From contig CAXXFK010000018.1 in the NCBI GenBank assembly GCA_963663965.2, positions 100,421 to 164,420 of the forward strand: a stretch of DNA of 64,000 nt. Reading direction: 5' to 3'. The notes under the pieces are model-generated. The model made no database searches. It saw nothing but the letters and a program-made list of their open reading frames with translations, and had not been told where the DNA came from. Position numbers and translations under genes: made by a program. The stretch comes from Sedimentisphaerales bacterium (GTDB taxonomy: Bacteria > Planctomycetota > Phycisphaerae > Sedimentisphaerales > SM23-30). Positions 1 to 64,000 of this stretch are shown in pieces (position 1 is the first letter of the stretch; each line of letters starts with the position of its first letter).

Positions 1-890
1 GAGAAGCGTTCGGCGAGTTCGAGGCATTGTTCGATGGTATGGAAATAGCAAAGATGTTCCTGATCGCGGAACAGGCATTCGGTGTTGGGGACATGGCGTG
101 CGAGGGTAAAGGCGCCGCAGGCGAGCAGGTGGGTGAGGCGGTCGGAATGGTATTTGGAGATGGTATTGAAGGCGTTGATGGATAACGCCATTTTCGCGCC
201 CCGGATGGCGTCGAAATATTCTTTTCCGACCAGGCCCGGACGCGACAAACAGCCCCAGACGGTCATATTGTGTTTCTCGACCAATTGGTGAATCAGTTCG
301 GGGCGCATGGTATCCTGGCCGATGAGATGGTGAGATAACTTGCCGACAAAAAGCAGATTGCTTTGCCATTGCGAGTCGACCGGAGCGGGATGTTCGGTAT
401 CCGGGTCACAAGGGTTGGGCAGGAAGGCGATCCGCTTCAGGCCGGCCTGTTGATATTTTATGAGGTCTTCTCCAGCTCCGGATGGGATAAACCAGTCGCA
501 AAGCCGGCCAATCGGCATGACTTGTTCATCGTGGCAATGCAGGGCGTCGCTGTAACGAAACAGGAAAACCGCATGAGGCGCTTCGGCGCGCAGCATTTCA
601 ACCGTCTGATGATCGAGCAACTTGTAAACCATTAAGATGATGATATCGGGCTGATAATGGCGGGTGAGTTGCGCCAGGGCCTGATCCGTGCGTTTACGGG
701 CTAATTTCAAGGCCAGTTTACGGGATTGAAACGGGCTGAATTGCAGCAGCATATTGGGATAGCTGAATTCAAGGACATCATGGCCCAGGCGCTGGAAGCC
801 TTTGCTGAATTTCCGCAGATTACTCCAGAGCGTTCCCGGATGGCCATGGCGAAAATCGCCGATCAACAGAATTTTCATCGATGCAGTCAT
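1..890 (-). CDS. Glycosyltransferase, CgeB/Glyco_trans_1_2-like (3' end runs off the window)
   Basis: Manual translation of the minus strand from ATG 890: MTASMKILLIGDFRHG..GFQRLGHDVLEFSY ... GAKMALSINAF..YHSDRLTHLLACGAFTL..VPNTECLF. It is missing from the ORF track because no stop codon falls inside the window. Confidence 0.75.
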   Translation of the reverse strand, partial: MTASMKILLIGDFRHGHPGTLWSNLRKFSKGFQRLGHDVLEFSYPNMLLQFSPFQSRKLALKLARKRTDQALAQLTRHYQPDIIILMVYKLLDHQTVEMLRAEAPHAVFLFRYSDALHCHDEQVMPIGRLCDWFIPSGAGEDLIKYQQAGLKRIAFLPNPCDPDTEHPAPVDSQWQSNLLFVGKLSHHLIGQDTMRPELIHQLVEKHNMTVWGCLSRPGLVGKEYFDAIRGAKMALSINAFNTISKYHSDRLTHLLACGAFTLARHVPNTECLFRDQEHLCYFHTIEQCLELAERF

Positions 891-895
891 AAACG

Positions 896-1939
896 TTAGA
901 GTCGAGCGAGGCTGTCGTCAAAAAAGCGGGTCAGTGTTTCGCGATAGGTTTTCCGGTTGTTCAGATAGGGTTCGAAGGGGGCCGGGTCTTGATTAAGAAT
1001 ACGTTGAGTATATCGAATCAATGCGGGATAGAGTCCGTTACGAAATCCTTCGATATTCCAGTTTTCACCCTGGTAGGTCTGGACAAAGGCTTCGCCGCGT
1101 AAATCAAATGAGACCGGAATGAACGGTGTGCCCAGTGACAGTGAAATAATCGTGGAATGCAACCGGAAACCGACCACATAACGCGCCTGGTTATATAAGT
1201 CATAATAAGGCTGGGTTTCGAGCGAATGCACGACCGGGCAGGCGGGGGCCAGTCTGGCGGCCAGCGGCAGATCCCGTTCGTGGTGGCAACTCAGAACGAC
1301 TTCAAAGCCCTGCTGCCGGCAATGCCGGATATATTTTTGTACAGACCGTGTCAGGAAAAATGCCGCCAACCGCTTCTTTTTGCCAAACTCAGCGGAGGGT
1401 ACTGAAATAGCGACAGGACCTTCATGGCGGAAACAAAACGGTTGATCGAAAACGAAGGTGGCGGGGCAGCCGGTTAATATCATATTCCGGATGCCAAACG
1501 CTTTGAGATATTCGACCGTCGGCCGGTCACGAACCGATGAGCCGATGGCTATCTGATTCAGCGCGATCATTTCCGCGCGGCTTTGATCGGAGCAGGTACG
1601 AATGGTATTGAAACTGGATCCGCAACCGATCCCAACCAGCAACACCGGTTTTTTAATCTGTTTGATACTATCCAGATCGGTCACGACGCCCCATTGACCA
1701 TTTTTGCGGCACTGGTAAAGATTGGAGCCGCCAATGACGATGAGATCCGCCTGGCGGTTTGAACGTTCCAGATTGGGGCCCCGCAAGCCGTAATATTCGG
1801 CCGGGATATGGGGCCGGTTTACCGGAATCAATTCAATGGTCGCATCGGGGAAATGGCGGCGCAGCTGTTTGTGGATTCCGTTGATAACGAAATCGTCGCC
1901 GATATTCTTTCTGCGGGGACAATAATGGTGAATGATCAT
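896..1939 (-). CDS. Polysaccharide pyruvyl transferase family protein
   Basis: NIGDD, IVIGGSNL, SVRD, GCPA and GFRLHSTI..SLGTP motifs. Confidence 0.85.
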   Translation of the reverse strand: MIIHHYCPRRKNIGDDFVINGIHKQLRRHFPDATIELIPVNRPHIPAEYYGLRGPNLERSNRQADLIVIGGSNLYQCRKNGQWGVVTDLDSIKQIKKPVLLVGIGCGSSFNTIRTCSDQSRAEMIALNQIAIGSSVRDRPTVEYLKAFGIRNMILTGCPATFVFDQPFCFRHEGPVAISVPSAEFGKKKRLAAFFLTRSVQKYIRHCRQQGFEVVLSCHHERDLPLAARLAPACPVVHSLETQPYYDLYNQARYVVGFRLHSTIISLSLGTPFIPVSFDLRGEAFVQTYQGENWNIEGFRNGLYPALIRYTQRILNQDPAPFEPYLNNRKTYRETLTRFFDDSLARL

Positions 1940-2162
1940 GAAGGTATCGAGATTTAAATTTTTATAGCTAGCCGGTTCGGGTTAAAAGACGCAATCCTGA
2001 GGATTCCGGGTAACATTATGCATAAATAGCCCGGACTGTCAAGACTGATGGCTGTTGGCACACGGGCAGTATCCTAGTCAGGATCGCTTCGATTTAGTAT
2101 TTTCAATTAGTTAGCGATGGTGTATAGTATTCTACGGGCCGAAACGGCCTTTATGGACAGTT

Positions 2163-3296
2163 ATGCGAATCTGTTTATTGACATCGACTTTTTTGCCCAA
2201 ACTGGGCGGCGCGGAGTTATGCGTCGATTACCTGGCGCGTGAATTTCATTCGGCGGGTCATGACGTCGTGGTGGTGGCCCCGGTTTCGGATTCGCCGAAT
2301 TCAGTCATTGACCGGCCTTATCCCATTTATCGCTATCAGAAACCGTTCAGTCAATATGGCTGGTATGGGGCGGCAAAGCGGTTGTTAATACGTTTACAGC
2401 GGGAAAAGCCGTTCGATCTTGTCAATGCTCATATGACCTATCCGGCCGGTTATCTTGGTCGATGGATGGCGGTCCGGTTTGGCATCCCGCTGGTGATAAC
2501 TCCACATGGCGGCGGTTTGTTTTACCGATCACGTTTCCGCCGGCGCCGGTGGATCTGGTCGCGCATTATTAACGCTCTGGAACAGGCTGATGGTGTGATC
2601 GCGCTCAGCGGCTATTTTGAGACCTTGCTCCGGGAAGCGGCTCCCGGCCAGCGGCAGATCGTGCGGATTGGTAATGGCGTTGACAATAGCGAATACGCAG
2701 CGATCGAATCGGCATTTACCGGACCGCTGGCATTTCTGAATGGATGTCACTATGTGATGGGAATCGGGCGCCTGGTGGGACGCAAAGGGTTCGACACCGC
2801 GATAAAAGGATTTGCGCGGGTCGCCGCTGACTATCCTGAGTTGCATCTGGTATTGGCGGGTGATGGCCCAAAGCGGGACGAGTTAGAGGCGCTTGCCCGG
2901 CAAAGCGGCGGAGGTGAACGGATCCATTTTGTCGGCGCTCAGACCGGGCGGATTAAAGTGGCGTTACTGCAACGGGCCCAGTTGGTTATTATCCCGTCAG
3001 TGGAAGAAGATAACATGCCGCTGGTGGTGCTGGAAGCGATGGCCGCGGGCCGGCCGGTGCTGGCCAGCCGGTTGGGTGGGATTCCTGATGTTGTGGTAGA
3101 TGGTGAAAACGGCAGGTTATTTGAACCGGGCAATGATCAGGAACTGGCCACAGGCTTAGGAGAGATGATGCAGCAGGGTAAGAAATTGGAGCGGATGGCT
3201 CATCTTGCCCGACAAACAGCCGATAACCTGGATTGGTCTGTCATATCGAAACAATATTTACAGATGTTCCAGCAAATTACCCAGCAGAACACCTGA
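2163..3296 (+). CDS. Glycosyltransferase family 4
   Basis: GGAE near the N-terminus, GRLVGRKG, EDNMPLVVLEAMAAGRPV. Confidence 0.9.
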   Translation: MRICLLTSTFLPKLGGAELCVDYLAREFHSAGHDVVVVAPVSDSPNSVIDRPYPIYRYQKPFSQYGWYGAAKRLLIRLQREKPFDLVNAHMTYPAGYLGRWMAVRFGIPLVITPHGGGLFYRSRFRRRRWIWSRIINALEQADGVIALSGYFETLLREAAPGQRQIVRIGNGVDNSEYAAIESAFTGPLAFLNGCHYVMGIGRLVGRKGFDTAIKGFARVAADYPELHLVLAGDGPKRDELEALARQSGGGERIHFVGAQTGRIKVALLQRAQLVIIPSVEEDNMPLVVLEAMAAGRPVLASRLGGIPDVVVDGENGRLFEPGNDQELATGLGEMMQQGKKLERMAHLARQTADNLDWSVISKQYLQMFQQITQQNT

Positions 3297-3314
3297 TTGT
3301 TACAATCAGGTTTG

Positions 3315-4538
3315 TCAGGACAATTCTGGACCCAGACCCTGAATTGTAAATGATGCCATTTGATACTGTTCCAGGACTGTCATGACATCATCCCGGCTGA
3401 CTTTTTCGAGTAAGAGGAGTTCTTCTGCCAGGGGAATGTTTTCGTGTCGATAGGTCCAGTCGAAACCCAGGGGCACCAGGCGGCCCATGGGCAGTTCACC
3501 GTGAAGCGTAAGCGCTGATGCGATTTTATTTTTATTAGCGATCAGTTCATTGTCCCGGATCCCGTCCTGCATGAGTTTGGTATAGACGGATCGAACGGTA
3601 TCCAGAACTTTTTCGGTGTTTTGCGGGTCGCAGGAGATATAGGTAAAAAACGCGCCGGTTCCATCCATGGCGTCGTAATCCATATCGGCGCTATCGGCCA
3701 TTGCATTATCGACCAGGGCCCAATATAAGCGGGAATTGGCGGTATCGCCAATAATGTTGGATAGGATCAGGGCGGCGCGTCTTAAATCATCCTGGGAGGA
3801 AGGACCGGCATTGATCAGGCATAAATGCTGGCGGACGATATTGGCACGCGATTCCATCCGGATCTGCCCGGTACCAGAAAAATGGCTGAGTGAACGCTGG
3901 GGGTTGGTGGGTTCCCAATGGCCGCAAAATCGATGGGCCTGTTCCACCAGACGATCCCAATCGATTTTGCCGCAGGCAGCCAGCACCATATTATCCGGCG
4001 CGTACCGGCGATGGAAATAATCCCGCATCTGATCGGCGGTGAGGGCTGTAATGCTTTCATCGGTACCGAGTACGGAATTGCCACAGCTATGGTTGCCGAA
4101 ATGCAGTTGCCGGCAGCGGTCCATGACATCGAAATGCGGCATATCCTTGTACATGGCAATTTCTTCCAGGATCACGTTCTTTTCCATGTTGAAATCATCA
4201 TCGCGCAAGGCGGGTCTCAATAGGTCGGCCCATAATTCGATGATTTGATTCTGATATTCCGGCAGAATGGCCGCGTAAAAAACGGTATTTTCTTCAGAGG
4301 TAAACGCGTTATATTTGGCGCCCATCCGGTCGAACTCCAGATTCACTTCGAGCGCGGATCGTTTATGAGTCCCTTTAAACATCATATGTTCCAGAAAATG
4401 GCTGACTCCGGCCACTTCGGGCCATTCATCGCGTGATCCGGTTCGGGTAAAAAAACCCAGCGCCATGGACCGGGCGGAAGGCATTTCTTCGGCTATTATG
4501 GTTAAACCATTATTTAGAATGGTTTTATGGAATTTCAT
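3315..4538 (-). CDS. M16 family (pitrilysin/insulinase) Zn peptidase
   Basis: GSRDE..GVSHFLEHMMFKGT (HXXEH), NAFTS, EKNVILEEI. Confidence 0.92.
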   Translation of the reverse strand: MKFHKTILNNGLTIIAEEMPSARSMALGFFTRTGSRDEWPEVAGVSHFLEHMMFKGTHKRSALEVNLEFDRMGAKYNAFTSEENTVFYAAILPEYQNQIIELWADLLRPALRDDDFNMEKNVILEEIAMYKDMPHFDVMDRCRQLHFGNHSCGNSVLGTDESITALTADQMRDYFHRRYAPDNMVLAACGKIDWDRLVEQAHRFCGHWEPTNPQRSLSHFSGTGQIRMESRANIVRQHLCLINAGPSSQDDLRRAALILSNIIGDTANSRLYWALVDNAMADSADMDYDAMDGTGAFFTYISCDPQNTEKVLDTVRSVYTKLMQDGIRDNELIANKNKIASALTLHGELPMGRLVPLGFDWTYRHENIPLAEELLLLEKVSRDDVMTVLEQYQMASFTIQGLGPELS

Positions 4539-4671
4539 ATTGGTTCCTTAGTTAGGGACATTTGATATAACAGGGTATTATTTCAGGCATTATAGTGATA
4601 CGTACCTGATGCATCAATGAAATGATTGGTACTTTTCAAAGAGGTTAAATGTCATAGCTGATTCAGTTGAT

Positions 4672-4707
4672 AAAAAAACACCGGTCATTGATCAATTTAC
4701 CGGTGTT
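4672..4707 (-). terminator. Rho-independent terminator of the 4733..5506 gene
   Basis: aacaccggt...accggtgtt stem next to an A7 run (U-tract on the minus strand). Confidence 0.6.
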
Positions 4708-4732
4708 CGTGATGTTAGTTGTATTTTGAGAA

Positions 4733-5506
4733 TTAAGGGACAACAATATCCGTTCTTGGTTCAAAACCTTTATGCCATGACAGGGTCCACAAATCAGCTA
4801 ATTTGACTGCCTCCGCATGGCCATCCAGGAATGAAACGGTAATGGCTTTATTATGACGGTTCAGCCAGAACCGGCCCATATTGGTGTTCATACCACCCTG
4901 ATAATATCCTGTTTCCAGGTAAGATTCGGTTTTAGTAAATGTTGGATTGTCAGTGTCCAACGGCCAGCCATCCACCCAAACGCAATCGGCAAACACGGGC
5001 ACCTCTGCACCATGCTTGACACTTTCAGCGTTGTTACCGAAATCTCTGGTTTGATAAGATGCGGCATATGGATCATCCGGGCCATACAGCCAGCCGTTAA
5101 TACCGTAACTACCATGACTACGAACGCCGCCGCTTGGATTCCAATCCCATGGACGTTTTACCGTTCCAATGTAATCATTTTGGGGATTATTGGGCAAATC
5201 GATGTTTTCATAAGGTGCTTTGGTACAGAATCGGTTTGCAGATACCTTATCAATAGACTGGGCTATCGAATTCATCCATAAGTTTTTGGTGTTATAGCTG
5301 TCCTGATAGGGCAGAAGCTTGCCATCATAGTTGGCAAAATAAAGTTCCAGCGCCTGTCTTAATGTGCGGTTATTATTTAAGCAGACTTGAGTTTTTGCCT
5401 GTTCCCTGGCTTTACCCAGCGCCGGCATTAAGATTGCCACCAGCAAGGCGATGATCGATATGACCACGAGTAACTCAATTAACGTAAAGGCTTTTTTGTT
5501 TTTCAT
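4733..5506 (-). CDS. Prepilin-type N-terminal cleavage/methylation protein with H-X9-DG motif (DUF1559-like)
   Basis: [27 protein letters not shown]-terminal [16 protein letters not shown]. Confidence 0.88.
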
Positions 5507-5794
5507 TGGATTTGTCCATAAAATAACATAAGAATTATTTATTTAACCGAATTCTTCAGATCAGTTGTTATATGAAATTTATTTTGGCCAGGATTACAAA
5601 TTATGTGACATAATAAATTGATCAACTCTCTCTATTTTTTTCGATGATTTCCTGGGATTTTAAAGTTTTTGGTTGCTTAATTGTATAATATTTCTATTTT
5701 GTTGCTTTTTGGGCTAATATTATCGCGTTCAGGCGTATGTTTTATTATTTAAAAAATATTGAAACTTACTCAGATTGAAATAGGTAATTTGATG

Positions 5795-6622
5795 CTATTT
5801 GAGCAGGCTGGCGAAATTGGGGTAGCTGGTCAGGATGTCGTTGGCAGGGCGTACCTTATAGCCTCGATGCCAGGGTAAAGTCCATAATTCCGCCAGATCG
5901 ATCCGTTCGACATGGGCATCCACAAATCCAACATTGATTTTTTTGTTATGCCGGTCGATACAGATTCTGCGCATGCCATTATCGAAATTGATGTAGCCAT
6001 CATCGTCAGTGATTGAAACCGGAGGGGCATTATTGGAAAGCGGCCAGCTATCAACCCAGATGCCGTCCATGAAAATGGGGGTGTTGGAGCGGACCTTGGA
6101 AAATTTCTTTCCATAATAATAATTATCATAGGGGTCGCCTTTGGGGCCGTAATAACCTGGTTGTTCCACCCAGGCGTTGATGGTATAGGAGCCGGTTGAA
6201 CTGCTCAAGGCGCCCAATCCGGAACTGAAATTGGCTTTCCAGGGGCGATTAAAAGAGCCGTAATAGGTAGTGGCTTCCTTGATCACTTTGGGGCAATGAA
6301 GGATTTCCATGACCCCTTCACGGTATCTTTCCGGGTCGCTTTTATAGCCTTTTACGCCCATGTATTCAGCCAGTTCGTCATACCAGTAGTATGAAACGGC
6401 GCCGCCTGGATTGTTGCCACCGACTACCAGAACCGCATCGTCGTTGGCGTCGGCATAATAGATCATGCCGAAGACCATTTGCCGGATTCGATTGGAACAA
6501 ACCGAAGCCCGACTCTGGTCACGCGCTTTGCCCAGCGCCGGCATCAGTATGGCTACCAATAAGGCGATAATGGAAATAACGACCAATAATTCAATCAAAG
6601 TAAAGGCTTTTTTATGGTTCAT
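5795..6622 (-). CDS. Prepilin-type N-terminal cleavage/methylation protein (H-X9-DA variant)
   Basis: Same prepilin N-terminus; RHNKKINVGFVDAHVE; tandem paralogue of 4733..5506. Confidence 0.88.
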   Translation of the reverse strand: MNHKKAFTLIELLVVISIIALLVAILMPALGKARDQSRASVCSNRIRQMVFGMIYYADANDDAVLVVGGNNPGGAVSYYWYDELAEYMGVKGYKSDPERYREGVMEILHCPKVIKEATTYYGSFNRPWKANFSSGLGALSSSTGSYTINAWVEQPGYYGPKGDPYDNYYYGKKFSKVRSNTPIFMDGIWVDSWPLSNNAPPVSITDDDGYINFDNGMRRICIDRHNKKINVGFVDAHVERIDLAELWTLPWHRGYKVRPANDILTSYPNFASLLK

Positions 6623-7186
6623 GCTGAGAAGTCCTGATATTTAATTTAAAAGTTTCGTTATCAATATCCACACCCGGGCTGGAAACTGGTACAAATTCGA
6701 AATTTCACAATATATTATTGAGATGTAAAAGCGAACAAAAAAGCAGTCAGGTATATTAATTCTCCCCATGCTACTACTGCGAAAATCAAAGACACTTGAT
6801 CAGAGCGTTGGCGAATGATACAAGAAAACGGATCATAAAATCTTATCGGTTATTTCCAGAAAACGTGAACTTGATCCTTTAATTATAGCCTACCGGAAAA
6901 ATTTTTGGAATTGATGAGGGTAAGCTAATAATGGATAATAGTAATTTGTCTCCTTTTACGCATGAGCATGATATTTCTTGGGGAATTTCTTCATGGTCTG
7001 CCAAAGAGATGTAAGGGAAGGCAAGGGGTTTGTATTTTGTAAGTCTATTTAAAATAGTTAATTACAGTTTATTTTGGGCACATTCTTCATTTTGGATAAT
7101 GTTCTTGCCTTAATTTAAGCTAATTTGGCATCAAATATCGGTCGATCTGAAGATTGTAAATTACAGCTTCAGGAGATGGATTTCAT

Positions 7187-7594
7187 ATGTCATATTTAGA
7201 ATGGACTGACACGCTTTCTGTGGGTGTGACCAAAATCGATCAGGAACATCAGCAGTTAGTTAAAATTGTCAATACGCTTTATGAAGCGGTAATGGCCCGT
7301 AAAAGTCAGGAAATACTCAAGCCGATCCTTTTTGAAATGGCCAAATATGCAGCCAGCCATTTCTGTACTGAAGAAACCTATATGGATCATTACGGGTATC
7401 CGGCGATGGATGCTCATGTTCAGGAGCATCAGAATTTTGTAAATAAAATTGAGCAGTTTGTTCAGCAATTTGAAGCTGGTAAGCTATTTCTTACTACCGA
7501 AATAATGGATTTTCTAAAGAACTGGCTTATCAATCATATTCAGGGAACAGACAAAAAATACACAGCATTTTTTCATCAAAATGGTTTGCACTAG
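7187..7594 (+). CDS. Bacteriohemerythrin (single domain)
   Basis: W...LSVG..IDQEH, HFCTEE..M, H..EH, WLINHIQGTD. Confidence 0.92.
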   Translation: MSYLEWTDTLSVGVTKIDQEHQQLVKIVNTLYEAVMARKSQEILKPILFEMAKYAASHFCTEETYMDHYGYPAMDAHVQEHQNFVNKIEQFVQQFEAGKLFLTTEIMDFLKNWLINHIQGTDKKYTAFFHQNGLH

Positions 7595-7633
7595 TATAAA
7601 AAATTCACCTAACCCTTGAGAAAGGAGCAAATT

Positions 7634-8047
7634 ATGGCATTTTTTCAATGGACACCTGAGTTATCTGTCGGCATTCAGGATATCGATCTACAGCATAAGA
7701 AACTGGTTGATCTGATCAACCGGCTTTATGATGCGATTAAAAGCCGTCAAGCCGGCCAGATCCTCGAAACGATTCTGGCGGATCTGGTTGATTATACGGT
7801 CACCCACTTTACTTATGAAGAAATGTTTCTGGATAAAAATGGTTATCCAGAATTGGCGGCCCACAAACCCAAGCACAACAATTTTGTCGCAAAGATAAAA
7901 CAGTATATGGAAGATCATAAATCCGGTAAACTGTTTCTCTCGACTGAAATTATGGATTTTCTGAAAGACTGGCTGACCTCTCATATCATGGGGACAGACA
8001 AGGAATATGCCAAGTACTTTAGTGAGAAGGGTTTGGTTGCAGTATAG
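7634..8047 (+). CDS. Bacteriohemerythrin (single domain), tandem paralogue
   Basis: IDLQH, HFTYEE, HKPKH, WLTSHIMGTD; AAGGAG RBS before ATG 7634. Confidence 0.92.
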   Translation: MAFFQWTPELSVGIQDIDLQHKKLVDLINRLYDAIKSRQAGQILETILADLVDYTVTHFTYEEMFLDKNGYPELAAHKPKHNNFVAKIKQYMEDHKSGKLFLSTEIMDFLKDWLTSHIMGTDKEYAKYFSEKGLVAV

Positions 8048-8239
8048 TATCGCGGCTTCGATCCATTCGGTTGTAAAATCAAAGGGAATCCATAGTGATT
8101 CCCTTTTTTAATATTTTTTAAAATTATTGCTGGTATCGGTTGATATCCTGCGTATAAAATTTGTGAGAAACCTTCCTTCAATTTATGTTTACATAACATA
8201 ACTCACTATTTGACAAACCTTTTGATAAGGAGCAGTTTT

Positions 8240-9199
8240 ATGAAAACCCGTATTAGCATTGCGTTAATTATCGTGGTATGCCTGGCAATGACCGGTACTG
8301 AAATATATGGTCAAGGTTGGGGTGGGCCTCAAGGTGGATGGAATCAGCAGCAGGACCAGCAGAATCAGCAGGGTAGCTGGGGTCAGCAGCGGGGCCAGGG
8401 CGGTGGTTGGGGTAACCAGGGTCAGGGCCAGGGTGGCGGTTGGGGTGGGCCTGGCCAGGGACAACAAGGCGGCTGGGGCGGCCCCGGTCAGGGCAATATG
8501 CAACAGCGTGGCGGTTTTGGCCAGCAGGGTGGCGATCGCATGCAGCAGATGCAGGACCGCATGCAGCAGATGAGTGAGGAATTGATGAATTTTCTGAATA
8601 AATATGCTCCCAATGCCGCTCGCGAAGTCAATGCCCTGCGTAATCAGGATAACAACCAGTATATGCAGAAGATGATGGAATACCGCCGCAGTTATGGCCA
8701 GGTATTGTCTTATTCCGATACCAATCCGGAACTCTGTAAGGCTTGTGTCGCCCGAGTTGCCTTGCAGGATCAAGTGGATGCCACGGTGGATTCTCTGAGC
8801 GCCAACGCGAATAACGCGACCGCTTTGCAGCAGTCGCAACGTACCCTGTACAATCAATTGGGTACCCTTTTTGATGCCATCGTCAAGGAGCAGCAGGGAT
8901 TGTTGTTTGAAATGAAAAAAGAGCTGACCGCCAATAATGGCAATAACAACAATCAAATGGCACAACAGGATCAGCAACAACAGCAAGGCCGTGGTAATCG
9001 TGGCAACAATATGATGGGTAATTTTGGTCAACGTGGCGGCTTTGGCGGTTTTGGCCGTGGACCGGTTACTCAGGAACGTTTGCAACAGCGTGAAGCGGAT
9101 ATCAAGAGTTGGGCAACCAATAAAGAAAAACTGGTTAAGCTTCGCTTTGATGAATTGACCATCAATGTGTCCAGATTCCCATGGGATTCCGGCTTCTAA
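8240..9199 (+). CDS. Secreted hypothetical protein with G/Q/N-rich low-complexity regions and a helical core
   Basis: AAGGAG RBS, signal-peptide-like MKTRISIALIIVVCLAM, GGWG repeats, followed by a terminator. Confidence 0.75.
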   Translation: MKTRISIALIIVVCLAMTGTEIYGQGWGGPQGGWNQQQDQQNQQGSWGQQRGQGGGWGNQGQGQGGGWGGPGQGQQGGWGGPGQGNMQQRGGFGQQGGDRMQQMQDRMQQMSEELMNFLNKYAPNAAREVNALRNQDNNQYMQKMMEYRRSYGQVLSYSDTNPELCKACVARVALQDQVDATVDSLSANANNATALQQSQRTLYNQLGTLFDAIVKEQQGLLFEMKKELTANNGNNNNQMAQQDQQQQQGRGNRGNNMMGNFGQRGGFGGFGRGPVTQERLQQREADIKSWATNKEKLVKLRFDELTINVSRFPWDSGF

Positions 9200-9233
9200 A
9201 AATAATTTGGGCCATATCGTTTTAACCATCCGG

Positions 9234-9265
9234 AAAGCCCGGTCAGTAAAGACCGGGTTTTTTTT
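9234..9265 (+). terminator. Rho-independent terminator
   Basis: gcccggtc-agtaaa-gaccgggt followed by a T run. Confidence 0.85.
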
Positions 9266-9273
9266 AGTTATTC

Positions 9274-9479
9274 TCAGAGCCCCTACCTGAATGAGTTTTC
9301 TACTAAGACCGGCTGCACAAGTCGTCCGCAGTGTTCTCGGGACCCAACATCCTCGACAATCCATAGAAGGGTGGCCTGCGGGTGTTTGATCCCTGCGGTT
9401 TGCTTGAGGCGGATCTTCGACCTTGCTGACCACTTTTTCGCCCGGTCTCGCCACAAAAACATTTTGTCAGGCACTCTGA
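9274..9479. mobile_element. MITE-like element family A, copy 1 (left TIR degenerate)
   Basis: Colinear similarity to 18676..18856 (gaccggctgca, gggacccaa.atcctcgacaa, cattttgtcaggc.ctctga). Confidence 0.7.
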
Positions 9480-9497
9480 AAAGCCCGGAAAGACCAA

Positions 9498-9680
9498 GGG
9501 GAACCGCTAAAAATTCATTCTGGGCTGCAAGCAGGCACTCCGCGTGCAGCGAAATAGTGTTTCCCTCAGGGCAGTGTCACAAAAAACCATAAATAGAGTC
9601 ACATGTGCTCGGATCATGGATTCTTTACAGAGAAAAACCATCTTTGCTTTTGCCGCTAAAGCCATTTTTAGAGGTACCCT
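9498..9680. mobile_element. MITE-like element family B, copy 1
   Basis: Imperfect 17-bp TIR ggggaaccgctaaaaat / atttttagaggtaccct (14/17); internal similarity to 11414..11610. Confidence 0.6.
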
Positions 9681-9717
9681 AAAAAAAAGCCCATGGTTGA
9701 TTTAACCACGGGCTTTG
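9681..9717 (-). terminator. Rho-independent terminator of the histone gene
   Basis: A8 run plus gcccatggtt...aaccacgggc stem. Confidence 0.75.
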
Positions 9718-9757
9718 CGGACAATGATATTTTCCTTTCGCGAAAAAATACCAGTCC

Positions 9758-10009
9758 TTAAATATCCTGGGGTTTCAGAGTCGAACGGCGATTGGCCTCA
9801 ACACGCTGAAGGGCCTTGTCCAGAGCGCAATACAGACTGTCAGAGATCGCCTGAATCGCGTCTGAACTGCACATGCAACCTTTGGAGCGAACATAAGCTT
9901 TGACTTTGCTGGCAACTACCAGAACTTCTTTGGGAGAAGCACATTTTTTAGTACCACAAGACTTGGCGGCAGCTTTTTTGGTTGCTTTTTTGGCGGCTTT
10001 CTTTGCCAT
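9758..10009 (-). CDS. Bacterial histone-fold protein (Bd0055-like) with a Lys/Ala-rich N-terminal tail, 83 aa
   Basis: EVLVVASKVKAYVRSKG..SSDAIQAIS..LDKALQRVEANRRSTLKPQDI with the histone RxTxxxxD signature; GGAGGA RBS before ATG 10009; own terminator. Confidence 0.88.
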   Translation of the reverse strand: MAKKAAKKATKKAAAKSCGTKKCASPKEVLVVASKVKAYVRSKGCMCSSDAIQAISDSLYCALDKALQRVEANRRSTLKPQDI

Positions 10010-10534
10010 GTTTGAATCCTCCATGAAAGTAGGAAGTTAATAAGAACAATTAATCCATTAAGGGGAATTTTCTATCTTTCAATCGGCAATTTCAACAAAA
10101 AAACATCGAAAAAACAGAGAAATTGTCTGAAAAGGGCCATTTAGGGGCTTTTTGGGGCAGTTTCAGGATTTTGTAACCATAAAAATGATCTCGAAATACT
10201 AATTTAAGGCGTTTTTATGGTACTTTCAAGGTGTTTACCAAAGCCTGTTAACCATGAACCAGGGCTTTTAATGGGGATTGACGCGTCAATTGGGCTTTCA
10301 AAGACCGGATTGAGATACGAAATTCACAGTATTTTTGTTTGATTCCCAGTGAAAATGACTTTAGGCGGTGGCCTCAAGGCATAAATTAACATTTTTCTGA
10401 TAAAATTACTAAAAAACGCTTGCTGATTTGGACGAAAGAGGTAAAAGATTTATCTAGCAAAGGTGGCACACGTTGTTTTACCGGAGTAATACCATGATGA
10501 GCAGTTATATAAGCTGGAGGGCATGAGGTTGTTT

Positions 10535-10909
10535 ATGAGCTCAGATAACTATGTAACCTTGATTGTAGCAAAGGACCCGGAAGAGGCTGAATACTATCAG
10601 ACACTTCTGGAAGATCATGATATCGACGTCTACGTTGATGAAGATGCTGTCGATGAAGAAGGCGGTATTGCCGTGATGGTGCCAGATGACACCCTGGAAG
10701 ACGCGCAGCATATTCTGGAACAGCGTGACACGATTGATGAGGAACTGGATATGGAATATGATGACGAATTCGAAGATGAAGACGAAGAGGATGAAGATTT
10801 TGACGGTTATGAGGAGATTGATGAGGATGAGGAAGATGACGAATATTACGATGATGAGGAAGAAGAAGAGGATGACTATTATGAGGATGATAGTGACGAA
10901 TATTATTAA
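10535..10909 (+). CDS. Highly acidic protein: small DUF2007-like domain plus a ~50-residue Asp/Glu tail
   Basis: EEAEYYQTLLEDHDI..V..GGIAVMVP..LEDAQHIL then EYDDEFEDEDEEDEDFDGYEEIDEDEEDDEYY...; alternative start at 10523. Confidence 0.75.
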   Translation: MSSDNYVTLIVAKDPEEAEYYQTLLEDHDIDVYVDEDAVDEEGGIAVMVPDDTLEDAQHILEQRDTIDEELDMEYDDEFEDEDEEDEDFDGYEEIDEDEEDDEYYDDEEEEEDDYYEDDSDEYY

Positions 10910-10994
10910 TCAAGTCACCCCCGTTTTCGACGGATAATATATATGTAGTCAAAATAATTTGGAACCCGGATAAAAGAGAATAAAGGTGTTACCC

Positions 10995-11414
10995 ATGATG
11001 GATCAAAATGACCTGCTTGTCGATGAGCAGGAGGGGATTTTTGACGAGACACAGCAGCGCCAGAACGATCAGGATCGCCGCGCCAGTTCTGAGCGGCGTT
11101 GCGGTTTGGACCGGCGATCGATGCAATTGCCTTATGAAGGCCCGGATCGCAGGCAACAGGATGAAGAACGACGCAGCAGTTGGGATCGCAGGCGCGGTCC
11201 CGGACGCCGACGGACGGATGAGCGCCGCTCGGCCGAAGAAGGCGAAATGAGTGACGAGCAATTCGAATATCTCAAAGCGATCGAGGAGTATAAAAAGGTC
11301 AATCGCCGGCCATTTCCATCGTTTACTGAAATCCTGGAAATTATCAAAGCAATGGGGTATCGTAAGGTTGAAGAAGCCGTGCCCATAAGTACTCTCAAAC
11401 GGGTAGAAGATTAA
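10995..11414 (+). CDS. Hypothetical protein with repeated [DE]RR motifs and a YEGPDRR motif
   Basis: DRRASSERRCGLDRR..YEGPDRRQQDEERRSSWDRRRGPGRRRTDERR; compact C-terminal EQFEYLKAIEEYKKVNRRPFP..EILEIIKAMGYRK domain. Confidence 0.75.
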   Translation: MMDQNDLLVDEQEGIFDETQQRQNDQDRRASSERRCGLDRRSMQLPYEGPDRRQQDEERRSSWDRRRGPGRRRTDERRSAEEGEMSDEQFEYLKAIEEYKKVNRRPFPSFTEILEIIKAMGYRKVEEAVPISTLKRVED

Positions 11415-11610
11415 GGGTGCCTCTGAAAATTAATTCAGGGTTGCAAGCGGGCATTCCGCGTGCAGCGGGACAAGCATTTCTTTCTAAACGGCATCATAAA
11501 AAACCGTGAATATTTACAAAACTGATTGGGCGGTCCATGATTTGTTTTTAAATTCTTTATCTTCATAAGATTTTGACGTTGCGGTTCTATTCACTTTTTG
11601 AATGATATCA
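11414..11610. mobile_element. MITE-like element family B, copy 2 (right end degenerate and approximate)
   Basis: agggtgcctctgaaaat end; tgcaagc.ggca.tccgcgtgcagcg shared with 9498..9680. Confidence 0.55.
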
Positions 11611-11763
11611 GCCATTCGCGAGAATGGTATATTTTATATCTATATGATATATGGCTAGTTATGTTGTTTTTTGTAAAACTTGTTGGTTATCATTCTTAGC
11701 TAATTAATGATCTGGCGATTGGCGGTTGAATTTTCGGTCCTGTATCGGTTGTAACGATTAAAT

Positions 11764-11790
11764 TAAGTACGGTAATCCGTTCGCCGATAT
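11764..11790 (+). promoter_or_regulatory. Putative sigma-28 (FliA-type) promoter
   Basis: TAAG-N15-GCCGATAT against the consensus TAAA-N15-GCCGATAA, 44 nt upstream of ATG 11835. Confidence 0.55.
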
Positions 11791-11834
11791 TAGAGGGGTG
11801 AAAGGATCAATAAAGAAATGAAAGGCCAAGAGAG

Positions 11835-12578
11835 ATGAATGGGCAAACGGCCACTGAACAAATTATGAATTCAGACAAGGTTCAGGGAACTCAACTCTGG
11901 ATCGAACAGATTCTCAAAGATTCCATTGGCTCAGGTTTTCAGCTGACGATGCCGGGCTTTATCTTCAATCTCATCCTGGGGGCGATCTTAAGCTATTTCC
12001 TGGGATGGTTGTATATCCGGTTTGGCAAAACGCTTTCGGACCGGCGGACCTTTGCCCGGCAGTTTATTATGCTGACCCTGATCACGATGTTGATCATATC
12101 CATTGTCAAATCGTCCCTGGCGCTTTCGATGGGGCTGGTGGGCGCTTTATCGATTGTTCGATTCCGGGCCGCAATTAAAGAACCCGAGGAACTGATCTAT
12201 TTGTTTTTTGCAATTGGCATCGGTCTGGGATTGGGAGCGGACCTTTGGATGTATACGGTTGTTGCATTTGTTTTTATCGGGTTGATTATTGTTTTGCGCG
12301 GCATGCGACACGAAAAAGACGATCACCAGAATTTACACATCGTCATCCGCAGCCGACTGGATGACGGGATTTCTCTCAAACAGATCGTCGATACCTTGAA
12401 ACCCGCGTGTGAGGGATTGGATCTAAAGCGCTACGATGAGACGGGGACCGGTCTGGAAGCCGTATTTCAAGTGGAGTATAAAGATTTCGCTCAGCTTGAC
12501 CAGAGCCGGGAATCATTGTTAAAACTGGGGCAGGACATTCGGCTGGCTTTTGTTGATCAACAGGGATTATTGCATTAG
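11835..12578 (+). CDS. DUF4956 family membrane protein
   Basis: SSLALSMGLVGALSIVRFRAAIKEPEELIYLFFAIGIGLGLG. Confidence 0.88.
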   Translation: MNGQTATEQIMNSDKVQGTQLWIEQILKDSIGSGFQLTMPGFIFNLILGAILSYFLGWLYIRFGKTLSDRRTFARQFIMLTLITMLIISIVKSSLALSMGLVGALSIVRFRAAIKEPEELIYLFFAIGIGLGLGADLWMYTVVAFVFIGLIIVLRGMRHEKDDHQNLHIVIRSRLDDGISLKQIVDTLKPACEGLDLKRYDETGTGLEAVFQVEYKDFAQLDQSRESLLKLGQDIRLAFVDQQGLLH

Positions 12579-12580
12579 TT

Positions 12581-15256
12581 ATGAAGCTAAAGCGCTCCGA
12601 ACATAAAACGGTTCTGCGTCGCGGATGGTCCTGCTTGCGGAACATCCGCCTGCGATTATTCGTTCTGATAATTGTTGGACTGGGACTACTGGCGGGGTTG
12701 TTCGTTTCGGGGGTATGGGCCGGTTATCGACTGAATCTCTGGTATTCCCGTAAGGGGTTTACCGTCAAAGCCTGGGGGCGCAGCTTATTAGTCCATCAAT
12801 TGGGATGTGTCAAACATTTCTTTCAGGGATTATCCGTTCAGCCGGAACGTATCGATATCGACATCAAGGCCAAAGATATGGCCATCCTGGAAGCGATCCG
12901 TCAGGATGCTCTCAACAAGGGCAATCTGTTTTCCACCCCGGATGACTGGGTCTCGGCCCGGATACGGTATCAGGGCCAGAGTTATGATGCCGCCGTGCGA
13001 CTTAAAGGAGATATGCCGGACCATTGGTATGAAAAAGATGGCTGGTCGTTGAAAATCAAATTGAAAAATGATCAGACCTTGTTTGGTATGCGCCGTTTTT
13101 CCATTCAACAACCCTGGACGCGCTGGTTTCTGGCCGAATGGATAACCCATCGCTGGCTGGCCTATCATGATCTCATCGCGATGCGTTATCAGTTCATTGA
13201 AGTGGGGATTAATGGGAAAAATCAGTCCATCTTTGCCGTCGAAGAAAATTTCGATAAATATTTAATTGAAAACAATTGTTTTCGCGAAGGGCCCATTTTA
13301 AGGTTTAATAACGATTTATCCTGGTCGCTGGGGCCGGATAACCCACTTTATTTCGATAATTTTCTGGATGCTTCGATCGAGCCGGGTTTTCCTGAATCGG
13401 CGCTAAACGATCCCGCCATGAAAGTTATCTGGCAGAAAGCGGCTACGTTACTGGAGCAATTGCGCACGGGACAGCTGGCAGTTGAACAGGTGATTGATGT
13501 CGATAAGATGGCGTTATATTTCGCACTTTTTGAGCTTTTCAAGAGCGACCATATTGTTTCGCTGGATAATATGAGACTTTATTACAATCCCATTACCAGC
13601 CGAATCGAGCCGGTGGGTTATGATTGTGAAGATATCCAGACATTATCCTATGTTGACGGTAATTCAATCAGTGGTTATTATCCGGAGCCGGGACTGTATC
13701 CATCTCCCAATGCCTGGCGTCGCCTTCTGTTTTGTAACCGGGCATTTTATTCGGCCTACCTGCGTGCTCTGGAGCGGATATCCGCCCCGGGTTATCTGGA
13801 AGCCTTTTTCAAAGCAATTGAGAATGATCAGCAAAAAGCCCTGGCGATCCTTTACAAGGGCAATCCATGGTATTTCTATGAAGATGAAAACCTGCTTAAA
13901 ACCAATCGAGATTTTATTCGATCGGTTCTCAAAACCCCGATCGGACCGGTATGCTATTTAAAATCCTGCGATCTGGAGCGACGGCAATTAACCTTTCAGA
14001 TCAGAAACCTTGGGATTTTACCGGTTGTGCTGGACAGTTTTCAGTCAGGTAATATTCAAATCCGCCCCAGTCAGGAGATTCTCCTGTATAGTCACACCCC
14101 CGGTCCGGCAAAGCGATATCATGAGATTACCGTTGCCATTTCACCCGATATTGAGCCGGCCGGGCAGGACTGGACCAATGCTTTGACAGTTAGATGGCAC
14201 AAAATGGGGCTGACAGAAACTCGGGAAACCAAGGTACATAACTGGCCGGCAGTGACGGATGAATTTTCCGGACCGGATGCCTTGAGGGTGGATTCAACCG
14301 TCGAAAAATTTGATTTTATCATTGGCGATAAGGATGGCAACTATCGTATTCAACCCGGGCGCCATACTCTGACTGAACCTTTAATTGTCCCAGTTGGGAG
14401 AAAGCTGATCTGTGGTCCGGGTACGGTTCTGGATTTGACCACCCAGGCCATGTTGATCAGCCGTTCGCCTCTGGAATTTATTGGTTCTGCAGAAGACCCC
14501 ATTGGCTTGATCAGTTCAGATAAAAAGGGAATGGGATTGATCGTCATGGATGCCGGCGGGATCTCTCATCTGGAACAGGTTTATTTTAATGGACTATCCA
14601 ATCCTCAGAATCACGGATGGTCAGTTTCGGCTGCTGTTTCGTTTTATCAATCGGATGTCGATGTCCGGGATTGTGTTTTCCGGGCCAATCGTTGTGAAGA
14701 TTATCTGAATACCATACGATGTCGCTTTTCCCTGGAACGCACTCGTTTTGAACATACGGCCGCCGATGCGTTTGATTCTGATTTCAGTCAAGGATCCATG
14801 AAACAGGTTGGGTTTATTCAGTGTGGCAACGATGCCGTTGATGTATCCGGCACGCAGATCGAAATCGATGATATCGTTATTGAAAAAGCCGGGGACAAAG
14901 GCCTCAGCGCCGGCGAACGCAGTCGTATGTCTGTTCAAAACGCTTATCTCACCGATTGTGAGATTGCCGTGGCATCCAAAGACGATTCCGAGTTAACCAT
15001 AGCCAAGGTTGCCATTCACAAGAGCCGGGTTGGTTTTACGGCGTTTCAGAAAAAATCAGAATATGGTCCGGGCATCATCCGGGCCACCGGGATTTTCTGT
15101 AACGATAGTCTGGAAGCCATCATGCTCGAACAAGGTTCCCTGATCGAAATAGAGGGCCAGAAACAAGCGTGGACCCACGAGAAAATCCGCGATCTGTTCT
15201 ATGGGGAGCTCTATGGACGTAAGAGCGGTATACTTATGCTCGACACCGATCAGTAA
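12581..15256 (+). CDS. CotH kinase family protein with a C-terminal parallel beta-helix
   Basis: N-terminal TM; VRLKGD..H, SLKIKL, VEE, NMRLYYNPITSRIEPVGYD; DAFDSDFS/DAVDVSG/DKGLSAGE repeats. Confidence 0.8.
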   Translation: MKLKRSEHKTVLRRGWSCLRNIRLRLFVLIIVGLGLLAGLFVSGVWAGYRLNLWYSRKGFTVKAWGRSLLVHQLGCVKHFFQGLSVQPERIDIDIKAKDMAILEAIRQDALNKGNLFSTPDDWVSARIRYQGQSYDAAVRLKGDMPDHWYEKDGWSLKIKLKNDQTLFGMRRFSIQQPWTRWFLAEWITHRWLAYHDLIAMRYQFIEVGINGKNQSIFAVEENFDKYLIENNCFREGPILRFNNDLSWSLGPDNPLYFDNFLDASIEPGFPESALNDPAMKVIWQKAATLLEQLRTGQLAVEQVIDVDKMALYFALFELFKSDHIVSLDNMRLYYNPITSRIEPVGYDCEDIQTLSYVDGNSISGYYPEPGLYPSPNAWRRLLFCNRAFYSAYLRALERISAPGYLEAFFKAIENDQQKALAILYKGNPWYFYEDENLLKTNRDFIRSVLKTPIGPVCYLKSCDLERRQLTFQIRNLGILPVVLDSFQSGNIQIRPSQEILLYSHTPGPAKRYHEITVAISPDIEPAGQDWTNALTVRWHKMGLTETRETKVHNWPAVTDEFSGPDALRVDSTVEKFDFIIGDKDGNYRIQPGRHTLTEPLIVPVGRKLICGPGTVLDLTTQAMLISRSPLEFIGSAEDPIGLISSDKKGMGLIVMDAGGISHLEQVYFNGLSNPQNHGWSVSAAVSFYQSDVDVRDCVFRANRCEDYLNTIRCRFSLERTRFEHTAADAFDSDFSQGSMKQVGFIQCGNDAVDVSGTQIEIDDIVIEKAGDKGLSAGERSRMSVQNAYLTDCEIAVASKDDSELTIAKVAIHKSRVGFTAFQKKSEYGPGIIRATGIFCNDSLEAIMLEQGSLIEIEGQKQAWTHEKIRDLFYGELYGRKSGILMLDTDQ

Positions 15257-15270
15257 GTTAACCGGATAGA

Positions 15271-16164
15271 TTATACCTGATTTTTTCTGCGATAGCGGTA
15301 TTTTAAAGGGCAAAAACCGGTTTTTTGTTTAAACTGCTGGGAGAAATAAAAGACAGAACTGAAACCCAGGCGATCGGAAATCTGATTGACGGGCAAATCG
15401 GTGTGATCCAGTAATTCGCGGGCACGTTGAAATCTAAACTCCAGTTGATACTGTCGCGGGGACAGTCCGGTATGATTTTTGAAATGTTTACGAAACCAGG
15501 AATAACTGACGCAAAGCTGTTCCGCCAGTTCCCTCAAATCGATATTTTCCGTCATGCGGTCGATCAGCGTTGCTTTCGCCTGGTTAATAATCTGGATTTT
15601 TTCGTTATCGAAATCTTCCTGCCCTTTATTGGCCAGCAAATGGGCCAGAATCGTAATGGTATGGCTGGCTAACAGATATTGGAATCCTTGAGGTTCATGC
15701 CGGGCAGTTTCAACTAACTGAATAAAATGATCCATCCAGACGTCGGAGGCACGCAAATTAATAACCGGTTTACCTGGATCGAATTCCGGACAATTCATAA
15801 AGCGTTCGGCAGTATTGCCGGTCATTTCGATCCAGTATTCATCCCAACCGGTCTGGATGTCCGGACGATAACGATGCCAGATATGGGGATAGACAATAAA
15901 AAGGCAATTTTTCTCAATGCGAATCAAACCGCTCTCGGTGGATTCAAAAGTGCCTGAGCCATTGGGAATATAAACCAGTGTGTAGGTATCCAGAATGCGG
16001 CCTTTGCGCCAGGTAAAATTGTGGTCATCAGGATGCTTGGCAGGGGGGTAGGGATGCTGGGGAGGAATTTTGGAGTTGCCTACGCTGACCACGGTGAAAC
16101 CCCAGGTGCGATTGGGATCTGTTATCGGGAAATATTTGAAAAAAGTATAGGCGGGAGCGGTCAT
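15271..16164 (-). CDS. AraC family transcriptional regulator
   Basis: Cupin N-domain (WHRYRP..GWDEYW); C-terminal FRKHFK..TGLSP..LGFSSVFYFSQQFKQKTG. Confidence 0.93.
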   Translation of the reverse strand: MTAPAYTFFKYFPITDPNRTWGFTVVSVGNSKIPPQHPYPPAKHPDDHNFTWRKGRILDTYTLVYIPNGSGTFESTESGLIRIEKNCLFIVYPHIWHRYRPDIQTGWDEYWIEMTGNTAERFMNCPEFDPGKPVINLRASDVWMDHFIQLVETARHEPQGFQYLLASHTITILAHLLANKGQEDFDNEKIQIINQAKATLIDRMTENIDLRELAEQLCVSYSWFRKHFKNHTGLSPRQYQLEFRFQRARELLDHTDLPVNQISDRLGFSSVFYFSQQFKQKTGFCPLKYRYRRKNQV

Positions 16165-16355
16165 ATCATATCCCTTAAAAAATATGCCATAAAACGCATT
16201 TATAATATAATAACCTGCTTATTATAATATCAAAAGTATAAATTTTTAGAAGTATGCACAGGTAAACACGAGATGGTTCAGTTATGGTTGAATGTGCATA
16301 TAACTGGTTGATATTGTTAAGGTAAGAATCATTGCGATAACAGGGAGCTGAATAT

Positions 16356-17519
16356 ATGAACGAGTATCTGACACCTCGTGAACGGGTATTAAAAGCGCTG
16401 AATCATCAGGAACCGGACCGGGTACCCATTGATCTGGGCGGGTTTCAAACCGGAATTCATAAAAAATCTTATGAAGCATTGATACAACATCTGGGCTTGA
16501 GTGAAGAGATTATTATTATGGATCCGGTTCAACAACTGGCTCAGCCCAGTGAAGCCGTTTTACAACGTTTTCGGGTTGATACTCGCTATGTCTGTGCCAA
16601 CGGACCGGATGGTTTTGATGGATCGATTAAACAGCATACGCGTAAAGGCAGGTTATGGCACGACCTGACTGATGAGTTTGGCGTTGTCTGGTCGATGCCG
16701 GATGATCAACAATTGTATATGGATATTAGTCATCATCCTCTCCGGGATGCGTCGATCAGAGATATAAAAGATTATCAATTTCCCAATGGCAGGGATCCCA
16801 GCCGGTTCGCAGGATTGAGAGAGAAAGTGGCCAAACAGCGTCGCGAAACAAGCTACGCCTTATGTACAGGAATCGGCGGTGTGATCTATGAATATTGCTG
16901 GTACATGCGTGGTCTGGAGCAATGGTTTATCGATATACTGGAGCAGCCGGCGTTTTGTGCGGCATTGCTGGATTGTACCTTGACATACTGGAAGGATTTC
17001 TATACCGGCTTTCTGGGGCAAATTGGCGATCTGGTCGATGTGATTATGATTGGGGATGACCTGGCCGGCCAATCCGGTCCCCTTTTTGCTCCATCTTTTT
17101 ACCGTGAATTTGTCAAACCACGTCAGAAAGCGCTGGTTCAGCATATTCGTTTCATGACCGGCGCAAAAATCTGGTATCATACCTGTGGCGGCTGTAAACC
17201 GTATATCCCCGATCTGATTGACAATGGCGTCGATATTCTTAATCCTATTCAAACTAGCGCGGAAGGTATGGATCCCACTCAGTTAAAACGTGAATTTGGT
17301 TCAGATATTACGCTATGGGGTGGCGGTATCGATTCTCAACATATATTCCCGTTTGCCACCCCAGATGAAGTACGTGAGCACGTTCGCGCCAATCTGGCAA
17401 TCTTCAAGCCTGATGGCGGTTATGTTTTTAACAATATCCATAATATTCAGCCTGGTATTCCAGTGGAGAATATTGTTGCTCTTTATGATGCAGCATATGA
17501 ATTTGGATTCTATCAATAG
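16356..17519 (+). CDS. Uroporphyrinogen decarboxylase-like (MtaA/CmuA methyltransferase-like) family protein
   Basis: PRERVLKALNHQEPDRVP, DEFGVVW, GDDLAGQ, HTCG, WGGGIDSQ, GGYVFNNIHNIQ..ENI. Confidence 0.88.
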   Translation: MNEYLTPRERVLKALNHQEPDRVPIDLGGFQTGIHKKSYEALIQHLGLSEEIIIMDPVQQLAQPSEAVLQRFRVDTRYVCANGPDGFDGSIKQHTRKGRLWHDLTDEFGVVWSMPDDQQLYMDISHHPLRDASIRDIKDYQFPNGRDPSRFAGLREKVAKQRRETSYALCTGIGGVIYEYCWYMRGLEQWFIDILEQPAFCAALLDCTLTYWKDFYTGFLGQIGDLVDVIMIGDDLAGQSGPLFAPSFYREFVKPRQKALVQHIRFMTGAKIWYHTCGGCKPYIPDLIDNGVDILNPIQTSAEGMDPTQLKREFGSDITLWGGGIDSQHIFPFATPDEVREHVRANLAIFKPDGGYVFNNIHNIQPGIPVENIVALYDAAYEFGFYQ

Positions 17520-17611
17520 TGCCGAGAGTATTCATTATTTTGTTCCTAAAAGGCAAAATCGATTTAGCATTGGCCTTTATATAACACGAAGTTGTTTGGG
17601 GATTTAAGACT

Positions 17612-18403
17612 ATGAAAAAACGAACAGGTTTTACTCTGATTGAGTTATTGGTAGTTATCTCAATTATTGCCTTACTTGTAGCGATTCTGATGCCGGCGCT
17701 GAATAAAGCGCGAGAGTCCTCCAAGCGCGCCTGGTGTGTCAACAGCGCCCGGAGTCTGACATTGGCCTGGATGATGTACGCTGACGATAATGAAGGCCGG
17801 TTGTGTGGTCCACGCGGGGTGTTGCCCGCGGATACTCCATATGGCTGGGTCATGGGCGTGCTGGACGATGATACCGGACAATTCAGCCAGTATCCGGTGG
17901 ATCAATCCGAGCAGTCTCAAATTGAGGCGATCCGGGGAGGGAAACTGTATCGTTATACCAATACGGTCGAAGTTTACCGTTGCCCGGTCGCGAAACCACA
18001 GGAGATGCGCACCTATAGCTGTAATTTCGTATTGGGGGTTGACAGTGATCAGAATGGCCGCTGCCGTAAGTTAGAAGATATCAAGCATGCGAGTGAACGG
18101 ATTGTTTTTCTGGATGACTATGGCAATAACTGGGACGCGCAATGGGTCGTTTGGTATGATCAACCCCGCTGGTGGAATCCCATTCCGGCCCGCCATGGTC
18201 CCGGAACCGTGACTTCATTCGCCGATGGGCATGCGGATTACTGGCGCTGGACCGATCCGCGTACGATCGAATGGAGCAATTTAACCTGGCTGGAAGCTGA
18301 AACGCAAAGAAACTCCGGCAATACCTTGCAATCCAATAATATGGATTTAATGACGATCCAGCGTGGCATATTTGGTAAACTGGGTTACGTTGTAATCGAT
18401 TAA
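17612..18403 (+). CDS. Prepilin-type N-terminal cleavage/methylation protein with H-X9-DG motif
   Basis: [41 protein letters not shown]. Confidence 0.88.
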   Translation: MKKRTGFTLIELLVVISIIALLVAILMPALNKARESSKRAWCVNSARSLTLAWMMYADDNEGRLCGPRGVLPADTPYGWVMGVLDDDTGQFSQYPVDQSEQSQIEAIRGGKLYRYTNTVEVYRCPVAKPQEMRTYSCNFVLGVDSDQNGRCRKLEDIKHASERIVFLDDYGNNWDAQWVVWYDQPRWWNPIPARHGPGTVTSFADGHADYWRWTDPRTIEWSNLTWLEAETQRNSGNTLQSNNMDLMTIQRGIFGKLGYVVID

Positions 18404-18675
18404 TTCACCCCCCCATGGGGATGAATCCTGAGGATATGATCCGTGTCAACCTGGCGAGGCGGGATCGAGCCAGAGAGAGTTTGCCGGTTGGAATGATCCT
18501 GGATTTATATATCATACTTTAGGGGATTCAACTGTCTTGAGTGGATTTCCAGGTTCATAATGATGAGATTGGCTGTTTCCGGTCCTGATCACCTTGGCAG
18601 GGAGGGTAATAATTCCGGGAAGCTTTCACAGTAAACACTTGATCTCTGGGGACTGGATATTAAAATGGAATAATT

Positions 18676-18856
18676 TAGAGTGCCTGACGAAATGAATTTA
18701 CTACTGTGACCGGCTGCAAAAGTGGTCCGCTACGTTCTTGGGACCCAATATCCTCGACAACTTATAGAAAGGTTGCCTGTGGGGGTATGAACCCTGTTGC
18801 ATTGCTGATTACTTTTTTACTCGGTCTTGCTATAAATCATTTTGTCAGGCGCTCTG
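18676..18856. mobile_element. MITE-like element family A, copy 2
   Basis: 19-bp TIR agagtgcctgacgaaatga / tcattttgtcaggcgctct (17/19); no ORF. Confidence 0.75.
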
Positions 18857-18901
18857 AATGAAGGAAATATTGCCAATTAATTTTATCCTGGAGTTATTAC
18901 C

Positions 18902-19528
18902 TTGGAAAGTTCATTTGATGCAAAGGCTAAAGAGTGGGATAGCGACCCTCAGAAAGTTGAACTGGCTAGAAAATTCACAGATTGTCTTTTGAAGACCATA
19001 GACTGGAGGAGTTCATTTAAAGTTCTGGAATTTGGTTGCGGTACCGCCCTGGTTAGCATGAACCTGGTTGATCGAACCGATCGTATCTATTTGTCTGATA
19101 CTTCAAATGGTATGCTTGAGGTTGCCAGGGCCAAGATTGACCGTTGTGGGATAAAAAATGTGATACTCTGCCCCGGCGAATTAAATGAAAATGCTAATAC
19201 ACTTCCCCCTTTGGATGTGGTTTATTCCCTCATGGCATTTCATCATATCCGGGATATCGATCGTTTGGTCGCAGTGATTGCCCGGTTGCTTAAACCGGGC
19301 GGGATGTTATGTATTGGCGATCTTGAAGCGGAAGATGGCAGTTTTCATCAAGGAGATTTTGACGGGCATCACGGTTTTGATTTGATCGCTCTGGAGCAAA
19401 CACTGGAACAGGCAGGATTGAATGTCTGTCAAGTCACTCGTTTTCATCAAATCAGCAAGCCCGATAAGGAGGGTGAGTTTAAAGACTATCCCTTGTTTTT
19501 TATGGGGGTAAGGAAGATGCTCGCTTAA
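18902..19528 (+). CDS. Class I SAM-dependent methyltransferase
   Basis: VLEFGCGT, D.S.GML, LLKPGG; TTG start after GGAG. Confidence 0.88.
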   Translation: MESSFDAKAKEWDSDPQKVELARKFTDCLLKTIDWRSSFKVLEFGCGTALVSMNLVDRTDRIYLSDTSNGMLEVARAKIDRCGIKNVILCPGELNENANTLPPLDVVYSLMAFHHIRDIDRLVAVIARLLKPGGMLCIGDLEAEDGSFHQGDFDGHHGFDLIALEQTLEQAGLNVCQVTRFHQISKPDKEGEFKDYPLFFMGVRKMLA

Positions 19529-19758
19529 AGCATTATAAATCGCACTATATAATTAAGTCGAAATTGTTGGCATATTTTTTGTTTGTAGACTTTGGCTTAC
19601 TGATTTTAGGATATAAAAGGCCGGGTATTTATTTCAAGCCCCCAGGGATAAGATTCGATCTCACTATCAGGTAATGTAGCGTTGTGTTCACGTATTATCG
19701 GCCGTTGTGGCCGAATACGTAATATGACAAATCAACTTATAGACTGGAGAGTAGATCG

Positions 19759-20757
19759 ATGAAAAAATGGACAGGTTATATCGTTATGGCTTTTATTTTC
19801 CTGGTATCAGTATCAGGTTGGTCTAAAGATTATAAAGTTGGAGTCGCATGGTATGGGAAATCAGGCATGGCCGATACCGTTGCCAAAGGCCTGGAGGAAT
19901 CGATTAAAGCTTCCATACCCGGAGTCCAGTTAGAATGTCACCCGTCGCTCAAGGATGCCGAAGAATTGGATGGTGTCGTCAAACAATTTCAGCAGGACAA
20001 GGATGCCATGGTTATATTGCGTTCAAACGGAGCTCAATATCTGATTGAAAATCCCCCCACCATACCGACATTTATCGGGGCTTGTAATAATCCGGTTGAT
20101 CTTGGGGTTATCAAAAATCTCAAGTCACCCGAAGGGAATATCACCGGGGTGACATATTCCTTATCGGTTGAAACGCAGTTTGAAACATTTCGGGCGATTG
20201 TCCCTAAAATCAAGTCCATGGTTCTGCTGTTGGAAGAGGGACATCCCAGTTCGGCAATTGATCAGGCCGGTACCAAAGAATTATGTAAAAAGCTCAAAAT
20301 TGAGTATCAAGAAAAGTTCTGCAAGGTCTATAAAAACAAAGAAGGCAAAGTGGATGATGAAACAAGACAGAAGACCTTTCAGGAAGTGACTGCCGCAGTT
20401 GAAGAATTTAAAGGCAAAGTATCCATCATTGTGCTGGGTAATCAGGCATTATTTATCGATAATGCCAAAGTGGTCATGGACGCCGCCGGGAAAACCCCGG
20501 TTCTGGCCTATTCCGCCAAGTCGGTAAAAGACGGCGCATTATGCGGCTTGTCCGCTGACGATCTTAAATTAGGACGGATGCTGGGGGATTCTATTGCTGA
20601 GGTGCTGGTCAAAGGGAAAGCCATTAAGGAGGTCCCGGTTAAAGTTGATCTCAAACCCCAGTTGTATATTAACGTAAAAACGGCGGAGGCGCTCAAACTG
20701 GAAATTCCTTATGAAATTCTCAGTGTGGCAAAATGTGAAGGCGTTGAAAAAATGTAA
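19759..20757 (+). CDS. ABC-type substrate-binding protein (ABC_sub_bind-like)
   Basis: Signal peptide; NPVDLGVIKNLKSPEGNITGV; LYINVKTAEALKLEIP. Confidence 0.82.
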   Translation: MKKWTGYIVMAFIFLVSVSGWSKDYKVGVAWYGKSGMADTVAKGLEESIKASIPGVQLECHPSLKDAEELDGVVKQFQQDKDAMVILRSNGAQYLIENPPTIPTFIGACNNPVDLGVIKNLKSPEGNITGVTYSLSVETQFETFRAIVPKIKSMVLLLEEGHPSSAIDQAGTKELCKKLKIEYQEKFCKVYKNKEGKVDDETRQKTFQEVTAAVEEFKGKVSIIVLGNQALFIDNAKVVMDAAGKTPVLAYSAKSVKDGALCGLSADDLKLGRMLGDSIAEVLVKGKAIKEVPVKVDLKPQLYINVKTAEALKLEIPYEILSVAKCEGVEKM

Positions 20758-20823
20758 CTTGATTCGTCAGTCATGATCTACCAGGTAAAATCTTTTACCC
20801 GACAATTAAGGATTATCAGTTTT

Positions 20824-22782
20824 ATGAAGTTAAAAATAAGAGAGAAGTTTTTATTGCCTTGCATCGTTTTGTTGATAACCTGCCTGTCCATTACCGGTTA
20901 TATCACCTATAAAACATCCAGGTCTTCCATGGAGCATGCCGTTCAAAACCAGGCGCAACTGCAAGCCTCCTTTGGCAAGCGATCGATAGCCGCCTGGATC
21001 GATAATCGACGAGTGGATCTGGAAAACATGAGCCGTCAGAAGATTTATCATAATGCCATCAGTGATGATTTTATGGGCAAGGCAGCACGCAAAGCGCTCA
21101 ATGTCGAATTGGCGGAAATCATCAAAGAATATGGCTGGTATGAGAATATCATTCTGGTTGATGTTAACGGGAATATTATCTCCAGTGGCGATGAGACGGT
21201 GATCGGTAAGATTAATGTTGCCAGTCGAAACTATTTTCTGGCATCAATAAAGGGCGAATACTATATGTCGCCGGTTATGATCAGCAAGGCCTCCGGATTA
21301 CCCGTTTTTGCCATGTCCACCCCCATTAAGGAAGATGATGCCATAGTTGGTGTTCTCAGTATGATTGTCAGTATGGAATATATTCAACAACTCTATATTG
21401 ATCCGATTAAGATCGGCGAACATGGTTATGCCTATATAACCGATTCTGAAGGGCTTTTGCTGGCCCATCCCAAGAGGGAGTATATCCTGGAAAAGAACCT
21501 GGGTGAAAACGACTGGTTTGGACAAATGGCGCAACAGGAGAATGGCGTTATCCGCTACACTTTTGAAAGAGTCGGCAAATTTGCCGCCTTTGAGAGCGAT
21601 CCAGAGCGCGGTTGGATTTTTGCCGTTACAGCCAATACCGATGAGATTTATGCACCGATCACAAAAATTGGTCAAACGGCCTTTACTTCCGGCATTGCAA
21701 CGATTGCATTAATCATAACAGCCATCATCCTGGTCACACAAATGGTTGTAATTCGGCCGCTAAAAACCGTTGGTTCGCGTCTTCGTGATATTGCCGAAGG
21801 CGAAGGTGACCTGACGATGCGTCTGGATGAAAGCCGTAAGGATGAAGTGGCGGATCTGGCCCATTGGTTTAATGTTTTTGTCGGCAAACTACAGGATGAT
21901 ATCCGCCAGATGGGGATCCAGGCCGACCGGATGAATCAAGCGTCCAGGCGCCTGGGTCAGAATGCCCAGCAGTTAACCGCCGCTTCCGACGCCATGGGCC
22001 AGCAATCTAACAGCGCTTCCCAGGCTGTCGATCAAATGAATGAGACGATGAATTCCGTGGTAAGCCGTAGTGAAGATATGGCCGCGCGGATCAATTCCGT
22101 GGCCACTGCGGTTGAGGAAATGTCCGTCAGTATTACTGAGGTTGCCCGCAATACTGAAGAAGCCGCGAAAAAGGCCGGAAATGCTTCAAGTCAAACCCAA
22201 GCCAGCAATGAGAAGATTGGACAGCTTAATCTGGCTGCGGAAGAAATCGGCAAAGTCATTGAAGTGATTCAGGATATCGCCGAGCAAACTAACTTGCTGG
22301 CTTTAAATGCTACTATCGAAGCGGCGCGTGCCGGAGATGCCGGTAAAGGATTTGCGGTGGTCGCTACTGAGGTCAAAGAGCTGGCGCGTCAGACCGCTGA
22401 AGCGACCAGTAACATTGCCCAGCGTATTACGGCTATCCAGCAGACAACCGGTGAAACGGTCGAAGCAATCAGCGGGATAGGGCAGTCCATTGTACAAGTC
22501 AATGATGTTTCGCAGTCTATCGCATCCTCGGTTGAGGAACAGAGCATTACTACGCGTGAAATCGCTCAGAATGTTTCCCAGACGGCAGATGCTTCCCGAA
22601 ATGTCACCGCCAGTATCAATCAGACGGCTGAAACTTCAAGACAACTTCACGATAATATCGCATCGGTTGATCATGCAGCCAAAGAGCTGGTTCAGATTGC
22701 GGTTGATACTGAAACAGCAGGTCAGGAACTCGACAGTCTGGCCAGCAATCTGGCGCAGTGGGTCAGTAGATTTAAGGTATGA
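20824..22782 (+). CDS. Methyl-accepting chemotaxis protein (TM-dCache-TM-HAMP-MA)
   Basis: [37 protein letters not shown]; Cache motifs RNYF and GYAYITD.EG.LLAHP; alternative start at 20773. Confidence 0.95.
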
Positions 22783-22805
22783 CCTTCAAGGCAATGCACA
22801 TCATC

Positions 22806-22837
22806 AGGCTCGTGTCGTATTGACGCGGGCCTTTTTT
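22806..22837 (+). terminator. Rho-independent terminator, the target site of the IIC intron
   Basis: aggctcgtgtc..gacgcgggcct stem and T run directly before GTGCG. Confidence 0.85.
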
Positions 22838-24731
22838 GTGCGCCGGGCATGATATCATGCTCATGGGGTTAAAGTCCCCTGCGGGCCGTGATGAGCGGAA
22901 CCGCGAGCCGAAGGCAACTGCGGTGCAGTGATGCATCGTGGGAAGGAAGCCTCAGGTCAAAGTTGGACTCGACGGACAGGAACCGGATAGCAGGCCGGTG
23001 TCGTCTGGGTAAGGGAGCAATGGATTCCGATGCCCGATACTCATTCGGAGACGACAACGGTAAATTCGGCGAGGCCCAACGGGAAGCATGATATCTTACC
23101 CCGGGAGATCTGCAAGGCAGTCCTGTTGGACACTGTGCTATCAAGACTATAACGCTCAAGATGGCACGGATTCTTGCAGAAGTCAGCAGAGGTCATAGTA
23201 GGGGGCTTCCTTTAAGCTCCCAAAGGACCGAATTTTATGGACAGGCTCGTTGCGAGCGAGACACTCGATGGCCAACCAGGCACCGACAACTCAAGGCGAT
23301 TTGAACCCCGGCCGGGGCGGCGAGAGCGGTACTCAAGCTGTCCGGCCCGAGGCGTGTAGTTGCGCTGCGGCGATCTCGACACCCCAACCCCTGACCGACC
23401 ATCTGATGGAACAGATTGTTGCCAAAGACAATCTGCGCCAGGCTTATCGGCGCGTCGTGGCCAATAAAGGAGCGGCCGGTATCGACGGTATGACCGTTGA
23501 AGACCTGTACGCATGGTGCCGCGCGCATATCAGCGAACTGATCGAACACCTGTTGACCGGCCGGTATCGTCCGGCACCGGTGCGCGGAGTTACTATTCCC
23601 AAGCCCGGCGGCGGTCGGCGGCAACTGGGCATTCCCACCGCCGTGGACCGGATGGTACAACAGGCGATCCTACAAGTCCTGACTCCCATTTTTGAGCGAG
23701 AATTCAGTAACGCCAGTTATGGGTTTCGGCCCGGCCGAAGCGCTCATCAGGCCATTGGCAAGGCGAGCGAGTATGTCCGGAACGGCTACAACGTTGTAGT
23801 CGATATGGACTTGGAGAAGTTCTTTGACCGGGTCAATCACGATATGCTGATGGCCCGAGTGGCCCGCTCTGTCAAAGACAAGCGGCTGCTGAAACTGCTG
23901 CGAGCCTTCTTAAATGCGGGCTTAATGCAGGATGGCGTGGTGCAACCGCGCGAAGAGGGCACTCCGCAAGGCGGCCCCCTGAGCCCATTGCTGGCGAATG
24001 TGTTATTGACAGACTTCGACCGGGAGATGGAAAAGCGCGGCCACCGATTTGTGCGTTATGCGGATGACTGCAATATCTATGTGCAGTCGATTCGGGCCGG
24101 CGAACGGGTGCTGGACAGTGTGACTCGTTTCCTGCAAGTCCAGCTGAAACTCAAAGTGAATCGGGAGAAATCGGCGGTAGGCCATGTGAGTGAGCGCAGC
24201 TTTCTCGGCTACCGCCTGTTTCGACGACGGGAGCCTCGGACTGTCCCAAAAGAGTGTCTCCCGTTTTAAGGACAAGATTCGCGAGTTGACCCGGCGCAAC
24301 AAGCCGGGGCGATACGCGGCGATTATTACGCGCGTAAACCGTACGCTGACCGGATGGCTCAATTATTACCGATATATCCGCAGCGATGCGACACTGAAGA
24401 AGCTGGACGGCTGGATTCGCCGCAAGTTGCGAGCCATCAAACTCAAACAACTCAAGCGGAACTATACGACTGCCAAGTTCTTTATTCGCCACGATGTCGC
24501 CGAATACCAAGCCTGGCTCGGCGCATTGAGCGGTGTGGGGTACTGGCGGAAAAGCGCCATGCCTGAATCGCACCAAGCCATGAATTTGCAATGGTTTAAA
24601 GAACAAGGATTGATCAGCCTGTCTCGCAGATGGCGGGATTTAAAAGAAATTCCATAGGAAACCGCCCGGTGCCGAGCAGGCACGCCGGGTGGTGTGAGAG
24701 GTTGGGGCTGCAAAGCCCCCGCCTACTCGAT
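22838..24731 (+). mobile_element. Group II intron, class IIC (~1.9 kb)
   Basis: 5' GTGCG right after the terminator T-tract; domain V gaaaccgcccggtgccgagcaggcacgccgggtggtgtgagagg (CGC triad); domain VI ending cctactcgat; internal RT ORF. Confidence 0.93.
23268..24657 (+). pseudogene. ltrA: Group II intron reverse transcriptase/maturase, frameshifted near 24220, no endonuclease domain
   Basis: GAAGIDG, PKPGGGRRQLGIPT, SYGFRPGRSAH, GTPQGGPLSPLLAN, RYADD, FLGYR; the maturase X domain (GWLNYYR) continues in another frame to stop 24657. Confidence 0.88.
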
Positions 24732-24784
24732 ATGTAATAAACAGGATGGTTATCTTATGCCGGCAGTATTAGCTGGCCATAGGA

Positions 24785-25699
24785 TTATTCCTGCTTAATT
24801 GATTGAGAGGTCATTCGAAAATCCCTCGGGGTCATCCCTGTCCGATTTTTAAAAACCCGGTGAAAATAGTAACTGTTTTCATATCCCACTCTCGTTGCCA
24901 CTTCATTACAGCGCAAAGACGTGGTTCGTAACAGGGTGCGGGCGGCTTCAATGCGTAATTGCTGTTGATATTCCAAAGGGGTCATTTGATATTCCCGCTT
25001 GAAGATGCGAAACAAGTACCCTCGTGAAATACCACAATTGTCTGCCAGTCGGTCGATATCCAGAGGCAGGTGAAAGTTCTGGCGGATTGCTTCGCGAGCC
25101 TTGATCAAGGCGTCATGTTCGGTTGGAGTGGCTGTTTCGACATTTCCGATTGTAATCAGCAGTTCAAATACGGTCATCAAAGCCCGTTGTTCATAAAAAT
25201 GGGATAGCGGACTGGCCTGATCGGCAAAATCGACGATTTCAATTAATACAGACTTAAGTTGACGGGTTTGCTGGGCATTGAGTTGAACAGGGCCTGCCAG
25301 ATTGGTGTTGATTCCAAATAATTCCAAAATCAATTGCTCAATCGCCAGATCCAGAAAAATGCCTTGATCAGTCTCGTAGGTGAAAGTGACTTCTGAATAA
25401 ATGGTATCAGCCCGGTCAGTAACAAAATCATGTGATTGGCCGGGTGATATGATTGCCAGCGATCCTGGTCCGGCCTGGAATTTCTTGCCATTTACCCGAT
25501 AGCCGCCCTGATTTGCAGTGTATAATACCAGATGATAAACTGGATGGGCGTGTTCCCGAAAGGTTTTCTGGTCACCATAAGGCCGGTTTTGATCGATAGT
25601 TGCATGATGCAGACAGGGATAATATTTGCCCTGAGGCAGATGTAAAGCCAGCCATTGGGCCTGTACTGGACGTCCGGAAGTACGGATATAACTTCGCAT
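24785..25699 (-). CDS. AraC family transcriptional regulator
   Basis: Cupin HAHPVYHLV; C-terminal HTH RVGYENSYYFHRVFKNRTGMTP. Confidence 0.93.
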   Translation of the reverse strand: MRSYIRTSGRPVQAQWLALHLPQGKYYPCLHHATIDQNRPYGDQKTFREHAHPVYHLVLYTANQGGYRVNGKKFQAGPGSLAIISPGQSHDFVTDRADTIYSEVTFTYETDQGIFLDLAIEQLILELFGINTNLAGPVQLNAQQTRQLKSVLIEIVDFADQASPLSHFYEQRALMTVFELLITIGNVETATPTEHDALIKAREAIRQNFHLPLDIDRLADNCGISRGYLFRIFKREYQMTPLEYQQQLRIEAARTLLRTTSLRCNEVATRVGYENSYYFHRVFKNRTGMTPRDFRMTSQSIKQE

Positions 25700-25816
25700 A
25701 AGTCACTATTGTATAATAAAAGGTGATGATTATGTATTTGATTTAATGGCCAGATGATTATAATACATATAATAAATTGATTCAAGTCTCGTTTTACTTA
25801 TAAGTATCGTGAAGCA

Positions 25817-26862
25817 ATGAAAAACAAACACTGGAATGAATTGTTAAAGCTGATCGCTGGTGAGCCGCTGGAGATGTTACCGACCGGACTGATTATCGAT
25901 AGTCCCTGGTTGCCTGGATGGGCTGGCATTGACACCCTGGATTATTTTACCAGTGATGAACTCTGGTTTCAGGCGAATTTAAAAGCGGAAGAGGTATTTG
26001 AAGACCTCTGGTTCCTGCCCGGTTTCTGGGCTGAATATGGGATGTGTACGGAACCGTCGGCTTTTGGCGCCCGTTGCAGCTGGCATCGGAATGAGTTGCC
26101 GTTTGCACATAAAACCATTCATAGTCTGGAAGAAATCGACCGGCTTGTCGTACCAGACCCGGCAGTAGACGGCTTGGCGCCTTTTGTGATAAAGCGGTTA
26201 GAGAGGTATCGTTCCCGGATCGAGCAGGCCGGACATTCAATACGCTTTGCCGTGGCGCGCGGCCCGCTTAATGTGGCCTCTTTTATGATGGGAGCGACTG
26301 AATTTTTAATGGCATTGCGTGATGATTCCCTTAGAATTCACAAGCTGTTACGGGTAATTACGGACTACCTGATACAATGGCTCGACCTGCAAATCAAAAC
26401 ATTTGACAGTATTGAGGGGATTTTAGTTCTGGATGATATCGTTGGATTCTGTGGGGAGCCGGATTTTCTGGAATTCGCCCGGCCTTATCTGACTGAAATA
26501 TTTCAGGCTTTCAATGTTCCAGTCAAGCTCTTTCATAACGATGCTGATGGCCGTGTTTGTGCCGGATACCTTCATAAGATGGGGGTCAATATTTTTAATT
26601 TCAGTTTTCTGCACAACCTGGCGGAAATGCGAGAGTGGGCAGGCGATAAGTTACGCTGCTGGGCAATATTCCGCCGAGGGATATTCTGGCCCAGGGCGAA
26701 CCGTCCGATGTCAAAGCCGCCGTGCAATCCGCACTGGCCGGCTTAAATGATTATCGCAATATTATCATGTCCTGTGGCGGGGGTACGCCCGATGGAGTAT
26801 CGACTGAAAACATTCAGGCCTTATTGGAATCGACACAGGAGTTCCAAAAAACTTTGGTTTAA
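25817..26862 (+). pseudogene. Uroporphyrinogen decarboxylase-like protein with an apparent 1-nt deletion near 26648
   Basis: VARGPLN, LDDIVG, FHND; after GDK the shifted frame reads VTLLGNIPPRDILAQG..IIMSCGGGTPDGVSTENIQAL to TAA 26860-26862. Confidence 0.8.
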
Positions 26863-26876
26863 TTTTGGGGGCATTT

Positions 26877-28118
26877 ATGCGCAATCTTTTTGCAGTGTGT
26901 TTGATGGGAATTTTCATGAGCCAGTTACTGGCTGCTGATCGTAAAGAGTTTACCGTCCGTGGCGGGGAGTCGGACTGGCTGAATATGCCGGTTGCTGTCA
27001 GTCTTGATGGGCTGCGTCCTTGTGGCGACGATGAAATGATCTTGCTTGAACAAGTGATTGGAACCCGTCGATTTAGTGTGCCCTGTCAGGTCGAACCCGG
27101 ACCAAACGCGCAACTCTGGTTTATTCCCTTAGAACCCATCCCATCCGGGAATATCGTTTCTTACGAAATAAGTTTGAAATCCGCCGAGGCCGTTACGCCG
27201 GTCGTGATAGTTGAGCGAACGGATAAAGAGTTTAAACTGTTAACTTCACAAGGGCCTGTTTTGGATTATTACTATGCACTGCACGATGTGCCCGCGGGAG
27301 TCGATCCGGCTTTTCGGCGCAGCGGTTTTATTCATCCGCTCTGGTCGCCCGGAGGACAGGTGCTCACAGAGATCCAGCCCAAAGACCATTATCATCATTA
27401 TGGGATCTGGAATCCCTGGACCAAAACCCATATCGAAGGCCGCGAGATCGATTTCTGGAACCTGGTCAAGAAACAGGGTACCGTTCGGTTTGCCGGTTTG
27501 CTGGCCATTGAAACCGGGCCGGTTTTTGCCCGTTTGGCGGTCAGGCAGGAACATGTGATGTTTGAGTCAGATGGCCGTGAACGGGTCGCCATGAACGAAC
27601 TCTGGGATATTAAGGCCAGTTCCGCCAAGTTAAAAGGCAAACCGGTCTGGGTCATCGATCTGACTTCCACGTTAAATAATAATCTGGATAGCCCCATTGA
27701 ACTGGCCGAATATCGCTATGGCGGCGGCTTGGGATTCCGCGCGACCGATCTCTGGACCAATAAGAACAGTACGGTTTTGACCTCTGAAGGCAAAACCCGT
27801 AAGGAGGCCGACGCCAGTCGGGCGCGCTGGTGCAATATTTCCGGTCAGACCGATCAAGGGAAAGCCGGCATTTTGTTTCTCAGTCATGATCGTAATCGTG
27901 AACATCCCGAACCGATGCGGATGTGGCCGGAGGATGCCAATGGCGGTCGGGGGGATGTGTTCTTTGAATTTTGTCCGATCCGGCTTAAGAACTGGTTTCT
28001 CCAGCCGGACAAAACGTATGTATTAAGCTATCGTATGATCGTTTATGACGGCGATCTGGATGTGAAGATTGCCGAAGTATTATGGAATAATTTTGTGAAT
28101 CCGTTGGCGGCCGAATAA
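26877..28118 (+). CDS. Secreted DUF6807/'PmoA'-like family protein
   Basis: Signal peptide; RSGFIHPLWSPGGQVLT..PKDHYHHYGIW; YGGGLGFR. Confidence 0.78.
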   Translation: MRNLFAVCLMGIFMSQLLAADRKEFTVRGGESDWLNMPVAVSLDGLRPCGDDEMILLEQVIGTRRFSVPCQVEPGPNAQLWFIPLEPIPSGNIVSYEISLKSAEAVTPVVIVERTDKEFKLLTSQGPVLDYYYALHDVPAGVDPAFRRSGFIHPLWSPGGQVLTEIQPKDHYHHYGIWNPWTKTHIEGREIDFWNLVKKQGTVRFAGLLAIETGPVFARLAVRQEHVMFESDGRERVAMNELWDIKASSAKLKGKPVWVIDLTSTLNNNLDSPIELAEYRYGGGLGFRATDLWTNKNSTVLTSEGKTRKEADASRARWCNISGQTDQGKAGILFLSHDRNREHPEPMRMWPEDANGGRGDVFFEFCPIRLKNWFLQPDKTYVLSYRMIVYDGDLDVKIAEVLWNNFVNPLAAE

Positions 28119-28144
28119 CTAACCCTAAGATTCAGGAGTACGAG

Positions 28145-28921
28145 ATGAAACATGGAATTAAAACCGGGCTGCTATGTGTTGCCCTGGCATTTACCCTGGC
28201 GTTATGCATGGGGCAGAACAAGCCGCTAGGCAAGCACGTACTGATTTATACCAAAAACGGCAAAGGTTACGTGCATGATAATATTGCCGCCAGTGTCGAG
28301 TGCCTGAAGGGTATCTGCGATCGCAATCAATGGACCTATGAGGTTAGTGATGACTCCGCGATATTTACCCCGGAAAAGCTGAAAACGTTTGATGTTCTGG
28401 TATTTACCAATACCAACAATGAAACGGTTGATACGGACGATCAGAAAAAGGCGTTTCAGGATTATATCCACGCCGGGGGCGGCTTTGTCGGTATTCATTC
28501 GGCCTGTGGATCAGAACGTCAGTGGCCCTGGTTCTGGGATAATCTAGGCGGAAAATTTGTGCGGCATCCCCCGTTGCAGCCTTTTGATATCAAGGTCATC
28601 GATCCTAAACACGTATCGACCCGTCATTTGGGTGAAATCTGGAAGTGGGAAGATGAGTGTTACTTTATGAACCAGCTGAATCCGGATATTCATGTTTTGC
28701 TGACGGTGGATTTACGCACCATCAAAGATGAAGGCAAAACCAAATATCCCGGTGAAGTTTTCGGCAATTATTTTCCTTTGTGCTGGTGTCATGAATTTGA
28801 GGGCGGGCGCCAGTGGTATACGGCGCTGGGCCATAAAATCGATCATTATCAAGACGAAAATTTTGTCAACCATCTGGCCGGCGGCCTCCGCTGGGCAATG
28901 ACCAAACCTGTCAAGAAATAA
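28145..28921 (+). CDS. ThuA-like (trehalose utilization) domain protein
   Basis: GYVHDNI, GGGFVGIHSA, DECY, GGRQWYTALGH. Confidence 0.88.
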   Translation: MKHGIKTGLLCVALAFTLALCMGQNKPLGKHVLIYTKNGKGYVHDNIAASVECLKGICDRNQWTYEVSDDSAIFTPEKLKTFDVLVFTNTNNETVDTDDQKKAFQDYIHAGGGFVGIHSACGSERQWPWFWDNLGGKFVRHPPLQPFDIKVIDPKHVSTRHLGEIWKWEDECYFMNQLNPDIHVLLTVDLRTIKDEGKTKYPGEVFGNYFPLCWCHEFEGGRQWYTALGHKIDHYQDENFVNHLAGGLRWAMTKPVKK

Positions 28922-28933
28922 GAAAGGGTAACC

Positions 28934-30295
28934 ATGAAACGAAGAGATTTTCTTAAGTGTACCGCGGCCGCGGCCGGTTTCAGTATTGTACCATCCTCGG
29001 TATTTGCCCAGTTTGGTCCTAATAGCAAGATTAATGTCGCTCATATTGGCTGCGGCCGTATTTGCCGTGAACATGATTTACCGGAGGTTATCCGTCATGA
29101 TTTCTGCCGATATGTCGCGGTTGCCGATGTTGACTTGAAACGCGCCAAAGACGGCAAGAAAAAAATTGATGATTATTATGCCAAAAAGAACACCTCGACA
29201 GATGTGAAAGTCTATCAGGATTACCGTGAAATGCTGCAAGACAAGAGCATTGACGCGGTGGTGATTTCGACGCCGGACCACTGGCACGCTCAACCGGCGA
29301 TGGAAGCCGCATTGGCTGGTAAGGATGTTTACCTGCAGAAACCCACCTCGCTGACCATTGCTGAGGGGCGGCAGATGAGCGACACCTTCAATCATACCGG
29401 GCGTATTTTCCAGCTTGGCAGTCAGCAGCGCTCGCGCAGTCCGTGGCCTCAGTTTAAACTGGTATGTGAACTGGTTCGCAACGGGCGGCTGGGTGAGCTT
29501 AAGCATGTTGAAGTAGGGCTGGGTACGGATCCTGGCTGTGGTGATGAACCGGAAATGCCGATTCCCAGTAATTTGAATTACGATATGTGGCTGGGCGCGA
29601 CGCCGGAAGTTTACTATACAGAAAAAAGAGTGCATCCGCAAAAAGATTTCAGCCGGCCGGGCTGGCTGCGCTGTGAGCAGTTTGGCGCGGGGATGATTAC
29701 CGGCTGGGGTGTTCACCATCTCGATATTGCCCACTGGGGTATGGGGGCGGAGTTTACCGGGCCGACGGAAATCGAATGTGAAAAAGTGGTCTATCCCAAA
29801 TCGGGTTTGTGGAATGTTCATGGCGATTTCACGATTCACGCCAAGTATGCCAGCGGCGTGACCATGGAGATTTCCAGCCGGTTTACCAATGGCGTGAAGT
29901 TTATCGGGACGGAAGGCTGGATATTCGTTTCGCGCGGCAATGTACAGGTTACAGCCAGCGATCCGGTGCCGAAGGGTGAGAGTAATGCCCTGAAGGCCAG
30001 TGATCCCAAGATGTTAGCGGCCCTGGGGCCTGATGGTTTCCGGTTGTATGACAGTCCGGAGCAGCATCTTAACTGGCTGGAATGTATTCGTAACCGTCAG
30101 ATGACCATTTCGCCGGCGGAAGTGGCGCATCGGTCCTGTACGGTTTGCCTGGTCAGCCATATTTCGATGAAATTCCCCAAGAAGAAATTGTACTGGAATC
30201 CGGTTAAAGAAGAATTTGTCGGCAATGCCGAAGCGAACAGTATGCTGTCGCGTCCTCAACGCAAGCCCTGGGGTACGAACAATATCAAAGTATAG
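28934..30295 (+). CDS. Tat-exported Gfo/Idh/MocA oxidoreductase
   Basis: MKRRDFLK Tat motif; IGCG, DAVVISTPDHWH, KDVYLQKP, GSQQRS, WGVHHLD. Confidence 0.92.
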   Translation: MKRRDFLKCTAAAAGFSIVPSSVFAQFGPNSKINVAHIGCGRICREHDLPEVIRHDFCRYVAVADVDLKRAKDGKKKIDDYYAKKNTSTDVKVYQDYREMLQDKSIDAVVISTPDHWHAQPAMEAALAGKDVYLQKPTSLTIAEGRQMSDTFNHTGRIFQLGSQQRSRSPWPQFKLVCELVRNGRLGELKHVEVGLGTDPGCGDEPEMPIPSNLNYDMWLGATPEVYYTEKRVHPQKDFSRPGWLRCEQFGAGMITGWGVHHLDIAHWGMGAEFTGPTEIECEKVVYPKSGLWNVHGDFTIHAKYASGVTMEISSRFTNGVKFIGTEGWIFVSRGNVQVTASDPVPKGESNALKASDPKMLAALGPDGFRLYDSPEQHLNWLECIRNRQMTISPAEVAHRSCTVCLVSHISMKFPKKKLYWNPVKEEFVGNAEANSMLSRPQRKPWGTNNIKV

Positions 30296-30503
30296 CAGTG
30301 GGACAATAAACCGTTTTTTCCCCAATAGAAGGTGGGTCAATCATTGGCTCACCTTTTTTAATTATCCATCCAGGTATAAATCAAGCAATTTATCAAGTGT
30401 TGAGCTATTTACTTGCACACAAAGGCGGAACTCGTTACAATAAATTCTGGAACATAAGCAAATTTACCTCCCGATATCCCCTTATGATCACGAGGAAAAT
30501 GAG

Positions 30504-33446
30504 ATGAAAAGCATGATGGTCTCCCTGTTTATTTTGTCGGTATGGCTGATTTCGTTTTCTCTGGGTGCGGCACCGTTAGACAATATTGTTACCACCGGGT
30601 TATGGCATATGGATGAGACGCTGGCGGATGGATTTATGACGCCGGATGATGATTCGAATAATCCGGGCCGGGACCGGGATCTGACGTTGTTTTATTCCGG
30701 GACCAATCCCAATCCGCCGGTTGTGGTTGCGGGTAAAGAGGCCGGGGCATTGGCGTTTAGCGGGGAGAATATCGCGATTGCATCGAATTTCTGGAACTCT
30801 TCTTATACTGAATTTTATATTGAATACTGGCTCTATCTGTACAGTACGCCAACGGATCTGGGATCGGCGATCATGTACCTGTTCAGTTCGAGTTTATTCG
30901 AATCGGCGGTCTGGCCCCGCACTAATGCCACGACCGGGGCCAATGAAGATTATATGCGGTTCAAAATTTATACATCGTCCGGCAATCATACCGGTGAGAT
31001 TATGGTGGCTGATCTGAAAAACCAGTGGCTTCATGTGGTTCAGTCTTATGACGCCAGTCGCCATTATGTCTTTACGATTACTGATGAATCTGGTGGTGTG
31101 CGTTCGGTGACGTTTACCGGTTCCAGCAAGCTCAAGTCGGTAACTTGTGGATTCCAGTTTGGTTATACTCCCGGCAAGCCATCCAACCGGGGTTTTCGGG
31201 GGATGATCGATGAGGTTAAAATCTCCAACAGTCTGACCATACCCCATCAGGCCTACAGCCCGGTTCCAGCCCAGGGCGCTACGCTGACCGAGCCGCCGGC
31301 GGTATTACGCTGGTCGCCGGGTTATGTGGCGGCGTTCAGCGATGTTTATCTGGGTAACAACAGCGCGAATGTGGCGGCTGGGGTCAAGTATCCCGGTGAT
31401 ATCGATGGCAGTACGATGGTCGATCTGCTAGATTTTAACTGGTTATCCAATGGTTGGGGTCAGGTGGAGCAATCGCCCTGTGTGGATATTAACCATGACA
31501 GCGCGATTGATACGGTCGATCTGGCCGGTCTGCAGGGGGACTGGCTGGCGGATCCTTTGCCCTGGTACCTGGGTGGAACGGGATCGAATACCTTGCCGGC
31601 GCCGAAGATGGCGCCTGCCACCCAGTATTACTGGCGGGTGGCGAGCGCCAACTGTGATGAAACCGATCCGGGGGTGATCTGGTCATTTACCACCGGTTCG
31701 GCACGGTCCACATCGCCTGCGCCGGCGAATAATGCTACGGGCGTATCGACTATGGATTATCAATGCCAGCTGGGCTGGACACCGGGTTTTGGCGCGGATT
31801 CATTTAATGTCTATTTTGGTACTAATTCGGATCCGGGCTATTATACCAACGTAGCTGAGCCGTTGGCGATATCCCCTGATCTGCAGCCGGGAAAGCGGTA
31901 TTACTGGCGTGTCGATACGCTGGGTGAATCTGGTGTTACCGAGGGGACAGTCTGGAGTTTTACCACCGGGGCTATGATCGCCACGCACCCGACGCCCGCC
32001 CAGGGAGCGACGAAGGTTACCTATCCGCTGGAGGGTGTTCAACTCAGCTGGAGCAGTGATTTTGCGCCCCAGGCCTATCATGTTTATTTCGGCAGTGAGA
32101 ATCCACCCGCCTACCTGGGTTCGACTACCGATCCGGATTATCTGACACCGGCGGTTGACTCGAATACAACGTATTACTGGCGGGTTGACGCGGTCGATCC
32201 GCTGGGGACAGTCGTTGGGCCGGTCTGGAGTTTCAGTACCACGACTCCGGCGTTTCCGACGGCGGAAGGTTTTGGGCGGTTTGCTTCCGGGGGCAGGGGG
32301 GGTACGGTTTATCATGTGACCACCCTGAACGATTCGGGTTCGGGCAGTTTTCGCGACGCGGTGAGTCAGAGCAACCGTACGATTGTTTTTGATGTTGGGG
32401 GACAGATTGTGTTGTCATCGCGGCTGGGGATCACCAAAAATAATCTGACGATTGCCGGCCAGACGGCGCCGGGACAGGGGATTTCGATCGCGGGGCCGGG
32501 GATTTCGGTGGGCGCGGATAACCTGATTATCCGTTACCTGCGGGTGCGTTATACTAATTCCGATACCCAGGATGACACGTTCAGTTTGAACGATACCTGT
32601 GAGAATATCATTATCGACCACCTGTCCACCTCGTGGGGGACGGATGAAGTTTTTTCGATAACCGGATCGCAATTGATCACTGCGCAGTGGTGTATTATCG
32701 CGGAAGGTCAGAACACGCTGGGGCATTCCAAGGGAAGCCTGCTGGAATGGCCGCAGTTGACCATGCATCATTGCCTGTACGCGCATAACAATGACCGGAA
32801 CCCGAAGAGCAAAGGGGTGTTCGATTACCGTAATAATGTGGCTTATGACTGGGGGTTCGCGCCGTTTATCGCCGGGGGTGGGTCCGCCGGGATGAGTTAT
32901 GCCAATTGCGTGGGCAATTATTATATCGCCGGGGCCAGCAGTACGACCAGGGCGGGTGTGATGGTTATCCTGGGTAACTCCAATTATCACATGTACTTCG
33001 AAAATAACCGGATCGATTCGAATCAAAACGGGGTGGCCGATGGGGTGGATCTTGGGCTGGCCATGATCGATCCGGAGCAGCCGCTGACGGTGATGGCTGA
33101 GCCGTACGCGTATCCGGTAGTGGCGACGGATTCGCCGGAGGTGGCTTATCTGCGGGTGCTGCAATACGCGGGCTGCTCGCTACAGCGCGACGCGATCGAT
33201 ACCCGGATTGTTAACCAGGTGAAAAATCAGACCGGGGGAATTGTGTACCATTATAATGATGTCGGTGGGTTGGGGACGATAGCCGGGGGCGCGGCGCCGG
33301 TGGATACCGATCAGGATGGTATGCCCGATAGCTGGGAGGATGGCCATGACGGGCTGAGTAAGACGAATCCGGATGACCGTAATGGGGATCCGGATGGGGA
33401 TGGGTATACGAATCTGGAAGATTATCTTAACTCGATTGCTCCCTGA
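30504..33446 (+). CDS. Secreted modular pectate lyase (PL1-like) with LamG-like, dockerin-like and Fn3-like repeats
   Basis: PAFPTAEGFG..GGRGG.VYHVT.LNDSG.GSFR, IAGQTAPG, IDHLSTSWGTDE, RNP, DTDQDGMPD.WE..GYTNLEDYLN; GDIDG..VDLLD; repeated YYWRVD..G.VWSFTT. Confidence 0.88.
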   Translation: MKSMMVSLFILSVWLISFSLGAAPLDNIVTTGLWHMDETLADGFMTPDDDSNNPGRDRDLTLFYSGTNPNPPVVVAGKEAGALAFSGENIAIASNFWNSSYTEFYIEYWLYLYSTPTDLGSAIMYLFSSSLFESAVWPRTNATTGANEDYMRFKIYTSSGNHTGEIMVADLKNQWLHVVQSYDASRHYVFTITDESGGVRSVTFTGSSKLKSVTCGFQFGYTPGKPSNRGFRGMIDEVKISNSLTIPHQAYSPVPAQGATLTEPPAVLRWSPGYVAAFSDVYLGNNSANVAAGVKYPGDIDGSTMVDLLDFNWLSNGWGQVEQSPCVDINHDSAIDTVDLAGLQGDWLADPLPWYLGGTGSNTLPAPKMAPATQYYWRVASANCDETDPGVIWSFTTGSARSTSPAPANNATGVSTMDYQCQLGWTPGFGADSFNVYFGTNSDPGYYTNVAEPLAISPDLQPGKRYYWRVDTLGESGVTEGTVWSFTTGAMIATHPTPAQGATKVTYPLEGVQLSWSSDFAPQAYHVYFGSENPPAYLGSTTDPDYLTPAVDSNTTYYWRVDAVDPLGTVVGPVWSFSTTTPAFPTAEGFGRFASGGRGGTVYHVTTLNDSGSGSFRDAVSQSNRTIVFDVGGQIVLSSRLGITKNNLTIAGQTAPGQGISIAGPGISVGADNLIIRYLRVRYTNSDTQDDTFSLNDTCENIIIDHLSTSWGTDEVFSITGSQLITAQWCIIAEGQNTLGHSKGSLLEWPQLTMHHCLYAHNNDRNPKSKGVFDYRNNVAYDWGFAPFIAGGGSAGMSYANCVGNYYIAGASSTTRAGVMVILGNSNYHMYFENNRIDSNQNGVADGVDLGLAMIDPEQPLTVMAEPYAYPVVATDSPEVAYLRVLQYAGCSLQRDAIDTRIVNQVKNQTGGIVYHYNDVGGLGTIAGGAAPVDTDQDGMPDSWEDGHDGLSKTNPDDRNGDPDGDGYTNLEDYLNSIAP

Positions 33447-33468
33447 TGGTTATGAATGGATTGTGGGC

Positions 33469-34203
33469 GATTGGGTTCGTTTGGAATCCGGGGGGGTGTT
33501 TTAGAGAATCGTTTCACACGAAGCTATCAAACCACGAGAAGAAAAACAGAATCTTTTCGACAGGATCATCCCGATCCAGATGGCTCGGGATTTCGCTTGG
33601 CTCAATATCCGGGACTTTCGGCTGATGACAGGATATAAGAAATGGGATTTTGGATTTAATGCAACAGCCGATTTAACCGCAGATGGACGCTGATAAAAAA
33701 CGGGTTTAAGTTGTTAAAATATAAGAAGTTAGAACCACGGAATACTCGGAATACACGGAAGAAAAAAAAGATATAATTTATTGATATAAAACAGGTTATG
33801 ACTTAATGATGGATTCTAGTGAATGCGGTGAACTTTCGGTTTTTATGTTAAAATAGGTAGGATTGGGTTCGTTTGGATCTGGGGGGGGGCTTAGAGAATT
33901 GTTTCACACGAAGTCGCCAAGCCGCAAAGAAGAAACAGCCAGAAATCCGAACCACTAATGGACACGAATGGACACCAATATGAAAAAGGCGAAAAGGCGA
34001 AAAAAACGGCCGATAGAACCACGAAGCGCCTTCGGCTTCACGAAGCGCGTCCTCCTGAGGCGGATCTTCGACCCTTCTGAGGCGGATCTACGACCTTCGG
34101 CGCTACACGAAGGGGCTATGGCTGAATAAAAATGATATAAATACTTTATGATAAATAAGATACAGGCTATTTTTTCTTCATTGGGTTCGTTTGGAAATTG
34201 GGG
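33469..34203 (+). repeat. Dispersed direct repeats: ~80-bp copies at 33469-33549 and 33861-33938, core ATTGGGTTCGTTTGGA again at 34180
   Basis: Direct comparison: gattgggttcgtttgga..gggggg..ttagagaat.gtttcacacgaag in both long copies. Confidence 0.8.
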
Positions 34204-34861
34204 TGAATATGGGAATACCGGAAGGGTTTGGTGTCTGCATTCATTACCAGCAAGATGCTCGTTCTGGCTTTGGTATTCTGTTGTCAAAGAGCGGGTGTTT
34301 TTTTTCGAAAGCGGCGGCCGGGGGTTTGTTGGTGGTTGGGTTTACCCGTTTGTTGATTTTAGGTCATTATTGCGTGAATGTCAAATTTAAAATTAAGTTT
34401 TATTTTTGGTAAATATGGTGGGGTGGCTTTTTGTGTTATGGGCTGGTTGGTAGATTATGGGAGTAGGGATTGCCATGAAATTTCGGAGTGTGGCTTCGAA
34501 TGTTCAGGTGAGAGGTTTTTACCTGGGGTGAGAATGTCGCTTTTGAGGAAACGGTAAGAAAAGTGTTGAACCACTGACACAGGGCGGTCAAGCCGCAACC
34601 AAAGAAGAAATAGTTCACACATAGAAGCCACTAAGCCGCTAAGGCGCAAAGAAAAAATAGTTTGTCAGACAGGCTAACAGGATTGACGGGATCGGATAGA
34701 GTTTTGTAAGTATTTATTGTGCCAGTTTTTATGGGGGGGATTCGATTGGTTAGTGTGGTTTTTTTTGTTTGTAAATGCGGATTATAAAATATTTATGATG
34801 CGATAATTTATTATGAATCCGTATAAATATTCCAAAATAAGATAATATATTCTCGATAGAT

Positions 34862-34889
34862 TTGCTTATAGAAAAACTTGTGATATAAT
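34862..34889 (+). promoter_or_regulatory. Sigma-70 promoter of the HTH-dynamin gene
   Basis: TTGCTT-N16-TATAAT with an extended -10 TG. Confidence 0.55.
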
Positions 34890-34938
34890 TAATCAGTCAA
34901 GCACAATAATAAAACTTAAATTTCTAAAGGAAATAATC

Positions 34939-37233
34939 ATGGATATTTTCAGCCGCTGGAAAAAACAGGATGTGAACAATCTGACCCGAGCTCGTGAAAA
35001 CGCCAAAAACAAAAAGAATGAAAAAATGACACAGAAAGACTTGGCAGATGAAATGAAGGTTTCTCAAAGCGTCATTTCTAAGTGGGAAAAGAATATAAGT
35101 ACCATACCGGCCAACCAACTATTCAGACTTGGTGAAATTCTGGGAGTGTCTGCGGAATCATTACTGCAAAGTGAGCCGTTAAAATTTTCCAGTTGGCCCA
35201 ACTTGCAACCGTATCATACTCTTGATGCTAAATTGAGCCTCTACAATTCTCTTTTTCGCAATGTCGACTGGAATCTGATGGTTAGTGGAGGAATCAGCTC
35301 TTCAATTACCGACCTAAAAAAAGCGACAGATTATTATCGTCGCAAACCGATGGTGGGTATCATCGGTCGGTTTGACGCAGGTAAATCAGCCTTGATCAAC
35401 GAGTGGTTGGGCGAAGAAGTATTACCTGAGCGCTATCAACCGATGACATCGCTACCGACTTTGGTTATGCATACTGATATTAAACCGACCTGGATGAAAA
35501 CGAATGAAGATGTGTTGGTTCTTGACGAAGAGAATTATAATGCCATCTTTTGGTGGGAAAAACCTGATTCGGTGGTTGCCATTGGAAAACGAAACGCATT
35601 GGTGGAATTTGCAAGTCACAAAGGAGATATCCTATCGGAATCCGCGAAAATTGCTATCGTCTTTATTGACAATCCCGTTTTGTATTCCTGTTCGATTGTA
35701 GATTTTCCTGGCTTTCTTCATAGTGAAAAAGATGAGTCTCTGACAAAATTGCTCATGAGCCAACTGGATGTTTTAATCTATACCAGTCCAATTAATGGCT
35801 GTATGGAAACATACGACCGGGATATGCTGGCGAACTATTTACCCGTCTTGCCAGTTATACGGCCAAGGCATGAATCAAAAGACGGTTTTGTGCCCTACAA
35901 AAACCTTATAATCGCGATTACTCGTTGCGATCGTGATGAAAAAAAAGATAAGGTCGACGGAGTTATCAATGACCTAAAAGAAAGCCTACCGGTCATTTAT
36001 ACGGAGAATACTTTGCCTTTATTGTCGGATATAGTTGGGCAGGAAATTACCGCATTAGATCTTTGCAATCGAATTGTACCGTTTTCAATCAAAGTTCCTG
36101 AACGGCGTAATGTGTTGATAGACGAACTCAAAAATATCCTGACTGAATATATGCCGGACTGGTGGAATCACCAGGCAGCCAAAGAAATAGAGGGCCAGAA
36201 AAATACTGCTATCAAGATTCTAGAAAATCGAATCGCAGATATCGATGATCAGGTGAATAACAAAGATCATAATGAAATTCTATATCAACACATGAAATCG
36301 GTAATGTCAGCTATCAGTAAGCTGATTATTAAAAGCCAGGACGACCTGAACGAGATTATTGTTAAATCACAGAATCAAACCATCAGTGAATTTACAAATA
36401 GCTATAATACGTTAATGACCCAGGAGGCTATGACAGAATATATAACAAAACGGTTTGCAAATGAAAAAAATGCAAAAAAGCGAATAGGCAACAGTTTAAG
36501 TGAACACTTAAAAATGTTAATCCAGAAAGCTATTCAGCCGGAAACGGACCAGTTCGCTAAAGTTCTTGACCAAAAACTGGTGGAGTTGAATGATAAAATC
36601 AAAGAATTACTGACGCTGCCAACCGATAAATTTTCCAAAGCTGAAATGGGTGATATACATGTTAATCCAGTATTACCGAATTTTGATACACGAGTTGCTT
36701 TTGTCTCAGGATTGGCAGGTCTGGGCACTTTGGGAGCCTTGAGTGCATGGGCTTCACTGGTAGCCGCGGGCAGCAACCTGGGCGCCTATATACTGGTCGC
36801 GAAGATTTCCGGCCTCTTGGCAGCCGCCGGTATTCATGTCGGTGGCGGCGCGGCTTTGGTATCGCTGGTATCTGTATTAGGCGGTCCGGTTACGGTGGCA
36901 ATCGGCCTGTCGGTTATCCTTGCTGCGGCCGTGTTTGGCAGCATGAAATTGTTTGGCCCAACCTGGCAAGTACGCATGGCCAAAAAAATTATCGAAGAAT
37001 GCAGCAAAAATAATATACTTGAAAATTGTACCAATGCGATTATTAAATACTGGGATGCTACACAAGCCGGGACAAAAAAAGGAATGAATGGTATCAGGGA
37101 TGAAATTGAATCTAAATACAATGAATTAAAGCAACTGGTTGAAAATTTTGACAGCGTTAAAGAAGAGCTCGGCCGCCAGAAAAAAAATTGCCAGACCATT
37201 CGAAGTGAAGCCATAAAACTGCCTGGTATGTAA
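34939..37233 (+). CDS. XRE-HTH domain fused to a bacterial dynamin-like GTPase
   Basis: MTQKDLADEMKVSQSVISKWEK (HTH_3); G1 GRFDAGKS, G2 PMT, G3 DFPG, G4 TRCD; helical stalk; long hydrophobic Gly/Ala segment. Confidence 0.82.
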   Translation: MDIFSRWKKQDVNNLTRARENAKNKKNEKMTQKDLADEMKVSQSVISKWEKNISTIPANQLFRLGEILGVSAESLLQSEPLKFSSWPNLQPYHTLDAKLSLYNSLFRNVDWNLMVSGGISSSITDLKKATDYYRRKPMVGIIGRFDAGKSALINEWLGEEVLPERYQPMTSLPTLVMHTDIKPTWMKTNEDVLVLDEENYNAIFWWEKPDSVVAIGKRNALVEFASHKGDILSESAKIAIVFIDNPVLYSCSIVDFPGFLHSEKDESLTKLLMSQLDVLIYTSPINGCMETYDRDMLANYLPVLPVIRPRHESKDGFVPYKNLIIAITRCDRDEKKDKVDGVINDLKESLPVIYTENTLPLLSDIVGQEITALDLCNRIVPFSIKVPERRNVLIDELKNILTEYMPDWWNHQAAKEIEGQKNTAIKILENRIADIDDQVNNKDHNEILYQHMKSVMSAISKLIIKSQDDLNEIIVKSQNQTISEFTNSYNTLMTQEAMTEYITKRFANEKNAKKRIGNSLSEHLKMLIQKAIQPETDQFAKVLDQKLVELNDKIKELLTLPTDKFSKAEMGDIHVNPVLPNFDTRVAFVSGLAGLGTLGALSAWASLVAAGSNLGAYILVAKISGLLAAAGIHVGGGAALVSLVSVLGGPVTVAIGLSVILAAAVFGSMKLFGPTWQVRMAKKIIEECSKNNILENCTNAIIKYWDATQAGTKKGMNGIRDEIESKYNELKQLVENFDSVKEELGRQKKNCQTIRSEAIKLPGM

Positions 37234-37250
37234 ACGAAGGAAAAAAGGGA

Positions 37251-37535
37251 AGGGAAAAAGGGGGCATTCTACATTATTGCCATTGAATTTTTGTGATTTA
37301 AAATACAGGTATTATGCCAAGGGCAGCACGGGCCAGTGTGGGTGATATATGTTATCATGTGATCCATCGTGGTAATGATCGTGCGGGGGGCTTTCACCGG
37401 TATCAATTGCCAACTCCCCTTGGGCAACCAGGATTGGATAGAGGGCATTGCTCAGAAATTTGGTTTAGAACAGACCAACCGGCCAAGAGGCCGGTCACGG
37501 AAAGATGCGAAAAAGTAGAATGTCCCCTTTTCCCT
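37251..37535 (+). mobile_element. Internally deleted RAYT element (mini-REPtron), copy 1
   Basis: Ends agggaaaaagggggcattctac / aaaaagtagaatgtccccttttccct; encodes MPRAARASVGDICYHVIHRGNDR joined to a PLGNQDWIEGIAQKFGLE..RPRGR tail. Confidence 0.78.
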
Positions 37536-37784
37536 TCCGGCAAGCTCGCTCAATCACCCAATCGGGTAGTATCTTACGGATCGAATTTAAAGTCGAAACT
37601 TCCAATTTGCGATAAATTTCTAAAGGTTTTTCACGACGATCACCGAAATTATTGTCAGACATAGGTAGCCTCCGTTCGATAATGTTTTGTTCATAATTTC
37701 ACTATCGACTCCGGAGGCTTTTTTTCTATAATTACCTTAAACTACCGCCATTCGGTCCTGCTCCCTTTCGAACAGCCTATTCAT

Positions 37785-37818
37785 AAAAAAGCCCTGTCAG
37801 TGTTGGATAACAGGGCTT
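37785..37818 (-). terminator. Rho-independent terminator
   Basis: A6 plus aagccctgt...acagggctt stem. Confidence 0.7.
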
Positions 37819-37847
37819 CAGGATATCTATATCGCAGGGTATTTCAC

Positions 37848-38936
37848 TTATGGCTGCGTTGCATACCAATAGGCGACCGATGAAAACTGGTTTTCGGCGT
37901 CATTATTATGGCCATGTTCGATTGTCACCTTCAGCGATTTTTCAAACGGGATCGGATCGGGAATATGCCAGCGATACACCGAAAAGGTTCCCCAGCAGAA
38001 GTTTTCCCGCTCGCCTTCGTGCCACGTGTGATAGCAGGTTCCAAAATAAGGCGACTGGAACGGCCGGCGGACTCCCCAGGCCATATTGAAGTAATCTTCG
38101 GCCCCGGTTCCCATGATCGAAGTCGGCATCTGCTGGCCATCAACGAATATCATGTCATCGCCTTCGTACCATTTGCCCTTCTCGTCCTGGTGGGCTTCGA
38201 TGTTGAAAATACAGCCGATGTAATGTCCTTTTCCCTGGGTATCGAGAATGACATAGTTTTCCGCAGCCGAGGTGTTTTTGTTATCCGCAAGCTCGCCGGC
38301 GATTGTCTTTTCACTGCGATACTGTGTATGAAAATAACAGGTCTCTGGCGGCAGGGTTTTGTGCTTTTGATAATCGATATGGTAATAGAACGATCTGATT
38401 TTCTGATCGCCGGTATTGGAGATGGAAATCACCGCTTTGCGGCGAAACGCCATGGGAAAATAGCCATTGAACGCTGCTCTGCGCGGAGGGTGGTCCATGA
38501 CCGATTCGGCCGACTTCATTACCACGATCATCGCACTGTTAAAGTCTGCACAGTCACCGTGGGCCATGCCGAAAAAGGGACCGAAGGGACAGTCCACCGC
38601 GGGTTCAGCGGCATCATCCCAACGAATTCGCAGCACCAGCTTCGATAAGTAATCGGGATAGTCCTGAACACCCACGGTAAACCACATATGCTTGATAATG
38701 CCGGGACCTGTCAGCGCAGCGATATCAGCCGTCTGCCCGGGTTCAAGAGAAATACTATCTTTATTGCCACCAGTCACATTGAAGCTGGAAGCCCGGCAGG
38801 CCTGGTAATCCTGCGTCACTATCAGCGAAGGAATATTTCCGTCAGCGCCCCTGCTCTGCGCCGGCGTACAAGCCGACAGGAACAAAATGCAGCTCGTTAT
38901 CATGACTGATGCGTAATATTTTCCAATCGTGTCCAT
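37848..38936 (-). CDS. DUF2961 / GH172-like glycoside hydrolase, probable lipoprotein
   Basis: Lipobox LSAC; GPGIIKHMWFT, NGYFPMAF, WYEGDD, GTGAEDYF, YRWHIPDPI.F..SLKVTIEHGH; AAGGAG RBS. Confidence 0.85.
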   Translation of the reverse strand: MDTIGKYYASVMITSCILFLSACTPAQSRGADGNIPSLIVTQDYQACRASSFNVTGGNKDSISLEPGQTADIAALTGPGIIKHMWFTVGVQDYPDYLSKLVLRIRWDDAAEPAVDCPFGPFFGMAHGDCADFNSAMIVVMKSAESVMDHPPRRAAFNGYFPMAFRRKAVISISNTGDQKIRSFYYHIDYQKHKTLPPETCYFHTQYRSEKTIAGELADNKNTSAAENYVILDTQGKGHYIGCIFNIEAHQDEKGKWYEGDDMIFVDGQQMPTSIMGTGAEDYFNMAWGVRRPFQSPYFGTCYHTWHEGERENFCWGTFSVYRWHIPDPIPFEKSLKVTIEHGHNNDAENQFSSVAYWYATQP

Positions 38937-38963
38937 ATTTATACTCCTTATCATTCAAACCAA

Positions 38964-39285
38964 GGGCAGTGTCCATTTAACTGTGTAAATGGTTTTACGA
39001 TTCATAGCAGATTCCACTTCTGTCTTGCTTTCTCATCAATCTTTCATCAACTTGTATTTATCATCCTGGAGGATAAGGCTCTGCTGGAGAGCAACCTGAG
39101 CGTCAGGTCAGGGTGATGCGGAGACAAGAGGCTCAGGAACAGGCCAAGTTGTCCTTGAGCCATTTTTGTTTTAGCTCACAAAGTGACAAACTCAATCAAA
39201 ACAGTATCGCCGCAGGTGCCCCCATCTTTGTCACATCGGCATTCGGTCAGTGAACTTGATGGCAAGCTGGTTCATCGCTGACTTA
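38964..39285 (-). mobile_element. IS256-family remnant (right end plus transposase C-terminus)
   Basis: Minus strand reads KSAMNQLAIKFTDRM (IS256-type C-terminus) and ends in atttacacagttaaatggacactgccc, an IS256-like terminal repeat. Confidence 0.65.
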
Positions 39286-39620
39286 CCGGCGCCGTATCGG
39301 CATTGTCCGTTTTTTTGCAATATTTGCAAGAGCCAAATAAAAAATCTTCGGTATGGACACTTCAGTTCAACCTGGAATCAATCACGGACCATCCTGACCT
39401 GTGATCCTGGTCATCGTAACGGCGATTGCCGGTTTTATCGCACCTATCCTTCATGTCTGAAGAAAATGAGAAGATATCGCCCCTGGGAAGATGATAAACT
39501 TGCTTTGATATTCTCGATCCCGATGCCTGTATCAACAAATGAACTGTAGTTGGCCGAGATTAATTCACCGACCGCACAGTTGTCCTTGATCCATAGATGT
39601 CCTTTCAGACAAATCAGAGC

Positions 39621-39907
39621 AGGGAAAAGGGGACATTCTACTTTTTGCTTACCATTGGCTGTTTCGGGTTTAAAATGCCGGTATTATGCCAAGGACAGCA
39701 AGAGCCAGTGTGGGTGGTATGTGTTATCATGTGATCCATCGTGGTAATGATCGTGCGGAGGTATTTCACCGGTATCAATTGCCAATTCCCCTTGGGTAAC
39801 CAGGATTGGATAGGGGGCATTGCCAAGAAAATTGGATTAGAGCAGACCATTCGGCCAATGGGATGTCCACGGAAAGATGCGAAAAAGTAGAATGTCCCCT
39901 TTTCCCT
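39621..39907 (+). mobile_element. Internally deleted RAYT element (mini-REPtron), copy 2
   Basis: Perfect 26-bp inverted ends agggaaaaggggacattctacttttt / aaaaagtagaatgtccccttttccct; same N/C-terminal junction as copy 1. Confidence 0.82.
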
Positions 39908-40351
39908 TTTTTCAGATTCGTTGTGAGAAAGAGAAAAAGAACCGGCTGGATATGTCATTCTGGAATGGGGTGGCCGTAGAAAATGGAAAAATTTAAATTA
40001 GGCGTTACAAGTAATACTCGAGCCAATTAAAGATTATAACTCTATTTAGATTAAGGCATTAGCAATTCAGGGTGGATGCCGCGTCATTGTTTTTCAAGTG
40101 ATTTAATCACCATGGCTAAGATTTATTTTGTTTTGTTCTGGTCCTAAACCCGATATAGTAATATAATTGCAATTAGTATAAAGTTTGGTTTGCTGAGTGA
40201 GTAAATCGGCTCGGGTCAGGTTTGTTTCTGTCCCCTCCCAAATTTCTCCTTCAACCTTCCATTTTTATCAGGCTGAATTGTCGGCCGCTTTCTGTGTGAC
40301 CTGGAAAGTTGAATGAGGGTCACATACCCGAAGATAACAGGAGATTTTGTT

Positions 40352-40693
40352 ATGGGTAAAAAAGTATATGTTGGAAACTTGACCTATGGTGTATCGCAAG
40401 CGGATCTGGAACAAATGTTCAGCGCTTACGGTACGGTCGAAAGCGCTCAAATTGTCATGGATCGCACCACCGGGCAAAGTAAAGGATTTGGGTTTGTTGA
40501 GATGAGTAGCGATTCGGAAGCGCAAGCTGCAATCGGAGCGTTAAACGGTCAGGACTGCGGCGGCCGGGAACTCAAAGTGAACGAAGCCAAGCCGCGCGAA
40601 AATCGTAGTGGCGGGGGTGGTTATGGTGGCAGCCGCGGCGGCGGCGGTGGCTATGGTGGCAGTCGCGGCGGCGGCGGTCGAAATCGCTATTAA
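40352..40693 (+). CDS. RRM RNA-binding protein with a glycine-rich tail
   Basis: VYVGNL (RNP2), KGFGFVEM (RNP1), LKVNEAKPRE, GGGGYGG tail. Confidence 0.95.
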   Translation: MGKKVYVGNLTYGVSQADLEQMFSAYGTVESAQIVMDRTTGQSKGFGFVEMSSDSEAQAAIGALNGQDCGGRELKVNEAKPRENRSGGGGYGGSRGGGGGYGGSRGGGGRNRY

Positions 40694-40714
40694 TCACATA
40701 GACAGACTAAGCGC

Positions 40715-40750
40715 AAAGGAGGCCCAAACATTGTGGCCTCCTTTTTTATT
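40715..40750 (+). terminator. Rho-independent terminator
   Basis: aaaggaggcc...ggcctcctttttt. Confidence 0.8.
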
Positions 40751-40969
40751 TTATGTGCAAGTTCAAATAATGGCAAAGGGCGTAAAATATGGTACCGGCT
40801 AAGAAGGGCAATGCCGTAAAAATACACTGTTTGGAAAAACTGGATGATGGCACAATATTTTTTAATTTTGACAATCAGGATCCGATGGAATTGACTATCG
40901 GCGATTGACAGGTCATCCCAGTTTTGAACCGGTGTCCCCCTCCCCATTGTCTTGACAAAAATATTGACT

Positions 40970-41298
40970 TTTTCAGGTGGAGTTATCGTCTGGGCGGGGG
41001 CAGTCGTCCCGGAAGGAGCCCGGAGAGCGACTGGAGTTCGTCATGGATTAATAGGCGGGAACGAGGAATCTGGCAGCGGCGGTTCTGGGAGCATTGGGTT
41101 CGGGATTCGGTTGATTATGAAAATCATGTCCATTATATTCATTATAATCCAGTGAAACATGGATATGTCGAGTATCCGCAGGATTGGCCGTGGTCGTCGT
41201 ATCATAAATTTGTGGACAAGGGCTGGTACGCGGGATTTGATTGGAATCGCATCGGTGAATTGGAGATACCGGATGCGTATGAAGATGGGCAAAAATAA
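40970..41298 (+). pseudogene. REP-associated tyrosine transposase (RAYT), C-terminal fragment
   Basis: RRERGIWQRRFWEH.VRD..DY..HV.YIHYNPVKHG.V..P.DWPWSSYH; the N-terminal HUH half is absent. Confidence 0.85.
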
Positions 41299-41332
41299 TC
41301 CGTATAGACAGAGTGTTTCTTTCACATTAAAG

Positions 41333-41399
41333 AACAGCGTGGGCGGCGCCCACCCGACGGGTTGTGGAGGAATCAAACAGCGTGGGCGGCGCCCACCCG
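41333..41399. repeat. Two REP-like palindromes (24-bp exact direct repeat, 43-bp period)
   Basis: aacagcgtgggcggcgcccacccg at 41333-41356 and 41376-41399, containing the gtgggc-ggc-gcccac hairpin, just downstream of the RAYT fragment. Confidence 0.85.
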
Positions 41400-41409
41400 G
41401 GGTTTGGAA

Positions 41410-43050
41410 TTATTGGGGTTTGACGATTTTTAAATAATCGGGCAGGGGGGAGTTTTTGAGGGTTTTGATGCCCTGGGTGAGGCAGGTGGCGTTGGACTGG
41501 GCGCCGAGGGCGTTGGTGTGGGTGGTTTCGTTTTTGTCGAAGTAAAGGGCGGTGACGGTTTTTTGTCCGATCTGGTCGTAGTGGTCGGCGATGAGCCGGT
41601 TGAGGTCGATAAAAAGGGCATCTTGTGCCTGGGCGGCTTGTCGGGCCCAGAGGGCGTAACTGTCGGTGGCGCGGTTGACGGTGTCGCCGGTCCAGTGGTT
41701 GCGCGGGATGGGAGAGCAGACGATGGCGGTGGCGCCTTTGGCCTGGATTTCCTGGATGTACTGGCGGAGGTACCAGCCGTAGGAGTAAACGGTTTCGGGT
41801 TGGCCGGTGAGCAGGTTGTCGATCTGCTGGGTTTCGTCGGTGTTGCCTTTGATGGTGCCGCGGGCGCGCTGGCGGTCGTTGATGGGAGAGGAGTCGTTAT
41901 GGCCGAACTGCATGATGACAAAGTCGCCGGGTTGGATGCGGTCCAGGATGGGCTGCCACAGGCCGGAGGTGCGGAAGGAGCGGCTGCTGGTGCCGCCCAT
42001 GGCGCGGTTTTCGATATTGAGGCGGGTGCGGTCGAAGAAATCGGCGATGGGCGCGCCCCAGCCCCACTGGCCGTTGGCGCCGTCGCCGCGGCTGCCGGTG
42101 CGGACGGTGGAGTCGCCGATGAGGTAGAGGGTAGGCAGGTCGGGATTGGATTTTGGTTGGGCCGCGGGCATCCAGGGGGCGATGAGCCATTGACGGACCT
42201 GATCGACCAGGACGGGGGGATGGTAGGGGGTGACAGTCTGGCCAAGGTCAGAGAGGGCAGCGGTGAGGGGGGTGTCGATGACCTTAAGGCCGGAAACGAC
42301 CATTGCGGCGTTGATAAACGCGCCTTCGGGGCCGGTGTGGGTGTGGTCGATGGGGAATAACTGACGGACACGGATGGGGCCGAGCAGGTGGTACTGGTCG
42401 GCGATCATTTCGCGCAGGTCGATAAAGGTGACGCCGGTCTGGTCGGCCAGTTGGCGGGCCAGGGCGCAGAAGGTGTTTTTCCGTTCGATCTGGCCGTTGG
42501 GCCAGACGTTGCGGGCGGTCATGGTCAGGATGATCGGGGTGGCGCCGGCGGCCCGGGTTTCGGTGATCATTTTACGCATGTACCAGCCGAACGAATGGAC
42601 GACTTCGGGTTGGCGGGTGACCTGGTTGTCGATTTTTTCGGATTTGTCATCGAGAGTGGGGAACGAGCCGCGGGCCCGGCGGTTATCGTTGATGGGGCCG
42701 GCGTCGTTATGGCCGAATTGCAGAATGACGGTGTCGCCGGGTTTGAGATTATCGCGAATGGCGTCCCAGCGGCCTTCGGTGATAAAGGTGCGGCTGCTGC
42801 GGCCGGCGCATGCCCGGTTGATGATGGTTAACTGGTTGGGGTCGAAAAACTTTTGGAGATGGCTGCCCCAGCCGTTGAGTTTGCCGTTACTGGCGGTGGA
42901 GTCACCGGCGATATACAGTACCGGTGGTCTGTCAGCGGCGGGTTGATCCGGGGTTGATTGCGCGGCGCAGTCGGCCAGGGGGATCAGGATGATGGTAAGC
43001 AGGAGGCTGAACATGGATAGGCAAAATGCTTTTTTTCGATTTTGATTCAT
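41410..43050 (-). CDS. Rhamnogalacturonan acetylesterase-like protein (CE12) with two tandem SGNH domains
   Basis: Two copies of GDST..GWG..NRA..G.SSR.F..QFGHND; DHTH / ETTH; signal peptide. Confidence 0.88.
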   Translation of the reverse strand: MNQNRKKAFCLSMFSLLLTIILIPLADCAAQSTPDQPAADRPPVLYIAGDSTASNGKLNGWGSHLQKFFDPNQLTIINRACAGRSSRTFITEGRWDAIRDNLKPGDTVILQFGHNDAGPINDNRRARGSFPTLDDKSEKIDNQVTRQPEVVHSFGWYMRKMITETRAAGATPIILTMTARNVWPNGQIERKNTFCALARQLADQTGVTFIDLREMIADQYHLLGPIRVRQLFPIDHTHTGPEGAFINAAMVVSGLKVIDTPLTAALSDLGQTVTPYHPPVLVDQVRQWLIAPWMPAAQPKSNPDLPTLYLIGDSTVRTGSRGDGANGQWGWGAPIADFFDRTRLNIENRAMGGTSSRSFRTSGLWQPILDRIQPGDFVIMQFGHNDSSPINDRQRARGTIKGNTDETQQIDNLLTGQPETVYSYGWYLRQYIQEIQAKGATAIVCSPIPRNHWTGDTVNRATDSYALWARQAAQAQDALFIDLNRLIADHYDQIGQKTVTALYFDKNETTHTNALGAQSNATCLTQGIKTLKNSPLPDYLKIVKPQ

Positions 43051-43080
43051 TGGAATCGTCTCACTTTTAATCGAGGCCGG

Positions 43081-43896
43081 TTATAGTTTATGACCGCAAA
43101 ATTTGCAGTAGTCGGCGTCGGAGTCGTGGCCTTCGGCGGCACAGTGGGGGCAGGCCTGGGTGTTGATGGCGGTGTGGTCGGCGCGGACCATTTCGGCGGT
43201 GACGATGCCGGTTGGGACGGCGATGATGGCGTAACCGAGGATCATGACGATGGAGGCGAGGGTCTGGCCGAGGGCGGTCTGGGGTGAGATGTCGCCGTAG
43301 CCGACGGTGGTGAGGGTGACGATGGCCCAGTAGATGCTGCGCGGGATACTGGTGAAGCCGGCGGATTCATCTTCGATGACGTAGATCAGCGAGCCGAGGA
43401 TGACGACCATGATGAGGACGGTGAAGAGGAAGACGAAGATTTTGCGGCGGCTGGCGATGAGGGCGCGGGTGAGGGACTGGGCTTCGGAGACGTAGAGCGC
43501 CAGTTTGAGGACGCGGAAGATCCGCAGGACCCGCAGAATGCGGATGACGGCCAGGACGTGGCTGCCGGGGATGAACAGGCTGAGGTAGGTTGGGATGATG
43601 GCCAGCAGGTCAATGACGCCGAAGAAGCTGCGGATGTAGTGGATGGGCTGGTGGACCACCAGAATGCGCAGGGTGTATTCGATGGTGAACAGTATCGTGA
43701 AGAACCATTCGAGCCGGTTGAGCAGGAGACCGTGCTGCTGATGGATGTCGCGGACGCTGTCGAGCATGACGACCGCGACGCTGCCGAGGATACTGGCGAT
43801 CAGGACCACGTCGAACAGTTTGCCGGCGAAGGTGTCGGCTTCGAAGATGATTTCGAAGAGGTGTTCGCGCCAGGTTCTGGTTTTTACGGATGGCAT
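43081..43896 (-). CDS. Voltage-gated potassium channel / ion transporter
   Basis: S4 IRILRVLRIFRVLKL; pore YWAIVTLTTVGYGD; C-terminal CPHC..C.FC. Confidence 0.92.
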   Translation of the reverse strand: MPSVKTRTWREHLFEIIFEADTFAGKLFDVVLIASILGSVAVVMLDSVRDIHQQHGLLLNRLEWFFTILFTIEYTLRILVVHQPIHYIRSFFGVIDLLAIIPTYLSLFIPGSHVLAVIRILRVLRIFRVLKLALYVSEAQSLTRALIASRRKIFVFLFTVLIMVVILGSLIYVIEDESAGFTSIPRSIYWAIVTLTTVGYGDISPQTALGQTLASIVMILGYAIIAVPTGIVTAEMVRADHTAINTQACPHCAAEGHDSDADYCKFCGHKL

Positions 43897-43906
43897 TAAA
43901 TGGTTC

Positions 43907-44548
43907 TCATTTGCGGGTTGGATTCTGGTCGGATTCGTTAGTGCGCCGGGCTTTTCGGCGGGCCAGTCTTTTTTTGCGCAGGGCCAGCAGCTGCATGAAA
44001 CGCCGGCCCATGGGGGTGTGTTCGCGATACCAGACAATGGAGCGGTAACTGGCAAAGTAGGAAATGATCGCGACGATCAGTCCGATCAACAGGCTGCCGA
44101 TCCAGAGTTCGGCGCCCAGGTCGATCAGTAGCTGTAGCAGATTTTTCCAGAAGGTACTATTATAGAAACAACTCCAGAAGGAGCCGTTGGCGTGATACTG
44201 CGCGAGCATATCCTTGAGCTGTTGATAGCTGTAAGCGCCCAGGTCATTCTGGTTACTGAAGAGGCGCATAATCAGGCGGCCGACCAGGTAATTGGGATAG
44301 TAGATGATAGCCATGGTCAGGGGATTGGAAACCCAGACCATAATGACGCTGGCCTGGATATTGGCGCGGATGATGGTGGCCAGCAGGGCGGCAATGATCA
44401 TTTGCAGGCCGATGGTAGGGGTCCAGCCTACCAACAGGCCCAGGGCGATCCCAAGCGCCAGCCGATGTGGGGTGTCGTCGATATGGAGGATCTTGTTGAC
44501 GATCAGTTTATTGATGCGTTGAAATATGTTTTCGGTTTTATCGTGCAT
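43907..44548 (-). CDS. DUF2062 family membrane protein
   Basis: DDTPHRLALGIALGLLVGWTP..WVSNPLT. Confidence 0.85.
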   Translation of the reverse strand: MHDKTENIFQRINKLIVNKILHIDDTPHRLALGIALGLLVGWTPTIGLQMIIAALLATIIRANIQASVIMVWVSNPLTMAIIYYPNYLVGRLIMRLFSNQNDLGAYSYQQLKDMLAQYHANGSFWSCFYNSTFWKNLLQLLIDLGAELWIGSLLIGLIVAIISYFASYRSIVWYREHTPMGRRFMQLLALRKKRLARRKARRTNESDQNPTRK

Positions 44549-46985
44549 GGTCCGATGAATCGATTTTTTCCATAACGGCTTGTACCTGGTTTAACACGGC
44601 GTCTACGGGGATTGATTCGATGCGATGGCTCTCATGTTTGCTATATCGGCCTACGCGATCCACCTCTTTACCGGCGGCGACGACGTGGTCGATCTGGCCG
44701 TAGGGTCCGACTTTGGCGGGATTGGTCGGGCCGTAAATGCCGATGGTGGGGCGTCCCAGCGCCGCGGCGATATGCAGTGGACCGGAATCGTTGCCAATAA
44801 TCATATGGGCATGACGAAGCAGTTCGGTCATTTCCAGCAGGTTGGTCCGGCCGGTCAGGTTAATCAGGCCGGCGGCTGGACCGCAAGAGTCCATTATTTG
44901 ACTGGCCAGCCCTTCTTCGGTGGCGCCGGCGCCCAGGATGATCGGGGTAAGCTGGTAATGCTGAAATAGCGCCTGGGCCAGTTGGGCGAAACAAGCCGGG
45001 GGCCAGCGTTTGGAAGGGGCGCTGCCGCCGCAGAGCAGGACTGCGTATTGTTCGGGCAAAGGGCTGCCGGTGGTTTCGTTTGCCTTGTGACGGGCGGATT
45101 GCCAGGCTTTGTTATCGATGGGGATCTCGAACGACATGGTCTGGCGATGGAAACCGAGCGGGAATGAGATGGCCCAGTTGTCATCCACAACATGGCGAAT
45201 CCGGCTCTCATCGCGAGTGACGGTGTGGGTATAAAACAGGGGGGCGGCTTCGCGCGCGTATTCGAAACCGATCCGGACCGGAGCGCCGGATAGCCGGGCG
45301 ATCAGGCCGCTGCGGAACAGACCCTGCAAGTCGACCACCAGATCGAACCGGCGCTGACGCAGTTCTTTGCCGAATTCGAGGAAGTCGCGCAGCGAGGTCA
45401 GGCTTTTGGTCATGCGGCCGTAATGTTTGCGATGAAATTCGATGACTTTCAGGCCGTCGATATTGGTGAGCAGTTCGGCGAAGGTGGTATTGATCAGCCA
45501 GGCAATTTCAGCCCTGGGGTAAGCCTGTCTCAGGCCATAATAGATTGGCAGACAGCGAACGACGTCGCCGAGGCTGCTGGGTTTGACAATTAGAATCGAA
45601 CGGTAATCACGTCGTTCGAACGCTACCGTTTCGGATTGATCGTCGTGACAGATGAGGATGGCTTTATTGGTCATGCCGTGGTAGCGATGGTGCAGGACGG
45701 CCAGCGGCCAGGGGGTGGGCTGATAGCGATGAATGGCGTACCAGCTTTCGAACCAGCCGTGCCGCGCCGGACTGCGCCCGGCGCTATAGGTGAGTTTGTC
45801 GATCAGGTTGCTGGTGGAATAGTAATGGATTTTTACCGGCAGTGGGTGGCCGTTGACATTCAGGGAGGCGGTGGTGATTTGGTGTTTGGGCTGTAACCGG
45901 ACCATTTCTTCATCGGGCAGCAGACCACGACCCTGGCTATAGTTGCTTAGCATGATCTGTAAGGCACGCGTCCATTGTTCGGGCGTGAATATTTCGCGGC
46001 TGCCAGCCGAAAAATCGAGCGGACGTTTATGCTGGAGAAAAACGCGCGCCTCCCATCCGGGCGCCGGGTGCACTTTGCGGGTGTAACGGCTGTCACGCAG
46101 GCAGCGTCGATCGTATTTACTTTGCAGTTTAGCCCGCAAGCGGTCCATGGCTTGTGTCAGACGCCGTTGATAGTCCTGGGCTTGTGACAGGGTCCATTGC
46201 TGATGGGGCTGGATGGTTTTGAGGTAGGTGTCGATCAGGGGAGCCATCTGGTCGGCGGAAAACCGCAGAGATAATCCGGAAAACAGCCGGGCCATATTAT
46301 TGACTGCCTCGGGATGCAGGGCGCTGAGCGCTCCTTCGCTTTTTGACGGCCTGAGTTTGTATAAATCGATCAGCCAGGCCCGGGGAGTGTCCAGGTTTGC
46401 TAAGGAAAGGTGGATATTGCCGAAGTGGAAATCATCGTGCAGCAACCGGCCGGCATGCATCTGGCCGGCGATTTTACCGGCGGCCTGCAGGATGGTGCGG
46501 ATTTTCTGTGGATCATTGCGCCAGGATTCATAAGCGTCGTCCCAGAGAAATTGTTCCAGAGTAAAGCCTTCGGGCAGGGCCGGCAGCAGCAGCAGGGCAT
46601 GGCGAGGGCCTTGCGCCCAGCCGAGAGCGCGGGGCGCGGGGACATGGCGTTCGGCGGCCAGCAGGCAGCGCTGAAATTCGATCCGGGCCGGACAACGGCG
46701 GAACTCCCATTTCAGCCGGTCCTGCCAGGTGTTTATCCGGTATAGTTTGACATAGACAGCGATCGAGCCGGCTTCGACTCGATAGATCTGTCGTTGGGGG
46801 TTGGATTTGATCAGGAACGCGTTGGGGCACTGGTCCAGGTGGTTCCAGTCGGGCGCGGATGGGCCGAACAGGCGATCATGGAAGCCGCTGTCGTAGATCC
46901 AGCGCAGATCGCCTTTCCGCAACGAAGCCAGCGCTTCGCTGCCTGGCAATACGGGCACATCTGGAATATCGCGATCATGATTCAT
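44538..46985 (-). CDS. LPS kinase (Kdo/WaaP/InaA-like) fused to a GT9 heptosyltransferase
   Basis: N-terminal VYVK..HDDFHFGNI..LIDL; C-terminal ILIVKPSSLGDVV, DLVVDLQGLFRS, KRWP, IGNDSGPLHIAAALGRPTIGIYGPT. Confidence 0.82.
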   Translation of the reverse strand: MNHDRDIPDVPVLPGSEALASLRKGDLRWIYDSGFHDRLFGPSAPDWNHLDQCPNAFLIKSNPQRQIYRVEAGSIAVYVKLYRINTWQDRLKWEFRRCPARIEFQRCLLAAERHVPAPRALGWAQGPRHALLLLPALPEGFTLEQFLWDDAYESWRNDPQKIRTILQAAGKIAGQMHAGRLLHDDFHFGNIHLSLANLDTPRAWLIDLYKLRPSKSEGALSALHPEAVNNMARLFSGLSLRFSADQMAPLIDTYLKTIQPHQQWTLSQAQDYQRRLTQAMDRLRAKLQSKYDRRCLRDSRYTRKVHPAPGWEARVFLQHKRPLDFSAGSREIFTPEQWTRALQIMLSNYSQGRGLLPDEEMVRLQPKHQITTASLNVNGHPLPVKIHYYSTSNLIDKLTYSAGRSPARHGWFESWYAIHRYQPTPWPLAVLHHRYHGMTNKAILICHDDQSETVAFERRDYRSILIVKPSSLGDVVRCLPIYYGLRQAYPRAEIAWLINTTFAELLTNIDGLKVIEFHRKHYGRMTKSLTSLRDFLEFGKELRQRRFDLVVDLQGLFRSGLIARLSGAPVRIGFEYAREAAPLFYTHTVTRDESRIRHVVDDNWAISFPLGFHRQTMSFEIPIDNKAWQSARHKANETTGSPLPEQYAVLLCGGSAPSKRWPPACFAQLAQALFQHYQLTPIILGAGATEEGLASQIMDSCGPAAGLINLTGRTNLLEMTELLRHAHMIIGNDSGPLHIAAALGRPTIGIYGPTNPAKVGPYGQIDHVVAAGKEVDRVGRYSKHESHRIESIPVDAVLNQVQAVMEKIDSSDHAR

Positions 46986-47005
46986 ACCTTGGGTGCGCCC
47001 ATGGA

Positions 47006-47956
47006 TTATTCTTCTTTTTCGGCGTTAACTTGCGCGATCTGATCCTGCATGGCTTTGATGGCGACGGGCAGGTCTTTATCGAAATCGCGCCATCGTCCTT
47101 CAATGGAAATGCGTCCGCGATAGCCGATCTGTTTGAGCGCTTTGAAATAACCGGTAAAGTCTTCGCCGTTGGTGCCGGGCGCGAGCCGGTCTTTGTTTTC
47201 GGCGATATGGCAGTGATACAGGAGCTTGCCCGCTTTGATAATCGATTCGGGGCCTTCATTTTCGCGCAGCATGTGATAGAAGTCCGCCAACATGCGAATA
47301 TTGGGATGATTGACATCACGGGCGATATCGGTGCCTTCCGAGACGGTGTTAATGAAGTTGCATTCTTTGCTGTTCAGCGGTTCGATGACGACGACCACGC
47401 CGTATTTCTGGGCGATGGGGCCCATTTTTTTGAGCAGGTCGACAAACTGGGCGCGGGCTTCTTCCCGGCTGAAGCCATCGGGAATCTTGCGCGAGCCGCC
47501 GCTGCCGAAGACGATGGCCTTGATGCCAACCACTTTGGCCCGGCGGAATGCCGTTTCGGCCCATTCCAGAATCGCGGGATGGTTGGTTTCGGGCCCGGTC
47601 GATTTCAGATTGCCTGGAATAAAGCTGTTGCAGGCTTCAACGTTCAGTTCCGATTTTTTCAGGACATCGAGGTAATATTTCAGGAATTCCTCATCGCTCT
47701 TATCCGGCATGAGGAACCAGCCGACTCCGGCTTCGACATAGTCGTAACCGGCCGCTTTCATTTTGGCGGATTGATCCGGTTTGGTACAGATACCGAACCG
47801 GGGGGCCAGGATACCGGGTTTGGCGTCAGGACAGCAGGCGCCATTGCAGTCACCGGTGCAGGCGCCTTCGTTGGCGCAATTGTCCGACGAGGTGTTTTGA
47901 GCGGATAAGAATGAAACAGTTAATAAGCCCACGATCAGAATGGCTACAATTTTCAT
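47006..47956 (-). CDS. Secreted sugar phosphate isomerase/epimerase (AP_endonuc_2) family protein
   Basis: GYDYVE, IVFGSG..R, IEPLN..E, DFYHM, HCHIAE, ISIE; signal peptide and a Cys-rich linker. Confidence 0.85.
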   Translation of the reverse strand: MKIVAILIVGLLTVSFLSAQNTSSDNCANEGACTGDCNGACCPDAKPGILAPRFGICTKPDQSAKMKAAGYDYVEAGVGWFLMPDKSDEEFLKYYLDVLKKSELNVEACNSFIPGNLKSTGPETNHPAILEWAETAFRRAKVVGIKAIVFGSGGSRKIPDGFSREEARAQFVDLLKKMGPIAQKYGVVVVIEPLNSKECNFINTVSEGTDIARDVNHPNIRMLADFYHMLRENEGPESIIKAGKLLYHCHIAENKDRLAPGTNGEDFTGYFKALKQIGYRGRISIEGRWRDFDKDLPVAIKAMQDQIAQVNAEKEE

Positions 47957-48113
47957 CGAGAATGCTCCTTTCAAACGTACGATAAACTGTTATCTCAGGT
48001 AAGTTCCTGAAAGCTATTTACGATCATACATGGTAATCCCCGGATTGGGGAGCATCACTATTCCAAAGTAAGTCCGGATGGTGCACTTCAATTGTGATCC
48101 GGCGAGCAGAAAC

Positions 48114-48485
48114 AAGCGGGCGCGTAAGCCGGGTTCTGTTTACCGCGTAGCGGCAGGCGGTCATTTATCTGGACCGACGGTTACCCGTCGGCTCTCCGCC
48201 GAAGCGGAAGCGACTTACCCGGGCCTCAAACGCGCCGGGCCGGCGCTCGGCCCTGCTTAGTCTTGCAGGGGGCGGGGTTTACCATGCCGGTTCCGTTACC
48301 GGAACCGCGGTGCGCTCTTACCGCACCTTTTCACCCTTGCCTGGGTCACAGGGACTCATCGGCGGTATATTTTCTGTGGCACTTTCCCGGGGATCACTCC
48401 CGGCGGCCGTTAACCGTCGCCCTGCCCTGTCCTGCCCGGACTTTCCTCTCGTCCGTAAACAAACGAGCGACCGCCACGCCCACTT
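48114..48485 (-). ncRNA. rnpB: RNase P RNA (type A)
   Basis: Minus strand: gaggaaagtccggg, gaaagtgccacagaaa, ggtaagagc, ggtaaacccc..gcaag, acagaacccggctta; P1 aagtgggcgt / gcgcccgctt. Confidence 0.96.
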
Positions 48486-48654
48486 ATTTCTACTAAAATT
48501 GTAAGACCTTAACCTGCTGGAAGCAATTGAATTCGAATAATCCATGTTAAAATCCGGGGGGAAAGATCGATAATTCGGCGTATCATAGGAACGGGTAGAA
48601 ATTCCCAATTGGTTAGAAGCGGAGTGAAGGTCCGATAATGAGTTTAAACGCGCA

Positions 48655-48694
48655 CAAAAAAGCAGTTCGGACTGACCAGGCAGACCCGAACTGC
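48655..48694 (-). terminator. Rho-independent terminator after the small basic ORF
   Basis: A run plus gcagttcgg...ccgaactgc stem. Confidence 0.7.
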
Positions 48695-48732
48695 ATTAAA
48701 TACCACACTTGAATAAAAAAACCAGGTCAGGA

Positions 48733-48813
48733 TCAGGTCTTGTGATGTCTGGCTTTCCAGCGTGCACGACGCTTTTTGCTGCCGACTTTGCGGCGTCTTC
48801 TGGGCTTACCCAT
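48733..48813 (-). CDS. 26-aa Arg/Lys-rich protein MGKPRRRRKVGSKKRRARWKARHHKT, bS22/mS38-like small ribosomal protein
   Basis: Manual translation; ACAGGAG RBS before ATG; downstream terminator; resembles Bacteroidota bS22 as recalled. Confidence 0.72.
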   Translation of the reverse strand: MGKPRRRRKVGSKKRRARWKARHHKT

Positions 48814-49028
48814 TTTTATCTCCTGTATTATTAATTAGTTACAACTATTTGAATATCGTGAGCGCTATACTATAAAAGAAAAGGGGTTGTGTTTCAAGGT
48901 AATTTTTTTGATCTGAGAGAGGTCGGGGTAATCGTTTTGACTGTTTAGTTGACGAATCATGGGTAAATTCATTATAATCAACCGTTTAATTATAAGATGC
49001 TCCGATACCCCTCCTGAAAGGATTCGAT

Positions 49029-49415
49029 TTGGCCGATTCACTGTGCAGTCAATGTAATGGATTATGCTGTCGTTATGTGGCATTACCGCTGGATACACCC
49101 ACCACGAAAGCGGAATATGACAATATTCGCTGGTACCTGGCCCATGAGGGGATTAGTGTATTTGTCGATAAAGGGGATTGGTATGTTAATTTTGCGGCCC
49201 GGTGCAAGTTTTTGAATCGGGATAACCGTTGCGATATTTATGAAACCCGACCGAAAATCTGCCGGAAATATAATGAAACGAATTGCGATTATCATAGCGG
49301 TGATTATGGCTATGATCTGCATTTTACATCGATAGAAGAACTGGACGAATATCTGGACAAGATCAATATGCTGCCTGAGACAGCCAAAGGCGGCAAGAAT
49401 ACCAAGAAGAAATAA
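49029..49415 (+). CDS. YkgJ family cysteine-cluster protein
   Basis: CSQCNGLCC...CKFL...CDIYETRPKICRKY. Confidence 0.88.
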   Translation: MADSLCSQCNGLCCRYVALPLDTPTTKAEYDNIRWYLAHEGISVFVDKGDWYVNFAARCKFLNRDNRCDIYETRPKICRKYNETNCDYHSGDYGYDLHFTSIEELDEYLDKINMLPETAKGGKNTKKK

Positions 49416-49424
49416 CGAATATTT

Positions 49425-50711
49425 ATGGAAAAGATCCCACCGGTCAAAGGCACACGAGATTTTTATCCGCCGGAAATGGCGGTGCGCAACTGGATTATTG
49501 ACGGCTGGCGACGGGTATCCCGACGCAATGGCTTCGTGGAATACGACGGGCCGATTTTTGAATATTTGCAGTTGTATACTCAGAAAAGCGGTGATGAAAT
49601 CGCCGGGCAGTTGTTTTCGCTGCAGGACCGGGGCGGTCGTGACCTGGCGATTCGCCCGGAGATCACCCCGACCCTGGCCCGGATGGTCAATCAACAGGTG
49701 AACGCGCTGCCGCGGCCGATCAAATGGTTTTCGGCGCCGAGATTGTGCCGGGCGGAGAATCCACAAAAGGGGCGGTTGCGGGAATTCTTTCAGTGGAACA
49801 TTGATATTATCGGTTCGGATGATATGCTGGCCGATGCCGAGTCGATCTATACCGCGGTGGATTATCTGCGCAGTGTGGGTTTAACGGCGGATGATATCGA
49901 AGCGCGGATTTCCAGCCGGGCCATGCTGGCGGAATTGCTGAAGGATCAGGGTTTTGCCGAAGATCAGCTTGACAAGGTGTATGTTCTGCTGGATAAACGG
50001 CCCAAGTTGAATGCCCAGGATTTTGAAAAACTGGTCAGTGAGCAGTTGCCCGATCCGGTTCAACGCGAGCGGATGATGACGATCCAGGGGCTCAAGAGCC
50101 TGGATGAAATCGAACCGCTGGCCAGCTCGGAGAGAGCGAAAAAGGCGCTGGACGATCTGCGTCAGGTTTTCAACTATCTGGACTTGATGGGAGTCGGGGC
50201 GTATTGCCGGTTCGATATCAGTATTGTCCGGGGACTGGCGTATTATACCGGGCCGGTCTTTGAAATTTTCGATAAAAGCGCGACCTTGCGGGCGATTTGT
50301 GGGGGAGGGCGTTATGATAATCTGCTGGCGGGACTGGGCGGCCAGGAAATGCCGGCGACCGGATTTGGCATGGGCGATGTGGTGCTGGAAATACTTTTAC
50401 AGGAGAAGGGTTTGCTGGGCCGGATAGAGGACCGGCTGGATTTCTTTGTGATTGACGCGGCGGCTGGGTTGTTTGAGGAGGCTGTCAGGCTGGTAAGTGA
50501 ATTGCGCGCGATGGGGTATTCCACGGGTATGTCTTACAAGCGTCAGAATATGAAAAAGCAGATGAAACAGGCATCCGGCCAGAACGCCCGCTTTGTGGTG
50601 ATCCTCGGGCAGGAAACGCTCGACGAACAGAAGGTGACGGTCAAGGATATGGAAAAGGGTGAGCAGCAAAGTATTCTGCTGGCGGATTTTTTGAAAAGTC
50701 CTGTCAGTTGA
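49425..50711 (+). CDS. hisS: Histidine--tRNA ligase
   Basis: VKGTRDF, RPEITP, PQKGRLREFFQ, VRGLAYYTG, GGGRYD. Confidence 0.97.
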   Translation: MEKIPPVKGTRDFYPPEMAVRNWIIDGWRRVSRRNGFVEYDGPIFEYLQLYTQKSGDEIAGQLFSLQDRGGRDLAIRPEITPTLARMVNQQVNALPRPIKWFSAPRLCRAENPQKGRLREFFQWNIDIIGSDDMLADAESIYTAVDYLRSVGLTADDIEARISSRAMLAELLKDQGFAEDQLDKVYVLLDKRPKLNAQDFEKLVSEQLPDPVQRERMMTIQGLKSLDEIEPLASSERAKKALDDLRQVFNYLDLMGVGAYCRFDISIVRGLAYYTGPVFEIFDKSATLRAICGGGRYDNLLAGLGGQEMPATGFGMGDVVLEILLQEKGLLGRIEDRLDFFVIDAAAGLFEEAVRLVSELRAMGYSTGMSYKRQNMKKQMKQASGQNARFVVILGQETLDEQKVTVKDMEKGEQQSILLADFLKSPVS

Positions 50712-51390
50712 GCATCTGGTTTAAAAAGTCGGCGCTGGCTTCTTCGAGGGTTTCGACCACCGCATCGGCGTTGGTGAGTTGGTTTTTATCGTAGGTACTG
50801 GCGACGCCCAGGCATTTATAACCGGCGCCTTGCGCCGCCTGGATGCCCCAGAGACTGTCTTCGATGGCGGCGGTCTGGCTGGGTGTGATGGGCTGGTCTG
50901 ATTGGAGCGTTTCATTGACGCGGAGGCGGGCCATTTCGAATCCCTGGGGATGCGGTTTGCCGCGCTGGACATCTTCAGCGGCGACGATTACACTGAAATA
51001 ATCGAGCAGGCCGCCGAGTTCGGCGATTAATTGGATTTCACTACGTAAAGCGCCGGAACAAATCGCGCAGATTATATCGTTGGCCTTCAGATCAGCCAGC
51101 AGTTCGCGAACACCGGGCAGGATGATATTCTGTTCGCGGATGTAATCAGCAAAAGCCGCTTTTTTACGTTGACAGAGTTCGGCGATCCGTTCGTCGGAGT
51201 GATTTTCGTTGAGATCGGCCAGAATGTGGCGGAAGGCTTCTATATCGCTATAGCCCAGATAGCGTTCGCAATAACGCTGCCAGTCGATATCCAGATTATC
51301 CTCGGCCAGCACCTGCCGGAAGATCTCGTAATGGGCCGGTTCACTATCGGCGATGACGCCGTCAAAATCGAATACTACCAGTCGTAACAT
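50704..51390 (-). CDS. HAD family phosphatase
   Basis: FDFDGVIADSE, GKPHP, IEDS..GI.AA. Confidence 0.92.
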   Translation of the reverse strand: MLRLVVFDFDGVIADSEPAHYEIFRQVLAEDNLDIDWQRYCERYLGYSDIEAFRHILADLNENHSDERIAELCQRKKAAFADYIREQNIILPGVRELLADLKANDIICAICSGALRSEIQLIAELGGLLDYFSVIVAAEDVQRGKPHPQGFEMARLRVNETLQSDQPITPSQTAAIEDSLWGIQAAQGAGYKCLGVASTYDKNQLTNADAVVETLEEASADFLNQMLN

Positions 51391-51544
51391 GGACTTCTCC
51401 AAAAATCGCTTTATTGAATTTATGAAGGGATCAGAATACCAGTTTGGCGACCTGAAATCAACCCTGAGTCAAGCTGGTAGGGACTGTCTGACTGTAATTT
51501 AATTGTTTGTTTGAGGGAATGGTTGAATGTCGGGCGAGGGGAGA

Positions 51545-51572
51545 TTGACGGCAAACCGAATGAAATTATAAT
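51545..51572 (+). promoter_or_regulatory. Sigma-70 promoter P1 upstream of tRNA-Thr
   Basis: TTGACG-N16-TATAAT. Confidence 0.6.
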
Positions 51573-51646
51573 TTTTGTTTCTGTAAGAATTTGTCAGGCA
51601 AGTGGTTATGTTTTTCTGGTGCCAAACGCCGGTTGTTTTTTTCTCG

Positions 51647-51674
51647 TTGACAATCGATTAAAAGTCGATAAAGT
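51647..51674 (+). promoter_or_regulatory. Sigma-70 promoter P2 upstream of tRNA-Thr
   Basis: TTGACA-N16-TAAAGT. Confidence 0.55.
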
Positions 51675-51705
51675 ATAGAGCTTGTGAAATTCAGGTTTCA
51701 CAGAG

Positions 51706-51778
51706 GCCAATGTAGCTCAGTTGGTAGAGCACGGCTTTCGTAAAGCCGCGGTCGCGAGTTCGAGTCTCGCCGTTGGCT
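51706..51778 (+). tRNA. tRNA-Thr (CGT), CCA not encoded
   Basis: gccaatg/cgttggc acceptor stem; agctcagttggtagagc D arm; cggct-ttCGTaa-agccg; gttcga T loop. Confidence 0.96.
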
Positions 51779-51864
51779 TTTTTGTAACTCTTTACGGAAT
51801 AGATAATTACGGTTTCCTATCCCATCATGATAGCGCGGTAAATTAAGCCAAGTACATTTTCCAT

Positions 51865-54800
51865 TTATTGCAGTGGCGTTTGACTGGTCCAGTTGGCCGG
51901 ATTGGATCCATGCAGGGTTGCATCGCTGGAAATGCGATGGAGAGCCTGGCCCTGGCCGTCGGGGGCAGCGGGCCAGGGAGCGGCATCGAAATAGAGGACT
52001 TCATCGATGATGACCCAGGGGGTTTCTCCGGAGTCCGGTTCGGGATGGAGGGGCATTTCAAGGGCGATGCGGCCGGTCTTATTCGATAGGGAGCCCGACC
52101 AGGGGCCGATGATATCGACACCCGGAACGAGGGCGCCGGTGGCATACTGGGAGGTAAAACCAGCCAGGTCCTCGGTGTTGGATGGATCAAAGCCAACCAG
52201 CAGAACCCGGCCATTGGCGGGTAAGGTGAAACTGGCGGGCAGGACCAGATCGGCCTGGCCGGCGATACGCCATGGGCCACCGTCACCTTCCAGGGTCATT
52301 GTATTGCTGGTGGGATTAAAGATCTCGATATATTCCCAATCCTGATTGGGGCCGGGATTATACATGATTTCTCGTATCTGGGGGCGCAGCAGGGGTTGGG
52401 AGTTGGGTTGACCACTGCCGGCGGGCAGGGTGAACAGCCAACCGGCGCCATCGGGATAGCGGCCGAGTGAGATGGGTTGGCCGTTGGCTGAGAGGTTTTC
52501 CTGACCCTTGAAAACGATAATATCAACAATGCGATCTTCGGTTGTGCCGGGCAGGCAGGAGAGAACCACTGCTTCGCCGAGTTTGTTTAGGCCGAAGCCG
52601 CTGCCCTGCGGGTTGTTGAAGTCATCGATTTCATCAAGGGCCAGAAACTGGCCGGGCTGGATCTGGCGACCGGCGAGGGAATACCGTTTGAGGTTTTCCG
52701 GGTCGTCACTGAGGTACCAGTCATTCAGATTCAAGGCGGTGGCGCCGGTATTGTAGAGTTCGATCCAGTCATTGGAGGTATAATCCGGATGGGTTGGATC
52801 GGAGTAATCCGTATGCGCTTTGATTTCGTTGATGATCAGAGAGGGGGGCAGAGCCGGATCATCCGATCCGGGTGAGCCGTTGAGATAAGCACTGGCACGC
52901 CAGTTGGGTCCGTAGCAGAGCGCGACCGGATTGGCGCTGTGAATGGCATTGTCGAGCGGCACCATGGAATGACCGGCGCCGTCGGTGGATCGGGGCCAGC
53001 CGGCGCCATCGCCATAAGTGACTTCCATAATTTCCCCGTTCCAATAGTCGTTGACGAGTACTGTTTCGCCGCTATTGGAGAGTTTTCCGGAGTATTCGCC
53101 GGCGATGCGACTGGTTAATCCCGTGCCGTATTTCAATTCAAAAGCGCTCTGATTACGCACTATCAAAACGAATTCGCCCGCATCGAGGGTTTGGATAGCC
53201 GCGTTGGCGAAGTCGAAAGTGATGCCGTCAGTGATCTGGATATGAGACAGATCGAGCGTGTTTGAGCCGATGTTCTTGAATTCAAGGAATTCAAATTCAT
53301 CCTCATCCAGATCGCTGTCAGTCAGCGGGGCTGGATGGGCCATCAATTCGGTAAGACGGAAGTCACTGACAACGCCGACAGCCAGCGGGTCAGCCGTGGT
53401 GAACTCAATCGGCGCGGACCAGTGGCTCCACCGCCCGGTCGTGTTTTTGACCCGGCAACGGACCCGGTAGGTGTGGCCTATTTTCAGCGGATCGGCCGGA
53501 AGCCGAATGGTTTGTCCATCCGCTAAAACAGTAAAAACAGGCGAATTCCAGACCGGGGTGATTTCATAGGCGCTGCGTTTTTCGGGATCATAACCGGCCG
53601 TGCCAGGATACGAAACCTCGGCAATACGCCAGACAATGCCCCCGAAAGAGCCGTAGCCGGCGGGATTGCTGAAATCGCTTGAGGCGAAGGCGAGGGCGTT
53701 AACCGGATAATTGGCCTCACCGTTATAGTTAATGACAGGGGTGGCGGGGATACCGGGATCATTGAGCAGGGTTGAGTCGATCCAGGCAGAACGGCTGACA
53801 ACGTAGTTTTTCATTCGCTGAACCATGCCGGCGAAATCCTGGGTGGGGGTTCCGGCTTTATAGAAGAGCCCTTTCCGGGCTTTGACGGAATTGACCGTGG
53901 ACGCCACCATGATAGGGTGGTAGTCCCACATCGCCCGGTCGGCGTCAACCATGGAAAGCGGGGTGGCGGGATTATCGATCATGGCGGCGAACTCATCCAG
54001 CATGTGGTTCATCTGATCGGGATTGTAAAGCAGGTCGCGGATTTCGCGCAGGCGATTGGTGTATTCGAGGTTGAGGCTGGGAAACGAAAGCACCCGACTC
54101 TTGAACGGTTCGTTGCCATTGCCGTACATATTGTCGGCCCAGGTGAGATCAAGGTCCCAGGGGTGAACGGACCAGATATTGGTTTCCGGATTGAGGTAAT
54201 AGAAATAGTTTTTGCCCGCGGCGATGTCGTAGTGATGGATCCCTTCGACAATGGAGCGATAGGAGTAATAACGCTGGAGATCGAGTTCAGCACGCCATTG
54301 GGCCTCGGTGGTGGGATAGGAGAGGAACGCGTTGAGGTCTGATTTATCCGTGGCGGCCAGCGGGCCCTGGTTGTTCAACTCGCCGGTCCAATTCTCCATT
54401 TTGTAGAGATTGCCGTCGGGCAGATGATGTTCGTCCAGGAAGCGGCCATCCTCCTGTTCGATTGCCAGGTACATGCCCCAGAAATCACTGTCATACTGAG
54501 TTGCGCCCGTTTCGGAATCGGCATCGATCACCCGGAACTGTACCCAGTGGGTTTTGGGCGCCTCGACTCCGGCAAGGTTGAACAGGTTGAATCCGATCGA
54601 TTCGAACAGGCCCTGTTCCCCGCGGGAACCGTAATCGCCCTGTTGGATGACCGCAGAGAAGTTCAGCTTGCTCCAGTCGGTGTCGTAACGCTTGCCATAC
54701 TGGTCACGGGCCTGGAAATAGTGGCCGCGATTGAAAGCGAACTTCCACATGTTCTTACCCATTGAATAACGCCAGACACCGCCCCGGGCCCGGTAGTGAA

Positions 54801-57201
54801 TGTGATCGTATACCACGCCATCATAAATCAGGGTACCGGACCAGAGGTAATCCGAACCGGTATAGGCCCCGGTAGTGGTACCAGGCCAATATTGAGCATT
54901 GAGCAGGTCCTGATGTTTGGTGAGCAGTTGATAGACCGGCAGCGAGGTCAGAGTATCCGTGGTAAAGGTGTTGGCTTGCCGGAGGGTTGGATTACCGCTT
55001 TCGTTCGCCGGGTCAACGGCAGCGTTCCAGTCGGGAATCCCATTGTAGACGAACCAGGCGAAGTTGGGTTGGGGATCGTCGGCATAGGGAACGGTAAGTT
55101 GATTGCCCGCGGTATCCCGGCATTGAATGCGATAGCGGATCAGGTGACGATGGCTATTGAGAGACGCGGGGAATTGGACGCTATAGATGGAGTCATTAGC
55201 CTGAGCATCGCCATTAAGGCCGGCATCGTTCATGGCCAGCGGGGTCCAGTCGGTTTGATAATCGGGATCATCGATGTTGATATAATTGCCGGGGGCGACA
55301 TCCTGATAGAGCAGGGAAACCGAATCGACCCCATCGGCATCGGTGACCTTGGCCGTGATGATAACGGATTCGTTGTCATGTGGCTGACGGGGCTCGTGAT
55401 TGACCTGACGAATATGGGGCGGAATATTAGCGGCGAAGACCGACGCGTTGGGTGCACCGGGAGTGGGATAAGCCGAGCGCCAGGAGCCGCCCAGATCGTT
55501 ATCAAAGAGAGGACTGATCAACTGAATAGAGCGACTGGCGGCGGCAACGGTATCGCCCACAGTGGGCCAGGGGAAGCCCAACTGGTATTCCACCTGATCG
55601 ATACGGTTGCCGGATGGATCGACCAGTTCCAGTCGGTCGGAGGTGTTGTCCAGTTTTCCGGTAAACGGGCCGAACACCTGATCGGCAGTAAGGTTGAATT
55701 TGGTCCGGACGCTATCCGGGTAACGGGCCACAACCAGATACGTGTCGGGTTCCATAATGGTATCGGGCGGGAATTGCCAGTCGATGCCACGGGCGAAGGA
55801 GTAATTGGAAATGTCGATATTTATATCCGTTGGATTGTACAGTTCAACAAATTCGACCAGCTCGGTTTTGACATCGGGATTATAATGGATTTCATTGATG
55901 ACGATGGCGTTACCCGATTGGAACCAATGACGGGAGATGGCTTTAAAGTCGATCAGATTGACGCCGTCGTTGCCGAAAAAATCGGCGCAGCCGGGATTGC
56001 CCAGGCACCCGGCGGGCTGGAGCCATTGTGCGACAAAGGGTATCAGGTCGAGCAGGTCGACGGTACAGTCGCTGTTGAGTGATCCGGTGGGGCAACCGTA
56101 AGGCAGTTCAGGCAGCAGATTGATAAGCATATCATCGGAAACCGTCGTACCGCCGGCAGTTTCGGGACCATCTGAAACGGAGAGACGCAAAATATAGCTG
56201 CCAATGGCCGAGAAGATTACCGAGGGTTGGGCAATGGTCTCGGAAGGAGTGAAACTGACCGTACTGCCATTGGGAGAGGATACCACGCTCCATTGATATT
56301 GCAGACCGTAGCTGGTTGCAGGATTTTCAGGATCCGCCCAGGGTTTGCCATCGTCGCTGACGGTGGCAGTCAGTTGCAAGGTAACTGTCGGATCTTCCTG
56401 ATTAAAGACTACCGACATATCGTTGCCCAATTCGACCGTGGGTTGGCCATCCGCTTCGTCCTCACTGAGCATAAAGACATCAAACGAATAGGCCTGGTTA
56501 TCGGAGGAACTGTATTCGCGTGGATGGCCGGTATCGGAGGCGGCGCGGATTCTAAAAGCACCATCGGGGCCGGGCTGGATATTGGTCCAACGGGCGACAT
56601 AACCGGCGACCTGATTGTAACCGGTACTGAAGGAGACGGAGTCTTCCGAGTTGACCTGAACACCGGGAGTGCTGGCATTGGTGAAGCTATCGGCATCCAT
56701 AATACTATAGCGGGTCCAGCGCTCAGCGTAATTGGCGGCTGAGTTATTGCGATTGGCGGATGTGGCAAAGGTATAGGTGTTAAGTGGATTGAGGTTGGTG
56801 AAGGCGATTTCGACCCACCAGCCGTCGGAGCCATAGACGTAGACCCCGGTCATGTCGGCGTATCCATGAAAGGTCGCGTAGGCATCGGTACCCGGATCGG
56901 TGTCATTCCCTCCATAAGTACTGGTGGATTGGATACTGACACCACCGGATTGGGATAGAGTGACAATGACGGGGGTGATGGTTCCGGTGGTTTGATCGAC
57001 CAACTGACCGGAATCGGGCCCATTGTAGCCGGCGGTAGCGTAAGTAGTGACATTGGCGCCGAGATATTGATTATCGCTACTGTAAACGCAATCGTTATAG
57101 GCCGTGAATTTGGTTTTGGCATTCAGTGGCTGGCTGAGAAGCAGCACCAGCAGTACCCCCAAAAACCAGCAGCGCTGATAACCGAGCAGAATCGCATTCA
57201 T
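51865..57201 (-). CDS. Large secreted lamin-tail-domain / CotH kinase protein with Ig-like and dockerin-like modules
   Basis: Repeated INEI.Y..EFVEL.N (LTD); YRARGG, KNYFYY..PWDLDLTW (CotH); DCTVDLLD..DGVNLIDF. Confidence 0.85.
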   Translation of the reverse strand: MNAILLGYQRCWFLGVLLVLLLSQPLNAKTKFTAYNDCVYSSDNQYLGANVTTYATAGYNGPDSGQLVDQTTGTITPVIVTLSQSGGVSIQSTSTYGGNDTDPGTDAYATFHGYADMTGVYVYGSDGWWVEIAFTNLNPLNTYTFATSANRNNSAANYAERWTRYSIMDADSFTNASTPGVQVNSEDSVSFSTGYNQVAGYVARWTNIQPGPDGAFRIRAASDTGHPREYSSSDNQAYSFDVFMLSEDEADGQPTVELGNDMSVVFNQEDPTVTLQLTATVSDDGKPWADPENPATSYGLQYQWSVVSSPNGSTVSFTPSETIAQPSVIFSAIGSYILRLSVSDGPETAGGTTVSDDMLINLLPELPYGCPTGSLNSDCTVDLLDLIPFVAQWLQPAGCLGNPGCADFFGNDGVNLIDFKAISRHWFQSGNAIVINEIHYNPDVKTELVEFVELYNPTDINIDISNYSFARGIDWQFPPDTIMEPDTYLVVARYPDSVRTKFNLTADQVFGPFTGKLDNTSDRLELVDPSGNRIDQVEYQLGFPWPTVGDTVAAASRSIQLISPLFDNDLGGSWRSAYPTPGAPNASVFAANIPPHIRQVNHEPRQPHDNESVIITAKVTDADGVDSVSLLYQDVAPGNYINIDDPDYQTDWTPLAMNDAGLNGDAQANDSIYSVQFPASLNSHRHLIRYRIQCRDTAGNQLTVPYADDPQPNFAWFVYNGIPDWNAAVDPANESGNPTLRQANTFTTDTLTSLPVYQLLTKHQDLLNAQYWPGTTTGAYTGSDYLWSGTLIYDGVVYDHIHYRARGGVWRYSMGKNMWKFAFNRGHYFQARDQYGKRYDTDWSKLNFSAVIQQGDYGSRGEQGLFESIGFNLFNLAGVEAPKTHWVQFRVIDADSETGATQYDSDFWGMYLAIEQEDGRFLDEHHLPDGNLYKMENWTGELNNQGPLAATDKSDLNAFLSYPTTEAQWRAELDLQRYYSYRSIVEGIHHYDIAAGKNYFYYLNPETNIWSVHPWDLDLTWADNMYGNGNEPFKSRVLSFPSLNLEYTNRLREIRDLLYNPDQMNHMLDEFAAMIDNPATPLSMVDADRAMWDYHPIMVASTVNSVKARKGLFYKAGTPTQDFAGMVQRMKNYVVSRSAWIDSTLLNDPGIPATPVINYNGEANYPVNALAFASSDFSNPAGYGSFGGIVWRIAEVSYPGTAGYDPEKRSAYEITPVWNSPVFTVLADGQTIRLPADPLKIGHTYRVRCRVKNTTGRWSHWSAPIEFTTADPLAVGVVSDFRLTELMAHPAPLTDSDLDEDEFEFLEFKNIGSNTLDLSHIQITDGITFDFANAAIQTLDAGEFVLIVRNQSAFELKYGTGLTSRIAGEYSGKLSNSGETVLVNDYWNGEIMEVTYGDGAGWPRSTDGAGHSMVPLDNAIHSANPVALCYGPNWRASAYLNGSPGSDDPALPPSLIINEIKAHTDYSDPTHPDYTSNDWIELYNTGATALNLNDWYLSDDPENLKRYSLAGRQIQPGQFLALDEIDDFNNPQGSGFGLNKLGEAVVLSCLPGTTEDRIVDIIVFKGQENLSANGQPISLGRYPDGAGWLFTLPAGSGQPNSQPLLRPQIREIMYNPGPNQDWEYIEIFNPTSNTMTLEGDGGPWRIAGQADLVLPASFTLPANGRVLLVGFDPSNTEDLAGFTSQYATGALVPGVDIIGPWSGSLSNKTGRIALEMPLHPEPDSGETPWVIIDEVLYFDAAPWPAAPDGQGQALHRISSDATLHGSNPANWTSQTPLQ

Positions 57202-57475
57202 TGGCAGTCACTCCAAAATTATCCAGGAGAATCAGATGGTCCATTATTTAATGAATCGGCCACTTGTAATGGCAGATTCACCTTTTTAGTACAGATAACT
57301 CTGTAATGACCGCGAATATTCGGAATATTTTCGCTTTGTTTTAAAAAGCCACACCCAGGCGATCTGGATTACTATTGTAAAGTGATCATTCTATTACTGG
57401 CTCCGCGGCCACTGGGGGGCCCAGATGGCCGGATTGGAACCAGGCCGGATGGATCGCGTTAAATACGATGGAGTG

Positions 57476-58828
57476 CTATTGATTCCGCTGTTCCTGACGG
57501 GTTCCGTGGCTGGTTCGAAGAAGGTAGCCGAACTGTTTTTTGGATTGAGGTTTCAAGACCTGGGTATATGTAACGGTGTCCATATCTTCTTTTTCAAAGT
57601 CACTGTAATCGCCGGTATTTAGCAGATCCCAATAGGGTGTCCCGAGATTGCGTTTGATCTCGATTTTTACCGTTACATTTCGGGTATTACGCACATCGAC
57701 TTTGAACTGTCTGATTTCATCCCAGCCGATAATATTCCCTTTATCGTCAAACTGGTAGTTTTCGGTCGCGAATTTCATCAGCTTGGGCTCCACCACGACA
57801 TTGGCAACCGGCCCCAGATCCAGTTCCACATCCTCACCGACTGGGATATACTTGAATGACGATTGGCCCTGGTAGCTCAGGTGTCGCTTATCGTCCAGAT
57901 TGCGATACACTTTCAGATCTCCGCCGGGGATGGGGGTCTCGCCCAGTTGGTGTTTCTCATCGTTTTTGAAACTGAGAAACCGCGTCACATTCGAACCGTA
58001 ACGCTCCTCTTCGAATTTGTAGAGATTCACAACCGGAATCTCATCGATATCGAAGCTGGATAACCGCCTGGTCCAGCCGTTGGGAATGGTCTCGGCGCCA
58101 TCAATCGTGTACAGAAAGTATTCGCTGAGGCCTTCCTTGATAATGGTTTTCGCTTCATCCAGAACATCAAAAGTCGTTATGACATGTTTGAAGTACAATC
58201 TATCTTCGGTCAATCCCTTATTGACAACTCCAGAGGTTGACAGGGGAGTTGTCGATGGGATTATTAACGGGCTGCCATACGGATAAGGTCTCTGCGCCAG
58301 GCTCGCGATCTGCTCGATGATATTAACCTTTCCAACAATCAGGCGGGTCTGGGCATTCTCGTAATCTTCGCCGGAGTTGTTCGTGACGCAGACATAACCC
58401 TGTAAACGCATCTGGCTTTCGTCTGCGGTAAGCGTCCCTGTGTAAAATGCCCGCCAGCTTAATCCGCTGGTTAGATAGGAGATTTCGACGGGTACCCTGG
58501 CCGCTATTTCGCTCTGGACATTCCAAAAGCCAAGGTTTTTTACTCGTGCAGGATAGATCAGTTCCGCAATTTCGATACTGCCTGACCGGTCCCCGGGCAA
58601 CATTTCCAGGCTGGTGGGATCGATCAGGGTATTGGCCCAGGAAAACTGCAATTGATTGAGTCCTTCTTTCAGGGTCAGCGACCGTGCGTCCCGCACCAGT
58701 GTCAGGTCCGCCGAGTTATAGATGGTAAGCTGGACCCTGTCGTTGGCCGGCAGAGTCGACAGATCAACCCTGGCGATCAGGCCCGTGGTTGTGGCGAGTA
58801 CTGCAAAAAGGCATAGGTTCCATCTCAT
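57476..58828 (-). CDS. DUF4139-type secreted protein (paralogue 4)
   Basis: Signal peptide MRWNLCLFAV; VQLTIYNSADLTLVRD, LSWRAFY, NNSGEDYENA; 4-nt ATGA overlap with the upstream stop. Confidence 0.8.
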   Translation of the reverse strand: MRWNLCLFAVLATTTGLIARVDLSTLPANDRVQLTIYNSADLTLVRDARSLTLKEGLNQLQFSWANTLIDPTSLEMLPGDRSGSIEIAELIYPARVKNLGFWNVQSEIAARVPVEISYLTSGLSWRAFYTGTLTADESQMRLQGYVCVTNNSGEDYENAQTRLIVGKVNIIEQIASLAQRPYPYGSPLIIPSTTPLSTSGVVNKGLTEDRLYFKHVITTFDVLDEAKTIIKEGLSEYFLYTIDGAETIPNGWTRRLSSFDIDEIPVVNLYKFEEERYGSNVTRFLSFKNDEKHQLGETPIPGGDLKVYRNLDDKRHLSYQGQSSFKYIPVGEDVELDLGPVANVVVEPKLMKFATENYQFDDKGNIIGWDEIRQFKVDVRNTRNVTVKIEIKRNLGTPYWDLLNTGDYSDFEKEDMDTVTYTQVLKPQSKKQFGYLLRTSHGTRQEQRNQ

Positions 58829-60159
58829 TGGGTAGAATCCTCCTGTCGGCTGCCCTGATAGGTCCGCAGGACATAGCCAAACTGCTGTCGGGATTGCGGT
58901 TTCAAGGTGATGGTGTACTTGACGGTATCCAGATCTTCTTTCTCGAACGCGCCATAGTCGCCGGAGTTTTTCAGATCCCAATACTGGGTGTCAAAATTGC
59001 GCTTGATTTCGATTTTGACGGTTACATCGCGCGTATTGCGCAGTTCTACCTGCCAGGTTTGAATCTGATCCCATCCGATAATATCACCTTTGTTGTTAAA
59101 CCGGTAGTTCTCGGTCTGTTCTTTCATCAGCTTCGGTTCAACCACCACATCGGCCACTCTGCCAAGGTTAAGTTCCACCTTCTCGTTGACGGGGATGTAT
59201 TTAAATCCGGATCGGCCCTCATAACTGAGATGATGCTGCTCATCCACATTGCGATAGACCCGTAACATACCATCCGGAATTGGCGTCTCGCCCAATTTGT
59301 GTTCCTTGTCATTTTTAAAGCTGAGAAACCGGACTACGACCGACCCGTACCGGTCCTCTTCATACTTGTACAGATTCACCACTGGAACTCCATCCGCCTC
59401 AAAACTGGGCAGCCGTTTGGACCAGCCGGTCGGGATGGTCTCGGTACCCTCGATGGTATACAGGAAATATTCGCTGAGCCCTTCCTTGACGACTTGCTTT
59501 TCCTCGGCTTTCGCCAGCGCGCCCCCCAAACCGCCCATCATTCCCGATGCCCGACCTCTTGCGGCCGGAACGGCAGGGACTGGCGGTTGTAGTATCGGAC
59601 TGCCATAAGGTTGCGGCCGTCGTGCTAATTGGGCGATTTCGTCGAGGATATGCACCTTGCCGACGATCAGGCGGGTCTGGGCGTTTTCGTAATCTTCACC
59701 GGAGTTATTGGTTACGCGGATATAGGCCTGTAGCCGCATGGTCTTTTCATCCCCGGCCAGTGTTCCCATATAGAACGCCCGCCAGGTCAGTCCGCTGGTC
59801 AGGTAGGCGATTTCGACCGGCACCCTGCCGGAGATTTCGCTGTTGATCCGCCACAAGCCCAGATTATTGGTCTGTGGCGGAAACACCAGTTCGTTGATTT
59901 GAATACTTTCGGCTCTGGCTTTGGGCAGCATTTCCAGACTAGTCGGGTCGATCAGGGTATTGGCCCAGGAAAACTGCAACTGATTGAGTCCTTCTTTCAG
60001 GGTCAGCGCGCGCGCGTCCCGCACCAGTGTCAGGTCGGCTGAGTTATAGATCGTGAGTTGAACGGTATCATTGGCCGGCAGGGTTGACAGGTCAATTTTG
60101 GCGAATACTACCACCGTAACCGACAGGATAACCGGTATGATAAATTTTAGTTGTCTCAT
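58825..60159 (-). CDS. DUF4139-type secreted protein (paralogue 3)
   Basis: Same motifs; near-identical DNA blocks with 57476..58828. Confidence 0.82.
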   Translation of the reverse strand: MRQLKFIIPVILSVTVVVFAKIDLSTLPANDTVQLTIYNSADLTLVRDARALTLKEGLNQLQFSWANTLIDPTSLEMLPKARAESIQINELVFPPQTNNLGLWRINSEISGRVPVEIAYLTSGLTWRAFYMGTLAGDEKTMRLQAYIRVTNNSGEDYENAQTRLIVGKVHILDEIAQLARRPQPYGSPILQPPVPAVPAARGRASGMMGGLGGALAKAEEKQVVKEGLSEYFLYTIEGTETIPTGWSKRLPSFEADGVPVVNLYKYEEDRYGSVVVRFLSFKNDKEHKLGETPIPDGMLRVYRNVDEQHHLSYEGRSGFKYIPVNEKVELNLGRVADVVVEPKLMKEQTENYRFNNKGDIIGWDQIQTWQVELRNTRDVTVKIEIKRNFDTQYWDLKNSGDYGAFEKEDLDTVKYTITLKPQSRQQFGYVLRTYQGSRQEDSTQ

Positions 60160-60188
60160 GGGTATGCTCCTTGAACCAAGGGTTTTGA

Positions 60189-61334
60189 TTATCTGACATT
60201 CCGTCGATGATAGTGCATCTGAAGTTCCAGGGCAGCCGGTCCGGCGTCATTGCGGGCGGGCAGTTCGATCTCGAATTCCAGCGTATAGGCATCGGTCTGG
60301 GTGTATTTCAGATTACAGCTTTCCATATCCCACTGGCCCGGGATATGCTGGATCATGGTCAGCACCGCGGGTTTATCTTTGAAGTTTTCGATTTTGGCGG
60401 TAATCTGTTCATCCGTGTCGTACAGGACAATCTCGTTGCGGTTATTCCTGCGGATATTGATCTGCTGGTCCTGCATCTTGCGCTGCGTGACCACGATATC
60501 CCGGCTGTCGCCGATATAGAGTTCCATCTTTTCGCCGACCGGGACCAGCATGGCGTTGTCTTCGCCCAGAAAAATGGTGCTGTCATGGCCGTCATCCTGG
60601 AAAAGCCGGGCTTTGCCGCCCCAGAGCGCGTTTTCGCCCAGGTTACTTTTCTTGTCATTGACAATCCGATAGCTGACTGGAATACCCACGTTTTTATTAT
60701 CCAGTTTTTCCGGATCCCAGGGCAGAGTCGCCGAATCCCATTTCCATACCTTCACAATCGGGACCTCAGGCTTCTTAAGGAACAGCATCTGCTTGGTTTC
60801 CTCATTGTCGATACCCTGCTCAAACGCCTGGCCGTAGTCCAGCAGAACACTGGCCTTTTCGAAATCCTCGCCTGAAAAGTTCCGCAGGATCAGATAGCTC
60901 TTGAGATCCAGTCTGGTTTCTTCCTTGTCCGCTACTGCCTTGTAGGTGACCAGCCGGTCGATATTCCGCAGCAGGTAGCTGATTCGCACCGTTTCGGCGT
61001 AATCGCCGCCGCTGGAAATCTCCCAGACCAGGGCATCCTCATTGGGTGGATAACTGACGTTCAGCAGACTGACACCATCGGGATGATCCAATACCATTAA
61101 CCGGATGCTGTCCGAATCGATCGAGACCGCTTTCCAGGAAAAGTCAACCTTGTTGAGCCCTTTCTGCAGGGTGAGGACGCGCTCTTCCTCGATCAGCGTG
61201 GCGTTAGGATTATCCAGCCGGATCACCGTCGCCGCCCGTTCCGGCAGCGCTACCAGTTTGGTTCGTGCCCAAACGGGCGCCGCCGCCAGCGCCAATGCCA
61301 TTATCGCGATAATCATTTTTGTTCCGTTATTCAT
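60189..61334 (-). CDS. Divergent, shorter DUF4139-type secreted protein (paralogue 2)
   Basis: Signal peptide; ER.LTLQKGLN.V.FSW, RNFSGEDFE.A, FLGED. Confidence 0.72.
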   Translation of the reverse strand: MNNGTKMIIAIMALALAAAPVWARTKLVALPERAATVIRLDNPNATLIEEERVLTLQKGLNKVDFSWKAVSIDSDSIRLMVLDHPDGVSLLNVSYPPNEDALVWEISSGGDYAETVRISYLLRNIDRLVTYKAVADKEETRLDLKSYLILRNFSGEDFEKASVLLDYGQAFEQGIDNEETKQMLFLKKPEVPIVKVWKWDSATLPWDPEKLDNKNVGIPVSYRIVNDKKSNLGENALWGGKARLFQDDGHDSTIFLGEDNAMLVPVGEKMELYIGDSRDIVVTQRKMQDQQINIRRNNRNEIVLYDTDEQITAKIENFKDKPAVLTMIQHIPGQWDMESCNLKYTQTDAYTLEFEIELPARNDAGPAALELQMHYHRRNVR

Positions 61335-61372
61335 GATTGGTTCCTTTCAATATTTGGTTGAATTGCCCAATG

Positions 61373-63088
61373 TTATTCTTTGCGGTTCTGTTGTCTGGTT
61401 CCCTGATACATAGTCAGTACATACTGAAATTCCTTTTTGCTCTCCGGTTCCAGAGTGAGGGTGTATTTGGCCGTATCCATATCCTCTTTCTCATAGTCGC
61501 CGCTTGGCCCGCTGTTTGCAATATCCCAGTAGGAAGTCTCAAAGTTGCGATAGATCTCCAACTTGACCGGTATATTCCGGGTATTGGTCAGGTTAACCTT
61601 CCAGGTTTCGATCTGGTCGAACCCGGTAATGTCCATGTTTTTGTTGAACTGGTAGTTGGCGGTCTCATGCTTCATCAGCACCGGCTCCACCTTGACTGCT
61701 CTGGCCGGTCCCAGGTCCAGTTCAATTTTATTGTTGACCGGAATGTATTTGACTGCCGTTCTCCCCACATAAGCCAGATGTCCATCGTCGGTATTGCGGA
61801 ATATCTCAACCGCTCCATCCGGGATGGGGGTTGCGCCCAATTTGTGGTCGGTATCGTTATTAAACGTTAAAAACCGTATCGGAGCGTTGCCCCAACGCTG
61901 TTCATCGTATTTATACAGACTTTCAACCGGGATATTTTCCGCCTCGAAGGAAGGCAGCCGCCTGGCCCATTGATTCTCAATCGTTTCGGTCCCCTCGATG
62001 GTATACAGGAAATACTCGCTGAGCCCTTCTTTCTCGATTTTTTTGATACCGGCCGCAAAATCGCCCAGGTAATCTACGTTAGATTGAATGCCTTCGGTTA
62101 CGATTCCATCATCAAAAAATGCCCAGTGATATCTGTCTCTGCCATCTTTGTCCGCGATGATATCAGGCCCCGGCCGGCCATGGGCCGAATCCCTGCGGGC
62201 CAGATCGATAATCCGGTCCAGTTGATGCACCTGTCCGACAATCAGCCTGGTCTGGGCGTTTTCATAATCCTCACCGGATTGGTTGTCCACGCGGACATAG
62301 CCCTGCCAATGCAGCTTGCTTTCATCCGGCGTGAGCGTTCCCTGATAAAACGCCCGCCACGAGAGCCCGCTGGTCATATAGGTGATTTCAACCGGAACCT
62401 GACCCTCAACTTCCGAACGAATCAGCCAGCGGCCGATATCTTTCAGTCGCGCCGGGTACACCAGTTGCTGTACCTCGATTTTGTCCTGGTTTTCCAGCGG
62501 TTCCAGTGTCAGCGAGGTTGGGTCGATCAGCGTATTGGCCCACATAAACTGCAGCCAGTTCCAGCCCCGCTTGATGGTCAACTGCCTTTGTTCGCGCACC
62601 AGGGTCAGGTCCGCCGAGTTGTAGATGGTCAGCTGCAAACTGTCCCGCCGGGGCAGGACATTCAGTTCGATCGCACTGGCCGGTGCGAACGGCGGCGTCT
62701 CATCGATGGCTTCAACTTTGGCAATGGCCGTTTCAGGCGGATTCGAATCACCCGTCGGCGGTAAAGACCGTGGCGGTAAAAGCGATACCAAAGCCGAAGC
62801 GCCCAATACCATCGCCACGGCGGCCGCGACCAGCCAGGCCGGTTTCAGTAAAATTTTCCGCGTTACGTTGGTCTGAGTCTGTTTGACCGTCCGCTCAAAG
62901 AGCTCTTGTGGTACTGCGATTTCATCTTTCAGCAGATCGAGCGGCGCGAATTTAACCTTCAGTTTTTCCAACTCATTGCGACAGTCACTGCAATTTTCCA
63001 GATGGAAGGCGATGGCGTGCGCTTCCTGTTCTGTAGCCAGCCCAAACTGGTATTTGATTAAGTTGTCTTGAGTGATATGAGTGTTCAT
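61373..63088 (-). CDS. Zn-finger anti-sigma factor (ZAS/zf-HC2) - TM - DUF4139-type fusion
   Basis: HLENCSDC (HxxxCxxC); TM WLVAAAVAMVLGASALV; LQLTIYNSADLTLVRE...NQSGEDYENA; overlaps the sigma factor stop. Confidence 0.85.
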   Translation of the reverse strand: MNTHITQDNLIKYQFGLATEQEAHAIAFHLENCSDCRNELEKLKVKFAPLDLLKDEIAVPQELFERTVKQTQTNVTRKILLKPAWLVAAAVAMVLGASALVSLLPPRSLPPTGDSNPPETAIAKVEAIDETPPFAPASAIELNVLPRRDSLQLTIYNSADLTLVREQRQLTIKRGWNWLQFMWANTLIDPTSLTLEPLENQDKIEVQQLVYPARLKDIGRWLIRSEVEGQVPVEITYMTSGLSWRAFYQGTLTPDESKLHWQGYVRVDNQSGEDYENAQTRLIVGQVHQLDRIIDLARRDSAHGRPGPDIIADKDGRDRYHWAFFDDGIVTEGIQSNVDYLGDFAAGIKKIEKEGLSEYFLYTIEGTETIENQWARRLPSFEAENIPVESLYKYDEQRWGNAPIRFLTFNNDTDHKLGATPIPDGAVEIFRNTDDGHLAYVGRTAVKYIPVNNKIELDLGPARAVKVEPVLMKHETANYQFNKNMDITGFDQIETWKVNLTNTRNIPVKLEIYRNFETSYWDIANSGPSGDYEKEDMDTAKYTLTLEPESKKEFQYVLTMYQGTRQQNRKE

Positions 63089-63693
63089 GCATTGCCTCCC
63101 GTTGGGTCGGGCAATATCGTTGCCAGTGTTTTAAGCGCTCTGAACATGTGGGTTTTAACCGAGCCCTGCGAACATCCCAGTACCTGGGCCACTTCAGAGT
63201 AATTCATTTTTTGGTAGTATGCCAGCAAAAGTGTTATCCTCTGGTGATGGGGCAACCGGTCGATTGCCTGTCGAATTATTTGTTTCTGTTCATCCATAAC
63301 CACTGCTTGGGCCGGGCCGGGAGAGTGATCCGGCAGAGCCAGGGCCGCCGGGGATGGGCAGTTCCCATGTTCGCATTGCGGTTCCGTGTCGAGCGAAACG
63401 CATTTTATTCGATTGTTTTTTTTGAAGGTATTCAAAGCCACCCTGGTTGCGATAGTAAAGAGCCAGGTTTTGAACTTGTCGGTTTTAAGCAAGTGGGCCT
63501 TTTGGTGGACCCGCATGAATGTTTCCTGAAAGATATCCTCTGCGGAATCCGTGTTGCCGGTCATCCGGACCAAATATCCGAGCAAAGCGGGCCCGTGACG
63601 GCGTAGCAATTCGCCAAACGCCGTGTGATTGCCCGCACAATGTTCTTTTAACAGGACTTTATCATTGTTTTCCATCGGAAACACATGCTCCAT
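63085..63693 (-). CDS. ECF sigma-70 factor
   Basis: AEDIFQETF, FKTWLFTIATR, YSEVAQVLGCSQGSVKTHMFRA; alternative start at 63675. Confidence 0.93.
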   Translation of the reverse strand: MEHVFPMENNDKVLLKEHCAGNHTAFGELLRRHGPALLGYLVRMTGNTDSAEDIFQETFMRVHQKAHLLKTDKFKTWLFTIATRVALNTFKKNNRIKCVSLDTEPQCEHGNCPSPAALALPDHSPGPAQAVVMDEQKQIIRQAIDRLPHHQRITLLLAYYQKMNYSEVAQVLGCSQGSVKTHMFRALKTLATILPDPTGGNA

Positions 63694-63702
63694 CTAGCAT
63701 CT

Positions 63703-63730
63703 AAGACCATTGTACCGGCCGGATGGTTGA
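63703..63730 (-). promoter_or_regulatory. Putative autoregulatory ECF promoter
   Basis: Minus strand TCAACC-N16-GGTCTT directly upstream of the sigma gene, fitting the general ECF AAC...GTC pattern. Confidence 0.5.
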
Positions 63731-64000
63731 CACAAAAATATAAAAAATATGAAAAAAGCCTATTCGTTGAGTGAGAAAATTCAATTTAAATCAAGAGCGG
63801 GAATCCCCCTTTGGGCACAAAAACTACACGTTCATAACTTCTTTTAAAACAAGACATAAAAAAATATTGGACCAACATATAGGCGATTTTTTATTGATAG
63901 GATCGTATTTACAGACCATGGAACAGAACCTATGGATTCTGAGTTGGAATATGGTTACGCCTTGACATGGGCTGTAAAAAAACTTTTAATAGGTAAACTG

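Follow-up and report, generated by a model that had tools for sequence, protein, structure and literature searches.

What kind of histone is encoded by a small gene of a Sedimentisphaerales bacterium, and what would its basic N-terminal tail be for? The locus lies in a stretch of DNA of 64,000 nucleotides that was analysed as a whole and is called the window below. An earlier note, made from the sequence alone, had read the gene as a histone with a eukaryote-like basic tail, had chosen Bd0055 of Bdellovibrio bacteriovorus (also called HBb) as its point of comparison and had suggested regulation of the tail by acetylation, phosphorylation or thiol chemistry. Our analysis supports the histone and leads to a different view of its kind. 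The gene very probably encodes a face-to-face (FtF) histone of the alpha3 type, which would form a closed tetramer that wraps DNA and would carry its Lys/Ala tail as an electrostatic arm.

The open reading frame runs on the minus strand from an ATG at 10009-10007 to a TAA stop at 9760-9758. Its product of 83 residues ends in RSTLKPQDI, as expected from the earlier description of a fold ending in RSTLKPQD, and the ribosome-binding site and terminator that had been attributed to the gene are both in place (Table 1). The gene is monocistronic, with these two signals as its own. Upstream of it, the promoter scan found 2 consensus sites, which is not above chance (shuffled sequence gave a mean of 1.6), and the weak promoter-like site in Table 1 is a consensus match only. 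A search of positions 9400-10600 against Rfam gave a single sub-threshold row of 20 bits, compared with a gathering score of 175. Three sequencing runs, all of one study, were listed for the DNA; two of them contain the stretch, and none is recorded as RNA.

Table 1. Features of the histone locus and of the divergent operon beside it, in window positions.
Feature	Position	Strand	Basis or detail
Histone gene, 83 codons and TAA stop	9758..10009	minus	Open reading frame; 216 homologues at E<=1e-3
Shine-Dalgarno sequence GGAGG	10018..10022	minus	Plus-strand cctcc; 8 nt before the ATG
Intrinsic terminator hairpin, then T-run	9686..9716	minus	13 pairs, 6 of them G-C; loop of 5
Promoter-like site TTGAAA-17-GAAAAT, weak	10067..10095	minus	Consensus match only
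Codons 1-27, disordered Lys/Ala-rich N-terminal tail, net charge +10	9929..10009	minus	
Codons 28-83, alpha3-truncated histone fold	9761..9928	minus	AF2, Foldseek, alignment
12-nt tandem repeat, 3.1 copies, in the tail-coding part	9968..10005		Unit equals four residues (K-K-A-A type)
DUF2007-domain protein, acidic-tailed	10523..10909	plus	Pfam E 3.9e-7
Arg-rich protein, 142 aa	10986..11414	plus	Second gene of the operon divergent from the histone

An alternative frame of 88 residues (MEDSN-) begins at an upstream ATG at 10024. This start was rejected, because the ATG overlaps the ribosome-binding site and the homologues show that the MAK start is the true one. The overlap of an ATG with the Shine-Dalgarno sequence (ATGGAGGA, window positions 10022-10024) leads gene callers to add a false MEDxx or MENxx prefix, and such a prefix is present in the database entries P0010, P0029, P0087, P0094 and P0105.

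The histone gene occurs once in its own genome, an assembly of 7.24 Mb in 42 contigs that is 94.56% complete with an estimated contamination of 5.43%, and it was found in 40 of 41 related genomes, the sole miss being a genome that is 62% complete. A monocistronic gene that is conserved in single copy within the order fits a housekeeping chromatin protein. The same genome also carries one HU/IHF-family gene.

Residues 28-83 are a bacterial histone fold. The AF2 model, based on an alignment of 115 rows, reached a mean pLDDT of 79.7, with 51 residues at 90 or above and a core above 90, and placed helices at residues 33-42, 49-72 and 80-82, so that alpha2 is 24 residues long. The best Foldseek rows for this model were bacterial and archaeal histones, which bears out the fold claimed in the earlier note. 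HLp of Leptospira perolatii came top (9qt0_A; E 8.8e-6, TM 0.96 by target length, rmsd 0.7 A over 56 columns at 50% identity) and was followed by 9qt1_A, then by HBb at 34-35% and the archaeal histone HTkC at 28% identity, and then by eukaryotic histones and TAFs. The order is the same in phmmer searches against PDB sequences, where HLp (9qt0) led with E 3.9e-16 and 62 bits over query residues 25-82, ahead of HBb/Bd0055 (8cmp at E 1.6e-3, 8fvx at E 1.9e-3) and of the archaeal FtF histone HTkC (9f2c, E 0.26). The Bd0055 sequence given in the note agrees with the aligned PDB chain, and the structural comparison with Bd0055 that it proposed does return a histone fold (TM 0.83-0.87). What did not survive is the choice of Bd0055 as the closest comparison, since HLp is far closer by both sequence and structure.

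Scans of Pfam and NCBIfam with the histone found nothing significant, the best row being BioW at E 0.15; searches of its own genome with PF00808 (CBFD_NFYB_HMF) and PF09123 (DUF1931) gave zero matches, the histone lying below the curated cut-off. In the PDB, the depositors labelled HLp as 'DUF1931 domain-containing' and HBb as 'CBFD_NFYB_HMF domain-containing'. Taken together, these labels and the lack of a match here suggest that the Pfam models do not reach the subfamily, and not that a histone is absent.

FtF histones are defined in the available text of PMC11390915 by a truncated alpha3, cut to 3-4 residues, a shortened alpha2, a dimer-dimer contact made by an R and an N, an RxTxxxxD motif and a predicted tetramer; the reference residues are R41, N45, R47, T49 and D54 of the Haloferax volcanii protein D4GZE0. 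The same text describes bacterial dimer histones without the R and the N and with RKT. In the AF2 model of the window's protein alpha3 consists of residues 80-82 only, and all five FtF residues are present as R69, N73, R75, T77 and D82, in a spacing (R-x3-N-x-R-x-T-x4-D) identical to that of the reference. Across 115 sequences R69, R75 and D82 are invariant, while N73, T77, S34, K35 and K37 are conserved in at least 90%. The marks of an HBb-type dimer are missing: R69 and N73 are there, RST takes the place of RKT, and the sequence is much nearer to HLp than to HBb, which in the alignment has S and D at the positions of R69 and N73 and RKT where the window's protein has RST.

The predicted assembly points the same way. 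Four copies of residues 25-83 were modelled together and scored 0.89, the best of three controls scoring 0.00, against a mark reached by 20 of 30 proteins whose solved structure is a pair of one chain and by 1 of 23 proteins solved as single chains; the four-copy job differs from this calibration in its number of copies and in using its own alignment, and its score is dominated by the dimer interface. The runs agree in at least 96% of contacts, with a partner pLDDT of at least 93, and besides the handshake dimer the model holds a second interface of low expected error at residues 68-69, 72-73, 79 and 81-82. The homotetramer of the FtF definition is thus reproduced here by prediction only, and the pass may stem from the likeness of the protein to the solved tetramers of HLp and HTkC.

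According to the available text of PMC12701072, HLp is a tetramer that wraps about 60 bp of DNA, with DNA contacts at S14, K15, K17, K21, T56, T57 and R59 and a clamp between R55 and D62. In the window's protein these map to S34, K35, K37, R41, S76, T77 and K79 and to R75-D82, using an offset of +20 that is our own and was checked by eight matching residue identities in the alignment. Two DNA-contact positions of HLp in L1 are changed, T27 to C47 and G29 to S49.

Based on this homology and on the models, it seems likely that two monomers pair into a histone handshake dimer and that a pair of these dimers closes into the tetramer, with contacts at the C-terminal end of alpha2 and in the single turn of alpha3 (R69, N73, K79 and Q81-D82). 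By analogy with HLp, the one case in which this has been shown experimentally, the tetramer may wrap roughly 60 bp around itself, with DNA contacts predicted from alpha1 (S34, K35, K37 and R41) and from the L1 and L2 loops (C47, S76, T77 and K79). The four tails of 27 residues, at +10 each, would bring about +40 to the tetramer. To judge from its composition, the tail is most likely a non-specific electrostatic DNA-binding arm that would strengthen binding, offset the charge of the phosphates and assist in condensing or bridging DNA, a role that may be likened to that of the K/A-rich tails of linker histones and of some bacterial nucleoid proteins.

The tail comprises residues 1-27 (MAKKAAKKATKKAAAKSCGTKKCASPK) and has the 10 lysines and the SPK (residues 25-27) ascribed to it before. 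Its lysine content, 10 in 26 residues, has a post hoc binomial P of 6e-8 against the composition of the window's 28 open reading frames of at least 300 aa (Lys 4.3%, Cys 1.1%). AF2 leaves it disordered, with a pLDDT below 50 at residues 5-12 and 14-20 and no ordered structure at residues 18-27. Among the 120 homologues listed, the best of 216 at E<=1e-3, every protein begins with MAK(K/A) and shares an ungapped core of 56 residues, and the tails measure 8-39 residues (median 20), with a net charge of +3 to +20 and a composition of 51% K, 31% A, about 4.5% each of S and T, 2.5% P and 1.2% R. Within the order, tail length spans 5-44 residues. Tails there include near-perfect AKKAP and AKKT repeats (related loci L013-L032).

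Several properties of the tail follow from this comparison. It is translated, because the MAK(K/A) start and an upstream GGAG or GAGG are kept across the homologues; of 75 distinct MAK-start genes from related loci, 72 have one of these two motifs 4-18 nt ahead of the start, a count that leaves out 21 rows with non-MAK N-termini, mostly from spirochaetes, Leptospira and more distant sources. The family can function without a long tail, as relatives from the same order carry tails of only 5 residues. Slippage in the 12-nt repeat would shift tail length in four-residue steps. In composition the tail probably resembles the K/A tails of linker histones more than it does the tails of core histones. 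The description of the tail as eukaryote-like and basic therefore holds in part: it is translated, disordered and basic, but it has no conserved position beyond MAK(K/A) at which modifiable residues could sit, hardly any arginine and a variable length.

These data bear directly on two other readings of the protein. It might be a tailed, dimeric histone of the Bd0055/HBb type, with the tail as a platform regulated by acetylation, phosphorylation (at the SPK) or thiols in the manner of eukaryotic core histones. Relatedness to HBb is real in both sequence and structure, the tail is basic and disordered and carries S, T and C residues besides its one SPK, and acetylation of lysines is a known modification of bacterial nucleoid proteins. 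We nevertheless regard this reading as very unlikely. The much closer match to HLp, the presence of R69 and N73 and the RST in place of RKT argue against a dimer of the Bd0055 type, and the case for a regulatory tail is countered by [ST]P in 2 and Cys in 7 of the 120 listed homologue tails, by the variable tail length and by the related loci, whose conserved neighbours include no kinase, acetyltransferase or deacetylase gene. For a CotH-family gene 2.5 kb from the histone no counterpart was seen in those loci, and only the DUF2007 and Arg-rich genes recur. As neither the SPK nor the tail Cys is conserved, the regulation by modification or thiol chemistry put forward in the earlier note is unsupported.

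It could also be that the tail is not made at all, translation starting at the fold and the K/A codons forming a 5' leader. No supporting point was found for a start downstream, and the candidate was rejected on the conserved MAK start and the GGAG/GAGG upstream of it. The GGAGG sits 8 nt before the ATG at 10009, and in all relatives, whose tails span 5-44 codons, the frame remains open and rich in K/A codons along the whole tail. This reading is almost certainly wrong, and the check for a downstream start, which had been named as a way of overturning the tail, upholds it.

A further possibility concerns the cysteines, which number five as claimed (C18, C23, C45, C47 and C61). At 6% of the 83 residues they exceed the 1.1% of the window's long open reading frames (binomial P 0.002, post hoc). 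A CX4C at the tail base (C18 and C23; window positions 9941-9958) occurs together with C61 on alpha2. Together, the CX4C and C61 near the dimer dyad might bind a metal or form disulfides, the tail being pinned or released according to redox state. A Cys precedes the fold in 14 of 236 distinct family sequences, 3 of which look like miscalled starts; all 11 credible cases have C61, as against 68 of 222 sequences without a tail Cys, and 8 of the 11, which belong to a further clade, combine C57 and C61 with a Cys motif in the tail, six of them having CxC and two a single Cys. A CX4C of its own, at a nearly equal distance from the fold, is present in a second genus of the same family, along with C47 and C61 (L016/L034). 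The four-copy model brings residues 28-32 and 31/36 into contact with residues 59-63 of the partner, so that the tail base emerges near the partner's C61. Set against the redox proposal, anaerobes tolerate cytoplasmic Cys, 63 of the 120 listed close homologues are without any core Cys and 113 without a tail Cys, the 11 tail-Cys sequences represent only some three or four lineages, which leaves the association weak once kinship is counted, C57 and C61 also occur without a tail Cys, and residues 18-27 have no order in the AF2 model. On balance we consider a redox or metal switch unlikely.

The other candidate for a wider role is the operon that diverges from the histone. Its DUF2007 protein has an extreme poly-acidic C-terminal tail, with 63 D+E in 128 aa, and all 13 listed DUF2007 proteins, the window's included, have D/E-rich C-terminal tails (23-63 D+E), mostly with an aromatic end. 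The Arg-rich protein has an invariant core (DRRRGPG..RR...AEEG..DEQF...PFP..TE.LE...GYR) and no match in Pfam, NCBIfam or the PDB sequences; in the Atlas it falls into unnamed Planctomycetota clusters only. Its AF2 model is weak (pLDDT 63), and the VIA wide search with it gave a best Z of 4.1 at an rmsd of 6.5 A over 60 aligned residues (TFIID TAF chains), far below what is meaningful. Its C-terminal helices drew histone-fold proteins as their best rows, among them TAF8/TAF10, a subunit of Pol epsilon and a Medusavirus histone, at Z values of 3.5-4.1 that are not meaningful.

Of 20 loci from related genomes of the order, 13 have the Arg-rich gene beside the histone and 12 have the DUF2007 gene there, in divergent orientation throughout; conservation does not extend to the outer sides. 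Eukaryotic histone chaperones typically have acidic tails. Histone and operon might on these grounds form a module, in which the acidic DUF2007 tail is a putative chaperone or antagonist of the histone tail and the Arg-rich protein a putative nucleic-acid-binding partner. We assign this a low probability. The linkage is broken in 7 of the 20 loci, and in all four such genomes that were checked the DUF2007 and Arg-rich genes lie elsewhere and together, which makes the pair itself the unit. The Arg-rich protein is present in 121 of 301 genomes of the phylum, including 10 of 10 same-class genomes in which this histone was not found, and in all 10 loci from outside the order its gene lacks both neighbours. 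The synteny can be accounted for by kinship within a single order. Among the papers naming DUF2007 that the literature search listed, none concerns histones by its title. The linkage of histone and operon is therefore frequent and not obligate. A functional link between the histone and the Arg-rich protein was rejected as a rule for the phylum, as the adjacency is found only inside the order and the Arg-rich protein is present where this histone was not found.

Tails of at least 29 residues come from loci without the adjacent pair (6 of 6), and tails of 24 or fewer from loci with it (12 of 13), a contrast drawn from few lineages and confounded by kinship. A fuller version of the module can be imagined, though it is speculative and we doubt it: the tailed histone would make up half of a small chromatin system, charge would hold the acidic DUF2007 tail to the K/A tail, on which it would act as a chaperone or antagonist, the Arg-rich protein would belong to the same system, and tail length (5-44 residues, changing in four-residue steps through the 12-nt repeat) and the lineage-specific Cys at the tail base would tune DNA condensation.

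Other genes of the neighbourhood can be listed briefly. Two tandem hemerythrin-domain genes lie at 7187-7594 and 7616-8047 (both on the plus strand; Pfam E 2.9e-14 and 5.8e-16). They are followed at 8210-9199 (plus) by a gene whose 329-aa product begins with a hydrophobic segment and contains long low-complexity stretches rich in Gln, Gly and Asn; it has no Pfam family and is not conserved beside the histone in relatives. On the other side, a DUF4956 membrane protein (11835-12578, plus) precedes the CotH-kinase-family protein of 891 aa (12581-15256, plus; Pfam E 7.8e-8); of these two, only the DUF4956 gene was queried, and it was not found near the histone in related loci.

The source names of the homologues and related contigs point to Sedimentisphaerales, Anaerohalosphaeraceae and Phycisphaerae, and then to Leptospira at 45-49% identity. 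Of 301 genomes sampled across the phylum, only 124 yielded the histone. It cannot, for this reason, be a general explanation of the condensed nucleoids of planctomycetes, to which it had been thought relevant.

Bacterial histones have been recognised only in 2023-2025. To our knowledge only HBb and HLp have been studied biochemically among them and no bacterial histone tail has been tested; our literature search found no experimental test of a planctomycete histone tail. For the tail alone, parallels exist on other folds. Linker histone H1, chlamydial Hc1 and mycobacterial HupB/MDP1 have Lys/Ala-rich, DNA-condensing tails that are disordered, built of low-complexity repeats and contain some P, S and T and hardly any R, but these are attached to a winged helix or to HU and are mostly C-terminal. 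The histone has no Pfam match to the H1, Hc1 or HupB families, and low complexity bars claims of homology.

The closest relative of known structure is HLp (PDB 9QT0, 9QT1 and 9QT2; PMC12701072). The two proteins have in common, over the 56-residue fold, the truncated alpha3, the RD clamp (R75-D82 here), a tetramer, predicted in our case, through the same region and DNA-contact residues that are the same or conservatively replaced. They differ at the N-terminus, where HLp has a short extension whose first six residues are, in the available text, not visible in the crystals and are given no role, and the window's protein its K/A tail of 27 residues and charge +10; they differ also in L1, where C47 and S49 replace T27 and G29, and in the five Cys. 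HBb, the 'bacterial dimer' histone of Bdellovibrio (PDB 8CMP, 8FVX, 9EZZ and 9F0E; PMC10627809, PMC11317129), shares the alpha3-truncated fold, a lysine-bearing alpha1, the R..T..D motif of loop 2 and a similar N-terminal EVLVV(A/T)SKVK stretch. It is more distant in sequence, is without the R and N of the dimer-dimer contact, has RKT, is dimeric and essentially tail-less, and bends or coats DNA. The archaeal FtF histones (HTkC of Thermococcus kodakarensis, 9F2C, and D4GZE0 of Haloferax volcanii) have the same tetramer definition through the end of alpha2 and alpha3 and the same R/N and RxTxxxxD spacing; archaeal FtF histones are generally without tails in the account of PMC11390915 that was available.

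The window's gene is thus an uncharacterised Leptospira-like FtF histone, of a known kind and not a new type of protein. Schwab et al. 2024 (PMC11390915) place FtF histones in Planctomycetota and describe positively charged tails in most bacterial FtF histones, and the window's histone matches this tailed class on both counts. The available part of that paper gives no functional test of the tails and does not mention the order-specific K/A repeat tails, their range of 5-44 aa or the Cys motifs. Since both the family and its occurrence in Planctomycetota have been published, as have its positively charged tails, the gene adds little as a discovery. Its value lies in being a clean, conserved, single-copy example of a tailed FtF histone, in an order whose tail length varies about ninefold between relatives, and this gives a natural tail-length series with which to ask what a basic tail does in a cell without the chromatin machinery of eukaryotes.
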